Notes under the pieces: model-generated
Told to the model about the DNA's origin: nothing
Seen by the model: only the letters and a program-made list of their open reading frames with translations
The model's database searches: none
Position numbers and translations under genes: made by a program
Assembly (NCBI GenBank): GCA_965248925.1
Contig: CBDFLE010000006.1
Span: forward strand, 1,824,001-1,888,000
DNA: 64,000 nt
Source of the DNA: Candidatus Multivoradales bacterium
GTDB taxonomy: Bacteria > Acidobacteriota > Thermoanaerobaculia > Multivoradales > J023
Direction of reading: 5' to 3'
Shown: positions 1 through 64,000 of the stretch, in pieces
Layout of the letters: each line of letters starts with the position of its first letter
Position numbering within the stretch: position 1 is the stretch's first letter

Positions 1-424
<424 letters not shown>

Positions 425-532
425 GACTGCGATCTCTGAAACCCACCCTTACAGGCGGCAATGATTCTCTCGATATTTAGCGGCCCGCGCCCCCACCAGG
501 GGACCGCGGCCAAAATCTCGAACTGAAGCGAT

Positions 533-1003
533 CTACCAGCGATAGTGCGCGAACGCCTTATTGGCTTCCGCCATGCGGTGAGTATCTTCACGCCGCTTCG
601 CCGCGGCGCCGCGATTCTCAGCCGCTTCCATCAACTCGTTGGCCAGCCGCTGACGCATGGTCTTTTCGCCACGCCGCAGAGCGCTCTGAATCAACCAACG
701 CATCGACAGGGCCAATCGCCGAGCCGGTCGCACTTCAATCGGCACCTGATAGGTCGAACCGCCGACCCGACGGGACTTCACCTCAACAGCGGGCTTGACG
801 TTCTCGACCGCCTTCTTGAAGACTTTCATCGGATCGTCTTCGGTGCGCTCACGGATGGACGCTAGAGCGGAATACATGATGCGCTCGGCGATCGACTTCT
901 TGCCGTCCACCATCATCACGTTGACAAACTTGGTCAACAGCTGCGACTTATAAACCGGATCCGGCAGGATCTCGCGCTTGGGAACTTCACGACGCCTGGG
1001 CAT
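533..1003 (-). CDS. rpsG: 30S ribosomal protein S7
   Basis: [18 protein letters not shown]...[12 protein letters not shown]...[13 protein letters not shown]. Confidence 0.99.
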
Positions 1004-1026
1004 TTTCTACTCGCCTCCTGCTCTAC

Positions 1027-1401
1027 TCAGGCCTTGGGCCGCTTGGTACCGTATTTGGAACGACCGCGCCGCCGCCCCTCGACACCAACAGCGTCGAGCG
1101 TACCGCGAACCACGTGATAGCGCACTCCAGGCAGATCTTTCACCCGCCCACCCCGGATCAGCACAATCGAGTGCTCCTGCAAATTATGGCCGACCCCGGG
1201 AATATAGGTCGTAACCTCGATCCCGTTGGTCAGGCGAACACGAGCTACTTTACGCAACGCCGAGTTCGGCTTCTTGGGCGTCTGAGTGTAGACCCGAACA
1301 CAGACACCACGCTTCTGCGGCGAAGCCTGCAACGCTGGGCTCTTGGTCTTCGACACCTGGCGCTTGCGCCCTTTGCGAACCAGTTGATGAATCGTCGGCA
1401 T
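1027..1401 (-). CDS. rpsL: 30S ribosomal protein S12
   Basis: [12 protein letters not shown]...[16 protein letters not shown]...[13 protein letters not shown]; start trimmed to MPT. Confidence 0.99.
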
Positions 1402-1629
1402 CCGACCAAATCTCCTAGTACCGCGCACCTACCCCGAGCAGGCTTACGGCCTTGACCTACAGTGACTCGTCTGTCTCTGAAGCACCCGCGCGAAATCGCG
1501 GGTAACACTTGCCAGTCGAGCTGTCGAAAAGCGTGGCGAAGAGGAAGGATCGTCAGAGGGCCATCATCGAGAGGCAAGCGCCCGGAAGAGCGCTCCCGAC
1601 TGAACCAACTCCTTGCCGCGGGACGGGAG

Positions 1630-1658
1630 AATTTAGCAAAGGCAAACCGAGGCGTCAA
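1630..1658 (-). promoter_or_regulatory. Putative sigma70 promoter of the rpsL operon
   Basis: Minus strand TTGACG-17 nt-TAAATT with TG extension, about 230 bp upstream of rpsL. Confidence 0.65.
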
Positions 1659-1817
1659 CCCTCAAGTGAAGGAATCTTCACTGCGGTTTGTCTGCGGCCG
1701 GTTCACCAACTCCGCTGATCTCCCCGAGGGTACTGTATCAGAGAGCCCAGGCCCAAAGCGAGCCTTATCCCGCCCGCCCAGGCTTAACGCTACTATCAGA
1801 CGGTTCTACACCCTACA

Positions 1818-1849
1818 CCAAGGGCCAGCTCCGCGGAGCCGGCCCTTGG
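1818..1849 (-). terminator. Hairpin downstream of rpoC, possible terminator
   Basis: CCAAGGGCC-AGCTCCGCGGAGCC-GGCCCTTGG inverted repeat 30 bp after the rpoC stop; no clear U-tract. Confidence 0.4.
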
Positions 1850-1879
1850 ATGCAAGGCAGAGTATAGGCGAGTAGGCGA

Positions 1880-6058
<4,179 letters not shown>

Positions 6059-6139
6059 GGGTGACCTCCTTATGGCCTGCCTCAGACCGTGTAGTGCTCG
6101 ATTGCGGGGCTGCGCTGCTCGATTCTCGCGCTCCGCGTA

Positions 6140-9100
6140 TCAGGTCTTCAGCAGTTCGACATCCAGACAAAGGCTCTGTAGTTCACGGACTAGCACATTA
6201 AACGACTCGGGCAGACCGGGCTCGTCCGGCACCTCGCCCTTGACGATCGACTCATAGACTCGGCTGCGGCCTTCGACATCGTCGCTCTTGACCGTCAGCA
6301 GCTCTTGCAAGGTGTAGGCGGCGCCGTAGGCCTGCATTGCCCAGACCTCCATCTCGCCGAACCGCTGGCCACCGAATTGGGCCTTACCACCCAACGGCTG
6401 CTGGGTGATCAGCGAGTAGGGGCCGATCGAGCGAGCGTGGATCTTGTCGTCCACCAGATGGGACAGTTTCAGCATGTAAATGTAGCCGACGGTGACCTTC
6501 TGCTCAAACTGCACTCCGGTCATGCCGTCAAAAAGGGTGGTCTTGCCCGAGGGCGGCAGGTTTGCCTCCGCCATGTACCTCTTCATGTCGGCTTCGCTGG
6601 CACCGTCGAAGACCGCCGTGGCAAATTTCAAGCCGAGAACCTGCCCAGCCCAACCGAGGTGGGTTTCGAGGATCTGGCCAACATTCATCCGACTTGGCAC
6701 GCCGAGCGGATTGAGCACGATCTCGACCGGCGTCCCGTCCGGCATGTAGGGCATGTCCTCCTCGGGCAGAACCCGCGAGATAACACCCTTGTTGCCGTGC
6801 CGACCCGCCATCTTGTCGCCCACCTGCAGCTTGCGCTTCATGGCGACGAAGACCTTGACCAACTTGATGACTCCCGGCGGCAGTTCGTCGCCCTTCTGCA
6901 TCAGTTGCACCCGCTCCTCGTTCACCCGGTGGATGACATCGATCTGCGAGTCGGTCTTGCGGTAGATCTTCTCGACCACTTCAAGGATCTGCGAATCGCG
7001 CACTGGCAGGCGCAGGACCTCTTGCCGAATTAGCCGATCGAGAACTTCGTGATTGACCGCCCCACCCTTCTCGAGCAAGGTTTCGCCATCACGCGCTTTG
7101 ACCTCAGCGGTAACTTTCTGGCCGTCCAGCAGGTCACGGATCTTCTTATTGCGCTCTTCGGTGAGAATCCGCGCCTCGTCCTTGATGTTCTTCTGCAGAC
7201 GAGCGATCTCTTCCTCGTCGATCTCCCGCGCCCGGGCGTCCTTCTCGACCCCCTTGCGGGAAAACACCTTGACATCGACCACCGTACCCTCGATGCCGGG
7301 GGGCACTTTCAGGCTAGCATCGCGCACATCGCCGGCCTTCTCGCCAAAGATCGCCCGCAGCAACTTCTCCTCCGGCGTCAGCTGGGTCTCGCCCTTGGGA
7401 GTGACCTTGCCTACTAGGATGTCGCCTGAACGAACATGGGCGCCAAGGCGCACGATGCCACTTTCGTCGAGATCCTTGAGTGCCGCTTCTGAGACATTGG
7501 GAATATCGCGGGTGACTTCTTCCGGCCCGAGCTTGGTGTCGCGAGCCTCGATCTCGAACTCTTCGATGTGAATCGAAGTGTAGTAGTCCTCTTTGACCAA
7601 CTTCTCGGACACCAGAATGGCGTCCTCGAAGTTGTAACCGCGCCAGGCCATGAATGCCACCAAGACGTTGCGTCCTAAGGCCAGCTCGCCATCCTCGGTA
7701 CACGGCCCGTCGGCCAGCACATGCCCCTTGGCGACCCGCATCCCCTCTTCGACCACCGGCTTCTGGCTGATGCAGGTGTTCTGGTTGGAACGGCGGAACT
7801 TGGTCAGGGTGTAAATGTCGGCACCGAAGTCTTCCTGCTCCCCGGTCTGCCGATTCTCGCCTTCGACCCGGACGATGATGCGCTCGGCATCTACCGAGTC
7901 AACCACTCCAGCGCGCCGCGCCGAGACCACGGCTCCTGAATCGCGAGCGACCGTTCCTTCGAGCCCAGTGCCGACGATTGGCGAATCGCTGCGCAGCAGA
8001 GGCACCGCCTGACGTTGCATGTTGGATCCCATCAAGGCGCGGTTGGCATCGTCGTGCTCGAGGAAGGGAATCAACGCCGCCGCCACCGACACCAACTGCT
8101 TGGGGTTGATATCCATGTACTCGACCCGATCCCGCTCGATGGTGATGAAGTCGCCACCGGCGCGAGCGATAACCCGCTCTTGGGAGAAGCTGCCGTCGGC
8201 TTCGACCTGAGTGTTGGCCTGGGCGATAACGTACTTCTCTTCCTCCCAAGCTGTGAGGTAGAAAGCGAAGGGATCGGCATCGACCAGCAGTTTCTTGGCT
8301 TTCTTGAGCCCTGCGTTCACCTTGGCAAACTCGTCGCCGGTGGTGATCTCGCCGAGCTTATAGGGACCTTCGCCGACTTTGGTGACCCGGAAGTGGTCGA
8401 GCACCCGTCCCTTCTCCACTTTCCTATAAGGGCTCTCGATGAAGCCGTAGTCATTGATCCTAGCGTAGGTCGCCAGCGACGAAATCAAGCCGATGTTCGG
8501 CCCTTCAGGGGTCTCGATCGGGCAGATTCGGCCGTAGTGGGAAGCGTGGACGTCGCGAACTTCGAAACCAGCCCGCTCCCGTGACAGACCGCCTGGGCCG
8601 AGGGCCGACAGGCGTCGCTTGTGAGTGACCTCGGACAGCGGATTGGTCTGGTCCATGAATTGCGACAACTGCGACGAACCAAAGAACTCCTTGATCGCGG
8701 CAATCACCGGCTTGGAGTTGATCAGGTCATGGGGCATCGCCGAGTCGATGTCTTGATGCACCGACATCTTCTCTTTGATCGCCCGCTCCATGCGCACCAA
8801 GCCAATGCGGAACTGGTTCTCCAACAGCTCGCCTACCGCCCGCACCCGGCGATTGCCGAGATTGTCGATGTCGTCGACCCGGCCGATGTCCTTGTGCAGA
8901 CGCATCAGATAGCCGATGACCCGATAGAAGTCATCCGCCGACAGGGTCTTTTGCTCCACCGGCACTTCGGTGTCGAGTTTGATATTGAACTTGAACCGGC
9001 CAACGCGGGAGAAGTCATAGCGCTTGGCATCGAAGAACATGCCGTAGAACAATGATCGCGCGCTCTCCAGCGTCGGAGGATCTCCAGGCCGCATGCGGCG

Positions 9101-10405
9101 GTAGATCTCCATCAACGCCTCTTTAGCGGTGCGCGTCTGATCCTTCGACAGGGTGTTAGACAGCAAATTGCCACACAGTTCCCAATCAGGGAAAAACACC
9201 TCAAGTTCGTTGGTGTTGCGATCCTTGACCCGCTCTTCCAGATCCTCAGGCACCAGATCGTTGGCCTCTAAGAGCACTTCGCCGGTCTCCAGATCCACGA
9301 TGTCGGCTACGAACATGGCGCGATCGAGTTCGGCGATTGTCACCTTGCGATCAACGGTCTTTTCGGCATCGAGCTTCTTGACCTCTTTGTCGGTCAGCGC
9401 AATGTTGGCAAAGAGCTGGTACTTGGCCCGCATGCCGTGGGTCTGGCGATCGCGCAAGCGTTCCTGCTCAAGCACCGTGGGCGGCAAGCTGAGGACGAAT
9501 TTTCCGTTGCCGGCCGACTTGAGCCCGATCGGCACGTAAAACTGGCGCAGGATGGACTCGTTGGTCTCCAATCCGAGAGCGCGAAGGAAAATCGTACCGT
9601 GAAATTTGCGCTTGCGATCGATGCGGACCGACAGCACCTCTTTCTGATCGTATTCGAACTCCACCCACGAACCACGGTAGGGGATGATCTTGGAGAGATA
9701 GGTACGCTTGCCGGATTTGGTGAAAAACACGCCAGGGCTACGATGCAACTGGCTGACGATCACCCTTTCGGTCCCGTTGATGACGAAAGTGCCGTAGTCG
9801 GTCATCAGCGGAATCTCGCCGAAGTAGACTTCTTCTTCTTTGGCGTCGCGCATCATCCGGGTGCCGGTCTCCGGATCTTTATCGTAGACAAAGAGCCGGA
9901 AAGTGACCTTGAGCGGCACCGCGAAGGTCATGCCGCGCTCTTGGCACTCGGTGATCGAATACTTGAGCTGCAGCTCGACCGGACCGCCACAGATATCGCA
10001 GCGAACCACCCGATTCTTGTTGACGAAGCCGCACTCGCCGCAGGTCACCGTCTCTTCGTGCGGGTGCTCGGTCATCACCTTGCAGCCACAATTGCTGCAG
10101 GTCATGCGCAGATATTCAAGCCCCTTGAGAGCGCTGCACTTGCACTGCCAATCGCCGATCGCGTACTTGACGAAATCGAGCGAACAGGTCTCGCGGAAGT
10201 CCGAGAACGGAAAAATACTAGTAAAGACAGCCTGCAAGCCGTGGCTGGCGCGCTCTTCCGGCAGCAAGTTCATCTGCAGGAAACGCTCGTAAGATCGACG
10301 CTGTACATCGATCAGGTTTGGAATCGCCAGCGTCGTCTCGATCTCCGAGAAGTCAACGCGCGTTCCGGCAAGCGCCTGCCTGGGGGTCTGGGAACCGTTC
10401 TTCAT
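6140..10405 (-). CDS. rpoB: DNA-directed RNA polymerase beta subunit (with Cys-rich N-terminal insert)
   Basis: [51 protein letters not shown]; start MKNG at 10405 preferred (10417 possible). Confidence 0.99.
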
Positions 10406-10673
10406 GAGAATCACCACGCTCCTTGCGGATCGAGCCTGTCCGGGCGACGTGCTAAAGCAGTAGCGAGGGGGGTCTCGCTCCGAGACAGGCTGGAAAAAAT
10501 CTCAAAAACAGAAGACACCACACCCCACTTCACTGGATTTCGCCAGCGAAGATCGGGGGTGGTTTCGACGCGACCGGCGCAATCAAACCACTCCCCCACC
10601 GGGAGCGACCTCACGCCAACCGCCATCGCGGTGGTACCCGATCGCCGACCGGGCACCTGTCGAGCCTCAGGCA

Positions 10674-11048
10674 CTATTTGAGATCGACCTGGGCGCCAGC
10701 ATCCTCGAGCTTCTTCTTGAGCCCCTCGGCCTCGTCCTTGGAAACCGCTTCCTTGACCGGAGTCGGGGCGGACTCGACGAGATCCTTGGCCTCTTTTAGA
10801 CCTAGGCTGGTGATCTCGCGGACGACCTTGATAACGTTGATCTTCTTGTCGCCGTACGAGGTCAGGACAACGTCGAACTCGTCTTTGACTTCTTCCGCGG
10901 CATCACCGCCACCAGCAGCTGGCGCCGCCGCTACGGCCGCAGCCGCCGAGACCCCATAGTGGTCTTCGAGAGCCTTGACGAGATTGTTCAGCTCGAGCAC
11001 CGTCAAGCCGTCTATCTGCTGGATGAATTCTTCGGTCGCAATCGCCAT
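10674..11048 (-). CDS. rplL: 50S ribosomal protein L7/L12
   Basis: [20 protein letters not shown]...[24 protein letters not shown]; RBS GAGGAG upstream of ATG 11048. Confidence 0.98.
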
Positions 11049-11187
11049 TTCTGTCTCCTCAGGTCCCCGCGCCCGGGGCCCATTCATTCTGCCTGGTTGC
11101 GTTTTCTTTGCGAGTTCCCAGGCAGCAAATGCCGGGTTCCCGTTAATCTCGTCTGTCGATCTCTTCTCAGTGGAGCGACAAGCCCAC

Positions 11188-11712
11188 TCAACCTTCCTTC
11201 TGCTGCGCGATCTGGTCGAGCACGACCACGAAATCACGACTGATGGCCGACAGGCCACGAACGAAGCGTGTCACCGGCGACTGCAACAAGAACAGCAGCT
11301 TGGCGATCAGCTCCTCGCGACTCGGCATCTTGGCAATTTCCTGAATCGTTTCGGCGGCCACCACCTGACTGTCCAGTAGGCCACCTTTGAATTCGATCGC
11401 CGGCACGGTCTTAGCAAAGTCGGTGAGCGCCTTCGCCAACCCGACCGGATCCTCATCGGTGTAGGCGACGGCGGTCGGCCCCTGGAAGTGCTCACCGAGC
11501 TCCGCCAGAGGCTTACCTTCGGCGGCCCGGACCGCCAAGGTATTCTTGACCACCTCGTAGCTGCCACCGCGCGCACGAATATGAGACCGCAACTCAGTAG
11601 CCTGAGTAACGGTGACACCCTTGAAGTCAAGCAAGAAAGCGTGCGGGGCCAAGGCGAAGCCAGCCTCGTACCGCTCGATCATCGTTTGTTTCTGCGTCCT
11701 GCTCAGAGCCAT
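11188..11712 (-). CDS. rplJ: 50S ribosomal protein L10
   Basis: VVKNTL...GPTAVAY...[12 protein letters not shown]; between rplA and rplL. Confidence 0.97.
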
Positions 11713-11722
11713 GGTTGTTCTC

Positions 11723-12427
11723 CTAAGCCTCGGCCGCCACTAGCTGGCTATCTTCTAGCCTGAGCCCCGGCCCCATGGTTGAAGTCAGGCTGGCAGACAA
11801 GACGTAGCGCCCCTTGGCTGCTGCCGGCTTGGCACGGACCACCGAGGTGATCAACGCCTCTGCGTTTTGACCTAATTGCTCGACCTGGAACGAGAGCTTG
11901 CCCAGCGGCGCTTGGATGATCCCCGCCTTGTCGACACGGTACTCGACCTTGCCGGCATTGATGTCGGTGATCGCCTTGGCAACGTCGAAAGTCACGGTGC
12001 CAGATTTGGGATTGGGCATCAGGCCACGAGGACCCAACACGCGACCCAGCCGGCCCGCCACTCTCATCATGTCTGGAGTCGAGATCACGGCATCGAAATC
12101 AAGCCAGCCGTCCTGGATCTTCTTCGCCAGATCTTCGCCGCCAACATGGTCCGCGCCAGCGTCTTCAGCCTCTTTGACCTTCTCGCCGCTAGCGAAAACC
12201 AGAATCCGCACGCTGCGGCCGGTGCCATTGGGCAGCACCACCGAGCCTCGGACCATCTGGTCGGCATGCTTCGGATCAACCCCGAGTCGCATGCTGATCT
12301 CCAGCGTCTCGTCGAAGCCAGCATAAGAATGCTGCTTCAGAAACTCGATCGCCTCGCCCAGCCGGTAGACCTTGTCGGCCTCCATCTTGCTGAGGACACT
12401 GTTGTATTTCTTGCCTCTTTTCGCCAC
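11723..12427 (-). CDS. rplA: 50S ribosomal protein L1
   Basis: GTG start VAKRGKKY...[14 protein letters not shown]...[16 protein letters not shown]...STMGPG. Confidence 0.98.
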
Positions 12428-12443
12428 CTTATGATCTCCCGAC

Positions 12444-12869
12444 TCAGGCTTCGACTTCGATGCCCATCGACCTGGCGGTGCCGGAGATGATCCGCACCGC
12501 GGCGTCGAGCGACGCCGCATTGAGGTCGACCATCTTAGTCTTGGCGATTTCCTCGACCTGCGCCACCGTCACCGTGCCCACCTTTTCGCGATTCGGCTCG
12601 CCACTGCCCTTGGCAATAGCGGCCGCCTTCTTGAGCAGTACCGCCGCCGGCGGTGTCTTGGTGATGAACGAATAGGACCGGTCGGCGTAGACCGTGATGA
12701 CGACCGGAATGATCGTCCCTTGATCTTGTTGTGTACGGGCATTGAACGCTTTGCAGAAGTCCATGATGTTGACCCCCGCCTGGCCCAACGCCGGACCCAC
12801 CGGCGGAGCCGGCGTGGCCTGACCACCCGGAATTTGCAGCTTGATCTGCCCGATGACTTTCTTGGCCAT
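12444..12869 (-). CDS. rplK: 50S ribosomal protein L11
   Basis: [26 protein letters not shown]...GTARSMGI. Confidence 0.99.
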
Positions 12870-12900
12870 TGGCTAACCTCTCAAGCTCAGAGCCCGCGGC

Positions 12901-13434
12901 TCAGAGCTTCTCCACCTGAAGGAATTCGAGTTCCACCGGCGTCTGACGACCAAAGATGGTCACCATTACCTTCAAGGTACTGCGATCGAGATTGACGTCC
13001 TCGACGATACCGGTGAAGTTGTTGAACGGACCATCGACAATCTTAACCGTCTCACCCTTGTCGAAAATGTACTTCGGCTTCGGCTTTTCCTGCGCCGACA
13101 TCACTTGCTCGAGAATCTGATCGACCTCTTGCTGGGTCAGCGGCGTCGGCTTCTTGCCGGTGCCTACAAAGCCCGTGACTTTAGGCGTGTTCTTCACCAC
13201 ATGCCACGCCGCGTCGGACATCTCCATCTCGACCAAGATGTAGCCGGGGAAGAATTTGCGCTGGGTCTCGCGCTTCTTGCCTCCCTTGAGCTCGATAATG
13301 GTCTCGGTAGGAATCCGCACCTCACCGAATTGCTCACCCATATCGTGCGCTTCGGCTCGCTGCTTGAGCGTTTCAGCCACCCGCTCTTCGAAGCCGGAGT
13401 AGGTGTGCACGATGAACCACTGCAAATTGGCCAT
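12901..13434 (-). CDS. nusG: Transcription termination/antitermination factor NusG
   Basis: [11 protein letters not shown]...[10 protein letters not shown]...GPFNNFTG...[12 protein letters not shown]. Confidence 0.99.
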
Positions 13435-13640
13435 CAGATCCCCAAAACAGTGAAGATGAGCTGGTATGCACGGACGAAGATCCAGTCAGCCGCGAACAGG
13501 TAGATACTGAAGACGGCGCTGGTCACCACCACCACTATCGTGGTCGAAATCACTTCCGGCCGCCCCGGCTTGGTGACCTTCTTCCACTCGGACTTGACCT
13601 CGGGAAGGAACTCTCTGAAAAAGTAGCGCAGTTTGTTCAT
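13434..13640 (-). CDS. secE: Preprotein translocase subunit SecE
   Basis: EVKSEWKKVTKP motif plus one TM segment, directly upstream of nusG. Confidence 0.92.
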   Translation of the reverse strand: MNKLRYFFREFLPEVKSEWKKVTKPGRPEVISTTIVVVVTSAVFSIYLFAADWIFVRAYQLIFTVLGI

Positions 13641-13668
13641 CGCTCGTCTCAGCTTCCTAGATGTCACC

Positions 13669-13744
13669 TGGCAGGCCAGGAGGGTCTCGAACCCCCAACC
13701 CCCGGTTTTGGAGACCGGTGCTCTACCAATTGAGCTACTGGCCT
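13669..13744 (-). tRNA. tRNA-Trp (CCA)
   Basis: AGGCCAGTAGCTCAATTGGTAGAGCACCGGTCT-CCA-AAACCGG...GGTTCGAGACC...GCCA cloverleaf with encoded CCA end. Confidence 0.96.
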
Positions 13745-13799
13745 AGAAACTCTGCGGCGCAACACCGGCAACACCGGCGCAACGCCAATCACTTCACAC

Positions 13800-14984
13800 C
13801 TACTCGATGATCTCGGAAACGGTGCCGGCGCCAACCGTGCGGCCACCTTCGCGGATAGCAAAGCGCACGCCCTTTTCCATGGCGATCGGCGCGATCAACT
13901 GGACCGACAGCGCCACGTTGTCGCCCGGCATCACCATCTCCACCCCTGCGGGCAGCTCTGAGGCACCGGTGACGTCGGTGGTGCGGAAGTAGAACTGCGG
14001 CCGATAGCCGTTGAAGAACGGAGTATGACGCCCCCCTTCTTCTTTGTTCAGCACGTAGACTTCGCCGTTGAACTTGGTATGCGGGTTGATCGAGCCGGGC
14101 TGGGCCAACACCTGACCGCGCTCGACCTCGTTCTTCTTGGTGCCGCGCAGCAAGATGCCTACGTTGTCCCCCGCCTCACCCTGATCGAGCAACTTGCGGA
14201 ACATCTCGACCCCGGTGACCACCGTCGTGGCGGTGTCGCGGATGCCGATGATCTCGATCGACTCGCCGACCTTGACCACTCCACGCTCGATCCGCCCGGT
14301 CACTACCGTGCCACGGCCCTGGATGGTGAAGATGTCCTCGATCGGCATCAAGAAAGGCTTGTCGATCTCGCGCTCCGGCTGCGGAATGTATTCATCGCAG
14401 GCGGCCATCAACTCCATGATCTTCTCGCTCCAGGCCTCGTCGCCCTCAAGGGCCTTGAGTGCCGAGCCCTGGATGATCGGGATGTCGTCGCCGGGAAAGT
14501 CGTAGGAACTCAGCAGCTCCCGCAGCTCCATTTCGACCAGCTCCAGCAGCTCTTCGTCGTCCACCACGTCGCATTTGTTCATGAACACGACCATCGAAGG
14601 CACGCCTACTTGACGCGCCAACAGGATGTGCTCGCGAGTCTGCGGCATCGGGCCATCAGCGGCCGAGACCACCAGGATAGCGCCGTCCATCTGCGCCGCG
14701 CCGGTGATCATGTTCTTCACGTAGTCGGCGTGACCTGGGCAGTCGACGTGAGCGTAGTGCCGATTCTCGGTCTCGTACTCCACATGCGCGGTAGCGATGG
14801 TGATGCCACGCTCGCGCTCTTCAGGAGCCTTGTCGATATTGTCGAAAGCGGTGAACTCCGCCAGACCCTTGTCAGCCAGAACTTTGGTGATCGCCGCCGT
14901 CAACGTCGTCTTGCCATGATCGACGTGGCCGATCGTGCCGATGTTGACATGCGGTTTCGTCCGCTCGAACTTCTCCTTAGCCAT
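13800..14984 (-). CDS. tuf: Elongation factor Tu
   Basis: [34 protein letters not shown]. Confidence 0.99.
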
Positions 14985-15275
14985 GGTGCTTCAAACTCCT
15001 CAAAACTGAGTTGTTGGCAGCTGCCCCCGACCGAGTGCGCTGCCAATCGTCTTTAAAACTCTGACCGCAGGGCTCTCAACACGAAACCCCCTCCGGAGCC
15101 AATCTTGAGGCGCTGACGAATCCTGGCCGGACCCGCTTCTCAGCGAGTCGCTTTCCGACTTTCGCGACCAGCTCCGAGAATCAGGAACTTGACGCCAAGC
15201 TGGCTCTAGAATGCTATCTACCGATCGAATCTCTGGCTAAACCTTCGACCCTTAACGATTTAGCGACCAATCCAA

Positions 15276-15350
15276 TGGAGCCCACGACCGGATTTGAACC
15301 GGTGACCCCTTCCTTACCAAGGAAGTGCTCTACCCCTGAGCCACGTGGGC
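15276..15350 (-). tRNA. tRNA-Thr (GGT)
   Basis: GCCCACGTGGCTCAGGGGTAGAGCACTTCCTT-GGT-AAGGAAG...GGTTCAAATCC...CTCCA. Confidence 0.95.
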
Positions 15351-15606
15351 CGAAGTTTGTGCGCCGTCGTCACCAAGGGTATGCGACTGGCTAGCGAGCC
15401 ACCCAAGCGCTCCGTATCCTCCTGGACCTCGAAAACTCTGGATTCGGTATTTCGTCGGTTCCCGACTTCGGCACCGCGATCAAGCTGACTTGATCGACGG
15501 CCCGCCCGAGGTAGCGCCGAAGACAAGTCCGCGCACCCTACCAGCCGCCCTGTTCCCTGTCCAGAGATTTATCTACGAGGCCAGCTCCGCTGGCGGCGAG
15601 CCAAGT

Positions 15607-15681
15607 TGGAGCGGGAGACGGGATTCGAACCCGCGACCAACAGCTTGGAAGGCTGTGACTCTACCCCTGAGTTACTCCCGC
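15607..15681 (-). tRNA. tRNA-Gly (TCC)
   Basis: GCGGGAGTAACTCAGGGGTAGAGTCACAGCCT-TCC-AAGCTG...GGTTCGAATCCC...CTCCA. Confidence 0.96.
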
Positions 15682-15718
15682 CGGAACGAGCCCGATTCAC
15701 CGGACCCGCAGCTCCAGT

Positions 15719-15804
15719 TGGTGGAGGCGGGTGGATTCGAACCACCGTAGGTTTACACCGGCAGATTTACAGTCTGCTGCCTTTGACCGCTCGGCCACAC
15801 CTCC
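15719..15804 (-). tRNA. tRNA-Tyr (GTA)
   Basis: GGAGGTGTGGCCGAGCGGTCAAAGGCAGCAGACT-GTA-AATCTGC, long variable arm, GGTTCGAATCC...ACCA. Confidence 0.96.
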
Positions 15805-15892
15805 CCGAAATCTCTTCGGTATGCCCGTCTGAAGCGACGGAGTCTCCCCCGATTTCCTCAGACGATGCTTCAAAGATCCAAACTCGCTCGAG

Positions 15893-15968
<76 letters not shown>

Positions 15969-16046
15969 GGCTGCGCCCTCTGAGCCGCACGCGGGTTCCT
16001 GGAAGAGCCAAGAATCTTGAATCCGCAAGCCGTCAGCGAGCGGGCG

Positions 16047-16075
16047 AGTCTATACACTCACCTAGTGGGTTGCAA
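16047..16075 (-). promoter_or_regulatory. Putative sigma70 promoter of the tRNA-tuf operon
   Basis: Minus strand TTGCAA-17 nt-TAGACT followed by a GC-rich discriminator. Confidence 0.6.
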
Positions 16076-16083
16076 GAGTCCTT

Positions 16084-16827
16084 CTAGCTCTTTTTCGCTG
16101 CTTTTCCGAGACGCTGCCGCAGGGCCTCGTAGAGCACCGCCGACAGCGCCGTCGAAACGTTGAGCGACTCGACTTTGCCGCGCATCGGTAAACCTACTAA
16201 CGCGTCGCAAGACCGCCTGGTTTGCTCGCGCAAGCCGTTCTGCTCGCCGCCGAAGCACAGCACCAGATTGCCGGTCAAATCGATTTCCCAAGGCGGCATG
16301 CCGGCCGCATCTGCACCATAGACCCAGAACCCCTTGGCCTGTAGTTCGCGGATAGTGCGCGAACTATTGGTGATCCTCTCCACCGACAGCCACTCGCTAG
16401 CACCGGCAGAGACCTTCGCGACGGTAGCTCCCAGCGGGGCAGAACCCCGGTCGCGGACCATTAGTTGGCCAACACCCGCGCCTTCGCAAACCCGGATCAT
16501 CGCTCCTAGATTGTGTGGATCCTGGATGTCTTCCACCAACACCTGGAGCCCCGGATCGGCGCCACGGTGAGTCTCACCGACCGCCAGCCTAACCTCAGCC
16601 ACAAAGCCATTGTGGTGCTCGCTGCCGGCCAGCGTCTTCAACTCATGCTCGGAGACGGTTTCGACTCCGACCTGCCGTCGCATGCCGAGCTGCTCGATCT
16701 CAAGACGCCGTTTGTCAGCCCGCCGCGACGCCGACACCAGCACTCTCAGCACCCGCTGCGGGCGGTGGCGCAGCAACTCGCGTACCGGGTGGTAGCCGTA
16801 GACCAGCTCGCTGCGGGGGGATTTCAT
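16084..16827 (-). CDS. rlmB: 23S rRNA (Gm2251) methyltransferase, TrmH/SpoU family
   Basis: VYGYHPVRE, IQDPHNLGAMIR, GGEQNGLR, PMRGKVESLNVS SPOUT motifs. Confidence 0.9.
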   Translation of the reverse strand: MKSPRSELVYGYHPVRELLRHRPQRVLRVLVSASRRADKRRLEIEQLGMRRQVGVETVSEHELKTLAGSEHHNGFVAEVRLAVGETHRGADPGLQVLVEDIQDPHNLGAMIRVCEGAGVGQLMVRDRGSAPLGATVAKVSAGASEWLSVERITNSSRTIRELQAKGFWVYGADAAGMPPWEIDLTGNLVLCFGGEQNGLREQTRRSCDALVGLPMRGKVESLNVSTALSAVLYEALRQRLGKAAKKS

Positions 16828-16871
16828 CTCGGGCTAGCTGGCGCGAAGCTGGAAAGGGGAGAAAACCACCG

Positions 16872-17426
16872 CTAGACCGCCAGAATGTCCTTTTCTTTGA
16901 CTTCTAGAATCGAACCGGTGAGGCCGATGTAGTGATCATGGAGTTTCTGCGTCTCGTCATATCCCCGATGCTCCTCGTCCTGGCTTATCTCCTTGTCCTT
17001 CTCTTTGTGCTTCAGACCATCATTGCCTTCACGGCGGGCCTGGCGAATGCCGTTGCGAGTTGCTTCGGCCATGTCGTGCGCTCTCTTTACCAGTTCTTTG
17101 CGCCGCTCCTCGGTCAGCGGCGGAATCGGCAGGCGAATCACCTTGCCGTCATTGGCGGGATTGAGACCAATACCGGAGGAGTGGACAGCGCGTTCGATGT
17201 CACCGATCAACGATGGGTCCCACGGCTGGACCACGATCAGCGTAGCTTCGGCGACCGACAAGTTGGCAACCTGACTCAGCGGTGTCGGTGTGCCGAAATA
17301 GTCGACCCTCACGGAATCGAGGATCGCCAGCGAAGCGCGCCCTGCACGCAGCGTCTTGAGCTCTTCCCGAAAATGATCGACGGCATGCTTCATTTTGACT
17401 TCGATCTCGCGGTAGAACTCCTTCAT
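16872..17426 (-). CDS. frr: Ribosome recycling factor
   Basis: LRAGRAS...VDYFGTPTPL...IPPLTEERRKELVK. Confidence 0.98.
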   Translation of the reverse strand: MKEFYREIEVKMKHAVDHFREELKTLRAGRASLAILDSVRVDYFGTPTPLSQVANLSVAEATLIVVQPWDPSLIGDIERAVHSSGIGLNPANDGKVIRLPIPPLTEERRKELVKRAHDMAEATRNGIRQARREGNDGLKHKEKDKEISQDEEHRGYDETQKLHDHYIGLTGSILEVKEKDILAV

Positions 17427-17546
17427 TGGACCTCCTTGAACGGTCTGCGACTGACACCAGCAGAGTCAGCTTGATGCCTAAGAAATGCTCTTTGGACGCT
17501 CAAATCTTGCCGCGCTTCGCGGCAGCCTGTCAACCTGCAGCCGAGG

Positions 17547-18272
17547 TTAAGCTGAGAGCTGGGCACAGACCACTGAGCCGATCCGTTCGCCAGACGCTAC
17601 GCGACGGATGTTGCCTTTCTGCTGCAGGCCGAAAAGCACGATCGGCAGATCGTTTTCCCGGCACAGGCTGATCGCCGCCGCGTCCATAAAGCGCAGATTC
17701 CGCTCAAGTACCTGCTGGTAGGTAACCGCTGGCAACAGAACCGCGTCGGGATCGAGCCGTGGATCGGCGGTGTATATCCCGGCAACACTAGTCGCCTTGA
17801 GCAGCACGTCGGCGCCAATTTCGTTGGCGCGCAGGGCGGCCGCGCTATCGGTGGTGAAATACGGGCTGCCGGTGCCGGCGGCAAAAATCACCACCCGCTT
17901 CTTCTCCAAGTGACGCACCGCCCGACGACGAATGAACGGCTCCGCCACTTCGCGAATCTCGATAGCGGTCTGCACCCTTGTATCCACGTCGCGCTTCTCC
18001 AACGCATCCTGCAGCGCGATAGCGTTGATCACCGTCCCCAGCATCCCCATATGGTCGCCAGCGACGCGATCGATACCGGCCTGGCTGGCAGCCAGACCGC
18101 GAATGATGTTGCCACCACCGATGACGATCGCCAGCTCGACGCCAAGGGCGCAAACTTCCTTCAGCTCATCAGCGACCGAGCCCACGATGTCAGCGTCCAA
18201 GCCGAAGCTCTTCTGTCCCATCAAAGCTTCGCCGGATAGCTTCAGCAGAACACGGCGATACGCGACGGGCAT
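17547..18272 (-). CDS. pyrH: UMP kinase
   Basis: [32 protein letters not shown]; start may be 18272 or 18290. Confidence 0.97.
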
Positions 18273-18286
18273 TCGACGTCCCCCGC

Positions 18287-18940
18287 TCAAGCGCCCGCTT
18301 GTACAGCGGCTACCTCAGCGGCGAAGTCTTCCTGCTTCTTCTCAATGCCTTCGCCAAGCTTGAAACGAGCAAAGCGGCGGATCTGGATGTTCTCACCAAT
18401 CTTGGCCACCTTCTCGGTGATCATCTGGCCGATGGTCTTGTCCGGATCCTTGACGAAAGGCTGTTCCATCAAGACGTTCTGAGAGTAGTACTTCTCCAGT
18501 TTGCCCTCGACGATGCGGTCGACGATTTTCTCCGGCTTGCCACTGGCCAAGGCCTGCTCGCGAAAAATCTCCCGCTCGCTATCGAGATCGGCCTGAGTGA
18601 CCTCTTCCCGCCGCAGGAAGCGCGGATCGCTGGCGGCGATATGCATGCCTATGTCCCGCACCAGCGCCTGGAAATCATCGGTGCGACCCACGAAGTCGGT
18701 CTCGCAGTTGATCTCGACGAGCACACCGATCTTGCCACCGGCGTGAATGTAAGAACCCACCACGCCCTCGGCAGCCACTCGGCCAGCCCTCTTCGCGGCC
18801 TGAGAAAGACCCTTCTTGCGCAGCAACTCAACCGCCTTGTCGATCGAGCCTTCAGCTTCTTGCAAGGCAGTCTTACACTGCATCATCGGGGCGCCAGTCG
18901 CTTGCCGCAGCTCCTTGACCATCTGAGCGGTAACCTGCAT
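18287..18940 (-). CDS. tsf: Elongation factor Ts (short form)
   Basis: [16 protein letters not shown]...EINCETDFV...[13 protein letters not shown]. Confidence 0.98.
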
Positions 18941-19103
18941 TTCTACTACTCCTCAGTAGCCCAGCCAAAGGGCCACGCAATCTCTTTGGGGTGACGCCTG
19001 GCATTTGCCAGACACAGCAAAAGGCCAGTGCTCTAAGAACTGACCTTTGCTTTCTGAGCGACCCACGGGCCGCACTAACGAAATTCCGGCCCGTGGCCCC
19101 TTC

Positions 19104-20048
19104 TCAGTTAGCGACTTCCGTACTCTCGTCGGCGGTCGCCTCGGGAGCGGCAGCGGCTTCGGCGGCAGCCGGTTTCGACGACTCCGCCTCTGGCACAGCC
19201 GCCTCGACCCCAGGGGCCACAGCTTCAACCGGCGCAGCTTCAACCGGCGCAGCTTCAACCGGCGCAGCTTCAACCGGCGCAGCTTCAACCGGCGCAGCTT
19301 CAACCGGCGCGGCTTCAGCGACCGCAGCCGGAGCCGCGTCCTTAGCCTCGATCATGCGCTCTTGCTGCAGCCTGCCAGCGCCCGCGAGATAGGCATCAGA
19401 AATCCGCGCCGCGAACAGTCGGATCGTGCGGATAGCGTCGTCATTGCCTGGGATGACGTAGTCGACCTTCTCCGGATCACAGTTAGTATCGACAATGGCG
19501 ATGACCGGGATACCAAGCTTGTTGGCCTCGGCGATAGCTATCGACTCCTTCTTCGGATCGACGATAAACAACGCATCGGGCAACTGATTGAGATCGCGCA
19601 CACCCGAGAGGTTACGATCGATCTTGGATCGCTCACGATCCATCCGCAGCAAGTCTTTCTTGGTCAGCTGCGACTCATCGTCGGCGAGCTTCTTCTCTAG
19701 CTCCTTGAGCCGCTCGACCGACTTGCGGATCGTAACGAAGTTGGTCAATGTGCCACCGAGCCAACGGTGGGTCACATAGTGCTGACCACAACGCGCAGCC
19801 TCTTGCGCCATCGGCTCCTGCGCTTGCCGCTTGGTGCCGACAAAGAGCAGCCGCCCACCCGAGGCGCCAAGACGCGCAACGTATTCCGCCGCTTCGCGGA
19901 AGTGCCGCAGGGTCTTCTGCAGATCGATGATGTAGATGCCATTGCGCTTACCAAAAATGTAGCGCCGCATCTTGGGGTTCCAACGACGGGTCTGGTGCCC
20001 AAAGTGGACACCAGCCTCGAGCAGGTCTCTCATGCTGACTTGAACCAA
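19104..20048 (-). CDS. rpsB: 30S ribosomal protein S2 with Ala/Pro/Glu repeat tail
   Basis: LLEAGVHFGHQTRRWNPKM...DTNCDP...PGNDDAIR. Confidence 0.98.
   Translation of the reverse strand: MVQVSMRDLLEAGVHFGHQTRRWNPKMRRYIFGKRNGIYIIDLQKTLRHFREAAEYVARLGASGGRLLFVGTKRQAQEPMAQEAARCGQHYVTHRWLGGTLTNFVTIRKSVERLKELEKKLADDESQLTKKDLLRMDRERSKIDRNLSGVRDLNQLPDALFIVDPKKESIAIAEANKLGIPVIAIVDTNCDPEKVDYVIPGNDDAIRTIRLFAARISDAYLAGAGRLQQERMIEAKDAAPAAVAEAAPVEAAPVEAAPVEAAPVEAAPVEAAPVEAVAPGVEAAVPEAESSKPAAAEAAAAPEATADESTEVAN
19221..19310. repeat. Perfect 15-bp tandem repeat x6 in the rpsB tail
   Basis: (AGCTTCAACCGGCGC)6, encoding (APVEA)6 on the minus strand. Confidence 0.97.
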
Positions 20049-20060
20049 GGCAAGTCCTCC

Positions 20061-20453
20061 TTAGCGCTTGCTGAACTGGTAGCGAGCGCGGGCACCCTTG
20101 AGCCCGTATTTCTTACGTTCTTTCATTCGCGGATCACGGGTCACCAAGCCTTCGGTCTTGAGCCGCGGTCGCAGTTCGGAGTCGTACTCCATCAAGGCTC
20201 GGGTGATGCCGTGTCTAATCGCGCCAGCTTGGCCAGCGCTGCCACCACCGCGCACCGTGACCACAATGTCGAAAGTCTCGACGGTCTCGGTCAGCTGCAG
20301 CGGCTGCTTGACGACCATCTTCAACACCTCATTAGCAAAATAGGTGTCGATCGGCCGTTTGTTAATCGTGATATCGCCAGAACCCGGCTTCATGTAGACC
20401 CGCGCGGTCGCGTGCTTACGCCTGCCGGTTCCGTAGTGTATGAGTTCGCTCAA
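20061..20453 (-). CDS. rpsI: 30S ribosomal protein S9
   Basis: TTG start; YGTGRRK...[14 protein letters not shown]...[12 protein letters not shown]...QFSKR. Confidence 0.98.
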
Positions 20454-20469
20454 GAATCTCTCCCCTGCT

Positions 20470-20913
20470 CTAGAGCTTGGCGTCTGCCAACTCGAGGATA
20501 GTGGGCTGCTGAGAGGTATGGGGGTGCTCACCACCGGCATAGACCTTCAGCTTGGTGTAGAGGCGACGGCCAAGGCGATTCTTCGGCAACATACCCCGCA
20601 CTGCATGCTCGACCAGCCGGGTCGGGTGCGTTTGTCGCATCTTGCGCGCGGTGACCGTCTTCAGGCTGCCCGGGCGGCCTGAATGGCGATGGTAGACCTT
20701 TTGATCTTCCTTCTTCCCGGTCAGCACCACCTGCTCGGCATTGACCACGATGACGAAATCACCGGTGTCGAGGTGCGGCGCGAAGGTTGGCTTGTGTTTT
20801 CCCCGGAGGATACGCGCCACATTGGTCGACAGGCGACCCAGGTGCATCCCGGCGGCATCGACGACGAACCACTGGCGGTCGATTTCAGAGGCTTTCGGAC
20901 TGTACGTCTTCAT
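20470..20913 (-). CDS. rplM: 50S ribosomal protein L13
   Basis: WFVVDA...LGRL...[15 protein letters not shown]...[11 protein letters not shown]. Confidence 0.99.
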
Positions 20914-21067
20914 AACGAGCGACTTCCGTAGGAGTCTCGGCAGATCTCGGTAGATCTCGCGACTATGCTATTCAGATCTCGGCTGTTTAGATCTCGAAAT
21001 GACGGGATCTGCCAACAACAGGAGTCGGCACAGTAGGGCCGTCCCCTCGCGTTGCGAAGGGCCGCTG

Positions 21068-21096
21068 AGCATATGCAGTGACTTGCACGCTGTCAA
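21068..21096 (-). promoter_or_regulatory. Putative sigma70 promoter of the rplM operon
   Basis: Minus strand TTGACA-17 nt-TATGCT. Confidence 0.7.
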
Positions 21097-21212
21097 GCAC
21101 TCTTCGCGACCGATTCGCGACGCGGCGAGGGCCGGCCAACGATACACTTGCCGGCACCGGCCCAGGGCCTGTCGGGAGCGGCAATCTACCCTGTTTTGAT
21201 GAGGAATCCACC

Positions 21213-22190
21213 ATGAAATCAGCCTGTGAGAAGCCGATGAACACTAAGCCCGCGGGAGAGCTGCGTACCAGCACCGTGTTAGATGGCAAGGAGGTTGCCG
21301 CCGAATTGCGGCACGAGGTCGCCATCGAGATCAAACAGCTAATCGCCGCTGGCCAGCGGCAGCCGCGGCTAGTCGCCGTGCTGGTGGGCGACGACCCGGC
21401 TTCGCAGACCTACGTTGCCAGCAAAGCAAGGGCTTGTAAGGAAGTTGGCATCGCCGGCCAAACTCTACGTCTAGCGGCTTCGATCAGCGCCGCTGAGCTG
21501 CTCGCCACCATCGATCAGCTAAACGTCGACGGATCCGTCGACGGCATCCTGGTGCAGCTACCACTGCCCCGGCAGATCGACGAAAGGACGGTTCTCGAGC
21601 GGGTCTCGCCAGAGAAGGATGTCGATGGTTTCCACCCGGTCAACATCGGCCGCCTGTGGCTCGGTCAGAGCGGGCTGACCCCAGCCACCCCGACCGGCAT
21701 TATCGAGCTGCTCCGCCGTTGCGACATCGAGATCTCCGGCCGCCATGCGGTGGTGGTTGGACGCAGCGCCATTGTCGGCAAGCCGATGGCCGGATTGCTG
21801 CTGCGCCACCATGCCACGGTGACCGTCTGCCACTCCCGCACCCGCGACCTGGAAGAGGTGTGCCGCAGCGCCGACATCCTGATCGCGGCGGTCGGCAGGC
21901 CGGCAATGATCGGGCCGCAGCACGTTCGCCAAGGCGCGGTGGTGATCGACGTCGGGATCAACCGAGTCGAGGACCTTCAGCGAGTGCGGGAACTCTATCC
22001 GGGAAACGAGCAGCGACTCGCCGGCTTCGAGCGCCGCGGCTACACGTTGGTGGGCGACGTCGATTTCCACCGTGTCGCGCCACGGACTCGCGCCATCACC
22101 CCGGTACCCGGCGGCGTCGGCCCGCTGACCGTGGCGCAGGTCATCGTCAACACTTTCCGCGCTTACCAGCGGCGCCAGGAACAATTTTGA
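21213..22190 (+). CDS. folD: Bifunctional methylene-THF dehydrogenase/cyclohydrolase
   Basis: VGDDPASQTYV, GILVQLPLP, KDVDGFHP, GRSAIVGKP, ITPVPGGVGPLT. Confidence 0.97.
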   Translation: MKSACEKPMNTKPAGELRTSTVLDGKEVAAELRHEVAIEIKQLIAAGQRQPRLVAVLVGDDPASQTYVASKARACKEVGIAGQTLRLAASISAAELLATIDQLNVDGSVDGILVQLPLPRQIDERTVLERVSPEKDVDGFHPVNIGRLWLGQSGLTPATPTGIIELLRRCDIEISGRHAVVVGRSAIVGKPMAGLLLRHHATVTVCHSRTRDLEEVCRSADILIAAVGRPAMIGPQHVRQGAVVIDVGINRVEDLQRVRELYPGNEQRLAGFERRGYTLVGDVDFHRVAPRTRAITPVPGGVGPLTVAQVIVNTFRAYQRRQEQF

Positions 22191-22804
22191 AACGGCTACT
22201 AGTCGGCCTGACCGGCGGCATGGCGAGCGGCAAATCAACCGTCGCCCAGTTACTCCGCGAGCACGGTTGCCAGGTCTTCGATGCCGACCGGCTAGTGGCC
22301 GAGCTCTACGCCCCCGACGAAGCCGGCGCCGCTGCGGTGGCCAAGCTATTCGGCTCTGACTTCTTGGATGCCGCGGGAGCGGTCGACAAACCTCGTCTCG
22401 CCAAGCTGATCTTTGCCGACAGCGAGGCCCGGCAGCAGCTCGAGGCGGCGGTCCACCCCTTGGTACGCCAACGCTTCGCCAAGATCGCCGCCGAAGCCAC
22501 TGGGGTAGTAGTCTACGAAGCCACCCTGCTGGTCGAGTCCGGCGCCGCCGCCAACTTCGACCTGGTGCTCTCCGTCGAAGCCGAAGCAGCCACCCGCCTA
22601 CGCCGCGCCATCGCCCGCGGCCTCGACCCAGCCGCCGCCCGCGCCCGCCTCAGCGCACAGGGCGACGGTAGCGAGCGCCGCGCGGGCGCGGACCTACTGC
22701 TGCAAAACAACGGGGGCATGGAAGAGTTGCGCGAGAAAGTCGCGGCGCTGGCCGCCGAGTGGTGGGGAAAAATCGATCCGCAAAACCGGGTGCCAGCCGA
22801 ATAG
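22187..22804 (+). CDS. coaE: Dephospho-CoA kinase
   Basis: TTG start overlapping folD stop; VGLTGGMASGKSTV P-loop, DAD, LEAAVHPLVR. Confidence 0.93.
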   Translation: MKRLLVGLTGGMASGKSTVAQLLREHGCQVFDADRLVAELYAPDEAGAAAVAKLFGSDFLDAAGAVDKPRLAKLIFADSEARQQLEAAVHPLVRQRFAKIAAEATGVVVYEATLLVESGAAANFDLVLSVEAEAATRLRRAIARGLDPAAARARLSAQGDGSERRAGADLLLQNNGGMEELREKVAALAAEWWGKIDPQNRVPAE

Positions 22805-22825
22805 TCCACCAGCCATCGAAGAGCC

Positions 22826-22903
22826 GTAGGGGCGCAAGGCTTGCGCCCGCGGTTCATTTTCAACGCGGTGAATCGTAGAGGGCGCACAGCCGTGCGCCCC
22901 TAC
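22826..22903. repeat. Inverted pair of GTAG-type REP-like palindromes (REPIN/BIME-like)
   Basis: GTAGGGGCGCAAGGCTTGCGCCC (22826-22848) and inverted GGGCGCACAGCCGTGCGCCCCTAC (22880-22903) between convergent genes. Confidence 0.75.
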
Positions 22904-22961
22904 ATCAAGGCGGGGCGCCAGCCGAACAACCCGCTCCCAAATAACCGGCGCGTCCCGCGCC

Positions 22962-25253
22962 TCAACCCTCCGGAGGGCGCTCCGCACCCACGGGCTCCGC
23001 CCGTCTGGATGCCGGCTCCGCCGGCCCTGGCGCAGGACCTAGAGCAAGGCGGAAGCCCAAGTAGTCGAAGCGGCCCGACGGGTGCCTGCAGTAGCGGCAA
23101 GCCGCACGCACGTCGCGTGCGCCGCTGCTCCACGCACCCCCGCGGATGACCCGGAAGGCGCCTTCGGAAGGTGATGAATAGTCGGGTCGCCAACGATCGT
23201 GGCACCACTCCCACACGTTGCCCAACATGTCATGCAAGCCCCAGGCGTTGGGTCGTTTCTGAGCAACAGGATGAGTCTCGCGAGAACTATTGTGCCGGTA
23301 CCAGGCGATCACATCGAGTTCTGGCGACTTACCCTGGGCATCAGCCGTGAAGGTTCCTTCATAGGTCGCCGTCGTGGTACCCGCTCGGCAAGCGTATTCC
23401 CACTCTGCCTCGGCAGGTAGACGAACGTCCAACTCTGGCGCGGCCTCGTTCACGGCCGCCAAGAAACTCTGGCAATCGTTCCAGCTCACGCGTTCGACTG
23501 GCCGATTCTTGCCCTTGAATTGACTCGGATTTGCCCCGCTCACAGCCTGCCAAAACGCTTGGGTTGTCGGTGTTTCAGCCAACCAGAAACCTCTCTTCAG
23601 AGTAACTTCGTGCTGGGGACCATCCTGGGCAAAGTGCCCCGGCTCTTCTTCCGGCGACCCCATCAGAAAAGTCCCCGGCTCGATCCAGCGAAATCGAACC
23701 TTCACCTGAGCGAAGCTGACCGTCTCCCAGCGGCCGTAGATATCTTGCCCAGAATCAACCACTCGAACCTTGAGTGAGCCAAGCCGCACAGCAAAGGAGA
23801 CCCGAGGCTGGAGACTCGGGGCCGGCTTCGTCGGCACTGTCTCCAGGGCCGGTTGCTCTTGGGCATGGCGCAAAGCAGCGCAGAACTCCTCGACTGTCGA
23901 ATAGCGTTGACCAGGATCAAATAGGGTGCCGCGCTTGAGAACCTGCTTGAGAGCCTCCGAGCAAGTGAGGGGGGCTATCACCGTGGCGGTAGCGTTGATT
24001 GCCGAGTGCGGCACCTGCTGGCCGCGAAGGGCGAAAATCGCCGTCATCGCCAGCGAGTACACATCTGCCGAAGCCTCGACGCGCTTGGCATCGATCAACG
24101 ATTCGGGAGCCGCATAGACGAAGGTGCCCATGGCTGCCTCAGTGCGAGTGTTGCCGGTGCTATCTCCACTCACTTTCACCAGGTCGAAATCGGTGAGTTT
24201 TCCCCTGCCATCGCCGTCGAACACAATGTTGGCAGGCTTGACATCGCGATGGACAATACCCCGAGCGTGAGCGTGCGTCAGCGCGTTGCCAACACTCAGG
24301 ATCACTTTCAAAGCCGCGGCCTCGGACCAGCGACCCCGTAGCCGGGCGTGTAGAAAATCGCCGCCTTCGAAATACTCCATCACGAAGTAATGAAAGCCCT
24401 CATCCTGGGCCTCGGACACGAGCACTCGCACGATCCCCGGATGCTCGCCCAAACGCACCATCTCCCGAGCGCCGCAGAAGAATCGGCGGCGGCGGCTCTC
24501 GTCGCGGGCGAACTGACCATGGAGCACCTTCACCGCGACCACTTGGCGCGTCTTGCGATGGCGGGCCCGCCAGACGGTGGCAAATCCACCCTGCCCGACC
24601 GGCACCTTCAACCGGTAGACACCGCCGAGGAGATCTCCAGGGCGCAGCTGAGCGCCCTCGCGCAAACGTCGCTTCAGCCGCCGGATGGTGCGCTCGACCG
24701 CTCCTGCTGGGCCGCCGGATTCGAGCAGAGCTTCGAGTTCTTCTTCAGCCTTCTCCAGCTGCCGCGAAAGCTTGAGGTGCTCCGGGGTCGGCGGCTCCAT
24801 CCCGGTCGAACCAATGAACTTCGGTAAGAGATCCGGATGTCGATCGCGCAGCAGCGCCACAAGGTTCCCCAGAGCCCAGGTCGAACCGATCTCAAGCGCC
24901 CCCTCGGCGCGGCGGCGTAGCTGGCACTCAGTCTCAGTGGAGATGTTGCAGGTGGCCGCCAAGCGGTAGACCTGCGCTGGCGAATCGCCAGGGTCTTGGA
25001 AGACTTCCTCAAGTGCTGCGAGAGCGGGTGTGGGGCCGAACTGCCGCACCCGCTTGCACTGAACCACCCACCGACGGCCATCAGGACCCACGCTGGCGAG
25101 ATCGACCCCGTGGTCAGCACCCGCGGCACCGGGGTTCGACACCGCGGTGTGACCTTCGGCTTCGAGCAAGGCGAAACACAGTTCCTCGAAGCGCTCGGGC
25201 GCGAGGCCCTCTCGCAAACGGTACTTGATCCAATCGTCGTTCGGTCCCGGCAT
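22962..25253 (-). CDS. Mrr-type restriction endonuclease + Ser/Thr kinase + FGE-sulfatase (SUMF1/CLec-fold) fusion protein; putative DGR target
   Basis: N-term RFEELC..DHGVD..VVQCK (Mrr-like PD-(D/E)xK); kinase GQGGFATV/VAVK/HRDVKPAN/DFD/YAAPE; C-term PVERVSW, RLPAEAEWEYACRAG, PNAWGLHDMLGNVWEW, RGGAW..LGFRL; start MPGP at 25253 after GGAAGG. Confidence 0.9.
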   Translation of the reverse strand: MPGPNDDWIKYRLREGLAPERFEELCFALLEAEGHTAVSNPGAAGADHGVDLASVGPDGRRWVVQCKRVRQFGPTPALAALEEVFQDPGDSPAQVYRLAATCNISTETECQLRRRAEGALEIGSTWALGNLVALLRDRHPDLLPKFIGSTGMEPPTPEHLKLSRQLEKAEEELEALLESGGPAGAVERTIRRLKRRLREGAQLRPGDLLGGVYRLKVPVGQGGFATVWRARHRKTRQVVAVKVLHGQFARDESRRRRFFCGAREMVRLGEHPGIVRVLVSEAQDEGFHYFVMEYFEGGDFLHARLRGRWSEAAALKVILSVGNALTHAHARGIVHRDVKPANIVFDGDGRGKLTDFDLVKVSGDSTGNTRTEAAMGTFVYAAPESLIDAKRVEASADVYSLAMTAIFALRGQQVPHSAINATATVIAPLTCSEALKQVLKRGTLFDPGQRYSTVEEFCAALRHAQEQPALETVPTKPAPSLQPRVSFAVRLGSLKVRVVDSGQDIYGRWETVSFAQVKVRFRWIEPGTFLMGSPEEEPGHFAQDGPQHEVTLKRGFWLAETPTTQAFWQAVSGANPSQFKGKNRPVERVSWNDCQSFLAAVNEAAPELDVRLPAEAEWEYACRAGTTTATYEGTFTADAQGKSPELDVIAWYRHNSSRETHPVAQKRPNAWGLHDMLGNVWEWCHDRWRPDYSSPSEGAFRVIRGGAWSSGARDVRAACRYCRHPSGRFDYLGFRLALGPAPGPAEPASRRAEPVGAERPPEG
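22975..23025 (-). other. Three tandem GC-GGA-GC triloop hairpins (DGR cis-element-like)
   Basis: GCCGGC-GGA-GCCGGC, ACGGGC-GGA-GCCCGT, GGGTGC-GGA-GCGCCC about 20 nt after the GFRL codons. Confidence 0.75.
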
Positions 25254-25548
25254 CCTTCCCAACCTTGGAGCGAAGGATAACAGCCGGCGATAGAACGCCA
25301 AGTAACGTGCCAGCCGAAGAGTGCGGCGGATTCGATGCCCCCGGAATCTAGGTGCTACCGAACTAGGTGCCAACCGCGCACGCCCTCACATCAGGAACCA
25401 CCATCCGCGGTCACGGTTCCCCAGAGCAGATGGACCACAAGCTGCGGCTGGCTGGTTCCTGGCTCTTCTTTCTTCCGCGGGCTATGCTGATGGCACACCG
25501 GCCAATTAGTCGTCGTTCTGGACGGCGACCGGGCCAAGGAGATGCCCC

Positions 25549-25800
25549 ATGACTGTTGTGCAAGTGAAATTCGACACCGACGTGTTTTCGACCCTGCGCA
25601 AGTCTCCGCAGGAGGTTTCTGACGACATGCGTCGCGCAGCTGCAATCGTGTGGTACGCCCAGGGCACTATTTCCCAAGGAAAGGGGGCAGAACTTGCTGG
25701 GCTGAGCCGAGCGGAGTTCATTGATGCGCTCTCGGCTAGTGGCGTGTCGCCGGTTCAAGAGACCCTCGAAGAGATCCGGGAAACGCTCGCGCGTGAGTAA
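25549..25800 (+). CDS. UPF0175-family putative antitoxin
   Basis: 83 aa; AIVWYAQGTISQGKGAELAGLSRAEFIDAL helix-turn-helix signature; overlaps next gene. Confidence 0.85.
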   Translation: MTVVQVKFDTDVFSTLRKSPQEVSDDMRRAAAIVWYAQGTISQGKGAELAGLSRAEFIDALSASGVSPVQETLEEIRETLARE

Positions 25801-26278
25801 GTCCTTCGTCGTCAACGCTTCTCCCTTGATCCTGTTCTCGCGAATCGGTCGGCTGGACCTCTTGGTGGCCCTGGCGGACACCCTTGAGGTCCCGGCGGCG
25901 GTGATGGCTGAGCTTCAAGCTGGCGCCCACCATGACGACGCCGCTGAGGTTGTGCGGGGAGTCTCAGCGATTCGCATCGTACCGGACCTCGAAGTAGCCG
26001 AGGAAGTGAAGGCTTGGAGGCTTGGACCCGGAGAGTCTCAGGTTCTATCCCACGCCCTGCGATCTGGCGAAAACGAAGCGGTCTTGGACGATCGCGCAGC
26101 CAGGAGATGCGCCCAATCCCTAGGTATTGCGCTGATCGGTACCCTCGGAGTAGTGATCAAGTGTCGGCATCTGGGCCTCATCCCAGCGGCCCGACCGATA
26201 GTAGAGAGCTTGAGCAAAGCCGGAATCCGTTTAGTGCCTGCTCTGCTCGACGCAGCACTAGAAGAAGTGGGGGAGTGA
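25793..26278 (+). CDS. DUF3368-family PIN-like protein (putative toxin)
   Basis: VVNASPLI, LGPGESQVL, LDDRAARRCA, GTLGVV, ends EVGE. Confidence 0.88.
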   Translation: MSKSFVVNASPLILFSRIGRLDLLVALADTLEVPAAVMAELQAGAHHDDAAEVVRGVSAIRIVPDLEVAEEVKAWRLGPGESQVLSHALRSGENEAVLDDRAARRCAQSLGIALIGTLGVVIKCRHLGLIPAARPIVESLSKAGIRLVPALLDAALEEVGE

Positions 26279-26289
26279 AACAACCCTCG

Positions 26290-26330
26290 GCCGCCAACCA
26301 GCCGCCAACCGGCCGCCAACCAGCCGCCAA
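26290..26330. repeat. 11-bp tandem repeat x~4
   Basis: GCCGCCAACC(A/G) units just after the DUF3368 stop. Confidence 0.85.
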
Positions 26331-26390
26331 TGCCAACCGGAATGCCAGACCGGTCCGTAGGGGCACTAGCCGAGTAGTCCGCTCCACCCC

Positions 26391-27494
26391 TCAACGCTGA
26401 CGGTGGATTTTCCAGCGGTCGACCACCCGGTCACCGCGCACCACAGTGTAGTGGTCGAAGCAAGCTACCGCCAGGCAAGAATGGTTGGGCTGAATCCGCA
26501 CCCGGCTGCCAACCGGCAAGGGGCGGTCGACGATACCGTGCTCCTGCGACAACCCACTCAACCGTGCTGACGACAACTCTGGTGCTTCTGCTGCGCTGCC
26601 AAGCGAATAGTTGGCGTAGAGCGCACCGAAGGTCGGTGGCTCGTCCGGCCCTGGGTCTTTCGACAGCGCCAAGGCGCCTGCATCGACCACGGAGTGGCTA
26701 GCGTCTGGCTGGCAGGAAACCACGCTGGCAAGCACGGTGAGGGCACAATCGGCCACCGCGCAGGAACCCATGGCAATTTGGCTGTAGTCGAAAAAAACAT
26801 AGTTGCCGGGCCGGGCTTCGTCGATCCCCTGAAGATCTTCACAAGCGGTCATCCCTGGAGTAGAGCCGATGCTCACCGCCGGCACCGCGATACCCGCGGC
26901 GCGCAACTTCGCGGCCAGCTCCACCATCACCCGCCGCTCCTCGGCTGCTACCGTGGGCCGGTCGTCGCTGTAGGCGTGGCCACCATGAGTCAATAGGCCG
27001 TCGAAGCGCAGCGATGGCGAGTTGGACAATCGCTGAGCAAACGCGACGGCATGCTCGGAACGGGGATCGACACCGGCACGGCCGTAGCCACAGTCGACTT
27101 TCAACCAGACATGAAACGGGAAATCACACTCCTCGAGAGCAGCGATCGCCTGCGGACTGTCGACCAGCAGTCGCAGCTTGACCCAGCCCGCTAGCTCGCG
27201 GACTTCATCGAGCCGATTGAGGATCACCGGTAAGGCCCAGGTCAGGTCGTCGTAGCCCGCCGCCGCCATCGCCGCCGCTTCTTCGAGGGTCGAAACGGTC
27301 AAACCCTGAGCACCGGCGGCGATCTGCATTCCGGCGATTTGCACCGACTTATGGGTCTTCACATGCGGCCGCAGAACCACCCCGAGCCTGGCGGCATGGC
27401 TTGCCATACACTCGATATTGCTCTGCAGACGGTCCAGATCGAGCACCAAGGCCGGGGTGGGAAGTTTTAGGAGCGAAAGTTGAACACTCGGCAT
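26391..27494 (-). CDS. PLP-dependent fold-type III enzyme (D-threonine aldolase / D-serine dehydratase DSD1 family)
   Basis: PTPALVLD, LRPHVKTHK, LTHGGHAY, SIGSTP, RPGNYVFFD, SQEHG, PNHSC. Confidence 0.9.
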   Translation of the reverse strand: MPSVQLSLLKLPTPALVLDLDRLQSNIECMASHAARLGVVLRPHVKTHKSVQIAGMQIAAGAQGLTVSTLEEAAAMAAAGYDDLTWALPVILNRLDEVRELAGWVKLRLLVDSPQAIAALEECDFPFHVWLKVDCGYGRAGVDPRSEHAVAFAQRLSNSPSLRFDGLLTHGGHAYSDDRPTVAAEERRVMVELAAKLRAAGIAVPAVSIGSTPGMTACEDLQGIDEARPGNYVFFDYSQIAMGSCAVADCALTVLASVVSCQPDASHSVVDAGALALSKDPGPDEPPTFGALYANYSLGSAAEAPELSSARLSGLSQEHGIVDRPLPVGSRVRIQPNHSCLAVACFDHYTVVRGDRVVDRWKIHRQR

Positions 27495-27597
27495 CGCTCC
27501 ATCCTGACCTAGGCGAGACTTTTGTTCTAGCCCGCGCTTGCGGTGCCAAGAAACCATTAAGAGAGGCTGGTATGCTGCTCCGCCGCCGAAATTCGTC

Positions 27598-28755
27598 ATG
27601 ATCTCCCCATCGATCCAACTCCCCGAAACCCTCCGCCTGCTACGCCAGGGTATCGACGAGGGCCTCCATCTCGGTGGCCAGCTCTATGTCTCTCTAGCCG
27701 ATGGGCGTTGTCAGACCCAGGTTTTCGGCGAACACCAACCCGGTCAGTCGATGACCGCCGACACACTGATGATCTGGCTGTCGGCGTCGAAACCGATCGC
27801 CGCGGTGGCGCTGGCCCAGCTATGGGAGGCCGGCCTGTTACAGCTTGACGATCCGCTGGTGCGCTATCTGCCGGAATTCTCCGTTTATGGCAAAGAGCGC
27901 ATCACCCTGCGCCAAGTGCTGACCCACACCGCTGGCATTCGCATGCTGACCACCGGCTGGCCGGAGGCCAGTTGGGACGAGATTATTGCCACCATCTGCG
28001 CCCGCCGCCCCGAGCCCCGCTGGACTCCAGGCGAGAAAGCCGGCTACCACCTGAGCTCGAGTTGGTTCCTGCTCGGTGAGGTGATCCACCGCATCGATGG
28101 CCGCAGCTTCAGCGACTATGTACGCCAGGAGATCTTCGAGCCCTTGGGCATGATGGACTGCTGGATCGGCATGCCGGAGCAGCGCTTCACTGGCTATGAC
28201 GAGCGCATCGGCCGTACCTACGGCACGGAAAATGGCCAACGGCTGGAGCGACGCTGGCATAACCAGGCCAATGTCACCGGTTGCTCGCCGGGAGGCAACG
28301 GCTACGGCCCGCTGGCCGAGCTGGGCCGCTTCTACGAGCTGCTGCTCGGCCGCGACGGCTCACCACCCGGCACCTTCGAGGGCCGCCAGCTAGTTTCGCC
28401 GCAGACCGTCGAGGCGCTGACGACACCGCAGCGGGTCGGTATGATCGACCACACTTTCAAACACCGGATCGATTGGGGCCTGGGCTTTATCGTCAACTCT
28501 GAGCATTACGCCGTCGACACCGTTCCCTATGGCTACGGGGCACACGCCTCACGGCGCACCTTTGGCCACAGCGGCTTTCAGTCATCGACTGCTTTTGCCG
28601 ATCCGCGGTGGGGATTGGTGGTGGCCTTGGCGGTCAATGGCAACCCGGGCGAAGTGGCGCACACGCTGCGTTTTCGCCGACTTACCGAATCGATCTACGA
28701 AGACCTGGGGCTGGCGCCGAGCGACTCGGCGTCCAGCGTGGAGACAGCCAAATGA
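27598..28755 (+). CDS. Serine hydrolase, beta-lactamase class C/EstA family
   Basis: SASK (SxxK), LTHTAG, PGEKAGYH, FGHSG. Confidence 0.9.
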   Translation: MISPSIQLPETLRLLRQGIDEGLHLGGQLYVSLADGRCQTQVFGEHQPGQSMTADTLMIWLSASKPIAAVALAQLWEAGLLQLDDPLVRYLPEFSVYGKERITLRQVLTHTAGIRMLTTGWPEASWDEIIATICARRPEPRWTPGEKAGYHLSSSWFLLGEVIHRIDGRSFSDYVRQEIFEPLGMMDCWIGMPEQRFTGYDERIGRTYGTENGQRLERRWHNQANVTGCSPGGNGYGPLAELGRFYELLLGRDGSPPGTFEGRQLVSPQTVEALTTPQRVGMIDHTFKHRIDWGLGFIVNSEHYAVDTVPYGYGAHASRRTFGHSGFQSSTAFADPRWGLVVALAVNGNPGEVAHTLRFRRLTESIYEDLGLAPSDSASSVETAK

Positions 28756-29684
28756 TTCCCTTCTTGCTGATCCTCGTCGGCGTTACCCTGCTGTACTTCG
28801 GCGGCGAGCTGCTGGTCAATCACGCCAGCAACCTGGCTCAACGGCTCGGCGTCAGCCAGATGGTCATCGGCCTGACCGTGGTGTCTTTCACCACCTCGAG
28901 CCCGGAACTCGCCGCCACCCTATCGGCCGCCTTCAAGGGTGTGCCGGAAATGGCCATCGGCAATGCCTTTGGCTCCAACATCGCCAACATTGGTTTGATC
29001 CTGGGTTTCTCGGTGCTGCTCTATCCGGTGCTGGTGAGCTGGCCGTCGGTGCGCCGCCAGGCGGTTTTCATGGTATTGGTGACGATCTTCATCTACCCGC
29101 TGATGCGCGGTGGCCTGCTCGACCGGTTCGAGGGAATTCTGCTGTTGGTGCTGCTGGCCGTCTTCCTCTACGTACTGATCAAATCACCGGCGCCGCAAGA
29201 CTCGCCGGATGAAGCCGACCCTGTAGGTGAGCCGACGCCACTTTGGCGGTCGGTGGGCGGGGTGATGTTCGGCCTCGGCCTGCTGGTGGTTGGCGCCCAG
29301 CTGATGGTCAGCGGCGCGGTCGACATCGCTACCGCCTTTGGTATTTCGGAGCGAGTCATCGGGCTCACCGTGGTAGCCCTCGGCACCAGCCTGCCGGAGC
29401 TTGCCGCCTGCCTGACAGCGGCTCGCAAGCAGCAGTACGACATCGTGCTCGGCAACGTCGTCGGCTCGAATATCTTCAACCTGCTGTGCATTCTCGGCAC
29501 CACCTCATTAGTCCGACCGCTGCAAGTACCAGCCGAGGCAATGCGGTTGGACTTCTGGCTGATGCTCGGCCTGAGCATTCTGATGGTGGTGATGATGCGC
29601 ACCCAACGCCATCTGGTGCGCTGGGAGGGTGGGGTGCTGCTGACCGTCTATATTGGCTACGTGGTCTATCTCTTCGGAGCTTGA
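28752..29684 (+). CDS. Calcium/sodium antiporter (YrbG/CaCA family)
   Basis: Two alpha repeats TTSSPE...GNAFGSN and GTSLPE...GNVVGSNIFN; many TM segments. Confidence 0.92.
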   Translation: MIPFLLILVGVTLLYFGGELLVNHASNLAQRLGVSQMVIGLTVVSFTTSSPELAATLSAAFKGVPEMAIGNAFGSNIANIGLILGFSVLLYPVLVSWPSVRRQAVFMVLVTIFIYPLMRGGLLDRFEGILLLVLLAVFLYVLIKSPAPQDSPDEADPVGEPTPLWRSVGGVMFGLGLLVVGAQLMVSGAVDIATAFGISERVIGLTVVALGTSLPELAACLTAARKQQYDIVLGNVVGSNIFNLLCILGTTSLVRPLQVPAEAMRLDFWLMLGLSILMVVMMRTQRHLVRWEGGVLLTVYIGYVVYLFGA

Positions 29685-29693
29685 GTCGACCTG

Positions 29694-30479
29694 CTAATCG
29701 CTCAAATCCATGCCCATGATGTGGAAGCCGCTGTCAACGTAGACCGTCTCGCCGGTGATGCCCGAAGCCATCGGCGAGAGCAGGAAAAGGCCCAAGTTGC
29801 CCACTTCCTCGTGGGTGATGTTGCGACCCAGGGGCGCTGCGGCGCCGACTCGCTTGAACATCTTGGTGAAGCCCGGAATGCTGCGCGCCGCCACCGTCCG
29901 GACCGGGCCAGCTGAGACCGCGTTGACCCGCAAACCCTTGGCTCCCAGATCGTAGGCCAAGTAGCGAACACTGGCCTCGAGAGTGCTCTTGGCGACTCCC
30001 ATGACGTTGTACTTGGGCACTACCTTCTCGGCCGCGTAGTACGACAGGGTGATCATCGAACCACCTTCGGCCAGCCACGGCTCGGCGTGGCGCGCCACCG
30101 CCACCAAGGAGTAGGCCGACACCTCGAGCGCCGTCAGCCAATCGGCGCGGGTGGTCTCGACATAGCGTCCGTCCATTGCTGCCCGCGGTGCGAAAGCGAT
30201 CGAGTGGACGATGTAGTCGATACCGCCCCAGGCCTCGCCGAGGTCGGTGAACAGCCCGCCTAGCTCTTGTTCGTCGGTCACGTCTACCTGATAGAGCCGC
30301 ACTCCGGGAATGCCGGCGGTGAGCTTCTCCGCCTCGCCACGCAGGCGCTCGCCCTGGTAGCTGAAGGCCATCTCGCAACCCGCCTGGTGCAACTTGTCGG
30401 CAATCGCCCAGCCGATGCTGCGAGCATTGGTAATGCCCATAACCAAGGCACGCTTCCCCTGCAAATCGATGTGTAGCAT
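29694..30479 (-). CDS. fabI: Enoyl-ACP reductase
   Basis: GITNARSIGW, VHSIAFAP, SAYSL, YNVMGVAKS, SAGPVRT. Confidence 0.95.
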   Translation of the reverse strand: MLHIDLQGKRALVMGITNARSIGWAIADKLHQAGCEMAFSYQGERLRGEAEKLTAGIPGVRLYQVDVTDEQELGGLFTDLGEAWGGIDYIVHSIAFAPRAAMDGRYVETTRADWLTALEVSAYSLVAVARHAEPWLAEGGSMITLSYYAAEKVVPKYNVMGVAKSTLEASVRYLAYDLGAKGLRVNAVSAGPVRTVAARSIPGFTKMFKRVGAAAPLGRNITHEEVGNLGLFLLSPMASGITGETVYVDSGFHIMGMDLSD

Positions 30480-30574
30480 GGGCGTATCCTAACCGTATTC
30501 GCCAGCGCTGGGAACCAGGGCCGCGGCGCCACGTAGGGCTCGGGACGGGGAATTGGCCGCCTGCGAAGAGTTAG

Positions 30575-31498
30575 CTACAGACAGCCGCGGTAAAAGCGCC
30601 CTATCGCTCGGTAGTAACGCAACGGCCGGTGTCGATGCACATCGTTGTGCCCAGCCTGGGGAACCGCCAGCCACTGCTTGGGTTCGACCGCCGCGGCGAA
30701 CAACTGCTCGCCCATCGAGAACGGCACAGTGCCGTCGGCGGTACCGTGGATAAACAGCTTGGGCAGGGCTAGCCGCGGCACCTTCTCAATACTGCGAAAG
30801 GCATTGCGCGCCAACCAGCGGACCGGCGAAGAGGGATGGAAATGATGCGCCATGGAGCGCACATCGGTAAAGCTCGACTGCACCACCAGGCCGGCTACCG
30901 GCCGATGCAGGGCGCCATCGATGGCCACCGCCCCACCCATTGAGTGACCAAACAGCAGGGTGCGAGAAGGGGCCTTGCCCAGCTCACCGGTGACGTAGTC
31001 GACCGCCGCCCGCACGTCGGCACACACCCCATCTTCAGTCGGCCGGCCAGCACTGCGGCCGTAGCCACGGTAGTCGAAGGTGAAGATGTTGATCTTCAGC
31101 CGACGCAGCTCGAGGTAGATCGCCAGCCGATCTGCGATGCTGCCGGCATTGCCATGGCAGTAAACCACCGTCGCCCGCGCCTTCTCGTGCTCGATCCACC
31201 AGCCGTGCAGGGCGACTCCATCCTCGCTCTCGAACCAAATGTCGCGATAGGGCAGGCCATAGGTGCTGGGCTCCCAAATGCCGGTGGGATAGCGGCTGGG
31301 AACAAACATCTGCCGCTGTTGAAAACGGCTACGAATGAACTCGAGGCCAGCCACCGCGCCGGCCACCGCCGCCCCGCCTAGCGCATAGCGCAGCGAACGC
31401 CGCAGATCCCAAGACGCGGTTTCGCACGCAGACCGGGGCGCGGCGCATAGTTCCTCTGGCAGGGCCGAGGAAAGGGCAGTCTCGACCTCAGTGGCCAT
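30575..31498 (-). CDS. Alpha/beta hydrolase (Bem46/ABHD-like)
   Basis: HGNAG, DYRGYGRS, GHSMGG, HGTADGTVP, GHND. Confidence 0.9.
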   Translation of the reverse strand: MATEVETALSSALPEELCAAPRSACETASWDLRRSLRYALGGAAVAGAVAGLEFIRSRFQQRQMFVPSRYPTGIWEPSTYGLPYRDIWFESEDGVALHGWWIEHEKARATVVYCHGNAGSIADRLAIYLELRRLKINIFTFDYRGYGRSAGRPTEDGVCADVRAAVDYVTGELGKAPSRTLLFGHSMGGAVAIDGALHRPVAGLVVQSSFTDVRSMAHHFHPSSPVRWLARNAFRSIEKVPRLALPKLFIHGTADGTVPFSMGEQLFAAAVEPKQWLAVPQAGHNDVHRHRPLRYYRAIGRFYRGCL

Positions 31499-31535
31499 AG
31501 CAGCAAGAACCCATGGCTCGCCGGCAAAATTCCGC

Positions 31536-31913
31536 TCAGCTGCCCTGCGGACGGTAAGTAGCCGAACAATCTGGCCCCTCCCAGACGGTCACAGCGGCCA
31601 CCCCGGCCGCCGGCAGACGAGTCGCCAACTGCTGGTGAAACCAACGCGCCAGGTGCTCAGTGGTGGGGCTGAGCCGATCGAAAGGGGGTACCGTATTGAT
31701 GTCGCAATGGTGAAAACCCGCCGCCAGATCACCCAGGGCCGCCTTGGCCTCGACGAAGTCAAACGCCATGCCCTCCTCATCGAGCTGCTCCGCTTCTAGC
31801 AACAATTCGACTCGCCAACTGTGACCATGCACCGGCTCCGGCGCGCCCCGGTAGGAGCGCAAATGATGAGCCGCCTCGAAACGTTCGCATATCCTCAACA
31901 CAAACTGCGCCAT
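31536..31913 (-). CDS. queD: 6-carboxytetrahydropterin synthase
   Basis: FEAAHHL..HGHSW..PTTEHLA..VWEG. Confidence 0.88.
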   Translation of the reverse strand: MAQFVLRICERFEAAHHLRSYRGAPEPVHGHSWRVELLLEAEQLDEEGMAFDFVEAKAALGDLAAGFHHCDINTVPPFDRLSPTTEHLARWFHQQLATRLPAAGVAAVTVWEGPDCSATYRPQGS

Positions 31914-32120
31914 GGTTCGACCTCTATGTATAGAGAGTGCGGATGGCAACGGTACCGGCGGAGAATCACCTTGTTTCTCGCGGTAAACTCGCACAGCCAA
32001 CGGATCGGCCAGCCTACCGGCCAGCCTACCGGCCAGCCACAGACTAGCAAGAGGATAGCGCCGAGCAACCATGAGTGTGGATCCAATCATCCGACTGATC
32101 TCAATCTTGTGGCCAAGCCG

Positions 32121-33311
32121 ATGAAGACCCGCTTGACAGAAGGCAGCGGACTCCGTCGCCCAGCCCGCTGGGGGGCCAACCTGGCGTTGGCGCTGGTCAG
32201 TATTCTGGTGGTCTGGACAGCGATCGACCTGGCGGCCTTTTTCGCCTTCAAGATCCGACTGCCCGGCCACGCGCCGGAAAGATTTTTCCACCGCAGCCGG
32301 CTGCTCGGCCACACTCACCGAGCAAACACTCGGGGCACCTGGTATCGCTACGCGGACGGCAGCCGGTTCGAGGTCGAGGTCAATCAACACGGCTTTGCCG
32401 ATTCGCCGCGGGAGGTTCGCGGTAACAGGCCGCGCATCGCTTTGATCGGCGATTCGACCACCGAGTTCTGGGAAGCGGCGAAGGAAGATCGCGGGCAGTA
32501 TCTGCTCGAGAACCTGCTTGACAATCGCTGGGAGGTGCTCAACTTCGGCGTCCGTGGCTTTGGTACCGACCAGAGTTTCTTGCAATTCTCCCTGCTCGGC
32601 CACCACTTTGCCCCCGAGGTGGTGGTCTACACCTTCTGTATCAACGACATCCGCGACAATTTGACGGCCGACAACCGGCCCCACTTTGTCCTTGACCCGA
32701 GCCAATCCGACGGCCTGCGGCTGGAGAATTTCCCGGTGCGGGCGGGCGCTGATTGGCTCAGCGGTGGCGGCCGCGGCTGGCTCGAAAGCCACTCCTGGGT
32801 TTTTCGCTCGCTACGTGGCCGCCTACTACCCAAGCTCGCTCGCCTCCGCGGTGGCACGCCAGCGGCGGTCACCCTGGACCAGCATTTCGAACTCCGCCCC
32901 TACCGCCGGCACTACGACGCCGAAGACCAGAGCGGCTGGCAGATCACCCGGCGGCTGATCAGTGCTCTTGATCGCTTTACCAAAGCCCGCGGCATGCGTT
33001 TGCTAGTAGTGGAAGGAATCTACCGGCCGGTGATGCAGCTAGGCAGCAAGAAATCACTGATCCGGCGCTACGGCGATGTTTTCGACTTCGGCCGCGTGAC
33101 CCGCCAGCTCGACCAGCACTGCACCGCTCAGGGCATCCCATTCCTCTCCCTTCCCCGAGAGGTCAGCCGGCAACAGCTCGATCCGGCCCAGCTGATGCAC
33201 TCCCAAGATTCCATGCACCTCGACCACCGCGGCATCGTGCTGTGGGCTGAGAGCGTCGCCGCGGAAATCGAGCGCCTCACCGCACCGCCGAACCCGGCCC
33301 CGTTGAAGTAG
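32121..33311 (+). CDS. Membrane-anchored SGNH/GDSL hydrolase-family protein
   Basis: N-terminal TM, IGDSTT, NFGVRGFGTDQ, CINDI, DSMHL. Confidence 0.82.
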   Translation: MKTRLTEGSGLRRPARWGANLALALVSILVVWTAIDLAAFFAFKIRLPGHAPERFFHRSRLLGHTHRANTRGTWYRYADGSRFEVEVNQHGFADSPREVRGNRPRIALIGDSTTEFWEAAKEDRGQYLLENLLDNRWEVLNFGVRGFGTDQSFLQFSLLGHHFAPEVVVYTFCINDIRDNLTADNRPHFVLDPSQSDGLRLENFPVRAGADWLSGGGRGWLESHSWVFRSLRGRLLPKLARLRGGTPAAVTLDQHFELRPYRRHYDAEDQSGWQITRRLISALDRFTKARGMRLLVVEGIYRPVMQLGSKKSLIRRYGDVFDFGRVTRQLDQHCTAQGIPFLSLPREVSRQQLDPAQLMHSQDSMHLDHRGIVLWAESVAAEIERLTAPPNPAPLK

Positions 33312-33339
33312 GCAAGAACTTCGGGCTAGAGTCGCCACG

Positions 33340-34227
33340 ATGTCCAGCGCCCAAGCCTCTCGGCCAGTCGAGCACCGCAATCTAGATCACTCTGATCTAG
33401 ACCACTGTAGCTGCCCCCTCTGCGGTAGCCGGCACCCCTCTGCGGTCCGTTTCAGCTTTCCACCGTTCGGGGTGGTTCGCTGCGGCGATTGCAGCCTTTG
33501 GTATCTGCGTCCCCGAGCTCCCGAAGGTGAGACCGTAGCCCTCTACCAAACCGACAGTTATTACTCCGGAACCGACGGCGGCGGCTACGGTGACTACCGC
33601 GCCCAAGAGGTCGCCCTGCGGCTGACCTTCCGCCGCTTTCTGCACCGCCTACAAGCCGCGGGAATGGCCGGCGGCGACTTGTTGGAGGTGGGGTGCGCCT
33701 ACGGATTCCTGCTTGACGAAGCACGCCCATACTTCACCCAACGGGCAGGACTAGACTTCTCCGGCGAAGCGTTGGCCAGCAGCCGCCAGCTGGCCGATCG
33801 GGTGTACCTCGGCGGGCTGCCGGCGGTCGACGACGGTAGCCGCTACCAAACCATCGTCGCCACCCAGGTAATCGAGCACGTCTACGATCCGCGCCTGTTC
33901 GTCGAGCAGGCTAGCCGGCTGCTGGCCCCGGGCGGCTGGCTAGTGCTGGCAACGCCGAACATGGGCAGTGCCTGGCGCCGCTTGATGGGCCGCCGCTGGC
34001 CATCGTTCAAGATCCCCGAGCACGTCACCTACTTCGACCGCCAGACCCTCGGTCGGCTACTGCGCCACGCCGGCCTCGGACAGACCACGGAAATCCCTTA
34101 TCCCCACGCCTTCCCCCTCGCCCTGGTGGCCGCCAAATTAGGCTTCAAAGTACAGCGCCGTTGGGCCGAAATCAGCTGGTGGATTCCCGCCACCACCCTG
34201 GCCCTCGCCGCTCGCAAGGAACCCTGA
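33340..34227 (+). CDS. Class I SAM-dependent methyltransferase with N-terminal Cys motifs
   Basis: CPLC..CGDC, LLEVGCAYG, VIEHVYDP, LATPN, PEHVTYF. Confidence 0.88.
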   Translation: MSSAQASRPVEHRNLDHSDLDHCSCPLCGSRHPSAVRFSFPPFGVVRCGDCSLWYLRPRAPEGETVALYQTDSYYSGTDGGGYGDYRAQEVALRLTFRRFLHRLQAAGMAGGDLLEVGCAYGFLLDEARPYFTQRAGLDFSGEALASSRQLADRVYLGGLPAVDDGSRYQTIVATQVIEHVYDPRLFVEQASRLLAPGGWLVLATPNMGSAWRRLMGRRWPSFKIPEHVTYFDRQTLGRLLRHAGLGQTTEIPYPHAFPLALVAAKLGFKVQRRWAEISWWIPATTLALAARKEP

Positions 34228-34229
34228 AG

Positions 34230-36401
34230 GTGATCAACGGGGCCTTTTGGCTACTGCTGCCACTATGCTTGAGTGGGTTGCTGTGGCGTGATCGGGGCTT
34301 GGGTCGGGCTTGGTTGTGGGCGGGACTGGCGGGTCTGCTCCTGCTCTCTCCCACTTTGCTGCGCAGCGGCACTATCCCCAGCCCGGCCGGCAGCTTGGCT
34401 TCGTTGCCACCCTGGCAAGCGACCGGCGACGCGGCCAGCGGCAATCCCGAAATGCGCGACGTGACCTTCCAGGTGCAGCCGTGGTTGATCTACCTGCGGC
34501 ACGAACTGCGCGCCGGGCGACCCCCTTTTTGGAACCCCCACCATTATGCCGGCATGCCTTTCTGGTCGAACGGTTCGGCGGCGCCGCTCTTCCCGCTGCA
34601 CTTACTTTTCGCCGCCCTGCCGCTGGGCCTCGGTTTCGTGGTGCTGCCATTCGCCCGCATCGTCCTCGGCGGTTGCGGCGCTTTCTGCCTCGCCCGTCGC
34701 CTGGGCGCCAGCGAGCAAGGAGCACTGCTGCCGGCCATCGCCTACCCTCTTTCCGGCATGCTGGTGAGCTACGCCTTGTTTCCCATGGGCAATGCATTGG
34801 CCCTGGTGCCGTGGGTGCTGTGGGCGGTGGAAGGGCTGGCCAGCGCACGCGGCAGTTGGCGAGCACTGGCGGTGACCGGCGGCCTGCAATTGCTCGCCGG
34901 CCACCCCGAGACCTGTCTGCACACGGCGCTGCTCTGCGGCGTCTATCTGCTGGGCCGCGGTGCTAGCGGACGCGCTTGGGCCGGCCTGATCGGCGGCTGG
35001 ACGGCGGCCTCAGCTTTGGCGGCGGTGCAGATCGTGCCCCTGGCCAGCACCCTATTCGACAGCAGCCGCTGGCAGCACGCGGCCGAAGTAGGATCGTTGA
35101 ACTTCAGCGAGGTGGCTCCGCAGCTGCTGCGCTGGGTTTGGCCGAGCCCCTGGGGCATGCCCAGCCAGCACGACTACTGGGGTGTGTTCCCGTGGGTGGC
35201 CAGTGCGGCGTATGTCGGTATTGTCAGCTTGGTGCTGGCGGTCGCTGGCATCGCCTCGGCCCGGCACCAGGCGCCCTGGCGGGGTTTGGTAGCGCTCGGC
35301 GGCGTGGCCTTGGCGGGTGCCTATCAACTCCCCGTGGCAAGCGAGCTTCTCGGCGCCCTGCCGCTGGTCGGTCAAGCTCCGCCCCATCGATTGATCTTCG
35401 GTGTCGAGTTGACGTTGGCAGTGTTGGCGGCAGCTGGCTACGACCGCTGGCTAGGCGGTCGCCAGCGCGGGACCTTGGCGGGCGGCAGCCTGCTATTGCT
35501 GCTGATCGCCAGCGGTGGTTGGCACCTGGGCCGGCAGTGGCACGCTCGCGGCGAACTCGTCGAGCAAGCGCTGTGGGCCGTTGGCGCCCTACTGATTGCC
35601 GGCCTTCTGGCTTGGGCTAGCCGCGGTGGACTCGTCTTCCGCCAGCGGCTGGCGGCGCTCTTACCTCTGCTGCTAGCCGCCGATCTGGCGCTCGCTCACC
35701 ACCAGGCCAACTCGACTCTTGAACTCGACCGCCTCTATCCACCAACCGCCGCCATCAGTTTCCTACAAGAGCAGGACGGCCGGGTCGCTGGCCTCGGCCC
35801 GGCGCTTCATGCCAACGCAGCGATGGTCTATGACCTCTACGACCCACGCGGCGACGAGTCGATCAAGATGGAGCGCTACGAGCGCTACTACGCGGCTCTC
35901 GCCCGGCCTGAGCCGATCTACTCGCTACCGATCAGCCAGTGGCGGCAACCGCGACTCGACGATTTGGGCTTGAAATGGGTGCTCGGCGGCCCCCACCAGC
36001 CAGCCCCTGATCAAAGTTGGCAGCTGACTTACCAGGGTGAAGACGGGCGGGTCTGGCAACGCCCCACTGCCCTGCCGCTGGTGCGCTGGCAAGGATCCGC
36101 GGCTACCGCCGGCTTGCACATCGAGACGCGCCAGCCCGGCCACTGGAAACTCGCCTGGCAGAGCGCCGAGCAGCGCACGCTGGTGGTGGCGGAGTGCTGG
36201 GATCGAGGTTGGCGGGCGCGGATCGATGGCCGTGCAGTCAGCCTCGGCTTGGAGGACGACGTCTTCCTCGCCGTCGAGGTCGGCCCCGGAAAGGGCCACC
36301 TGGAGCTGATCTACCGGCCCCACGGGATCGGCCTTGGCCTGCTGCTCAGCGGCCTGGGTTTGGTGTCGTTGTGGGTATGGCGGCGACAGCCGCCGTGCTG
36401 A
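34230..36401 (+). CDS. YfhO-family polytopic membrane protein (GT-C-like)
   Basis: PFWNPH..GMPF, LLAGHPET, C-terminal GWRARIDG..LIYRP plus final TM. Confidence 0.82.
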   Translation: MINGAFWLLLPLCLSGLLWRDRGLGRAWLWAGLAGLLLLSPTLLRSGTIPSPAGSLASLPPWQATGDAASGNPEMRDVTFQVQPWLIYLRHELRAGRPPFWNPHHYAGMPFWSNGSAAPLFPLHLLFAALPLGLGFVVLPFARIVLGGCGAFCLARRLGASEQGALLPAIAYPLSGMLVSYALFPMGNALALVPWVLWAVEGLASARGSWRALAVTGGLQLLAGHPETCLHTALLCGVYLLGRGASGRAWAGLIGGWTAASALAAVQIVPLASTLFDSSRWQHAAEVGSLNFSEVAPQLLRWVWPSPWGMPSQHDYWGVFPWVASAAYVGIVSLVLAVAGIASARHQAPWRGLVALGGVALAGAYQLPVASELLGALPLVGQAPPHRLIFGVELTLAVLAAAGYDRWLGGRQRGTLAGGSLLLLLIASGGWHLGRQWHARGELVEQALWAVGALLIAGLLAWASRGGLVFRQRLAALLPLLLAADLALAHHQANSTLELDRLYPPTAAISFLQEQDGRVAGLGPALHANAAMVYDLYDPRGDESIKMERYERYYAALARPEPIYSLPISQWRQPRLDDLGLKWVLGGPHQPAPDQSWQLTYQGEDGRVWQRPTALPLVRWQGSAATAGLHIETRQPGHWKLAWQSAEQRTLVVAECWDRGWRARIDGRAVSLGLEDDVFLAVEVGPGKGHLELIYRPHGIGLGLLLSGLGLVSLWVWRRQPPC

Positions 36402-36568
36402 GCACTCAGCAAGACAACTGTGACCAGAACCTAGACGCGAGCCGAGCAAGCTCCGTAAGAACATGTCAGAAGAGCATGGCGCGGCTTTGGTCCCCGCCTG
36501 AATCTCCCCAATCCTCAAGACTCTCTCTTTCGCCCTGCTGTTGTAGGGCTTTTCTTTTGCAATCAGAG

Positions 36569-37147
36569 CTAGCCAGGAGGCGCGGCCGCCGGCCTACGGC
36601 GGTGGCTGCGCTGACGCTCTTGCAACCGCTGCCGCGCGCGGCGCTCTCGGGACCGTCCGCCGCCTTGGGCCAATTGCCGCACCCGGGCGAGAAAACGACT
36701 GAACCTCTGCCGCTGCTGGTCGTCGAGCAACTCGCGAGTCGCCACCATGTTGTCGACAAAGGCCCGCTCCTGAGCGGCGTAAGCCGCAACCAACTCATCG
36801 AGCAAGTGGTCGATACTCTGGCGATCGGACTCAGCAGCCGCGATCTCGTGGACCAACTGCTTCTGCACTTCGCGAAAATGACGGTGAGCTTGCAGCGTTT
36901 TCTGGAAAAAACGGCGCTGTTGCCTAGAAAACAGGCGCCGCTTCTCATCTTGCAAACCAAGCTCATCGGCCATTCGCCTCACAAACGGTCCGATCCGCCC
37001 CTCGATCCGTGACAACTCTTGCTCAAGGGCAAGGGACTGTCGCGGCTGGAGTTTCTGGCTTAACTTGCCAGAAGCGAAGGCCAACATGAGGCCGATGTTG
37101 ATACCCACCGACAGCAGCAGCAGAATTAACAGCCACCAACGCTTCAC
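36569..37147 (-). CDS. Periplasmic heavy-metal-sensor / Spy-CpxP-like helical protein
   Basis: LLLLSVGINIG anchor, ELGL, LLDDQQRQRF (LTxxQ-like); third gene of an ECF operon. Confidence 0.65.
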   Translation of the reverse strand: MKRWWLLILLLLSVGINIGLMLAFASGKLSQKLQPRQSLALEQELSRIEGRIGPFVRRMADELGLQDEKRRLFSRQQRRFFQKTLQAHRHFREVQKQLVHEIAAAESDRQSIDHLLDELVAAYAAQERAFVDNMVATRELLDDQQRQRFSRFLARVRQLAQGGGRSRERRARQRLQERQRSHRRRPAAAPPG

Positions 37148-37617
37148 GGCGAGTCCTTGTCAGCATCAAGCCTAGGGTCTTCGGCCAAGATTTGCCAGTA
37201 GGACTCTGCCAATCCCGGAGCGTCGAGTAGCTGGCTCAGCAAGTCGGCGTCGTAACCGGCGTCGTTGTCAGCCGCGCCACCTCCCACTGAGAACCCGGGG
37301 CCTACCACCACGTTGCCCAACAACACCCCGGCAAGCAACGCCACGGTGGCAGCCGCTCGCGCCCACCGCGGTGCGGCTGCCCAACTCCAACTGGTCTCGC
37401 CGCGCCGCGCCGCCACGACCACCTGCTGGCGCCAATGCCCCGGCAGCGGGCTCAGCGGCGCTAGCTCGAGCCCTTGCCAGGTGCCTTCGAGTTCCTGCCA
37501 CCGCAGCCGCAACTCAACGTCCATCCGCAGCCGCTGGCGCAGTTCAGCAGCCTCGGCACCACCCAACTCGTCGTGGAGAAGGCGCAGCAGCTGACGTTCG
37601 TCGATGGCTTGGTTCAT
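37144..37617 (-). CDS. Putative anti-sigma factor (single TM)
   Basis: LLHDELGGAE..LRQRL N-terminal anti-sigma-like segment, one TM, overlaps the ECF stop. Confidence 0.7.
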   Translation of the reverse strand: MNQAIDERQLLRLLHDELGGAEAAELRQRLRMDVELRLRWQELEGTWQGLELAPLSPLPGHWRQQVVVAARRGETSWSWAAAPRWARAAATVALLAGVLLGNVVVGPGFSVGGGAADNDAGYDADLLSQLLDAPGLAESYWQILAEDPRLDADKDSP

Positions 37618-38246
37618 CTGCTTCTCTTTCGACCCACCAGCGGTCTTGCCGGCTGGTCTCGGAATTCCTTGCGCAAGCGGGTCATGGCGCGGTGTAAGCG
37701 ACTCTCGACAGCGCTCTCGGTGATCTCTAGAACCGCTGCGATTTGGCGGTAACTCAATCCCTCGAAACGAGCCAATACCAACACCGCCCGTTGCCCCGCC
37801 GGCAAGCCGTCGATCATTCGCCGCGTGCGCTGCCAGCGACGCCGCGAATCGAGCCGCCGCGCCGCATCCGGCGCCGCATCGGGGGGATCGAAGGTGAGTC
37901 CCTTCTCAGCCACCCGTGGCACCTCGGCGAACGACAGAAACCGCACTACCTTGCGCCGCCGTAAGCGATTCAAGCAGTGATTGACGGCGATCCGATAAAG
38001 CCAGGTGTAAACCTTGCCCCGAGGCCGGTAGCGGCCGGCGTTGCGATAGGCTTTGAGCAGAACCTCTTGAACCGCGTCGCGCGCCTCCTCGGCATTCCCC
38101 AGCATGCGTTGGCAAAGCCTCGCCAAGCGCTCTCCGTGGCGCTCTACCAGGATCGCGAACGACTCGGCGTCGCCCTGTGCCACCCGCTCGATCAAGGGTA
38201 GATCTTGATCCACCTCGGCAGCAGCTGGCGGCTCTTCGACAGTCAT
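37614..38246 (-). CDS. ECF RNA polymerase sigma factor
   Basis: EARDAVQEVL, TWLYRIAVNHC, LPAGQRAVLVL..EGLSYRQIA..VESRLHRA. Confidence 0.93.
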   Translation of the reverse strand: MTVEEPPAAAEVDQDLPLIERVAQGDAESFAILVERHGERLARLCQRMLGNAEEARDAVQEVLLKAYRNAGRYRPRGKVYTWLYRIAVNHCLNRLRRRKVVRFLSFAEVPRVAEKGLTFDPPDAAPDAARRLDSRRRWQRTRRMIDGLPAGQRAVLVLARFEGLSYRQIAAVLEITESAVESRLHRAMTRLRKEFRDQPARPLVGRKRSR

Positions 38247-38544
38247 TGTCGCTCTACTTGTGGCCGGTCCGAGCGCCCAGGAAGCTGCGGCTCTGCAAAT
38301 AACCGTGCCGCTTGCCGAGATCTCCATGCACGGTGCAAACCGCCAACTGGTCTTTTCTTGCGGCCGATCTTCCGGCCCATGAGACCGGGGTGAAAGTCAG
38401 GCACAGGCGAGAGCGAGGGGTTTGGGGCCAGATCACGGCGCGGAATCGTGGAAATATCGATGCTATCTCAAGATTTCGCAACGCTAAGCTGGCCCCAAGG
38501 CGCCGCTCGCAGCGTGACTTGACTTTCACTACGGGCTCCCGTGT

Positions 38545-41139
38545 TCAGAGCCGGATCTGGTCGAGCCTCTCGAGAACCTCATGTGCCGCTCGCGGGCGAT
38601 CTGCGGCGGCTTTGGCCAGGCAGTGCAACACCAACTGCTCAAGATCCGGCCCCACCTCATCGCTGAGGCTGCTGAGGGCCGCCGGCTGCTCGCCGACATG
38701 CTTGGCAAAAATCTCCGCCGGGCTGCCGGCGGTGAACGGCAGCTCGCCGGTGAACATCTCGTAGAACATCACCCCGAGGGAGTAGAGGTCGGTGTGGGCG
38801 CCAGGTTCGCGACTCTGAATCTGCTCCGGCGCCAGATAGTAAGGCGATCCAACCACCTCGCCACCAGCGATGTTCTGCGGCACTGCCAAACCGAAATCCA
38901 TCCACTGTGGATTGCCGCTGGGCTCGACCAACACATTCTCGGGTTTCAGACCCAGGTGTAGTACTTTCTCCTGATGCGCCGCTGCCAGACCAGCGGTCAT
39001 GCGGCGGGCCAGCTGCAAGGCCGCCAGCAGAGGTAGACGGCTACTCTGGTCGAGCAGGTAGCGCAGATTGACCCCACGAACGTACGCGGTGGCGACAAAG
39101 GGCAAGCCATCGACTTCGGCAAAATCGAGGATGGTCTGCACATTCGGATGCTGAATACCCCGTGCTTGCAAAATCTGGCTCTTCAGCCGCTGCATCCGCA
39201 GCGGGTCGACCAACACTTCGGGACGAAGCATCTTCAGGGTCAAATAGTCGTGAGTCTCGCGATCCCGAACCTTGTAGACCACCGCCGAGCGGCCGGCTCC
39301 GAGTTGCGCCAAGACCTCGAAACGATTGCCGAGCAGTACCCCGGGGGCAATTTCAGCCATGCTCCTAGCATCACCACCGAGTGGGCTCTCCAGTGGCTGA
39401 GCCGACTGCACACCGGTCACTCGGCCGGCAATTTCGGCACTGACCAGGTAGAGGGCCTGGGTGCTGACCAGGCCCCGTTGCGGGTTGATCGTCACCTCGG
39501 CGCGCTGAAAAGCGGGTGCCAATTCGCCGTAGATCGCCGCCGACAACAGCAGATCCCCGGGAGTAGCTTCACGCAGCAGGCTTTCGAGCTGCTGCATCGG
39601 CAACCCAAGAACGGCGCTGGTTTGCCGGTCGCCCCAATTTGCCGAGCCGCTAACCACTGGACCAGAGGTCATCGCCACCAACGGCGGCTGCGGATCGTCG
39701 AAGACGTTCTCACGCTCGGTCAGCAGCAACACCACCTCGGTAGCCGCCGCCAGCGCCTGCAGAGCAGCGTCGTCGCCCTCGAAACTGGCCAGGACCCGAT
39801 GGCCGAAAACCGCCTCGGGACGCCCTCGATGGGCCGCCACTGCAGAGCCGATACGCTGCAAATCGCGGCTCAGGCGATCGACACTCTCTTCGGGATCGTA
39901 GCCCAGTTTGGGGTTGGCGAAACGGCGCATCTCGACCGCCAACAGGGCCGCATTCTTGACCCTTGGGCGCTGGATCACCTCGCTCTTAGAGGGCTCCGGC
40001 AAATGACGCGAAACATGGCTGACCAGCGATCCCAGAGCTTCTTTCTCGCGCAGATCACTCAGTAAGTCCGACAGCGAATCGGCCAAGCGGCCAACCTCGC
40101 CTTCAGCACTCGCTGGCAGCGCAAGATCGTAATGGCTGGCACGGGCCTGCTGAGCTACCGCGACGAGCTGTCGCACCGGTGCCAGAGTGCGGCGGGAGAT
40201 CAACAGCGCCGAGAGCAAGGCGCAGATCAAGCCAAGCCCACCGAGTAGCAGCAATACTCTCTGCAAATCACCTACGGCGCTCCGGCCCGTCGGCGAGGTG
40301 AGCGCCAAGAGCCCGCCGATGGGCTGTTCGACGGCATCATGCAAGGGTATCAACAAGCCTGTCCGCTGCTGCTCATCGAGCTCCAGCTCGATACCATCGA
40401 CCCGCTCGCCGCGCTCCAAGGTGCGCGACAAAGCATCCCCAGCGAGGCGCAGAGCCGGCATCAGCTGGTCGCTCTCAGCCGGCGACAGGGTGCTGGCCAA
40501 AACCCGCGGCCCAGCCGCCATCGAACTGAGAAAAACGGTGTCGAGTTGGTCGCTGCGTTTGAGCTGCCGATAGAAGGCATCGTCGATTGCGAAACCAACC
40601 AGCATGTAGCCGATAAAATCAAAGTCACGCGCCAGGGGCACCGCCAAGGTATCGAACATGCGTCCTTCGTGGGCCCAGACGCCAAAGGCCTGGTCCTCGC
40701 GCAACGCCACATCGAGTAAGGGATTGCCGGAATAGTCCTCGCCCGCGAGGTCGGGATCGTCGGTACGAATCAGGGTACGCTTGTTGCGATCGAGAACTAC
40801 CGCCAGATCAAAATGCAGCCGATTCTGATATTCCTCGACCAGATCGAGCACTTTGCGTCCGTCGCTGGCCTCGACGGCCTCGACGATGTAACGAGTCAGC
40901 GCCGGATCGGTCGAGAAGATTCTCGCCACCATGCGCAACTGCTGGTAGCGCTGCTGTTGAAAAGCGTTGTGCACCGCCAGATGGCCCGCCAATCGCTCGT
41001 CGACCCCTCCGCCAGTAGGCTTCGAGTCGAGCTGCGAGACCACCAAGTAGGCAGCGCCGAGGGTCAGAAGCAACAGCAATGCCATCCAGCCGAAGATCCA
41101 CAGCCACAGTGGAAGCCCGAACCTTTTCTTACGCGCCAC
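38545..41139 (-). CDS. Membrane receptor: TM-Cache-like-TM-HAMP + degenerate class III cyclase + pseudokinase
   Basis: Two TMs flanking a sensor domain, HAMP (PVRQL..EVGRLA), cyclase-like LLAVEMRRF..FGHRVLASF, kinase fold with HLGLKPEN, DFG, YLAPE, DLYSLG; GTG start at 41139 assumed. Confidence 0.8.
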   Translation of the reverse strand: MARKKRFGLPLWLWIFGWMALLLLLTLGAAYLVVSQLDSKPTGGGVDERLAGHLAVHNAFQQQRYQQLRMVARIFSTDPALTRYIVEAVEASDGRKVLDLVEEYQNRLHFDLAVVLDRNKRTLIRTDDPDLAGEDYSGNPLLDVALREDQAFGVWAHEGRMFDTLAVPLARDFDFIGYMLVGFAIDDAFYRQLKRSDQLDTVFLSSMAAGPRVLASTLSPAESDQLMPALRLAGDALSRTLERGERVDGIELELDEQQRTGLLIPLHDAVEQPIGGLLALTSPTGRSAVGDLQRVLLLLGGLGLICALLSALLISRRTLAPVRQLVAVAQQARASHYDLALPASAEGEVGRLADSLSDLLSDLREKEALGSLVSHVSRHLPEPSKSEVIQRPRVKNAALLAVEMRRFANPKLGYDPEESVDRLSRDLQRIGSAVAAHRGRPEAVFGHRVLASFEGDDAALQALAAATEVVLLLTERENVFDDPQPPLVAMTSGPVVSGSANWGDRQTSAVLGLPMQQLESLLREATPGDLLLSAAIYGELAPAFQRAEVTINPQRGLVSTQALYLVSAEIAGRVTGVQSAQPLESPLGGDARSMAEIAPGVLLGNRFEVLAQLGAGRSAVVYKVRDRETHDYLTLKMLRPEVLVDPLRMQRLKSQILQARGIQHPNVQTILDFAEVDGLPFVATAYVRGVNLRYLLDQSSRLPLLAALQLARRMTAGLAAAHQEKVLHLGLKPENVLVEPSGNPQWMDFGLAVPQNIAGGEVVGSPYYLAPEQIQSREPGAHTDLYSLGVMFYEMFTGELPFTAGSPAEIFAKHVGEQPAALSSLSDEVGPDLEQLVLHCLAKAAADRPRAAHEVLERLDQIRL

Positions 41140-41279
41140 CTTTGCAGTCCTCTCGGCGATGTGGAGGCCGCTGCCCGTGCTCGAAGAGAGGGCTTGGCCG
41201 GAGATTGATGAGTCGGAAAAACCGGATAGTAACTGTATCAAAAGCCGAGCCGGCGTCACCGGCCCTCACCGCCCCTCAC

Positions 41280-41762
41280 TCACTCTGCGGAGCCGTACTT
41301 GGTCACGGGTTCATTTACCGTATCAACCACTGCCAGGAAGGGATTTACCACCCGCACTGTGCCGTAAGTTCGGCGGTCTTGAAAATCCTCTGAGATCAGC
41401 TCTGGCAAGCCGTAGACCTCGGCGTAGGCCCACAGGTGAGCATCGAACCATGACAACTGGTAGGTGGCGGCGCCACGCAGAGCAGTGCGTACGATCTCCT
41501 CGTTCGGGAACAACACCGTGAATTGGGCCAAGAAGCTCTCCGCTTCGCGAAAGGCCTCATGCGGTGTTAGCAATGGGCGCCCATCGAGAGTGGCCTGCGG
41601 GCGCGAGGTGGCAGCAACGAACTCGATCACCGCCTGATGCGGCAGGCAAACGGAACCAAACTCGATGCCCTCAGCCAGCAGCCGCCGAGCAACGCGCTGC
41701 TTGTTGGGAAAACGAGGGTCGTAGCGATAGACCAGGATGTTGGTATCAATCAGAGCTGCCAC
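41280..41762 (-). CDS. PIN-domain (VapC-like) toxin
   Basis: LIDTNILVY, QAVIEF, SWFDAHLWA, SEDFQ..VVNPF. Confidence 0.9.
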   Translation of the reverse strand: MAALIDTNILVYRYDPRFPNKQRVARRLLAEGIEFGSVCLPHQAVIEFVAATSRPQATLDGRPLLTPHEAFREAESFLAQFTVLFPNEEIVRTALRGAATYQLSWFDAHLWAYAEVYGLPELISEDFQDRRTYGTVRVVNPFLAVVDTVNEPVTKYGSAE

Positions 41763-42036
41763 GGCGATAGAGTTCCTCCCGCTGCCAACCACGGTCGGTC
41801 GGCGGCTCTAGGGGCAGAGGCTGGTGGGCTTCGCGCTCATCCTGACGAGCACTCGCCTCGGCAAATAGCCGTAGCCGCTCGCTGACCTCCCTAGGTCCGT
41901 GCTGGCGACCGGGCGGAATCACCCGAATGACCGCGCCGGCGGGCTGCCATTCGATGTCGTCGCCAGGACGAATGCCGTAGCGCTCAGCGACCGCCTTCGG
42001 AATCGTAACTTGCAGTTTGCTAGTGACCTTAGACAT
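41746..42036 (-). CDS. AbrB/MazE/SpoVT-family antitoxin
   Basis: SKVTSKLQVTIPK..GIRPGD; overlaps the PIN gene. Confidence 0.9.
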   Translation of the reverse strand: MSKVTSKLQVTIPKAVAERYGIRPGDDIEWQPAGAVIRVIPPGRQHGPREVSERLRLFAEASARQDEREAHQPLPLEPPTDRGWQREELYRRGSSD

Positions 42037-42042
42037 TTCCTT

Positions 42043-42070
42043 ACTCTAACAAGGATTTGATCCTTGTCAA
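42043..42070 (-). promoter_or_regulatory. TA operon promoter with palindromic operator
   Basis: TTGACA-16-TAGAGT, 6 nt before ATG; ACAAGGAT-TTG-ATCCTTGT palindrome (42049-42067) covers the spacer and -35. Confidence 0.78.
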
Positions 42071-42259
42071 CAGGTGCCGGAACTTCGCAGCCCGCGGCAG
42101 TTACCCAACCCAGGGATCTGCTCCAGATATGGAGGGCGGACCTCTTGAGCCCGGCGGGTAGCAGCTGTTAAGATTGATGATCTGAAGTCTTTCGCCACAC
42201 CCACTACTTCTACCGCGATGCGCCGGTTCCAGCTGGTGCATCTGACGGAGGTTCTCTAC

Positions 42260-43168
42260 GTGCATACTCCCTTCCAGCGTCTGGCCGCCACCGGTTTCGC
42301 CCTCTCTCTTCTGCTCCTGGCGTTCCCATTGACCGCCCAAGATAATCTCGAAGATGTTCAGATCGAGACCACCAAGCTCGCTGACGGTCTCTACATGTTG
42401 ACCGGTGCCGGTGGCAACCTGGGGTTGTCGACCGGTGAGGACGGCGCCTTCTTGATCGACGATCAATTCGCCCCCTTGACCGAGAAGATTCAAGCGGCGA
42501 TCAGCGCCATCGGCCCGCGGAGTGTGCGCTTCGTCTTCAACACCCACTGGCACGGCGACCACACCGGCGGCAACGAGAACCTCGGCAAAGCTGGCAGCTT
42601 GATCGTCGCTCACCACAATGTCCGTGAGCGGATGTCAATCGACGGCATGCTCGCCGACCGCGACGTCGAGGCTTCACCGGCAGCGGCGCTGCCGGTGGTG
42701 ACCTTCGATAAAGACGTGACCTTTCACCTCAACGGCGAGACCATCCACGCCTTCCATGTGGCGCCGGCCCACACCGATGGCGACTCCGTGGTCCACTTTG
42801 TCAACGCCAACGTGGTGCATATGGGCGATCTGTTCTTCAATGGCCTCTACCCCTTTGTCGACGTCGACAGCGGCGGCTCGGTCGACGGTCTGATCACCGC
42901 TGTCGAGCAGATGCTTGAGATGTGCAATGCGGAGACTCAGATCATCCCTGGCCACGGGCCGTTGGCCAACCGCCAAGACCTGGTCGCCTATCACGCGCTG
43001 CTGACCAGCATTCGCTTGGCGGTAGGGGTGGAAGTCGCCGCCGGCAAGAGCTTGGAAGAGACGCTAGCCGCCGAACCTACCGCGGCTTTCGACGAAGAGT
43101 GGTCTTGGCAATTCATCGATGGCGCCAGAATCACCACGCTGATCTACCGTAGTTTGACCGAGAAGTAG
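42260..43168 (+). CDS. Secreted MBL-fold metallo-hydrolase (cyclase-like)
   Basis: Signal peptide; NTHWHGDHTGGN, AHTDGD, HMGD, IPGHG. Confidence 0.9.
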   Translation: MHTPFQRLAATGFALSLLLLAFPLTAQDNLEDVQIETTKLADGLYMLTGAGGNLGLSTGEDGAFLIDDQFAPLTEKIQAAISAIGPRSVRFVFNTHWHGDHTGGNENLGKAGSLIVAHHNVRERMSIDGMLADRDVEASPAAALPVVTFDKDVTFHLNGETIHAFHVAPAHTDGDSVVHFVNANVVHMGDLFFNGLYPFVDVDSGGSVDGLITAVEQMLEMCNAETQIIPGHGPLANRQDLVAYHALLTSIRLAVGVEVAAGKSLEETLAAEPTAAFDEEWSWQFIDGARITTLIYRSLTEK

Positions 43169-43270
43169 GTCGATCGAGCAGGCAGGCAGCCTTCGTTCCC
43201 AATGCCTTTGGTCGCCTGCAACCTCAAGGCTGGATGGCTCTGAGATCCGGCCCGCTATTTCCTCGCTTGC

Positions 43271-43906
43271 TCAAGGCATCGGCGGCCCTAGCAGCTGTTC
43301 TACCCGCGCCGTGACCATGCCTAGCGCCACCCGGTTCTCGCCCCCCTCGGGAACAATCACGTCGGCATAGCGCTTCGATGGTTCGACGAACTCCAAGTGC
43401 ATCGGTCGCACGGTTTCCATGTACTGGCGCAGAACTTCCTCCACCTCGCGTCCCCGCTCCTCGATATCGCGGCGCATGCGCCGTGCCAAACGCACATCGG
43501 CAGCAGTGTCGACATAGATCTTAAAATCCAGCAACTCGCGGACTCGCGGCTCGGCGAGTAGGAGGATTCCCTCGGCCAGAATCACCGAACGAGGGGCCGT
43601 CGGCCGAGTCTCTTCCGCACGCCGATGAGCGACGAAGTCATACACCGGCACCTCGACTCCAGTACCGGCCTTGAGGGTCTGAAGATGGTTGACGTAGAGG
43701 TCGAAATCGAGGGCATCGGGGTGGTCGAAATTGTGGCCCTGGGGCTGCTCGCCACCATGCCAGTCGATATCGTAGTAGTAGCTGTCCAGCGGCAGAAAGG
43801 CGATGCGCTGGTAGCCGACGGCATCGAGAATGGCCCGGGCAACAGTGGTCTTGCCGCTACCAGTACCCCCCGCGATACCAAGAATTACAGGCGTCAATTC
43901 AGGCAT
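43271..43906 (-). CDS. udk: Uridine kinase
   Basis: GIAGGTGSGKTT, NFDHPDA, RDIEERGR, FVEPSKRYAD. Confidence 0.95.
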   Translation of the reverse strand: MPELTPVILGIAGGTGSGKTTVARAILDAVGYQRIAFLPLDSYYYDIDWHGGEQPQGHNFDHPDALDFDLYVNHLQTLKAGTGVEVPVYDFVAHRRAEETRPTAPRSVILAEGILLLAEPRVRELLDFKIYVDTAADVRLARRMRRDIEERGREVEEVLRQYMETVRPMHLEFVEPSKRYADVIVPEGGENRVALGMVTARVEQLLGPPMP

Positions 43907-43973
43907 TGGACGATTGTATCCGAGGCGATCCTACGGCGGTGAATCCAACTCGGTTGCGGTCTCAGTAGCGGTC

Positions 43974-44798
43974 TCAGTGCTGACAGCCAGGGCAGTAAAA
44001 AGTGCTCCGGCCACCGATCACCAGGCGTTTGATCGGTCGACCGCAAGACGGACAAGGCCCCTTTTCACGACCATAGACCGCCAGCGACACTTGAAAGTAG
44101 CCAGCATTGCCACCACCATCGACAAAATCAGCCAGTGTGGTGCCCCCTTCTTCAATGGCTTGGCCGAGTACCGCTTGAACAGCCTCCGCGAGTCGCCCCC
44201 AAGTAGCCAGCGAGACTCTCCCTACCGAGCGCAGCGGATGCACTCCGGCGCGCCACAGGGACTCGGAGGCGTAGATGTTGCCCACCCCGACAACGATCCG
44301 ACCATTCATCAAGAAGCTCTTCATCGGCCCCCGCCGGCCGCGTGCCTGTGCGGCCAGATAGGCCCCGTCGAGCTCACCCGCGAGCGGCTCGACTCCAAGG
44401 TGGGCGAAGCTCGGATGCGCCGCAAGGCGCGCCGAAGGAGTGGCGAAGACCATGCCGAAGCGACGCGGATCGACCAACCGCAGTCGCTCCCCGCAATTGA
44501 AGTGAAAGGCCACATGCTCGTGACGCTCGACCGCGGTCGCTGCCGGCACCAGGGTGAGCTGTCCACTCATCCCCAAATGAACCACCAAGGTGCTATCGCC
44601 GGAAAAGTCGATCAGCAAATACTTCGCCCGCCGGCGAACCCCGGTCACCATCCGCCCCTCAGTGTGACGGCGCAGACTGCGCCGATCGAGAGGTTGGCGC
44701 AAACTAGGAAAGCGCACTTCTGCCCGCACCACCCGCCGGCCCGGCAGGCAAGGCAACAGACTGAGGCGCAGAACCTCGATCTCGGGCAATTCAGGCAT
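43974..44798 (-). CDS. mutM: Formamidopyrimidine-DNA glycosylase
   Basis: MPELPEIE, RRAKYL, HLGMSG, GVGNIYASE, C-terminal Zn finger CPSC..CPGCQ. Confidence 0.96.
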   Translation of the reverse strand: MPELPEIEVLRLSLLPCLPGRRVVRAEVRFPSLRQPLDRRSLRRHTEGRMVTGVRRRAKYLLIDFSGDSTLVVHLGMSGQLTLVPAATAVERHEHVAFHFNCGERLRLVDPRRFGMVFATPSARLAAHPSFAHLGVEPLAGELDGAYLAAQARGRRGPMKSFLMNGRIVVGVGNIYASESLWRAGVHPLRSVGRVSLATWGRLAEAVQAVLGQAIEEGGTTLADFVDGGGNAGYFQVSLAVYGREKGPCPSCGRPIKRLVIGGRSTFYCPGCQH

Positions 44799-44824
44799 AG
44801 GCGGTAGTGTAGCGTAAATTCTTC

Positions 44825-44854
44825 TTGACAGATGGCGTAAACATGGCGTAAGTT
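44825..44854 (+). promoter_or_regulatory. Promoter overlapped by an 11-bp-period direct repeat (candidate LexA-type operator)
   Basis: TTGACA-18-TAAGTT containing ATGGCGTAA-AC-ATGGCGTAA. Confidence 0.6.
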
Positions 44855-44865
44855 CCACCTAAGCC

Positions 44866-45600
44866 ATGAACGCAACGACGACATACTTTGCCCCGCCCAC
44901 CTTCCTCCCCGCCACCGGCCCAAGCCTCCCTTCGGGGTGGTTGCAAGGCTGGCGCGCCACTCCCTCGACCGCCAAAACCCGCCAGCGACGGCCTACTCTC
45001 GAACGGCATCTACGCAAGGCCTTGCGGCGCCGGCTGCCGATCAACCTCGGCACACCGGCGGAACCGTGGATACCGACCACTGAAGGTCTTGAGCAGGCCC
45101 GAATCCTGTTCGCCGACCTAAAGCCACTCGAAGGCCGCTTGTTGCGGATCACCACCGACTCGCCAGAGATCCTCGGCGAGCTTCCCACCCTCGAACTCCT
45201 CGATCAACGGCACGCCTTGGAAGTCTCTCTGCTGATTCCGAGCCTCTGTCCGAGGCGCGGCGAGCAGAACGGCGAACGCCAAGCTTGGCTCGATGATCGC
45301 TGGTCGGCAATACGCTGCTTGTCCGCCGCTGGCCTACTGACCCGCGTACTCATCCCGTGGTCTGTAGACCTCGACCATTCGGACCAGGTGGTGGAAGCCT
45401 CGTTTGCGGCTGCCCGCACCCACGGTGCCGAGGATGTCGTCGGTCTGCCACCGTGTTCAGGTGATTCCGATCGTCGCGGTTGGGCCGCCCTGCGGCGGCC
45501 AGCCGTGGCGGTTCCGGAACAAGCCCAGCAGTGGCTCCAATCCTGCCACCGGCTGAGGCTTCAATATGGTTTTCCGCGCGGTTTGCCCGGCCGCGGTTGA
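44866..45600 (+). CDS. Degenerate SplB/Rv2578c-like radical SAM homolog lacking the CxxxCxxC motif
   Basis: INLGTPAEPW, LRITTDSPEILGEL, DRWSAIRCLSAAGL, AAARTHGA resemble the family barrel; no Fe-S motif. Confidence 0.6.
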   Translation: MNATTTYFAPPTFLPATGPSLPSGWLQGWRATPSTAKTRQRRPTLERHLRKALRRRLPINLGTPAEPWIPTTEGLEQARILFADLKPLEGRLLRITTDSPEILGELPTLELLDQRHALEVSLLIPSLCPRRGEQNGERQAWLDDRWSAIRCLSAAGLLTRVLIPWSVDLDHSDQVVEASFAAARTHGAEDVVGLPPCSGDSDRRGWAALRRPAVAVPEQAQQWLQSCHRLRLQYGFPRGLPGRG

Positions 45601-45723
45601 AGGCTAGCAGCCCGTAGCAAAGGTCTCACTTCGGTCTGCTGCTCGGCAAATTCCCTAGCCAAGCTATCTCTGCATTCCCGACCTTGCTGACGCAAACAGA
45701 GAAAGGGTGATAATGCCATTCTC

Positions 45724-46290
45724 ATGGAGTCTTTCCGCGTCAAAGGGTCGACCATGCGCTATAAGGTCGACTACATTGAAACTTGTCTCGGCAAGGAGTC
45801 GGTCGAGAAGCTCGCGCAGCAATTCGAAGGTCGTGCCCTATTCCCGATCCTCGATGGCTCCTGGTACCCGGTCGACCTCTACAATGAGCTGTTGCGGCAA
45901 ACCGCCGAGATGTGCTTTGGCGGCGACATTCGCAAGCTGCGAGACCTGTCTGCTTCCTGGGCTCAGGAGTCTCTTTCCGGAGTCTACAAAGCCTTCGCTT
46001 GGGATCAACGACTCAGTGCTTTTCTAGAACGGCTGCCGCGCCTGCACAACCGAATGTTCACCCGCGGTCGGATCGTCATTGAAGAAAACCCGCTACCTGA
46101 TCGCTACAAGCTACTGTTGCTCGATGCCAGCCTTTACTTCGACGCCGCGCTCTACTCAGCCGCCGGTTTCTACATGGGAGCAGTCAGCTTTCTCGGCTTC
46201 GCCGGTACGACCTGCGAGTTCGTACGCCGCGGCAGTCGAGTAATCTTCACCCTCGACGCCCCGACGCCGGCCGGCCCGGCGAGCCCCTGA
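45724..46290 (+). CDS. Hypothetical protein, DUF2378/TIGR02265-like
   Basis: RVKGS N-terminus and GSWYP motif recalled from that family; 188 aa. Confidence 0.5.
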   Translation: MESFRVKGSTMRYKVDYIETCLGKESVEKLAQQFEGRALFPILDGSWYPVDLYNELLRQTAEMCFGGDIRKLRDLSASWAQESLSGVYKAFAWDQRLSAFLERLPRLHNRMFTRGRIVIEENPLPDRYKLLLLDASLYFDAALYSAAGFYMGAVSFLGFAGTTCEFVRRGSRVIFTLDAPTPAGPASP

Positions 46291-47782
46291 AACCCCTCGG
46301 GCCGCTTCGCCCAGGACCCCGCGAGCGACTGGCGGCTACACCACCAGCAATTCGCGCCAAGAGTTGCGCCACCGCGGCATCCGAGTCGCTGCTCTCTCCC
46401 TTGATCTTGAGTTCGGTATCGAGTACTCGCGCCGGCAAGTCTGCCGCGGCCGCGTGGCCAAGCCCGGATGCTGCCAAATAGGCACGGTGCAGAGGAAAGA
46501 CCTTCATCCTAGCCAGAGGATTCTTCGCGCCACCAGGTAAAGCCTGTTGCAGGTTGGGCGCCAACGCACTCTGGAAACGCCCAAAGTGAGTCTCGCCGGG
46601 GCCCACTCGAGCTGCCCGCATCATGCCCGCCGTGGCGGTAAGCTGACGGCAAAAGCCGGCCAGCAGGCTAAAGAAAGACAACCTTGCGGCCATCGCATCG
46701 TCGGCCCCGATGATCAGCCGTCGATAGCGCGACATAGCCTCCCCCGCGCGACCCGAGCCCACAGCATCGATAATCTTCCACACATCCTCGTCACCACGAT
46801 CTTGGACCGTGGCCTCAACTTGTGTCTTGCTGATCGGTAGATCCCCAGCCAGCTCCGCCAATTTGCGATACTCGGCGGCGAAACGAGCGGTCGAGTCGGC
46901 TTCGACCCGCCTCGCCCTGAAATCTCCGACTTGGCGCAGCGTCCGGCGAGTGAGCTCGGCCAAAGCGTCACGGTCGATAGCGTTTCCGGTTTCACTACGC
47001 AAACCTTCCACCAGCTGCTCGACTCCCTCTAAACGACCTCGGTTACCGACTTCGACCCGGCCCACCGACACCGCGGCCTGACTCTTGACTAGCGCTTCCA
47101 CCAATGGATGATCTGTCGCCACGGAATGCTCCGCTAGGACCAGAGCGTGGCCCTCCGGCAGCCCTTTTTGCAACATGCCACCGAGTTCAGCCAAGTCTCC
47201 CTCAGCAAAACCCTGCAATCCGGCCGCTCGCGCACCCTCGAGCAACCGCGCCAGACCTTCGCGCAAATCAGCCACCTGACGCTTTCCTCGCGGTCGGTTG
47301 CGGTGTCGCTTGCGCCTCGCCTGCCCGCCCTCGAAAGCCCATTTGGGCAAGCTCTCGAGAACTTCTTCTGCGGTACCAACCTTGGGGTCGACGCCAAAAA
47401 TCCGGATCGCCTGCAACAGGCGAGAGGCAGCCTCCCGTTCAGCCCCATCGAGTTCAGCGCCAGCGTCTGACGGCAAACCCTCCTCGGCCTGATCGACTAG
47501 ATCGGCGGCGGCTCGCCGGTCGCTAAACTGAGCAGTGTCGACAACCAGGAGCACTTTGGCACTGGCGAAGAGGGAGAAGGTCTTCAGGTCGGCGAGCAGG
47601 TCAATCAGCGCCGCCGGCCGGCGGTGAGTTTCAATATCGCAACCAGCCCGCGCGGCCAGTGCCTCGGCCAGGCGCCTGGCGGCGGGCTCAGCGAGAACCA
47701 GGTCGCCGCCCACCAGATACAAGGGTTGCACCTTGCCGTTGGCAATCTCTTTCAGGATGGAATCAACAGTAGGGCGTGCCAT
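46247..47782 (-). CDS. holA: DNA polymerase III delta subunit-like protein (extended)
   Basis: PLYLVGGD, LKTFSLFASAKVLLV, EYRKLA, EDVWKIIDAV, LDTELKIKG. Confidence 0.7.
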   Translation of the reverse strand: MARPTVDSILKEIANGKVQPLYLVGGDLVLAEPAARRLAEALAARAGCDIETHRRPAALIDLLADLKTFSLFASAKVLLVVDTAQFSDRRAAADLVDQAEEGLPSDAGAELDGAEREAASRLLQAIRIFGVDPKVGTAEEVLESLPKWAFEGGQARRKRHRNRPRGKRQVADLREGLARLLEGARAAGLQGFAEGDLAELGGMLQKGLPEGHALVLAEHSVATDHPLVEALVKSQAAVSVGRVEVGNRGRLEGVEQLVEGLRSETGNAIDRDALAELTRRTLRQVGDFRARRVEADSTARFAAEYRKLAELAGDLPISKTQVEATVQDRGDEDVWKIIDAVGSGRAGEAMSRYRRLIIGADDAMAARLSFFSLLAGFCRQLTATAGMMRAARVGPGETHFGRFQSALAPNLQQALPGGAKNPLARMKVFPLHRAYLAASGLGHAAAADLPARVLDTELKIKGESSDSDAAVAQLLARIAGGVAASRSRGPGRSGPRGFRGSPGRPASGRRG

Positions 47783-47829
47783 GGCGGCAATCTACCGCTG
47801 CGGCGAAAACTTGTCTATCAGCGGCTCAG

Positions 47830-49269
47830 TCAAGCGATCTCGATCCGGTCTTCAGCACTGCCCCGGCCGCCACTCGGGCGTTCATCTGGGCCGCCATAGC
47901 CGCCCCAGAAAGCGGGCTCGCGCAACCCCAGCTCGGCCGCCGAGAGCTGCTCGGCCCGCAGATCGAAGTCGATCGAACTCCAGGTGCCACAGTGCTCGCA
48001 ACGGTCACTCCATTCGTGATGCCGGCTGTCGCAAGCGGCGCAGAGGAAGGCCGCGGTGGGGACACCCTGACGTTGGACGCAGGTCTGCAAACTAGCCAAC
48101 GCCTGGCTGGTGTCGCCACGCCGTTGATAGAGGCGCCCAAGCAAGTAGTGGTAGGTCGGCGAGCCATCCAGCGCTTCGCTGAGATCTTCCAGCACCTTGA
48201 GCGCTTTTTCAGGCATCTCCAGGCGATAGTAAAGCCGACCGAGGTAGAAGCGTGGCAGCAGGTCGCTACCGCTGGCGGCGATCAGCCGCCGCAGGGTTTC
48301 GATTCCCCGCGCCGGATCCCCACTTTCGATGAAGTAGTCTTCGAGGCGTTCAAGAAAGATCGGGCTGTGGGTGGCTCGGAAACCGCTGCGCCAGGCGTCA
48401 ATGGCGCCATCCCCATCCTCTTGCAGCAGCTCGGCCTCGCCCAGCATGATGCCCGCCGGTATGAAACGGGGCTCTTCACGCAACAGCTTGCGAAAAGCCT
48501 GCGAAGCCTCCCGCGAGCGGTCCTTCTCCAGCAGCTCCACCCCCCGCTGATAGGCCAGGCCGATAGTGATTTGGGACTGGCGGTCGAGGCTCTCTCGACC
48601 CGCATCGCGGAGGAAGGTCTCAATCCTCTCCTGCCAGCGAGTGGCGTTTTCCCAGTCGCGCTCGACCAATGCCAGGTCACGCCAACGGCGCATCACTTGC
48701 AAGCCGTGATCGGGAAAATCGCGCAAGATCCGGTTGTGGATCTCCCGCGCCACCGGTGCTTCGCCGCGAGCCTCGTAGTCCTCGGCCAATTGGTAGAGCA
48801 GCGAGACTGAGTGAGGGTAAAGCACGGAAGCTCGGCGATGGATTTCTAACGCTTCGTCGAGCTTGCCTTGATTGCGCAGCACTTCGCCATAGCGAATCAG
48901 GGTCGAGAAGTCTTCCGGCCGATCGGTGAGCAGGATCTCGAGTTCGGTCGCTGCCTTGGTCCACTGGCCATCGACATGAAAATCGACCGCGCGCCGGAAT
49001 CGATGTCCCAAGCTGGCGGCCTCGCGGCGCGCGCGGCGCGCGCGGCGGCGCGAGAGATCTTGTTTCAGGGACTGCAAGTAGAGAGCGGTAACGCTAGGCA
49101 GGAAACCTACCAACAACAGGCCGAGAAAAGCGACCCAGGCCGGGACGCTGAGCCGCGAAGAGAGTTCAAAGGGAGTGGTCAGCAACTCGCGATTCAACGA
49201 AGCGAGAAAAGCCACCACGACCATCACCAGCAGGCCGCAGAGGAAACCGATGTAAGTTCTCGATCTCAT
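47830..49269 (-). CDS. TPR protein, LapA-like N-terminus + LapB-like TPR/rubredoxin domains
   Basis: Two N-terminal TMs, multiple TPRs, C-terminal FLCAAC..WSDRCEHCGTWSSI. Confidence 0.78.
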   Translation of the reverse strand: MRSRTYIGFLCGLLVMVVVAFLASLNRELLTTPFELSSRLSVPAWVAFLGLLLVGFLPSVTALYLQSLKQDLSRRRARRARREAASLGHRFRRAVDFHVDGQWTKAATELEILLTDRPEDFSTLIRYGEVLRNQGKLDEALEIHRRASVLYPHSVSLLYQLAEDYEARGEAPVAREIHNRILRDFPDHGLQVMRRWRDLALVERDWENATRWQERIETFLRDAGRESLDRQSQITIGLAYQRGVELLEKDRSREASQAFRKLLREEPRFIPAGIMLGEAELLQEDGDGAIDAWRSGFRATHSPIFLERLEDYFIESGDPARGIETLRRLIAASGSDLLPRFYLGRLYYRLEMPEKALKVLEDLSEALDGSPTYHYLLGRLYQRRGDTSQALASLQTCVQRQGVPTAAFLCAACDSRHHEWSDRCEHCGTWSSIDFDLRAEQLSAAELGLREPAFWGGYGGPDERPSGGRGSAEDRIEIA

Positions 49270-49364
49270 CGCTCCACACCTCCGGGGCACCCCAATCGGG
49301 GGTCTATCGCTTGCCGCAAAACCCTGCTCCTCGCCTACCCACGGACTCCGCGGCGGCGCGGAAC

Positions 49365-49757
49365 TCAGTCCTCAAGCAGGCCCTTCTCTTCCATTTTCTG
49401 ACACTCGATACAGTAACGCGCCCAAGGCACCGCGTCCAACCGCGGCTTGCCGATCGACGAGCCACAGTGGGCACATTGGCCAAAATCGCTTCGCTCCAAC
49501 CGTTCGAGAGCTGCCTCTACTTGCAGTAACATGCCCCGTTCCGTAGCGGAGAGCGAGAACATCAACTCGCGGTGATAGGAGTTATTGGCCCGATCGGCAA
49601 AGTCATCCGAGCTGACATCACTCGTTTCCTTGCCGGCCCGAATATCATGCTCGTAGAAGCTGAGTAACTCGCTACGCTTATCGTCCAGGCTCTCGCGCAG
49701 GGCTGCTAGATCCGAAGCGTCTTGACGCTTGACAACCTGAACTTTCGAGTTTCGCAT
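49365..49757 (-). CDS. TraR/DksA family transcription factor
   Basis: DFADRA coiled-coil tip; CAHCG..RLDAVPWARYCIECQ zinc finger. Confidence 0.92.
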   Translation of the reverse strand: MRNSKVQVVKRQDASDLAALRESLDDKRSELLSFYEHDIRAGKETSDVSSDDFADRANNSYHRELMFSLSATERGMLLQVEAALERLERSDFGQCAHCGSSIGKPRLDAVPWARYCIECQKMEEKGLLED

Positions 49758-49864
49758 GGCTATCCCCTCAAAGTTCGAGCAGCCGGCTGTTGGTAACCAG
49801 CTGGAGATCCGAGGGATTGGCGCCTCGAGTAGTGGGAAATCCCCAGGGCACGCCGTCGACAAGA

Positions 49865-50341
49865 TCAAACCGGTTGGCGATGGTAATTTATTCCGCGGCG
49901 AATCGAAGTTGCTCGATAGAGCTGTTCGTAGAGCACCAAGCGAGCCAGTTCATGGCCGAAGGTCATCGGCCCGAAAGAGAGCCTCTCACGGCAACTGGCG
50001 AGCAGTCGCTGATCCAAGCCAAGATCTGAACCGATGAGGAACGCGACGGGGTGAGGCCAACGATCACGCAAAGCGCCCAGGTGCTCAGCAAACTGTTCTG
50101 AGGAACGACTTCGGGCCCGAGGATCGAGGGCGATCGGCCAACAGGGCTCGGGCAGGGCATCGAGCAGGGCTTTGCCTTCCAACTCCAGACGGGCGGCATT
50201 GCGACCACTGACGCGAGCGCGCACCGGAACCTCGCGCACCGGAACCTCGCGCTCGATTCGCCGCCGGTACTCAGCGCACAGCTCGTCCCACGGCGGCCGC
50301 TGATGGCGCCCTGCCCAGACGATCAAGATCTCCCGACCCAA
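49865..50341 (-). CDS. rlmH: 23S rRNA (m3Psi1915) methyltransferase
   Basis: FLIGSDLG, LSFGPMTFGHELARLVLYEQLYRA..YHR. Confidence 0.93.
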   Translation of the reverse strand: MGREILIVWAGRHQRPPWDELCAEYRRRIEREVPVREVPVRARVSGRNAARLELEGKALLDALPEPCWPIALDPRARSRSSEQFAEHLGALRDRWPHPVAFLIGSDLGLDQRLLASCRERLSFGPMTFGHELARLVLYEQLYRATSIRRGINYHRQPV

Positions 50342-50356
50342 GGGCTTCTCGACCGC

Positions 50357-50914
50357 TCAGCCGACGGCGGCGGGTTCTTCGTCGTCGGTGGTCAGGTAGC
50401 GCTCCCACTCTTCGGTGAAGCACAGAGAGCGCAAATCCCGCATCCGGTCGAGGAAGACGATGCCGTTCAGGTGGTCAAACTCATGCTGCACGATCCGCGC
50501 TTCGTAGCCGTCGAGGCGCAGCTTCAGCGATTGTCCTTGGCGATCCAGGGCATGAACCTGGACTTGCGGGTGGCGCGGCACTAGACCCCGCATATCTGGA
50601 ATCGACAGGCAGCCCTCCCAATCGTAGGCCAACTCGCCGGCCAGTGGCTCGAGCATCGGGTTGACCAGCACCTTACGGCTGGGAGGCGGGGCGTCGTCAG
50701 CGGCCTCCGGATCCACCGCCAGATAGACAAAGAGCTGCAACCCAAGTCCTACTTGAGTCGCCGCCAGCCCGACACCGCTGGCGTCTTCCATGGTGTCGAA
50801 CAAATCGTCGATCAAGGCCTGCATCTCTTCGCCGCCGAGGATCGACGGGTCGACCGCCTCTGCTGGAATGCGCAGGGCAGGATGTCCAAGGCGAACAATT
50901 GGGCGAATGGCCAT
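50357..50914 (-). CDS. def: Peptide deformylase
   Basis: GVGLAATQVG, EGCLSIP, QHEFDHLNG. Confidence 0.96.
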   Translation of the reverse strand: MAIRPIVRLGHPALRIPAEAVDPSILGGEEMQALIDDLFDTMEDASGVGLAATQVGLGLQLFVYLAVDPEAADDAPPPSRKVLVNPMLEPLAGELAYDWEGCLSIPDMRGLVPRHPQVQVHALDRQGQSLKLRLDGYEARIVQHEFDHLNGIVFLDRMRDLRSLCFTEEWERYLTTDDEEPAAVG

Positions 50915-50994
50915 CAGTCAGCGTCTCCTGCCGCACATTCTACACCGCCGGGCGGCGCGCGTCGGAGGCCTTTGGCGTGATATCCTGCGCCGTC

Positions 50995-51990
50995 ATGGCT
51001 GCCCAGACACGCGAAGAAGAACACCGCAAGCGACGCCGCAAGCGTTTGATTCGAGGGCTCCTGATGGGGAGCGCGGCCATCGGCGTACCGGCCTTGGCCA
51101 ACCTTCTTGTGCGGCGGCGCGCTCGGCAGTTGCCGGCAGCCACCTGGGGCAGCGGTGATCGCTATGCTTGGCGTCACGGCGAGGTTGTCTTCCAGCGCCT
51201 CGGCGATGGCAAACCGCTCTTGCTGCTGCACTCCCTGGGACCGGGTCACAGCTCTGCCGAGTGGCGCCGATCCGCTGAGTTATTGGCTGAGAATCACCAA
51301 GTATTCGCTCTCGATCTACTGGGTTGGGGCGACTCCAGCAAGCCGGCAATTGCTTACGACGACGAACTCTACATCCACCTACTGACCGACTTCTTGGCCG
51401 ACGTGGTGGGTGGACGAGCCGCCATTGCGGCTGCTGGTCTGCCAACAGCCTATGCCCTCCAGCTGGCGGTGGATCGCCCGGAGCTGGTGCGCTGCCTGGC
51501 CCTGGTGGTACCGCAAGGCATCGAGCTGCACAGCGACGAACCCGACCTCAAAGACGCGGTGGTGCATCGCCTGTTGCGGCTGCCAATACTCGGTACCTCG
51601 GCAATGAACCTCTACACCAGCCGCTCAGGCATCGCCTCCTATCTGCGCCGCGAAGTTTACGGCTCACCGGTATTGGTCAACGAAGCTCTGATCGACCAGC
51701 ATTACCGCACCAGCCACGAGGACGGCGCAGCGGCGCCGCTTGCCGCCTTGCTCAGCGGCTATCTGAATCACAGCGTCCGCACCGTGCTGAGACGGGTGGA
51801 ACAACCCGTGTGGCTAGCTTGGGGTCGGCGCGCCGTCAGTCCGCCGGTGGAGTCCGCCGATCTCTGGCTGCGCCAGCTGGCCAACGCCGACCTTGACGTC
51901 TTCGAGCGTTGCGGCACCCTGCCTCACGCCGAGTCCCCCGAAGAATTCAGCCGCAAACTTGATAGCTTCCTCGGCGAGCCAACCAGCTGA
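50995..51990 (+). CDS. Membrane-anchored alpha/beta-hydrolase-fold protein (nucleophile Ser apparently absent)
   Basis: PLLLLHS, DLLGWGDS, AAAGLP at the GxSxG position, LPHAE. Confidence 0.82.
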   Translation: MAAQTREEEHRKRRRKRLIRGLLMGSAAIGVPALANLLVRRRARQLPAATWGSGDRYAWRHGEVVFQRLGDGKPLLLLHSLGPGHSSAEWRRSAELLAENHQVFALDLLGWGDSSKPAIAYDDELYIHLLTDFLADVVGGRAAIAAAGLPTAYALQLAVDRPELVRCLALVVPQGIELHSDEPDLKDAVVHRLLRLPILGTSAMNLYTSRSGIASYLRREVYGSPVLVNEALIDQHYRTSHEDGAAAPLAALLSGYLNHSVRTVLRRVEQPVWLAWGRRAVSPPVESADLWLRQLANADLDVFERCGTLPHAESPEEFSRKLDSFLGEPTS

Positions 51991-52051
51991 GCGGCGCAAG
52001 GCCTTTCCATCGACCCTTCCCCCAACCCGCAGTTTCAGGAGTGACGACCCC

Positions 52052-53410
52052 ATGGCCGGCATTTTCAAGGCATACGACGTCCGCGGTACCTACCCGGACC
52101 AGCTCGACGAAACCACCGCCTACAAGATCGGGCGAGCCTTTCCCAACTTGCTAACCGACGAGGATTTCGTCCACGGTCGCTCGGTGGTGGTCGGCCACGA
52201 CATGCGCTCGCACAGCAAGCCCCTCACCGCCGAGTTGATCCGCGGTCTGTCCGAGGCCGGCCTCGACGTCATCGATATCGGCTTGGCGACCACGCCGATG
52301 GGCTACTACGCCGTCGGCCATTTGCAGGCAGCTGGCGGCATCCAAGTTACCGCCAGCCACAACCCGGCGGCTTACAACGGCTTCAAACTCAGCCGCCACG
52401 GTGCCCGGCCGGTCTCAGGCGACCACGGTCTGCCACTGCTCGAAGAGAAGGTCAAGGCTGGCGACACGGCGGCTGCGGACACCGCGGGCAAGATCCAACA
52501 ACACGATATTGGCCCAGCCTACGCCAAGCACCTACGCAGCTTCCTGCGCCGACCCGACAAGGCCCGTCGGCTGAAGGTGGTGGTGGACGCCGCCAACGGC
52601 ATGGGGGTGCTCTACCGCAAGCTATTGGAGAGCGCCGGTATCGAGCTGGTGCCGCTCTACTTCGAACTTGATGGCAGCTTTCCGAATCACGAGGCTAATC
52701 CACTCAAGCTGGCCAACCTACGCGACCTGCAAGCTGAAGTGCTACGGGTCGGCGCCGATCTTGGAGTCAGCTTCGATGGCGATGCCGACCGCGCTGCCTT
52801 CGTCGACGAGCGCGGCCAGCCAGTGGGCTCGGACCTCTCAACAGCGTTGATCGCTGGCGAGATTCTGCTGCGCGAGCCCGGCAAGGCCATCGTCTACGAC
52901 CTACGTTCCTCGCGCGCCGTGGCCGAGCACATCGAAACCCATGGCGGCCGGCCGATTCGCGAACGGGTCGGCCATTCGTTCATCAAGGCGACCTTGCGCG
53001 AGAATAACGGCATCTTCGGCGGCGAACTCGCCGGCCACTACTACTTCCGCGATCACTACACCGCCGACTGCTCACTGATGGCGGTATTCGAGATTTTCAA
53101 CCTACTGTGGAAATCGGGCCGTTCGATGTCCCAGTTGGTCGCGCCCTTGCTGCGTTACGCAAAAAGCCCAGAAATCAACTTCGAGGTGGTGGACAAGGCG
53201 GGCAAGATCGAGGAATTGGCCAGGCGCTACGCGGACGGCGAGATCGACTATCTCGACGGCATCACCGTGCAGTACCCGAGCTGGTGGTTCAACGTCCGCC
53301 CATCGAACACCGAGAACTACCTGCGGCTGGTCGCCGAAGCGGCCGACGACCGCGAACTGCAAGAGAAGCTGGCACAGCTGATGGAGTTGCTCGGCGAACC
53401 GGCAGACTGA
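52052..53410 (+). CDS. Phosphomannomutase/phosphoglucomutase
   Basis: IFKAYDVRG, TASHNP, FDGDADR, GGELAGH, RPSNTE. Confidence 0.95.
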   Translation: MAGIFKAYDVRGTYPDQLDETTAYKIGRAFPNLLTDEDFVHGRSVVVGHDMRSHSKPLTAELIRGLSEAGLDVIDIGLATTPMGYYAVGHLQAAGGIQVTASHNPAAYNGFKLSRHGARPVSGDHGLPLLEEKVKAGDTAAADTAGKIQQHDIGPAYAKHLRSFLRRPDKARRLKVVVDAANGMGVLYRKLLESAGIELVPLYFELDGSFPNHEANPLKLANLRDLQAEVLRVGADLGVSFDGDADRAAFVDERGQPVGSDLSTALIAGEILLREPGKAIVYDLRSSRAVAEHIETHGGRPIRERVGHSFIKATLRENNGIFGGELAGHYYFRDHYTADCSLMAVFEIFNLLWKSGRSMSQLVAPLLRYAKSPEINFEVVDKAGKIEELARRYADGEIDYLDGITVQYPSWWFNVRPSNTENYLRLVAEAADDRELQEKLAQLMELLGEPAD

Positions 53411-53447
53411 TCCCCACGAGATCCCTCCGCCGATCCACGGCGTCAGG

Positions 53448-54125
53448 TCAGTCGCGGCCACCGAGCAAGCCGGCTCGCATCAGGAAGTAGAGCAAAATCA
53501 TCAGCGAGGAAACCGCGGCCGCGACATAAGTGAGCGCCGCGGCATCCAGTACCTGGTTCATGCCACGCTGCTCGCTCGAGCTAACGATGCCATGCTCAAC
53601 GGCGAGTTTCTTGGCCCGTCGGGTAGCGTCGAACTCGACCGGCAAAGTCACCAGCTGAAACAGCAGCACGGCGGAAAACAACATCGCGCCAAGCAGCACA
53701 ATGCCGGTGGCATTGAAGATCAAACCACCCATCATCACCCACATGCCAACCCCAGAGCCGATCTTGGCAGTCGGCACCAACGCCGACCGCAAACCGAGAG
53801 CGGCATAGTTATTGGCATGCTGAATCGCGTGCCCAGCCTCGTGACAGGCCACCCCGACCGCCGCTACCGTCGGCTGCGAATAGACCGGCTCCGATAGCGC
53901 CAAAGTCTTGTTAGTCGGGTTGTAGTGATCCGAGAGATAGCCCCGAGTGGGAACGATCTTGACATCGTTGATCCCCGCCCGCTGGAGCATCAGTTGCGCC
54001 GCCTGCGCCCCAGTGAGGCCGCCAGTCACTCGCTGCCGAGAGTATTTCTTGAACGCCGACTTGGTCTTCCAACTGGCCCACATCGACAAGAAGATCCCAG
54101 GCAAGATGAAGAGTAGATAGTCCAT
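53448..54125 (-). CDS. Zinc metallopeptidase (YugP family)
   Basis: LSDHYNP, ACHEAGHAIQH, TLPVEFDA, AAALTYVAA. Confidence 0.92.
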   Translation of the reverse strand: MDYLLFILPGIFLSMWASWKTKSAFKKYSRQRVTGGLTGAQAAQLMLQRAGINDVKIVPTRGYLSDHYNPTNKTLALSEPVYSQPTVAAVGVACHEAGHAIQHANNYAALGLRSALVPTAKIGSGVGMWVMMGGLIFNATGIVLLGAMLFSAVLLFQLVTLPVEFDATRRAKKLAVEHGIVSSSEQRGMNQVLDAAALTYVAAAVSSLMILLYFLMRAGLLGGRD

Positions 54126-54292
54126 AAGGCAATTCTCCTTGAGCTGGATTGACAGATCCCTCGAGATCTCGAAACGGCAAGACGCCGAAAATCGGTGGAG
54201 TGATGGGGCGAGTAAGGCGGACACCTTCAACAACAGAATGGCCCCAGGCTCCTATTCCACCAGCGCCGTCACAAGCCATGAAAGCTAAGCCT

Positions 54293-54889
54293 TCAGGACT
54301 GCTTGGCGGGAGCGACCACAACCTCCTCCGCCGCCGGATCGTAGCGTTCATAGCACTGCCGGCACCGAGCCTCGTAAGACTCTAGGTCACCGACCTGAAC
54401 TTGCTCCGCGGTGCCGGCAATGCGCTGCGAATACTGCGCCGGCTGGCCACAGCGCAGGCATATAGCATGCATCTTGTCGACGTATTCCGCCGCGGCCAGC
54501 AGCGCCGGCATGGGGCCAAAGGGCTGGCGTAGAAAGTCGAGGTCAAGGCCCGCGACGATCACCCGTACGCCGGCATCGGCCAGTTCCGCCACTACCGCGA
54601 CCAAGCCGTCGTCGAAGAACTGTGCTTCGTCGACACCCACCACCTGCACGCCAATCTTGAGCCGCTGACGCAGTTCTTGACTATCAACCACAGCGAGCGC
54701 GGCGAGTTCTCGATTATCCCTTGTCACCAGCCGCTCGGGACCATGACGGGTATCGGCGGTAGGCTTGAACACCTGCACCCGCAGACGGGCAATCACCGCC
54801 CGGCGTAGGCGCCGAACCAGCTCCTCGCTCTTGCCGGAGAACATCCCTCCAGCGATAGCTTCGATGTGGCCATTAGACCGTTCGTACAT
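54293..54889 (-). CDS. tdk: Thymidine kinase
   Basis: GGMFSGKSEEL, VDEAQFF, AGLDLDF, CLRC..YEARCRQC. Confidence 0.96.
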   Translation of the reverse strand: MYERSNGHIEAIAGGMFSGKSEELVRRLRRAVIARLRVQVFKPTADTRHGPERLVTRDNRELAALAVVDSQELRQRLKIGVQVVGVDEAQFFDDGLVAVVAELADAGVRVIVAGLDLDFLRQPFGPMPALLAAAEYVDKMHAICLRCGQPAQYSQRIAGTAEQVQVGDLESYEARCRQCYERYDPAAEEVVVAPAKQS

Positions 54890-54903
54890 CTAACAAGGCT
54901 CCG

Positions 54904-55602
54904 TCAATCAGTGGTGGCGAAACGACTCTGCAAACCCACCAACGACTCGCTGGCGAGCGACTCGACCACCCGGTCGGCTTCAGCAAGTGCACTGGCCGGA
55001 TAGGTGTGAGCGACCCCCAAGGTCTGCAGGCCACAAGCCGCGGCCGCGGCGATACCCGCCGGCGAGTCCTCGATCGCCAACACCTCGTGTGGATGCAGCA
55101 AGCGTGCCGGCAACGGCTGCAACGAGTTGAGCCCCGCGAGACCGCGGCGGTACCCCTCGGCATCAGGCTTGCCAACAGCTACATCCTCCGCCGTAACTAG
55201 AATCTTGAAGGCCGGGCGGAGGTCCAATTGTTCGAGCGCCGCCACCACCTCATTCCTCAATGCACCGCTAACAACGCCGAGGGGTAAGCCGGCTGCCGCC
55301 GCCGTCCGCAACAGCTCGGCTGCACCGGGGAAAACCGGAAAGCCGGCTTGGCGAATCGCCTGGCTATAGAACATCGACTTTCGCACGATCAGGCGCGACA
55401 GCTCGGTTGCACCTAACTCCCTGCCGGCGGCCTCGTAGACGGCGGCAAAACAGCCTTTGTCGTCAAAGCCGAGGTACTTATCGTAATAGTCCTGGCGAGC
55501 GAGTTCGACGCCTTCGGCGGCCAGCACCTGCTGAAACAGCCGTAGGTGCAATGGTTCGTCGTCGACAATGACACCGTTGAAGTCAAAGAGAATCGCCCGC
55601 AT
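54904..55602 (-). CDS. HAD-family phosphatase
   Basis: FDFNGVIVD, GKPD, IEDSPAG. Confidence 0.9.
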   Translation of the reverse strand: MRAILFDFNGVIVDDEPLHLRLFQQVLAAEGVELARQDYYDKYLGFDDKGCFAAVYEAAGRELGATELSRLIVRKSMFYSQAIRQAGFPVFPGAAELLRTAAAAGLPLGVVSGALRNEVVAALEQLDLRPAFKILVTAEDVAVGKPDAEGYRRGLAGLNSLQPLPARLLHPHEVLAIEDSPAGIAAAAACGLQTLGVAHTYPASALAEADRVVESLASESLVGLQSRFATTD

Positions 55603-55837
55603 GGGCCGCTAATGATAACTCAGAAGAGCCCGTCCGCGGCACCCAAGTGAACCGGGGCAGTGACGGCGCAGTGACGGTGCGGTGATGGCGCAGTAGACTG
55701 GCACTAGCCAGCCAACCGAGCGACCGTGGTTGACTAGGATGAAAGCGCTAGGTATCTTGGATCAGCGGCAGCTTCTCCATCGGCCTGCGGGAGCGCTTGC
55801 TTGCCACCGCTGGCCAACAACCAGGAGACTAAATCCC

Positions 55838-56227
55838 ATGCCAGATATCGATACCACTCCGACGACAGAATCCGCCACCGTCAACCTACCGCTCGAAGGA
55901 CCGGTGATGCTGACCGAGAAGGCCGTAAACATGGTCAAAATCACCCGCGAGCAAGAAGGCATCGATGCTGACCATGCACTGCGCATTGCGGTTCGCGGTG
56001 GCGGCTGTAGCGGCTTCGAATACGCCCTCGACTTCGAGAACGAGGAGCGGCCGACGGACCAGGTCTACCTGCAAGGCGACTTGAAGGTGTTCATCGATCC
56101 GATCAGCGCCCGCTACCTCACCGGCACCGAGATTGACTACGTTCTCGGCACCACCGGCGCCGGTTTCAAGTTCCATAACCCACAGGCCGTGGGCACTTGC
56201 GGTTGCGGCTCGTCGTTCGCCGTTTGA
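55838..56227 (+). CDS. A-type Fe-S cluster carrier (IscA/ErpA/HesB family)
   Basis: GGGCSGFEY and NP..TCGCGSSF. Confidence 0.95.
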   Translation: MPDIDTTPTTESATVNLPLEGPVMLTEKAVNMVKITREQEGIDADHALRIAVRGGGCSGFEYALDFENEERPTDQVYLQGDLKVFIDPISARYLTGTEIDYVLGTTGAGFKFHNPQAVGTCGCGSSFAV

Positions 56228-56235
56228 TCCTCTAC

Positions 56236-57327
56236 TTAGACGCCAGAATCTGGCGCTAGCTCAACCACCTCGCCCACGCCACCGCCAGCGATGTCGAGGA
56301 GCGCCCCGGTGGCGGCTCGCTGGTGCAAGATCGCCAGTCCGAGGTTGCCCTCCGATAGCCGGGCCATGCTGGTTAACCGCCCTACCTCGCGCTCGTTGAC
56401 GGTGAGCCCTTGACCCGTGGCCTGGGTGCAGTCGCCAGTGATCCGTAGCTGGCATAAACGCCGCTTGACGCCGCCCCGATAGTGAATCCGCGCCACCACC
56501 TCTTGGCCTAGATAACAGCCCTTGGTGTAGCTCACCGCGTCGCCATCCAGGCCGCATTCCTGGGGAAAGCAGTCTGCCCCGTAGTCTTGGCCAAAGGTCG
56601 GCCAACCGAGTTCGACACGGCGCGCCTCATAGGCAGTCCAGCCAACCAGGGTTACCTCTTCCCTAGCACTTAGCAACGCCAACACATCGGCCGCCGCGGC
56701 AGAGGACACCCACAGAGTAAAGGCCGGTTGGCGGAACAATGGCTGGTGCGCTACCCACACCTCACAACCGGCGACGGTCGCCGATCGATGGCGCCACGGC
56801 CCTCCAGGTAAGGCTCCCGGCAACACCTGCTCCAACTGCTCGGCGGCTCGCGGCCCGGCCATCGTCAATGCTCGCCAGCGGACCGCAGAGTCGATCTCGA
56901 CCCGGTCGACGATGATGTACTTGGCCAACCTCTCAGCCACTGACGGCGCGCGACCCGCTGGCAACTCGAGCAACAAGCGATCCTCAGCCGCCAGCACCAC
57001 CGCATCGGTCTCTACCCGCCCCTTGGCGGAAACCAGCAAGCCGTAGAGCACTCCGCCGGGCTTGAGGGCGGCGACATCGGAGGTCAGCTGGCCACCGAGA
57101 AAGCGTGAACGGTCCTCGCCGGTGAGTTCGAGCGCATCGATCCAGGTGCGGTCGATCAAGGCGACGCCATCGCGCAGCGCTTCGAGTTCGGCCTCTGAAG
57201 AGCCATAGTCGGCCACCGCCTGAACACCCAGGAATGGCGCCAGGCGGCCACCTAACCGCAAGTGGACTTGCTCAACGGCAGCTGCTTCGGTAGTCAGAAC
57301 AGGAGAATCGGAGGTGGTTTCTGGCAT
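56236..57327 (-). CDS. Folate-binding YgfZ/GcvT-family protein
   Basis: KGCYLGQEVVAR signature; convergent with the A-type Fe-S carrier. Confidence 0.9.
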   Translation of the reverse strand: MPETTSDSPVLTTEAAAVEQVHLRLGGRLAPFLGVQAVADYGSSEAELEALRDGVALIDRTWIDALELTGEDRSRFLGGQLTSDVAALKPGGVLYGLLVSAKGRVETDAVVLAAEDRLLLELPAGRAPSVAERLAKYIIVDRVEIDSAVRWRALTMAGPRAAEQLEQVLPGALPGGPWRHRSATVAGCEVWVAHQPLFRQPAFTLWVSSAAAADVLALLSAREEVTLVGWTAYEARRVELGWPTFGQDYGADCFPQECGLDGDAVSYTKGCYLGQEVVARIHYRGGVKRRLCQLRITGDCTQATGQGLTVNEREVGRLTSMARLSEGNLGLAILHQRAATGALLDIAGGGVGEVVELAPDSGV

Positions 57328-57374
57328 CAGGTCATCTTAACCCGCTGCCGCCAAGACGATCTAGAATAGCTGCC

Positions 57375-58217
57375 ATGAAAGAGACTCAGCCCTTCGTCCT
57401 CGACACCCCCCAAGGCGTGCGCCTGAAGGGATTCGTCCACACACCGACTCAAGATGGGCCACGGCCCACCGCCGTGATCTGTCACGGTTTCAAGGGTTTC
57501 ATGGAGTGGGGATTCTTCCCGCCGCTGGCCGAACTGCTCAGCGATCGTGGTTTCACCGTCCTGCGATTCAACTTCTCCGGCAGTGGCATGCAGCCCGGCG
57601 ATCAGCTAGTAACCGACCTCGACGCCTTCCGCCGTAGCACTTTCAGCCAGGAGCTGGGCGAGATCCTCAACGTACTGGCGGCAGCCGGCAAAGAGCTGGC
57701 GCCGGGGCGGGTAGACCGCCGTCGGCTGGCACTTGTGGGTCACAGTCGTGGTGGCGGCGGTGCGGTACTAGCCGCGGCGAGTGAGGCTGGTCAAGAGCTG
57801 GCGGCCTTGGTGACCTGGGCAGCGGTCTCGACCTTCGACCGCTTTGGCGAAGCTGCCGCCGAGAGCTGGCAACGCGGCGAAGTGATCGAGATCGAGAATG
57901 GCCGCACCGGCCAAAAATTACCGCTGGGCCTGGACCTCTGGGACGACCTACAGAACCACCGGGAAGTGATCGACATCATGGCCGCCGCCAGTCGGCTGCG
58001 GGCGCCCTGGTTGATCGTCCATGGCGAGGAAGACCCGGTGGTCGCCGCCGCGGAGGCGCGGCAGCTCGCCAGCGCCGCCACCGGCGAGCATGACTTGCTG
58101 GTGATTCCGGGAGCCGACCACACTTTCGGCGCCAAACATCCCTTCGTCGGCCCAACGCCGGCGCTGATTCAGGCGTTGAATGCTACCCAGAGCTGGCTGC
58201 TCAAGCACCTGCGATGA
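57375..58217 (+). CDS. Alpha/beta hydrolase
   Basis: CHGFKGF, GHSRGGG, HGEED, ADHTFG. Confidence 0.9.
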   Translation: MKETQPFVLDTPQGVRLKGFVHTPTQDGPRPTAVICHGFKGFMEWGFFPPLAELLSDRGFTVLRFNFSGSGMQPGDQLVTDLDAFRRSTFSQELGEILNVLAAAGKELAPGRVDRRRLALVGHSRGGGGAVLAAASEAGQELAALVTWAAVSTFDRFGEAAAESWQRGEVIEIENGRTGQKLPLGLDLWDDLQNHREVIDIMAAASRLRAPWLIVHGEEDPVVAAAEARQLASAATGEHDLLVIPGADHTFGAKHPFVGPTPALIQALNATQSWLLKHLR

Positions 58218-58233
58218 AGTCTCAACGATTTCC

Positions 58234-59070
58234 TCAGCGGCCCAGCATCCAGCGAGCTGCTAGCCAGCCGACCAGAATGATGCCGCCGAGCACCAGTACG
58301 GCGTCGGAGTGGCTGTAGGTCAGGGTCGGATACTGGTTGCCGGCGAGCATCACCAGGACTAGCGGCACCACCATGTAGGAGTTGTGTTTCGAGCGCAGGG
58401 GACCGCTAGCGGCGATCGCCGGATCCAGCTCCTCCCCGGCCGCAACCGCTGCCAGCAGCCGGCGCTGCGCCGGCAGGATACACATCCAGACGTTGGCCGC
58501 CATCACCGTGCCGATCACCGCACCGAGGTGGATCCACGCCGCTCGCGGCTCCATCACTTCGCGCAAACCGTAGAACATCCCCAGCAACAGCAGCAGACCG
58601 ACCCCGGCAAATAAAGTCGGCCGCCGGCCCAGAGGCGAGCGCACCAGCAAATCGTAGACTAACCAACCGCCAAAGACCGCGCCGGCACCGCTCCACGCCG
58701 CCCGGCCATAGCTCATCCCAGCTTCAGTGATGCCGAAATCGTCCTGCGGCGCCACCAGCAGTCCGCCCAGGTAGTAGGTCAGTACGATCAACACCAGGCC
58801 GCTCAACCAGGTCGCCGCGGCTTCCCATTTGAACCAATGCAACTTGGTCGGCAACGGCAGCCTATATTCCTGCTTCTCCAATCGGTATAAGCCACCGCCA
58901 TGCACCATCCAGAGGTCGCCGATCACTCCCTCGGGAGCGTCCTTGCGGCGCTCGAGATGGCGCTCGAAGAAGTGGAAGAGATAGGTCTGGCCAATCCACA
59001 GAATGGCGGCAAAGACATGGATCCAGCGCACAATCGCCTGCGCCCAGGCATGGAGGGTGTAGCTATCCAA
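58234..59070 (-). CDS. Urate hydroxylase PuuD-like membrane domain (no cytochrome c domain)
   Basis: RWIHVFAAILWIG, WMVHGGG, LHWFKWEA, GTVMAANV, RSKHNSY; TTG start assumed. Confidence 0.82.
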   Translation of the reverse strand: MDSYTLHAWAQAIVRWIHVFAAILWIGQTYLFHFFERHLERRKDAPEGVIGDLWMVHGGGLYRLEKQEYRLPLPTKLHWFKWEAAATWLSGLVLIVLTYYLGGLLVAPQDDFGITEAGMSYGRAAWSGAGAVFGGWLVYDLLVRSPLGRRPTLFAGVGLLLLLGMFYGLREVMEPRAAWIHLGAVIGTVMAANVWMCILPAQRRLLAAVAAGEELDPAIAASGPLRSKHNSYMVVPLVLVMLAGNQYPTLTYSHSDAVLVLGGIILVGWLAARWMLGR

Positions 59071-59150
59071 GGGCTGCTTGCTCCGTAGGTTTTTTGGGGG
59101 GGGGCTCAAGATAGCATATGAGGCCTTGAGGCTACCTCGAGGCCAGACCA

Positions 59151-61481
59151 TCAAGAGAGGACACCGACACCGCGCTCAGCCAAACCAACACGCCGCTCGC
59201 GGTGCTCCAGCGCCACACCGGCCGCCAACGACAGGATACCTGCCGCCATCAAAGACATCGCCCAGCCGGGCACGTCGAGCCACTCATAGCGATCGGCGAT
59301 CAGTAACAGGGCCAAACCAACGTTGGTGAGTCCGGCAAAGTAAAAACCAAAATGCTGGCGAAAGTGACTCAGGAATGCCACCCCGAGGGCCAGCGCCAGC
59401 CAGCCCCACAGCCAAACCGTGGCATACTCACCGGTCCAACTCAGATACAGCGCCGGTTCGAGCAAAGCGAAGGGCGCCAGCCAAACCAACGGCCGACCGG
59501 CGCGCCGCAACAAAGGGGAGTTGGCGCTCTCCGAACCCGAGCCCACCAGGTAGATCAAGACCCCGTTCAGAGTCATCACCACGACAGTCGCCAGCAGGGT
59601 CGGATCGCTGAGATCGGCCGCCGCCGGAGAGGCGAAAGTCCAGCCGCAGTAGGCTGCGGCACGGCCATTGAGCGCCAGCAGCTCAAGCACCCCGGCCAGC
59701 AACCAGGCAACCGACAGATAGAGCGGCAGGGCCAACCAATCCAAGCGCCGACGCTCAGCCTGCCAGCCAAGGGCAGAATTGAAGACCAGCAGCGGCAGTA
59801 GATGTAAGGCCAATAGGTCCCAACGCCCCTCCTGCAACCAATCGCTGAGACCGAAATCGGTCAGCATCGCCAACATCGCCAGCGCCGCGCAACTCGCAAA
59901 TAGGGAACCCAACGCCAAGGTCCGCGTTCGCTGCCCAAGCCACAGTGACCAGAGCGCCGCCAGCACCATCGCCACCTGCAACTGCCGATTAGACACCGAG
60001 CCATCGCCAAAGAACGGCTCCCGACCCCCTGGCCACAGCCCCAACTCGTGGAAAATCACCAACAACAACAGCGGCACCAGGGCCGCCCCGGCCAGGTGAA
60101 ACGCCACCGAAATCGCCCGCCGATCACGACTACTCAAGCGCTCGGCGGTGAGGTGCAGGAAGGCGATCGGCAGACCCAACACCAACAGAGCCTGCCACAG
60201 GCCATGGCCGGCTTCGAACAGCCGATGGGCGGCGAAGTAAAACAAACCGCCGGCTAGCAGCAGAAAGGCGCCCAAGTAAAGGGCGATCTGCGACAACTCC
60301 AAACTGCGGCCATGAACAATCCACTCACCGGGCGAGGCCCGCAAGCGGCCGTAGGCATCGGCCAAGCGGCGGGCTTCATGAGCACCCACCAGCCGCAACC
60401 GCCGCCAGCGCTCGATTTCCCGCAAGTGGGGCCGGACGCGCTCTGCGAGGGCCGCGGCGTAGCGACTCGGCCGCGCCCGCACCAGTTGTCCGGCCAAGAA
60501 TCGCCGCAGGTCCCGAGCTAGCTCGAGGGCGTTGACGGTGCGCCGCTCCGGATCGACTTCGATCGCCGCCAAGGCGATCGCCTGCAACGGCTCGGGCAAC
60601 GACGGATCGATCTCCAGCGGTAGCGGCGGTCGGCCGGCACAAACCGCCCGTTCGACCGCTGGCGCATCCTCACCGGCAAAGGGCAGCTGGCCGCAGAGCA
60701 GCTCGTAGAGCACCACCCCGAGGGCGTAGACGTCGACCCGCCGATCCAATGCCCGGCCACGGACGAGCTGCTCGGGGGCGGCATAACCTGGCGTGCCCTG
60801 GCCGTGGCCGCGCCAACCCTCGCCATCGCTGAGGCCGAAGTCGACGATCTTTGGCCGCAGCTCAGCATCGACCAAGATGTTGGACGGCTTGAGATCGCGA
60901 TGCTGAATACCGAGCTGGTGTGCCCGATGAATGGTTTCGGCGACGCAAGCGAGCAGCTCGACCCGCCGCGGCAGGTCGAGAGAAGGACCGATCTCACCGA
61001 GTTCGAAGCCGTCGACGTACTCCATTACGATCACCGGCCCCTCGGCAGCAGTGCACAACTCGTAGATCTGCACGATCGACGGATCCTTGAACAACGCCAG
61101 CGAGCGCGCTTCGCGGAGGAACTGCTCATAGGCCCGCAGGCGCGGCCGATCACGGCGCAGGATCTTGGCCGCGACCGTGCGCCCGAGGTTCAGATCGACC
61201 AGCTTGAAGACCTCGCCCATGCCGCCCGCGCCGAGGCGCTCAATGGTGCGAAAACCATCGATTTCGGGTAGCGCTTCGCTCAACGAATCGAGGGCTGGCG
61301 AGGGTTCGCCGAAGCTCAGCGTGTTTTCGAGGATCGCAAGTTCGCCAAGAGCCTGCTCTAGCTGTTCCAGTAGGGCCGGATCCTGCGCCCCCAACCGCGG
61401 CAGCGACGGCAGCTCGCCATGCCGCTCACGGTGCTCGACAGCCGCCGCCAAGAGCTCCTCCAGGCGCTCCGCTTCGCTCAT
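59151..61481 (-). CDS. Ser/Thr protein kinase with polytopic C-terminal membrane domain
   Basis: LGAGGMGEV, VAAK, HRDLKPSN, DFG, YAAPE, DVYALG; about 10 or more hydrophobic segments after the kinase. Confidence 0.9.
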   Translation of the reverse strand: MSEAERLEELLAAAVEHRERHGELPSLPRLGAQDPALLEQLEQALGELAILENTLSFGEPSPALDSLSEALPEIDGFRTIERLGAGGMGEVFKLVDLNLGRTVAAKILRRDRPRLRAYEQFLREARSLALFKDPSIVQIYELCTAAEGPVIVMEYVDGFELGEIGPSLDLPRRVELLACVAETIHRAHQLGIQHRDLKPSNILVDAELRPKIVDFGLSDGEGWRGHGQGTPGYAAPEQLVRGRALDRRVDVYALGVVLYELLCGQLPFAGEDAPAVERAVCAGRPPLPLEIDPSLPEPLQAIALAAIEVDPERRTVNALELARDLRRFLAGQLVRARPSRYAAALAERVRPHLREIERWRRLRLVGAHEARRLADAYGRLRASPGEWIVHGRSLELSQIALYLGAFLLLAGGLFYFAAHRLFEAGHGLWQALLVLGLPIAFLHLTAERLSSRDRRAISVAFHLAGAALVPLLLLVIFHELGLWPGGREPFFGDGSVSNRQLQVAMVLAALWSLWLGQRTRTLALGSLFASCAALAMLAMLTDFGLSDWLQEGRWDLLALHLLPLLVFNSALGWQAERRRLDWLALPLYLSVAWLLAGVLELLALNGRAAAYCGWTFASPAAADLSDPTLLATVVVMTLNGVLIYLVGSGSESANSPLLRRAGRPLVWLAPFALLEPALYLSWTGEYATVWLWGWLALALGVAFLSHFRQHFGFYFAGLTNVGLALLLIADRYEWLDVPGWAMSLMAAGILSLAAGVALEHRERRVGLAERGVGVLS

Positions 61482-62059
61482 CCCATCTCCTTTGTGTGCA
61501 GCACCAGCATGGCCATTGCCCGACCGTAGAGTTGCCGGCAGGCGTCGGGGCTGCGCTCGAGACGCTGTGCTACTTCGGGGTAGGTCAGCTCCTCCAAACG
61601 GCGCAGCACGATCACCTCGCGATAGTCCTCGGGCAGGCTCTCAAGGGCTACTTCGAGACACATGAGATGCTCATTCCGTTCCAAATTCTGGGTCGCCGAG
61701 CGTAGCTGAGCGGCCAACATCTCGCCCTGTCCGTCGATCGGCACTTCGCGGTCCAGCGCGCGCCGGGCGCGACCATGGAAGGCCGCCTGATCACGAATCT
61801 CGTTCTCGGCGATGCGGCCCAGCCAGGCCATCAACGAGCGGGTCGAGGTGGCCTGCAAGCCATCGAGGCGGCTGAAGGCTTTGAGCAGGATGTTCTGCAA
61901 GATGTCCCGCGACTCCAATCGGCGGCGTAGCCGATTTCCCATCCGAAGGCGCACCAACGCCAATAGCCGATCGCCGACACTGGCGAATAGCTCGTTCACC
62001 GCCGCCTGCGACCCACCGCGGGCGCGTTGCAAGAGCTGAGCTCCGGCTTCGGTATCCAT
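61478..62059 (-). CDS. ECF sigma factor coupled to the downstream kinase
   Basis: LRRRLESRDILQ, AWLGRIAEN, LPEDYREVIVLRRLEELTYPEVA; ATGA overlap with the kinase. Confidence 0.9.
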   Translation of the reverse strand: MDTEAGAQLLQRARGGSQAAVNELFASVGDRLLALVRLRMGNRLRRRLESRDILQNILLKAFSRLDGLQATSTRSLMAWLGRIAENEIRDQAAFHGRARRALDREVPIDGQGEMLAAQLRSATQNLERNEHLMCLEVALESLPEDYREVIVLRRLEELTYPEVAQRLERSPDACRQLYGRAMAMLVLHTKEMG

Positions 62060-62176
62060 GATGGTCGAAACGCTATCACCACCGAAGCCGGCCAGCGTTC
62101 GGTCGCACTGGCCAACGTCGTCTAATCAACCAAGGGCCTGTGCAACCAACCAAGGCGCCAGGCGCAAGGAGACACC

Positions 62177-62878
62177 ATGAATAGAACGCTGGATTTGAGA
62201 ACACTGAATCTGAGAACGCTGAATCTGAGAATCCTGAGTTTGACCGCCTTGACGATCTTCGCCTTGGCCCTCGGCGGTTGCCTCAGCTCCGAGACCCGCC
62301 AGGTGCTCTATCTCGAAACCAACGGCTCGGTCACCTGGATGGTGCTCGAACACAATGTTCACTCGACCCACGCCGATGTTGAACAAAGAGCCGCCGAAGA
62401 GCGCGAGTATATTGAAGCGGCCCATCACCACGACCACACGGTGGCGCAGGCCCTTGCAAAGCTCGGCGGCCAAGCCGTCAGCAGCCGCATTCTGCGCCTC
62501 CGGCGGCCGTTCGTGGTGTTCACCCAGGCGCGCTTCGCCAGCCCCGCCGAACTCGCTGAAACGCTGCTCGGGCAGCTTGGCGTGCCAGCCAGAATCACTC
62601 TCCAAGGCGACGGTCAAGAGGGCAGCCTAGCGCTCGAACTACGGCTCAACGAAGCCGATGAGGACACTCTCGATGATCACCCGGAGCTGTGGGCACTGAT
62701 CGACGATTTCGCCACTTACCGGTTGGTTCTGAGCGAGGGTTGCTTTGATCACGCCGAGGGTTTCAAGCTCGAAAATCGCGCCACCGCCGCCTTGCTTCCC
62801 GAGCCCGACATTGACGCCATCGAGAGCGCTGGCGGCAAATGGCACTTGGCACTTTCCTGGGGTGGAACGTGCAGCTGA
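62177..62878 (+). CDS. Hypothetical lipoprotein
   Basis: Hydrophobic signal ending LALGGC (lipobox); RBS AAGGAG. Confidence 0.7.
   Translation: MNRTLDLRTLNLRTLNLRILSLTALTIFALALGGCLSSETRQVLYLETNGSVTWMVLEHNVHSTHADVEQRAAEEREYIEAAHHHDHTVAQALAKLGGQAVSSRILRLRRPFVVFTQARFASPAELAETLLGQLGVPARITLQGDGQEGSLALELRLNEADEDTLDDHPELWALIDDFATYRLVLSEGCFDHAEGFKLENRATAALLPEPDIDAIESAGGKWHLALSWGGTCS
62181..62240. repeat. Degenerate 15-bp tandem repeat x4 in the signal peptide
   Basis: TGAGAAC(A/G)CTGAATC-like units encoding RTL(D/N)L. Confidence 0.85.
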
Positions 62879-62911
62879 CCGCGGCTCGAAGGGGCTATTG
62901 CAGCGCCTATT

Positions 62912-63601
62912 TCAAGCTCCGAACGGAGGAAACTCGCGGGCCGCCGCGAGCAAGTCGGGAAACACCCAATCGGCCCCCGCCGCCGCCAGCTCCTCGATCG
63001 CGGTAAAGCCGGTGGCAACGGCTAGCGACCGCAGGCCGGCGGCACGAGCGCAGTCGATATCGAGCACCGTGTCGCCGATCACCACTACCTCTTCGGGACG
63101 AAAATCGCGGCCAGCGCGGCGGGCGGCGCGCTGCAAGGCCTTGGGCGGCAGGTCGCGACGGTCAAGGCCATCGTCACCGAAAGCGCCGAACTCGAAGTAG
63201 CGGTCCAGACCCAATCGCGACAGCTTCACGCCAGCGCTCTGGCGCCAATTACCGGTCACCAGCCCGAGTAAGACATCGGGCCGCGCTTGCAGCCTGTCGA
63301 GCAAGTCGACAACCCCTGGCAGTCGGCGCATGCGTTCAGCATCGAGCCCGGTTTCCAGGCGTTCGGTGTAGACATCGCGCATTTCCGCCAGCCGGGGCAG
63401 AATCTGGTGGTCCGTCAGGCCGGTGCCGCGAATCAGGTCGCGGGTGATCATCGGGTCGGTTTTACCGGCGAAATGGTAGCCCTCAAGGTCGGCACAGGCA
63501 CCGAAGACCTGCTTCAGAGCACCCACGAAGAGTGGCCGCACCTGCGGTCCGCAGCGCAGTAGGGTGCCGTCAATGTCGAATAGGAACAGGTGACGTGGCA
63601 A
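62912..63601 (-). CDS. HAD-family hydrolase
   Basis: LFDIDGTL, GKTD, VTGN, IGDTVLD. Confidence 0.9.
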   Translation of the reverse strand: MPRHLFLFDIDGTLLRCGPQVRPLFVGALKQVFGACADLEGYHFAGKTDPMITRDLIRGTGLTDHQILPRLAEMRDVYTERLETGLDAERMRRLPGVVDLLDRLQARPDVLLGLVTGNWRQSAGVKLSRLGLDRYFEFGAFGDDGLDRRDLPPKALQRAARRAGRDFRPEEVVVIGDTVLDIDCARAAGLRSLAVATGFTAIEELAAAGADWVFPDLLAAAREFPPFGA

Positions 63602-63628
63602 GTTGGAAGCTCTCCTCGCGGCTAGGCT

Positions 63629-64000
63629 CTAGCGCCAACGCGGCGATTTCTTGGTGTCGAGAAAGGTGGCGATACCGTGCTTGCAATCGGCGGTAGCGCG
63701 CGTCTCTGCGTTGACTACCGCGGCATGTTCGAGCACCTGCCGTAGAGGTTGGCCGATCATGTCGAGCAGCAAGTGCTTGGTGCGGGCGATCGACTCTGAA
63801 CTCGAGCGGCACAGGATTCCCGCCACCAACTCTTCACCAGCAGTGGCTAGCTCGGCGGCCGGCACCACCCGGTTGATCAGGCCGATATCGAGCGCTCGCT
63901 GGGCATCGAGAAACTGAGGGTCGAGCAATAGCTCTCGCAGGTCTCTCCCCTTGACCCGCAGCGGCAAGAAGGTGGCCACCAGTGCCGCCACAAAACCGAT
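63629..64000 (-). CDS. Enoyl-CoA hydratase/isomerase family, 3' part (runs off window end)
   Basis: IGFVAALV..ALDIGLINRVVP..GIATFLDTKKSPRW. Confidence 0.85.
   Translation of the reverse strand: MGFVAALVATFLPLRVKGRDLRELLLDPQFLDAQRALDIGLINRVVPAAELATAGEELVAGILCRSSSESIARTKHLLLDMIGQPLRQVLEHAAVVNAETRATADCKHGIATFLDTKKSPRWR

What the first reader, a model, noticed from the sequence alone, without database searches (positions are those of the whole stretch)
22962..25253. Mrr-type nuclease - Ser/Thr kinase - CLec fusion: candidate one-protein sensor-switch-effector
Seen: an N-terminal D-x-G-x-D...Q-C-K nuclease motif, a helical linker, a kinase with intact K, HRD and APE (DFD in place of DFG), and a C-terminal FGE-sulfatase-fold domain without the catalytic FGE Cys motif. 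There is no TM or signal peptide. Knowledge: Mrr-like nucleases are common effectors in anti-phage systems, and non-catalytic FGE/CLec domains bind ligands. Inference: a cytoplasmic receptor in which ligand binding, via kinase activity, licenses DNA cleavage (abortive infection or non-self recognition). I do not know this exact architecture as a characterised system.
Basis: partly seen in the sequence, partly recalled or inferred. Interest (0 to 1): 0.78.

Follow-up and report, generated by a model that had tools for sequence, protein, structure and literature searches.

The report
Hypervariable nuclease-kinase-lectin sensor protein
This gene encodes a cytoplasmic protein joining a DNA-cutting domain, a protein kinase and a ligand-binding lectin domain whose binding face is rewritten by a distant mutagenic retroelement, so it looks like a bacterial counterpart of a diversifiable immune receptor.

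Summary
Window 22962-25253 (-) encodes a 763-aa soluble protein with three domains: an Mrr_cat PD-(D/E)xK nuclease, a Hanks Ser/Thr kinase and an FGE-sulfatase/C-type-lectin domain.

The last 126 nt of the lectin domain (window 23039-23164) is a variable region of a diversity-generating retroelement (DGR). Its reverse transcriptase and template repeat lie 186 kb away in the same genome.
- All 15 of 15 differences from the template fall on template adenines.
- All 98 of 98 non-adenine positions are identical, while the flanking domain DNA is only about 60% identical to its paralogs.
- A cluster of three GGA-loop hairpins follows the variable region. Such clusters occur at only two places in the 8-Mb genome, both after variable regions of this DGR.

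The kinase-lectin core belongs to a large family with interchangeable N-terminal domains: TIR, Mrr, caspase, CHAT, SIR2 and DUF4062. The same Mrr module heads STAND NTPases, some of which end in FGE domains.

My best reading, at about 0.6, is a DGR-diversified intracellular sensor whose kinase gates a nuclease effector. The general class has been predicted in print (Kaur 2020/2021, Doré 2024, Vallota-Eastman 2020) but not tested. I did not find this nuclease-kinase-lectin form in print.

The parts
22962..25253 (-). Whole gene, 763 codons plus stop: Mrr nuclease, helical hairpin, Ser/Thr kinase, beta neck, FGE-type lectin domain
   Evidence: full-length model mean pLDDT 86.2
24804..25253 (-). 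Residues 1-150: Mrr-type PD-(D/E)xK nuclease domain (E23, acidic 47, D51, Q65-x-K67)
   Evidence: Pfam Mrr_cat 31.4 bits. F22 and E23 are invariant and D51, Q65, C66, K67 are kept in at least 90% of 121 aligned relatives. Fold Z 12.5/11.3/9.6 to AF1548/MspJI/Avs4.
24654..24794 (-). Residues 154-200: two-helix hairpin joining nuclease and kinase. Its second helix and the following loop are conserved across the whole kinase family.
   Evidence: DSSP H157-179 and H184-198. L166, R195, R198, L203, G206, L209 are kept in at least 90% of 120 family members.
23844..24638 (-). Residues 206-470: Hanks-type Ser/Thr kinase of a DFD clade, with conserved activation-loop threonines T366 and T369 (T371 is conserved only among the four Mrr-kinase proteins)
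   Evidence: Pfam Pkinase 127 bits. K242, H335, R336, D337, N342 are invariant; D355, F356, D357, T366, T369 are kept in at least 90% of 120 members. T371 is invariant in the four-protein alignment.
23019..23768 (-). Residues 496-745: four-strand beta neck plus FGE-sulfatase-type C-type-lectin domain, non-catalytic
   Evidence: Pfam FGE-sulfatase 146.8 bits. The best solved relative is the DGR variable protein TvpA, 2y3c, E 5.2e-26. The FGE cysteine pair is not matched. Strands E496-531.
23039..23164 (-). DGR variable region (residues 697-739). It holds 17 codons that carry a template adenine, 10 of them AAC in the template.
   Evidence: 15 of 15 mismatches to the template repeat at G000:C6:1660772-1660897 lie on template A. 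98 of 98 non-A positions are identical and 15 of 28 A positions are changed.
22947..23025 (-). Cluster of three short GC-stem hairpins with GGA loops directly 3' of the variable region. It overlaps the last codons and the stop, and is a candidate DGR target-recognition element.
   Evidence: Folds. Genome-wide, clusters of 3 or more such hairpins within 90 nt occur at only 2 places, both just after variable regions of this DGR.

Best explanation
The gene encodes a soluble, single-chain receptor from a family of effector-kinase-lectin proteins. Shown: the C-terminal FGE-type lectin domain carries a variable region that a DGR rewrites. The DGR (reverse transcriptase, HRDC accessory gene, AAC-rich template repeat) sits 186 kb away inside a MoxR-ATPase/trypsin/FGE conflict-type locus and also diversifies two local FGE proteins. 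About 1e14 protein variants are possible at residues 700-738, and none can contain a stop codon. Also shown: the N-terminal domain is an Mrr-type PD-(D/E)xK nuclease with its catalytic residues conserved, and the kinase has every catalytic motif plus conserved activation-loop threonines. Inferred: the diversified lectin face binds a foreign or non-self molecule in the cytoplasm. Binding relieves autoinhibition or brings copies together, and the kinase trans-autophosphorylates. This licenses the nuclease to cut DNA, either halting an invader or killing the infected cell. In this reading the kinase occupies the place that a STAND NTPase holds in Mrr-STAND-FGE and Avs-type proteins.
For: DGR target:
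- 15 of 15 template-versus-variable-region differences lie on template adenines, and 98 of 98 non-A positions are identical. The 300 nt upstream are only 186 of 300 and 168 of 300 identical to the two paralogs.
- Only three variable regions match this template genome-wide.
- The retroelement genes are RVT_1 and HRDC, next to AAA_5/MoxR-like, trypsin and FGE genes.
- A hairpin cluster follows the variable region and is specific to this DGR's variable regions.
- The best solved relative of the C-domain is TvpA, a DGR variable protein.

Effector status of the N-domain:
- A search of 1.84 billion representatives gave 431 hits, with the domain almost always N-terminal in proteins of 69-1926 aa.
- Of the 80 listed hits of 400 aa or more, I scanned the first 59 by rank. 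57 have Mrr_cat, 22 NB-ARC, 11 NACHT and 18 TPR_12.
- Four have Mrr-STAND-FGE.
- Catalytic residues are conserved, and the fold matches the Avs4 nuclease at Z 9.6.

Kinase as hub:
- Among the 120 best hits to the Mrr-kinase profile, 92 carry FGE, 68 a TIR-type domain, 6 Mrr_cat, 6 DUF4062, 2 caspase, 2 CHAT and 2 SIR2_2. These counts come's Pfam column, tallied.
- The median stretch ahead of the kinase module is 201 residues.
- The same three-domain architecture recurs in P0143, P0157 and loci L015 (Acidobacteriota MAG) and L079 (Anaerolineales MAG).
- The kinase-lectin part is 37% identical over residues 158-737 to a Thiohalocapsa PB-PSB1 protein that has cis variable regions.

Published predictions read in passages: FGS/CLec domains as DGR-diversified invader sensors (PMC8195603; PMC10907252).
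Against: - There is no experimental result for any member of this family.
- The gene is not in a recognisable defence island. It lies between coaE and a UPF0175/DUF3368 pair, beside ribosomal and other housekeeping genes.
- Nothing shows that the kinase controls the nuclease.
- Among the 120 family members, about 9 have fewer than 90 residues ahead of the kinase, so the kinase can evidently be an output on its own, although some of these may be fragments.
- DFD in place of DFG is unusual and its effect on catalysis is unknown.
- Kaur et al. treat kinases in such systems as effectors rather than switches.
- Contigs from the four runs of one sample show a single variable-region allele, so ongoing diversification is not shown. 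Contigs drop rare variants.
- The PADLOC PD-T4-6 hits are generic. Two unrelated kinases in the window score as well or better, at 3.7e-61 and 1.4e-57 against 1.6e-52 for the target.
Confidence: 0.6

Rival explanations
1. Regulatory signalling rather than immunity. The DGR tunes which endogenous or environmental ligand, or which substrate, the kinase responds to. The output is phosphorylation of cell proteins, and the Mrr domain serves as a DNA anchor or a minor add-on.
For: Vallota-Eastman et al. 2020 proposed this for cyanobacterial kinase-CLec DGR targets (PMC7517822, passages). The genome has about 90 kinase matches, typical of signalling-rich bacteria. The flanking genes are housekeeping genes. 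A few family members lack an N-terminal domain.
Against: The N-terminal partners across the family are the usual immune or cell-death effectors: TIR, SEFIR, caspase, CHAT, SIR2 and Mrr. The Mrr catalytic residues are conserved rather than decayed. The same DGR serves a MoxR/trypsin conflict-type locus. No ortholog was found in 30 related genomes (best 43% identity over the N-domain), a patchy pattern.
Confidence: 0.15
2. Kin or self/non-self recognition between cells of an aggregating or multicellular bacterium. The hypervariable lectin face detects proteins of non-kin cells after contact or fusion, and the nuclease executes incompatibility.
For: Doré et al. 2024 raise this as an alternative role for DGR-diversified conflict systems (PMC10907252). 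The family is found in Myxococcota, Acidobacteriota, Chloroflexota (Herpetosiphon) and Thiohalocapsa.
Against: The protein is cytoplasmic, with no export signal, so it can only meet foreign molecules that enter the cell. No partner polymorphic locus was seen next to it.
Confidence: 0.1
3. The kinase is the real effector, as in Stk2 or PD-T4-6-type defence. Ligand binding triggers broad phosphorylation that arrests the cell, and the Mrr domain is a second, independent effector or is inactive in practice.
For: The kinase has all catalytic motifs. Kaur et al. list S/T/Y kinases among effectors of FGS and ternary systems. Minimal kinase-FGE forms exist.
Against: Similarity to the PD-T4-6 and Stk2 models is generic Hanks-kinase similarity. 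The strict effector-hairpin-kinase-FGE order, with swappable N-terminal effectors, suggests the kinase is the constant core rather than the variable weapon.
Confidence: 0.1
4. Fossil target. The lectin domain was copied from the DGR locus, and the variable region was rewritten once or a few times. The remote copy is no longer diversified, and the protein may have no special role.
For: Only one allele is seen in the contigs of four runs of one sample. Doré et al. report one remote target (their DGR 1) that matches a template at all non-A sites yet shows no variation.
Against: There are zero non-adenine differences in 98 positions, although the neighbouring domain DNA is about 40% diverged from its paralogs. 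The 3' boundary and hairpin cluster are intact, the frame is open, and the catalytic motifs in all domains are intact.
Confidence: 0.05

Closest known systems
Kinase-CLec DGR targets (cyanobacterial STK-CLec proteins, Vallota-Eastman 2020; kinase-bearing targets of Thiohalocapsa PB-PSB1, Doré 2024)
   Same: A Hanks kinase followed by a C-terminal FGE-type lectin domain with a DGR variable region. The PB-PSB1 locus L020 matches residues 158-737 at 37% identity and has three cis variable regions with A-specific mismatches. Remote targets are accepted there by the same test of identity at all non-A sites.
   Different: The N-terminal domain here is an Mrr nuclease; query residues 1-157 are unmatched in L020. 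Here the target lies 186 kb from its template. I did not find the Mrr-kinase-FGE combination in the passages read or in a full-text search.
STAND NTPase-FGS systems and Avs3/Avs4-type antiviral STANDs
   Same: Three-part order: N-terminal effector, central switch, C-terminal sensor. The Mrr module is homologous to the one heading NB-ARC, NACHT and nSTAND1 proteins, four of which end in FGE domains. The fold matches the Avs4 nuclease domain at Z 9.6.
   Different: The central module is a protein kinase, not a P-loop NTPase. No STAND domain was detected. Characterised Avs sensors are TPR-like and are not DGR-diversified.
TvpA, Treponema denticola variable protein 1 (PDB 2y3c)
   Same: It is the best solved sequence relative of the C-domain (E 5.2e-26). 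It has an FGE-type lectin fold with the variable region at the extreme C-terminus. The Treponema DGR is the type example of HRDC-containing DGRs and has remote targets (Wu 2018, PMC5758913).
   Different: TvpA is a stand-alone 294-aa chain with no kinase or nuclease.
vWA-MoxR (VMAP) ternary conflict systems with DGR-diversified FGS domains (Kaur 2020)
   Same: The DGR that serves this gene sits in such a locus: trypsin-like protein, MoxR-like AAA_5 ATPase, a 908-aa protein ending in FGE, HRDC, RT, template, and a 301-aa FGE protein. The FGE domain of the 908-aa protein is 58% identical to the target's.
   Different: The target gene itself has no MoxR, vWA or protease partner nearby. Pfam found no vWA domain in the 908-aa protein.
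PD-T4-6, Stk2 and MADS6 defence kinases
   Same: Hanks-type kinase domain; PADLOC E 1.6e-52 to a PD-T4-6 model.
   Different: The similarity is generic. Two other kinases in the window score 3.7e-61 and 1.4e-57. All NCBIfam equivalog scores are far below their cut-offs, for example MAD6 at 138.6 against 460.
Formylglycine-generating enzyme (SUMF1) and EgtB/PvdO enzymes
   Same: The Pfam FGE-sulfatase fold. Public sources name family members 'SUMF1/EgtB/PvdO family nonheme iron enzyme'.
   Different: The FGE cysteine pair is not matched, and that stretch is the hypervariable region here. NCBIfam scores are far below cut-offs: PvdO 75 against 500 and EgtB 52 against 360. The database name is therefore misleading.

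Membership tests
DGR variable (target) protein | Variable region matching a template repeat with differences only at template adenines | tested here: met
   15 of 15 differences lie on A and 98 of 98 non-A positions are identical over 126 nt. The two sister variable regions show 17 of 17 and 11 of 11.
DGR variable (target) protein | A DGR-type reverse transcriptase and template repeat in the same genome | tested here: met
   A 410-aa RVT_1 protein (E 6.5e-17) carries a YMDD box and an I-G-x-x-x-S-Q stretch. That this stretch marks DGR RTs is recalled. An HRDC gene lies beside it, and the template repeat lies in the intergenic stretch between the RT gene and the 301-aa FGE gene.
DGR variable (target) protein | Variable region at the C-terminal end of a C-type-lectin/FGE fold | tested here: met
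   The variable region covers residues 697-739 of 763, inside Pfam FGE-sulfatase 523-737. TvpA is the best solved relative.
DGR variable (target) protein | Cis elements at the 3' end of the variable region (boundary differing from the template, GC hairpin) | tested here: met
   Template and variable regions part directly after a shared GC-rich stretch. Three GGA-loop hairpins follow each long variable region but not the template. Clusters of this kind occur at only 2 genomic places. That such hairpins guide retrohoming is recalled from work on the Bordetella phage DGR.
DGR variable (target) protein | Observed sequence heterogeneity at adenine sites within a population | tested here: inconclusive
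   Only assembled contigs of four runs of one sample were available, and one allele bridges the region. Contigs drop rare variants.
Mrr-type PD-(D/E)xK nuclease (Pfam Mrr_cat) | Profile match above the curated cut-off | tested here: met
   31.4 bits against a cut-off of 21, although only profile positions 4-74 of 115 are matched. 57 of 59 relatives match Mrr_cat.
Mrr-type PD-(D/E)xK nuclease (Pfam Mrr_cat) | Restriction-endonuclease-like fold | tested here: met
   Model pLDDT 92. Z 12.5 (rmsd 2.5, 116 aligned) to 1y88, 11.3 to MspJI and AspBHI, 10.3 to LlaBIII and 9.6 to Avs4.
Mrr-type PD-(D/E)xK nuclease (Pfam Mrr_cat) | Catalytic E ... D ... (Q/E)xK residues | tested here: met
   E23 is invariant. 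D51, Q65 and K67 are kept in at least 90% of 121 aligned sequences and are invariant in the four Mrr-kinase proteins.
Mrr-type PD-(D/E)xK nuclease (Pfam Mrr_cat) | DNA cleavage activity | not testable with these tools
   Needs a biochemical assay.
Hanks-type Ser/Thr protein kinase | Gly-rich loop, VAIK Lys, HRD, catalytic Asn, DFG, APE | tested here: met
   G220-x-G222-G223, K242, H335-R336-D337, N342 and A382-P383-E384 are present. DFG reads DFD, a trait kept in at least 90% of 120 family members.
Antiviral STAND (Avs/NLR-like) proteins | Central STAND P-loop NTPase | tested here: not met
   No NTPase family appears in the Pfam or NCBIfam scans of the target. The central domain is a kinase.
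PD-T4-6 / Stk2 / MADS6 defence kinases | Specific similarity beyond the generic kinase domain | tested here: not met
   Control kinases from the same window score as well or better. NCBIfam MAD6 scores 138.6 against a cut-off of 460.
Catalytic formylglycine-generating enzyme | Active-site cysteine pair | tested here: not met
   In the alignment to FGE 6s07, one Cys falls in a query gap and the other aligns with Ala. The identity of the catalytic pair is recalled.

The most novel reading that the evidence does not exclude
Effector-hairpin-kinase-lectin proteins form a kinase-centred counterpart of NLR/Avs receptors. In this reading a Hanks kinase, rather than a STAND NTPase, converts ligand binding into effector activation. 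Members such as this one add somatic-style diversification of the binding face by a DGR acting in trans. That would make them single-chain, anticipatory immune receptors in bacteria, functionally akin to a receptor kinase with a hypermutable antigen-binding domain and a built-in nuclease.
Probability: 0.4. Interest if true: 0.8.

Novelty: new variant of a known kind. Interest (0 to 1): 0.6.

Why it matters
DGR-diversified lectin domains fused to signalling and effector domains have been proposed as bacterial antigen sensors. By the passages I read, none has been tested (Doré 2024), and the 2026 STAND survey only models FGE sensors.

This gene packs sensor, switch and effector into one 763-aa soluble protein. 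Each part has a clear mutational handle:
- the nuclease (D51, K67);
- the kinase (K242, D337, and activation-loop threonines T366, T369, T371);
- a defined 17-codon variable face.

That makes the hypothesis directly testable. One can ask whether the lectin face selects ligands, whether the kinase gates the nuclease, and whether a DGR acting 186 kb away keeps the receptor changing.

The result also corrects a widespread database name. Family members are labelled as SUMF1/EgtB/PvdO-type nonheme iron enzymes, which hides their likely role as receptors.

Tried and rejected
- **PADLOC PD-T4-6 and mad6 hits:** rejected as evidence of membership. Two unrelated kinases in the window score as well or better.
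- **Self-association of the N-domain plus hairpin (complex prediction, two copies):** no answer (score 0.00). This is not evidence either way.
- **Sequencing runs:** five runs were listed, four of them from one sample and probably the assembly's source. All are kept as contigs, and no RNA holder is listed. One contig per run bridges the variable region with no differences. The other contigs matching 23036-23165 carry 13-19 differences and run on into unlike sequence; I take them to be the template and sister variable regions of the same genome. No conclusion on ongoing diversification or expression is possible.
- **Foldseek of the N-domain against PDB:** no match at E <= 0.001. VIA-align gave clear PD-(D/E)xK matches instead.
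- **Orthologs in relatives:** none close in 30 genomes (best 43% identity over the N-domain), so no variable-region comparison between strains was possible.
- **Synteny:** coaE and the alr-like gene lie on different contigs, or 595 kb apart, in all 7 relatives with a close match (57% identity or more) to the alr-like gene. Whether the target gene is an insertion could not be decided.
- **DGR link of the two other Mrr-kinase-FGE loci:**
  - In the genome of L015, the variable-region-like stretch has one 82%-identical copy at the end of another FGE gene. The mismatches are clustered but not A-biased, and no template was found. This is suggestive only.
  - In the genome of L079 there is no second copy.
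- **Cis template/variable-region pairs in family loci:** found in 2 of 80 loci within 10 kb. Remote templates were not searched for the other 78.
- **Hairpin folding energies:** not better than shuffles (z -0.6 to -1.9). The case for the hairpins rests on their recurrence and genomic specificity.
- **Pfam census of all 120 family members in one call:** I used the precomputed Pfam column, tallied.
- **Earlier notes of this scan:** the one note returned concerns another locus and did not bear on this finding.
- **Supplementary tables:** The supplements of Wu 2018, Kaur 2020/2021 and Doré 2024 may list this architecture.
Full report
**The gene and the observation**

The minus-strand ORF runs 22962-25373 from an upstream TTG. 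The ATG at 25253 gives 763 aa. I take it as the true start because close homologues and an own-genome paralog begin at the equivalent residues.

Pfam finds three domains:
- Mrr_cat at residues 17-86 (31.4 bits, cut-off 21);
- Pkinase at 213-439 (127 bits);
- FGE-sulfatase at 523-737 (146.8 bits).

A 19-residue hydropathy scan peaks at 1.05 and the N-terminus is hydrophilic, so the protein is predicted to be soluble and cytoplasmic.

**The N-terminal domain is a nuclease-type effector module**

An AlphaFold2 model of residues 1-200, built on 121 aligned sequences, has pLDDT 92. Foldseek gave only weak E-values (best 6e-3), though its top rows were nearly all PD-(D/E)xK nucleases. VIA-align against 48,161 chains gave clear matches:

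| Chain | Z |
|---|---|
| AF1548 (1y88) | 12.5 |
| MspJI and AspBHI nuclease domains | 11.3 |
| Type ISP enzyme LlaBIII | 10.3 |
| Avs4 N-terminal nuclease | 9.6 |
| FokI cleavage domain | 9.4 |

F22 and E23 are invariant, and D51, Q65, C66 and K67 are kept in at least 90% of the 121 sequences.

A search of 1.84 billion representative proteins with residues 1-200 gave 431 hits at E <= 1e-3 and 119 at E <= 1e-10. The match is almost always at the N-terminus, in proteins of 69-1926 aa. Of the 149 listed hits, 80 are 400 aa or longer. I scanned the first 59 of these by rank, which was the size limit. Of the 59, 57 have Mrr_cat, 22 NB-ARC, 11 NACHT, 9 AAA_16, 18 TPR_12 and 5 WD40.

So this is the Mrr module that heads STAND NTPases. 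Four relatives have Mrr-STAND-FGE: P0021, P0057, P0091 and P0074. The own genome holds a 51%-identical copy fused to an AAA_22 ATPase.

**The kinase belongs to a distinct clade with swappable N-terminal partners**

Three other proteins share the nuclease, the hairpin and the kinase with the target: P0143, P0052 and P0026. P0143 also ends in FGE, P0052 ends in an unassigned domain, and P0026 ends in a short Cys-rich tail.

A profile of these four, run against 5.8 billion proteins, gave 330 hits at E <= 1e-60, and the best 120 are listed with precomputed Pfam families. I tallied that column:

| Family | Members of 120 |
|---|---|
| FGE-sulfatase | 92 |
| TIR-type (TIR_2, TIR, SEFIR) | 68 |
| Mrr_cat | 6 |
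| DUF4062 | 6 |
| PF19957 | 4 |
| Caspase | 2 |
| CHAT | 2 |
| SIR2_2 | 2 |

Across the 120, these features are invariant or kept in at least 90%:
- kinase K242, H335-R336-D337 and N342;
- the DFD triplet;
- activation-loop residues D364, T366, G367 and T369;
- the second helix of the hairpin and the loop before the kinase (R195, R198, L203, G206, L209).

The median length ahead of the kinase module is 201 residues. About 9 of the 120 have fewer than 90, and some of those may be fragments.

No kinase in the own genome is closer than 37% identity over the kinase domain. Family members reach 40-55% over their aligned parts.

PADLOC hits to PD-T4-6 (E 1.6e-52) are not informative. Two unrelated kinases in the window score 3.7e-61 and 1.4e-57.

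**The lectin domain carries a DGR variable region**

The closest paralog of the FGE domain (58% identity) ends a 908-aa protein 184 kb away. That locus (L001) reads, on one strand:
1. a trypsin-like protein (521 aa);
2. a MoxR-like AAA_5 ATPase (322 aa);
3. the 908-aa FGE protein;
4. an HRDC gene;
5. a 410-aa reverse transcriptase (RVT_1, with a YMDD box);
6. an intergenic stretch;
7. a 301-aa FGE protein.

BLAST of the target's FGE-coding DNA against this locus hit both FGE genes. It also hit the intergenic stretch between the RT gene and the 301-aa gene, at 88% identity over 126 nt.

Aligned in register, that stretch is an AAC-rich template repeat, and three genes carry variable regions derived from it.

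| Variable region | Differences on template A | Template A positions changed | Non-A positions identical |
|---|---|---|---|
| Target gene | 15 of 15 | 15 of 28 | 98 of 98 |
| 908-aa protein | 17 of 17 | 17 of 28 | 98 of 98 |
| 301-aa protein | 11 of 11 | 11 of 28 | 98 of 98 |

By contrast, the 300 nt just upstream of the target's variable region are only 186 of 300 and 168 of 300 identical to the two paralogs. The exact non-A identity therefore reflects copying from the template, not shared descent.

Genome-wide, the template matches only these three variable regions. The target's variable region is at window 23039-23164 (G000:C6:1847039-1847164). The template is at C6:1660772-1660897, 186,142 nt away.

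Seventeen codons carry a template adenine, and ten of them are AAC. About 1e14 protein variants are possible and none contains a stop codon.

The best solved sequence relative of the C-domain is TvpA, the Treponema DGR variable protein (E 5.2e-26). The two cysteines of a solved FGE are not matched, and that stretch coincides with the variable codons 709-711.

The full-length model (pLDDT 86) shows a four-strand beta neck ahead of the FGE domain. Kaur et al. describe this feature for DGR-linked FGS domains related to TvpA.

**A cis element after the variable region**

Template and variable regions part right after a shared GC-rich stretch. Downstream of each variable region, but not of the template, lie three short GC-stem hairpins with GGA loops.

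Their folding energies are not better than shuffles of this GC-rich DNA. However, clusters of three or more such hairpins (stem of 5 or more) within 90 nt occur at only two places in the 8-Mb genome. One follows the variable region of the 908-aa gene and the other follows the target's, at window 22947-23025. The 301-aa gene has a similar set, but one stem is shorter.

These hairpins encode the low-confidence C-terminal tail shared by the target and the 908-aa protein. That tail is therefore probably a by-product of a DNA signal. Hairpins next to variable regions are known to direct retrohoming in the Bordetella phage DGR (recalled).

**What is known**

Wu et al. 2018 accept non-adjacent targets on A-only differences. 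They found 10 of 372 DGRs with targets more than 100 kb away, 14 of 372 with HRDC genes, and one target composition with a kinase domain (passages).

Vallota-Eastman et al. 2020 found that kinase-CLec proteins are the commonest multidomain DGR targets in cyanobacteria and proposed regulatory tuning (passages).

Kaur et al. 2020 and 2021 described FGS domains in vWA-MoxR and STAND-FGS conflict systems. These carry N-terminal effectors and are often linked to DGRs. The authors proposed the FGS domains as hypermutating invader sensors, and they list kinases among effectors (passages).

Doré et al. 2024 showed diversification of such targets in Thiohalocapsa PB-PSB1, including trans-acting cases judged by non-A identity. 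They note that CLec sensors have not been characterised experimentally (passages).

The PB-PSB1 locus L020 matches the target's residues 158-737 at 37% identity and has three cis variable regions. A Nature 2026 survey models FGE-sulfatase sensors on STANDs (passages).

A full-text search for Mrr_cat together with Pkinase or FGE-sulfatase found no paper with Mrr_cat.

**Distribution**

The three-domain architecture recurs in:
- P0143;
- P0157, from an Acidobacteriota MAG;
- locus L015, from an Acidobacteriota MAG;
- locus L079, from an Anaerolineales MAG.

No close ortholog was found in 30 related genomes; the best is 43% identity over the N-domain. Within 10 kb, 2 of 80 family loci have a cis template/variable-region pair.

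**Reading**

Shown:
- the domain identities and the conserved catalytic residues of both enzymes;
- the variable region, its template and the retroelement genes;
- the family-wide modularity.

Inferred:
- the diversified lectin face binds an incoming molecule;
- this activates the kinase, through the conserved activation-loop threonines;
- this in turn licenses the nuclease.

The inference rests on analogy with STAND receptors, where the same Mrr module and the same type of FGE sensor flank an NTPase. It also rests on the constancy of the hairpin-kinase-FGE core under changing N-terminal effectors.

Against it: no experiment exists, the gene has a housekeeping neighbourhood apart from an adjacent UPF0175/DUF3368 pair, minimal kinase-FGE forms exist, and ongoing diversification is unproven.

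I put the immune-sensor reading with a kinase-gated nuclease at about 0.6. The rivals are regulatory tuning, kin recognition, kinase-as-effector and a fossil target.

**Verdict**

The decisive feature is a DGR acting in trans on the sensor domain. This gene is a new domain variant, with a nuclease effector, of a predicted but untested class of diversifiable bacterial receptors.

Noticed in passing
window 25549-25800 (+) and 25721-26278 (+): Directly upstream of the target gene, and divergent from it, lies a UPF0175 (E 4e-20) plus DUF3368 (E 3e-10) gene pair with overlapping reading frames. It looks like a toxin-antitoxin-type module. That such pairs are PIN-type toxin-antitoxin modules is recalled.
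   Followed up: partly
own genome outside the window: G000:C6:4814692-4817399 and G000:C5:145049-147857: Two further DGRs are present, each with an RT 35-36% identical to the first and a template with two cis variable regions. Mismatches on template A are 11 of 11 and 16 of 16 for the first, and 13 of 14 and 11 of 12 for the second. With the three variable regions of the first DGR, the genome has seven DGR-diversified FGE genes.
   Followed up: partly
L002:5897-7294 (-) and L002:3664-5934 (-) (own genome, C6 about 4.54 Mb): A paralog of the Mrr module (51% identity) is fused to an AAA_22 ATPase (465 aa). It overlaps the start of a 756-aa nSTAND1-like ATPase whose N-terminal part is a long Gly/Val/Ala repeat. 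This is possibly a two-gene STAND-type system.
   Followed up: partly
L001:4672-4747, L001:7495-7570, window 22947-23025: The GGA-loop hairpin triplets after the variable regions keep their shape while the stem sequences differ between copies. Where they lie within the open frame they encode a recurring Arg-Ala-Glu-Pro-like tail in the two long proteins.
   Followed up: partly
window 19104-20048 (-): The ribosomal protein S2 gene ends in a tail with about six tandem copies of a five-residue Ala/Pro/Val/Glu unit, seen in the ORF translation.
   Followed up: no
whole own genome; window 38545-41259 (-) and 59151-61481 (-): The 8.0-Mb genome gives 92 matches to the target, about 80 of them over the kinase domain. 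Two further large kinase genes lie in this window.
   Followed up: no
L015:4090-4260 and L095:1496-1662 (an Acidobacteriota MAG): The Mrr-kinase-FGE homologue of this MAG shares the 3' end of its lectin domain, at 82% identity, with a second FGE gene that has a TIR-like N-terminus. Differences cluster between perfectly conserved blocks but are not A-biased, as expected of two sister variable regions whose template is not in the assembly.
   Followed up: partly
one search hit list: Public sources name family members 'SUMF1/EgtB/PvdO family nonheme iron enzyme' or 'bifunctional serine/threonine-protein kinase/formylglycine-generating enzyme family protein'. For the target at least, the enzyme reading is not supported.
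   Followed up: yes

Follow-up and report, generated by a model that had tools for sequence, protein, structure and literature searches.

A lectin-fold domain in a putative nuclease-kinase receptor of a Multivoradales bacterium as a probable remote target of a chromosomal diversity-generating retroelement

Remote targets of diversity-generating retroelements (DGRs), and targets that combine a kinase with a C-type-lectin (CLec) fold, are already published. The remote CLec-kinase targets described for cyanobacteria carry a C-terminal CLec/FGE domain with the variable repeat (VR) near the 3′ end of the gene and a kinase at the N-terminus, and they lie far from the reverse transcriptase (RT), to which they are linked by homology between the VR and the template repeat (TR) (Vallota-Eastman et al., 2020, PMC7517822). 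A role as putative antigen sensors in conflict systems has also been ascribed to FGS/CLec targets; in these systems, several DGRs occur per genome, the targets are built of an effector, a signalling module, and an FGS domain, and diversification in trans has been inferred from a perfect match at non-adenine (non-A) sites (Kaur et al., 2020, PMC7159879, and 2021, PMC8195603; Doré et al., 2024, PMC10907252). The TvpA DGR of Treponema denticola, described as an HRDC-type element of "Architecture C" with multiple remote targets, pairs an FGE-type CLec fold with an HRDC accessory gene and reaches targets at distances above 100 kb (Wu et al., 2018, PMC5758913).

The window analyzed here is a stretch of 64,000 nucleotides from a Candidatus Multivoradales bacterium of the class Thermoanaerobaculia (Acidobacteriota), whose genome assembly amounts to 7.98 Mb with 62% GC and a completeness of 96.9%. 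One gene of the window (Table 1) shares with the cyanobacterial targets the C-terminal lectin fold with a VR near the 3′ end, the kinase ahead of it, and the distance from the RT; with the conflict systems the order of effector, signalling module, and FGS domain, the presence of several DGRs in the genome, and the perfect non-A match; and with the TvpA system the FGE-type fold, the HRDC accessory gene, and a separation of more than 100 kb. What is new in this case is the host and the layout of the protein. Unlike the cyanobacterial targets, the gene resides in a member of Thermoanaerobaculia and encodes an extra Mrr-like nuclease domain at the N-terminus, and its VR agrees with the TR at every non-A site, compared with the identity threshold of at least 50% applied by Vallota-Eastman et al. 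(2020, PMC7517822). In contrast to the sensors of conflict systems as they are described, its center is a protein kinase instead of a STAND/NACHT NTPase or a vWA domain, its effector is an Mrr-type nuclease, and its host is not known as multicellular. TvpA-type targets are lipoproteins, whereas the present protein contains nuclease and kinase domains and is apparently cytoplasmic, and the retroelement concerned, DGR-1, has one remote target only. A protein of the Mrr_cat-kinase-FGE type was not found under that description as a DGR target in the papers on DGR targets cited above, although the supplements of Doré et al. (2024), Wu et al. (2018), and Vallota-Eastman et al. (2020) may list one.

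Table 1. Features of the remote target gene and its template (window positions, except for the template repeat, which is placed on its genome contig).
Feature	Position	Strand	Evidence
Target gene, 763 aa (ATG at 25253, stop 22962-22964)	22962..25253	-	ORF list, translation
Mrr_cat (restriction-endonuclease-like), N-terminal, putative effector	24996..25205	-	PF04471, E 2.4e-7
Ser/Thr protein kinase domain	23937..24617	-	Pfam PF00069 (Pkinase), E 1.2e-36
FGE-sulfatase/C-type-lectin-fold domain, VR at C-terminal end	23043..23687	-	PF03781, E 1.4e-42
Variable repeat VRw, 126 nt	23039-23164	-	Ungapped TR/VR comparison, codon table
Tandem GC-stem/GGA-triloop hairpins	22975..23025	-	DNA fold, genome-wide scans
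Hairpin 1, 6-bp stem	23011-23025	-	DNA fold
Hairpin 2, 6-bp stem	22990-23004	-	DNA fold
Hairpin 3, imperfect, one G-T	22975-22989	-	DNA fold
Template repeat TR, 126 nt	G000:C6:1660772-1660897		Whole-genome search

The variable repeat of this gene, VRw, ends 75 nt before the stop codon, inside PF03781, and its TR is found on the same strand of the same contig, at a distance of 186,142 bp. VRw is substituted relative to the TR at window positions 23156, 23155, 23128, 23125, 23123, 23122, 23114, 23098, 23093, 23089, 23075, 23074, 23069, 23068, and 23063. All 15 of these mismatches fall on TR adenines, while none of the 98 non-A positions differs in the ungapped comparison over 126 nt; since the TR contains 28 adenines in 126 nt, the chance of placing 15/15 at adenines is (28/126)^15, or about 1.6e-10. 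The two VRs within the DGR-1 cassette are marked in the same manner, with 17/17 differences (VR1) and 11/11 differences (VR2) on TR adenines and none at non-A positions across 126 nt each, which brings the pooled count for the three VRs to 43/43. The whole-genome search yielded no second TR matching VRw. The TRs of DGR-2 and DGR-3 were considered as donors and rejected, being only 62–66% alike to the VRw/TR family and carrying non-A mismatches. We consider it very probable (about 0.9) that 23039–23164 is a bona fide VR of the chromosomal DGR-1, homed in trans, and that it likely belongs to a hypermutable sensor that gates a nuclease.

The TR is arranged so that mutation changes the protein. 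Its adenines occupy codon position 1 in 11 cases, position 2 in 13 cases, and a synonymous third position in two, nine of its codons are AAC, and no stop codon can be reached by adenine mutation. The template-encoded pattern reads W N N N A R N V R A A Y R N Y R H P S N R N D N L G F R, in which up to 15 codons are re-codable, giving about 1.2e14 protein variants. A first-pass annotation made from the window alone had proposed that a DGR located elsewhere in the genome diversifies this gene in trans as a remote target, a proposal supported by the TR with adenine-only mismatches 186 kb away, and the template pattern it had given (W-N-N-N-A-R-N...) closely resembles the actual one. It had placed the repeat correctly but set its boundaries at 23035–23160, slightly off the true ones. 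The 23 codons that it quoted between TGG (W) and TTG GGC TTC CGC (LGFR) are all present as written on the minus strand, and the 12 that it marked as variable all correspond to TR codons with an adenine at position 1 or 2; behind the marked codons stand nine AAC and two TAC, with CAC and GAC among the codons listed. Three further variable codons had escaped it, namely an AAC that became TTC (23155–23156) and the template codons ATC and AGG, both of which are unchanged in the VRw copy.

The template search across the whole genome, which had been suggested at the first pass, led to a single TR beside an RVT_1 RT and an HRDC ORF. The DGR-1 cassette extends over about 1,659.7–1,667.6 kb of the contig (G000:C6) and comprises, in order, a trypsin-like peptidase, an AAA_5 ATPase, a 908-aa FGE target (VR1), the HRDC ORF, the RT, the TR, and a 301-aa FGE target (VR2). 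The RT has an intact frame (RVT_1, E 6.5e-17), is located 33 nt from the TR, and contains the motifs YMDD and IGALTSQ; the SQ motif is specific to DGR RTs. The HRDC ORF (domain E 9.5e-20), also with an intact frame, lies directly upstream of the RT. A search of the genome (96.9% complete) for Avd (PF05635) was negative, which suggests that the accessory requirement differs from that of the studied BPP-1 model. The cassette agrees with the text description of "clade 5A" loci, in which a MoxR-like ATPase lies upstream of a long target and both a trypsin-like peptidase and a short target consisting of CLec only are close by. Adenine-biased TR/VR pairs were present at 25 of 44 related RT loci, and TR searches for remote VRs in two genomes of the same family (G001, G011) gave local VRs only. 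An Rfam scan of the cassette produced a single match of no meaning (E 0.32; 17 bits, where the gathering score is 48).

The target protein started at the ATG is identical to the 763-aa entry P0002 of the protein collection, and the open frame reaches further upstream to a TTG at 25373. The domains read into it at the first pass, a restriction-endonuclease-like domain, a kinase, and a CLec/FGE fold, are matched by Pfam, and the order Mrr_cat, Pkinase, FGE-sulfatase corresponds to a layout of effector, signalling module, and FGS domain. Mrr_cat scores 31.3 bits (cut-off, 21), and its D...QCK residues are invariant in 5/5 aligned homologs; D-QxK is the catalytic motif of Mrr. The same invariance (5/5) holds for the kinase lysine of VAVK, HRDVKPAN, DFD (a DFG variant), and APE. 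The best solved-structure match of the FGE domain, by PDB sequence match, is TvpA of Treponema denticola (2Y3C, E 4.9e-26), and the C-terminal variable stretch of TvpA aligns to VRw. No membrane domain was recognized in the target protein. The nuclease, kinase, and ligand-binding activities are predicted from motifs.

The 3′ flank of VRw carries a further putative mark of a DGR target. In phage DGRs, a single hairpin with a 7–10 bp stem and a 4-nt GRNA loop is found 4–34 bp from the VR (Guo et al., 2011, PMC3240598). The hairpin/cruciform of the BPP-1 target site has in common with the targets of DGR-1 that GC-rich inverted repeats occur just 3′ of the VR and are absent from the TR, and that the stem sequence varies with pairing kept while the loop is constant (Guo et al., 2011, PMC3240598). 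Unlike the phage hairpins, those of DGR-1 come as two to four tandem copies with 4–7 bp stems and a GGA triloop, and they start 13–20 nt after the VR, inside the coding tail. The array of VRw begins 13 nt past the VR end, in the tail encoding ...PAEPASRRAEPVGAERPPEG before the stop. Among the 312 GGA-loop hairpins with a stem of at least 4 bp in the 7.98-Mb genome, the only three clusters coincide with the regions directly 3′ of the three VRs, compared with about 0.3 clusters expected by chance, and neither DNA folding nor the scan detected an array at the TR. The same hairpins follow 7/8 VRs and 0/3 TRs in three related cassettes (two same-family genomes). Among related public loci with a TR/VR pair, the 11 ranked best show them after 10/20 VRs and at 0/25 TR flanks. 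Their exclusive placement at VRs suggests a role in target recognition. Directly past the TR/VR homology, the VRs read GT and the TR reads CG, the only IMH/IMH* difference seen and a candidate element.

How VRw came to match the TR can be judged from its flanks. Over 240 nt upstream, the identity is 65% to the VR1 gene and 52% to the VR2 gene, and over 110 nt downstream it is 70% and 57%, respectively, whereas the non-A positions of the VR are 100% identical, with the jump from the flank level located exactly at the TR boundaries. The FGE scaffold of the target shares a protein identity of 55% with the local target and of 58–62% with foreign kinase-FGE proteins, indicating that the gene is not a recent duplicate. 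Exact non-A identity set against such low flank identity points to cDNA retrohoming in trans. An origin of VRw without any retroelement, through GC-rich codon usage combined with ordinary paralogy of FGE-domain genes or conversion among them, could appeal to the 62% GC of the genome, to its approximately 13 FGE-domain genes, and to the variable codons having been picked post hoc. It is nevertheless extremely improbable, and the confinement of all 15 differences to template adenines refutes it in practice; no TR corresponds to any of six other FGE genes of the genome, and the leap in identity from 65–70% in the flanks is again at odds with it. Codons ending in C make up 15/23 of the stretch quoted at the first pass and just 33% of the remaining gene (binomial P = 0.0016), a bias that is weak taken alone because the 12 capitalized codons had been chosen post hoc. 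GC bias as the cause of the NNC pattern was rejected on the 33% of C-ending codons elsewhere in the gene together with the exact TR match. It is somewhat easier to conceive, though still unlikely, that VRw is a relic, written by DGR-1 in the past and no longer diversified, with the site or the retroelement silent or the allele fixed by selection. A precedent exists in the remote VR of PB-PSB1 DGR 1, which matches its TR at all non-A sites and is described as showing no variation (Doré et al., 2024, PMC10907252). In the four sequencing runs holding the locus, all from one sample of one study and available as assembled contigs, a single contig per run spans 22400–24000 with 0 differences, so that one VRw allele is seen; this is weak evidence for a relic because contigs cannot show rare variants. 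The 98 non-A positions without mismatch, synonymous sites among them, speak against a relic, as do the retained hairpin array and the uninterrupted reading frames of the RT and the HRDC gene. Exact-pattern scans of the VR flanks in public metagenome contigs gave 0 matches to other alleles of the target gene. Extra contigs over 23036–23165, which carry 13 or 19 differences, match only that stretch, and diverge beyond it, stem from the genome itself and represent its TR, VR1, and VR2. A contig joint that steps back 127 nt corresponds to the stretch of 1049 nt that separates the TR from VR2.

The function of the protein is a separate matter. The same DGR might diversify a regulatory kinase, in which the variable lectin tunes the sensing of environmental or self ligands and the Mrr-like domain is a DNA-binding or inactive module. 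Cyanobacterial CLec-kinase remote targets have been interpreted as regulatory (Vallota-Eastman et al., 2020, PMC7517822), and the neighbors of the present gene are housekeeping genes (rpsB, rpsI, tsf, folD, coaE) and do not constitute a defense island; a DUF3368 ORF aside, no phage or defense genes were recognized in its vicinity. We regard this reading as doubtful, though not negligible. The D...QxK residues are conserved in 5/5 aligned sequences, and the homologs among the matches listed, which number at least 120, carry TIR, Mrr_cat, SIR2, CHAT, or caspase domains ahead of the kinase and FGE domains; of these, TIR, SIR2, CHAT, and caspase are classic effectors of death or immunity. In a genome of the same family, an Mrr module also heads an Mrr_cat-NACHT-FGE protein that is the local target of a DGR, and the kinase of the present target matches the defense-kinase models PD-T4-6 (E 1.6e-52) and mad6 (E 3e-47), matches that reflect generic kinase homology. 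Judged from its domain architecture, the target protein is most likely an intracellular hypermutable sensor, as in conflict or abortive-infection systems.

For such a sensor, the following course can be proposed. The TR would be transcribed jointly with the RT, which would copy it into cDNA and misincorporate opposite adenines, a step whose footprint is seen in the TR/VR differences. The cDNA may then replace the VR wherever a matching VR 3′ end and downstream GGA-loop hairpins occur, the remote gene included, and up to 15 codons would be re-coded in the C-terminal lectin fold, on its ligand-binding face. Binding of a ligand by the lectin tip may be relayed via the kinase and release the N-terminal Mrr-type nuclease. 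A bolder combination, which we put forward tentatively and at less than even odds, is that the VR end and the GGA-hairpin array form a portable address tag and that the target is at the same time a kinase-gated Mrr suicide-nuclease immune receptor. If so, the tag would be common to a cross-phylum, HRDC-type, Avd-less DGR clade and would suffice for writing into any lectin-fold gene, wherever it lies in the chromosome, and the protein would be a hypermutable receptor in a single polypeptide, with a protein kinase taking the place of the STAND NTPase and a lectin tip that binds an invader molecule.

The GGA-loop hairpins would mark targets in the RT clade of DGR-1, a cis signal that is testable and that could serve the computational finding of remote targets and retargetable tools for in vivo mutagenesis. 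DGR-1 offers a clean natural case of homing in trans, in which one retroelement is associated with two local genes and with a third that lies 186 kb off among housekeeping genes, and its footprint is unusually sharp, with every change at an adenine and none elsewhere. With this locus, DGR-diversified putative antigen sensors would extend to a genome of Thermoanaerobaculia (Acidobacteriota) and to an Mrr-nuclease/kinase architecture.

Searching the window region against its own assembly (7.98 Mb, 6 contigs, 62% GC) returned three strong matches on the same contig and strand, about 186 kb away, which are the template repeat (TR) and the variable repeats (VR1 and VR2) of two local targets of the retroelement DGR-1. 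In ungapped comparison with TR, all 43 differences of VR1, VR2, and the window variable repeat (VRw), located at the 3' end of a 763-aa minus-strand target gene, fall on adenines, and none of the 98 non-A positions differs. The chance of the VRw pattern is (28/126)^15 ~ 1.6e-10 by simple arithmetic, and a relaxed BLAST of the 7.98-Mb assembly with the candidate template found no copies besides TR and the three VRs. The first-pass annotation had proposed that the gene is diversified in trans by a DGR elsewhere in the genome, and had named as a check the search for a template repeat differing almost only at adenines and lying beside an RT/Avd. The distant TR, the mismatches confined to its adenines, and the reverse transcriptase (RT) of the DGR-1 cassette support this proposal; Avd (PF05635) was not found in the whole genome (96.9% complete), and an HRDC-domain ORF is present instead.

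Locations of the target gene, the repeats, and associated features (domain residues are numbered in the 803-aa frame; G000, the window's own assembly, with contigs C5 and C6; G016, a genome of the same family)
Feature	Location	Strand	Details
Target gene	window 22962-25253	minus	763 aa counted from ATG; open frame up to 25373
Mrr_cat, restriction-endonuclease fold	residues 57-126		Pfam, E 2.4e-7, above cut-off
Pkinase	residues 253-479		Pfam, E 1.2e-36
FGE-sulfatase	residues 563-777		Pfam, E 1.4e-42
VRw	window 23039-23164	minus	15 differences from TR, 15 at TR adenines
VRw hairpins	window 23011-23025, 22990-23004, 22975-22989 (imperfect)		within coding tail (PAEPASRRAEPVGAERPPEG, then stop)
DUF3368-domain ORF	window 25721-26278	plus	E 3.2e-10; just upstream of target gene
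Overlapping 156-aa ORF	window 25411-25881	minus	familyless; just upstream of target gene
DGR-1 cassette	L009 = C6:1654001-1670000	minus	8 parts
TR	G000:C6:1660772-1660897		126 nt: A28, C43, G37, T18
VR1	C6:1662564-1662689		17 differences from TR, 17 at TR adenines
VR2	C6:1659745-1659870		11 differences from TR, 11 at TR adenines
Further DGR	C6 ~4,814-4,818 kb (G000:C6:4814005-4818002)		VR mismatches at A: 11/11, 16/16
Further DGR	C5 ~144-148 kb (G000:C5:144419-148406)		VR mismatches at A: 13/14, 10/11
G016 DGR locus	L082 = G016:C43:177000-191000; ORF 2972-6637		1221-aa Mrr_cat-NACHT-FGE, weak TIR_2 match

The translation of TR reads ...W N N N A R N V R A A Y R N Y R H P S N R N D N L G F R L A L, with nine AAC codons. 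Its adenines occupy codon positions 1, 2, and 3 in 11, 13, and 2 cases, both third-position adenines being synonymous, and no stop codon is reachable by adenine mutation; the 15 variable codons allow ~1.2e14 protein variants. The 23 codons quoted in the first-pass annotation between W and LGFR are all present, and 15 of them end in C versus 33% elsewhere in the gene (P = 0.0016), an excess that alone is suggestive of a DGR target but not decisive. The 12 codons singled out there are all true variable codons of TR, and three more (AAC>TTC at 23155-23156, ATC, and AGG) had been missed.

The DGR-1 cassette comprises, in order, a trypsin-like peptidase, an AAA_5 ATPase, a 908-aa protein that carries VR1 and whose sole Pfam domain is a C-terminal FGE-sulfatase-type (FGE) domain, the HRDC-domain ORF (E 9.5e-20), the RT (RVT_1, E 6.5e-17; probable start MTKRAL; motifs YMDD and IGALTSQ), TR, a 301-aa FGE-only protein carrying VR2, and a PIN-domain gene. 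The peptidase and ATPase lie upstream of the 908-aa target and the PIN-domain gene downstream (L009:11113-13643 and 4911-5372); the peptidase has weak similarity (E ~1e-10 to 1e-11) to the protease portions of three defence models, Avs1b, LmuA, and HamA, and the N-terminal ~640 aa of the 908-aa target matched no Pfam, NCBIfam, or PADLOC family. The layout fits 'clade 5A' loci as the text of Doré et al. 2024 (PMC10907252) describes them, in which a long target is preceded by a MoxR-like ATPase and accompanied by a short target with only the C-type-lectin (CLec) fold, with a trypsin-like peptidase close by; it also fits the HRDC-type 'Architecture C', assigned to 14 of 372 DGRs in the available text of Wu et al. 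2018 (PMC5758913). In the ~150 nt 3' of TR (L009:6640-6790, minus), the blocks CTGGTG.G... and GTAGGGC are conserved in four cassettes (L009, L020, L021, L022), and a hairpin shows compensatory changes among them, with 5 of 20 predicted pairs covarying. This element, compared in only four sequences and with no Rfam match, may be a TR-RNA 3' element for priming.

Paralogy could also make VRw resemble the DGR-1 repeats, and the flanks are moderately alike: the 240 nt upstream of the VR share 65% identity with the VR1 gene and 52% with the VR2 gene, and the 110 nt downstream 70% and 57%. Yet the non-A bases within the TR boundaries are 100% identical, synonymous sites included, and the jump coincides exactly with these boundaries, as predicted by VR replacement with TR-derived cDNA. 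Outside the VR, the FGE scaffold of the window gene shares 55% protein identity with the 908-aa target and 58-62% with kinase-FGE proteins of other organisms, so that the 908-aa target is no closer. On this sequence pattern, VRw is most likely a product of retrohoming and not of paralogy.

Two more DGRs occur in the genome, and each has a TR of its own and a pair of local VRs, all in FGE-domain targets; their RTs are 35-36% identical to that of DGR-1, and in one of them, DGR-3, a single long hairpin with a GGA or AGA loop stands after each VR. Neither of these TRs fits VRw, and six other FGE genes of the genome match no TR; therefore, the window gene is the sole remote target found and belongs to DGR-1.

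Past the shared ...GCTCTAG, the first bases are GT in the three VRs versus CG in TR. Starting 13-20 nt further on, two to four small hairpins, each with a GC stem and a GGA loop, stand in tandem after every DGR-1 VR, and none was found in the TR flank of DGR-1. At a stem of at least 4 bp, the genome holds 312 GGA-loop hairpins, and these form clusters (at least two within 45 nt) at just three places, exactly the flanks of VRw, VR1, and VR2; raising the minimum stem to 5 bp leaves 49 hairpins, with one cluster at VR1 and one at VRw. The same-family genomes G001 and G011 carry homologous cassettes with the DGR-1 layout (RT 50-56% identical), in which GGA hairpins lie 3' of 7 of the 8 VRs and of none of the 3 TRs. 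A related RT was present at 44 public loci, and an adenine-biased TR/VR pair at 25 of them. For the 11 ranked highest among the 25, which include Myxococcales, Gemmatimonadetes, Planctomycetota, Accumulibacter, and Multivoradales MAGs, 10 of 20 VRs have one or more perfect GGA hairpins downstream; the count is 1 of 14 VRs for the other 14 loci, and 0 of 25 for TR flanks. One place (L036, identical to G011:C12) is counted among both public loci and relatives. The stems vary among copies, with pairing and loop maintained, the same rule as that described for phage DGRs in the available text of Guo et al. 2011 (PMC3240598), where a single GRNA-loop hairpin occurs in contrast to the tandem GGA array here. 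By analogy, we infer that the array would be this RT clade's version of the target-recognition element. Two GC-rich hairpins unlike the GGA type, between coaE and the target gene (window 22820-22910; GGGGCGCA...TGCGCCC), may be REP-like elements or terminators.

The locus was present in four public runs, from one sample and as contigs only; VRw is crossed by one contig per run with no difference, and the remaining contigs over 23036-23165 correspond to TR, VR1, and VR2 of this same genome. Two exact-pattern scans of metagenome contigs for other alleles of the VRw gene found nothing. The lack of non-A drift, the intact RT and HRDC frames, and the retained hairpins speak in favour of a competent DGR-1.

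The 763-aa form of the target, with Mrr_cat, Pkinase, and FGE domains from N- to C-terminus, is already on record as an exact protein in the collection searched. The best solved relative of its FGE domain is TvpA, a DGR variable protein of Treponema denticola (2Y3C, E 4.9e-26), and the C-terminal variable stretches of the two align. The kinase motifs and the D...QCK of the Mrr-like domain, which we take to be catalytic residues, are invariant in 5/5 aligned homologues. In the best 120 homologues, the domains N-terminal to the kinase-FGE pair are TIR, SEFIR, Mrr_cat, SIR2, CHAT, caspase, or EAD-type, and P0017, from an Acidobacteriota MAG, shares the Mrr_cat-kinase-FGE order at 40% identity. 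A search of 41 genomes for the Mrr-like module alone found it N-terminal in large proteins of 18, one of them G000. Elsewhere in G000, a 503-aa open frame begins with a paralogue of the module (G000:C6:4544832-4545293; 51% identity over 157 aa). In G016, the Mrr_cat-NACHT-FGE protein is a local DGR target, and 13 of the 17 mismatches in its VR fall on template A, as do 13 of 14 in the second VR; the second local target there is a 775-aa NACHT-pentapeptide-FGE protein, and the cassette lies between ~680-nt direct repeats (L082, 839-1519 and 12326-12970; 93% identical), each in a ~335-aa ORF.

The window protein has the effector, switch, and FGE-sulfatase-type (FGS) grammar of the proteins presented, in the available text, as hypermutable intracellular antigen sensors (Kaur et al. 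2020, PMC7159879; 2021, PMC8195603; Doré et al. 2024, PMC10907252). On the best reading, its lectin tip would bind an invader-derived ligand, the kinase would act as the switch after binding, and the predicted Mrr nuclease would be the output. The rival reading, regulatory tuning, is the role proposed for cyanobacterial CLec-kinase remote targets in the portion consulted of Vallota-Eastman et al. 2020 (PMC7517822). The housekeeping neighbourhood does not discriminate between sensor-nuclease and regulator: rpsB, rpsI, tsf, folD, and coaE lie to one side of the gene, and the opposite side has the DUF3368 ORF and a D-serine-dehydratase-like gene. The DUF3368 ORF and the overlapping 156-aa ORF are possibly a small toxin-antitoxin-like pair.

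As far as the available text of these papers goes, ten DGRs are reported to have remote targets at distances above 100 kb, 29 genes in all (Wu et al. 2018, PMC5758913), remote kinase-CLec targets are known (Vallota-Eastman et al. 2020, PMC7517822), and trans diversification has been deduced before from perfect non-A matches (Doré et al. 2024, PMC10907252). The window target is thus a further case of a known type. What is new is the host lineage of the target, Thermoanaerobaculia within Acidobacteriota, its Mrr-nuclease/kinase architecture, and the clade-wide marking of VRs by a tandem array of GGA-triloop hairpins.
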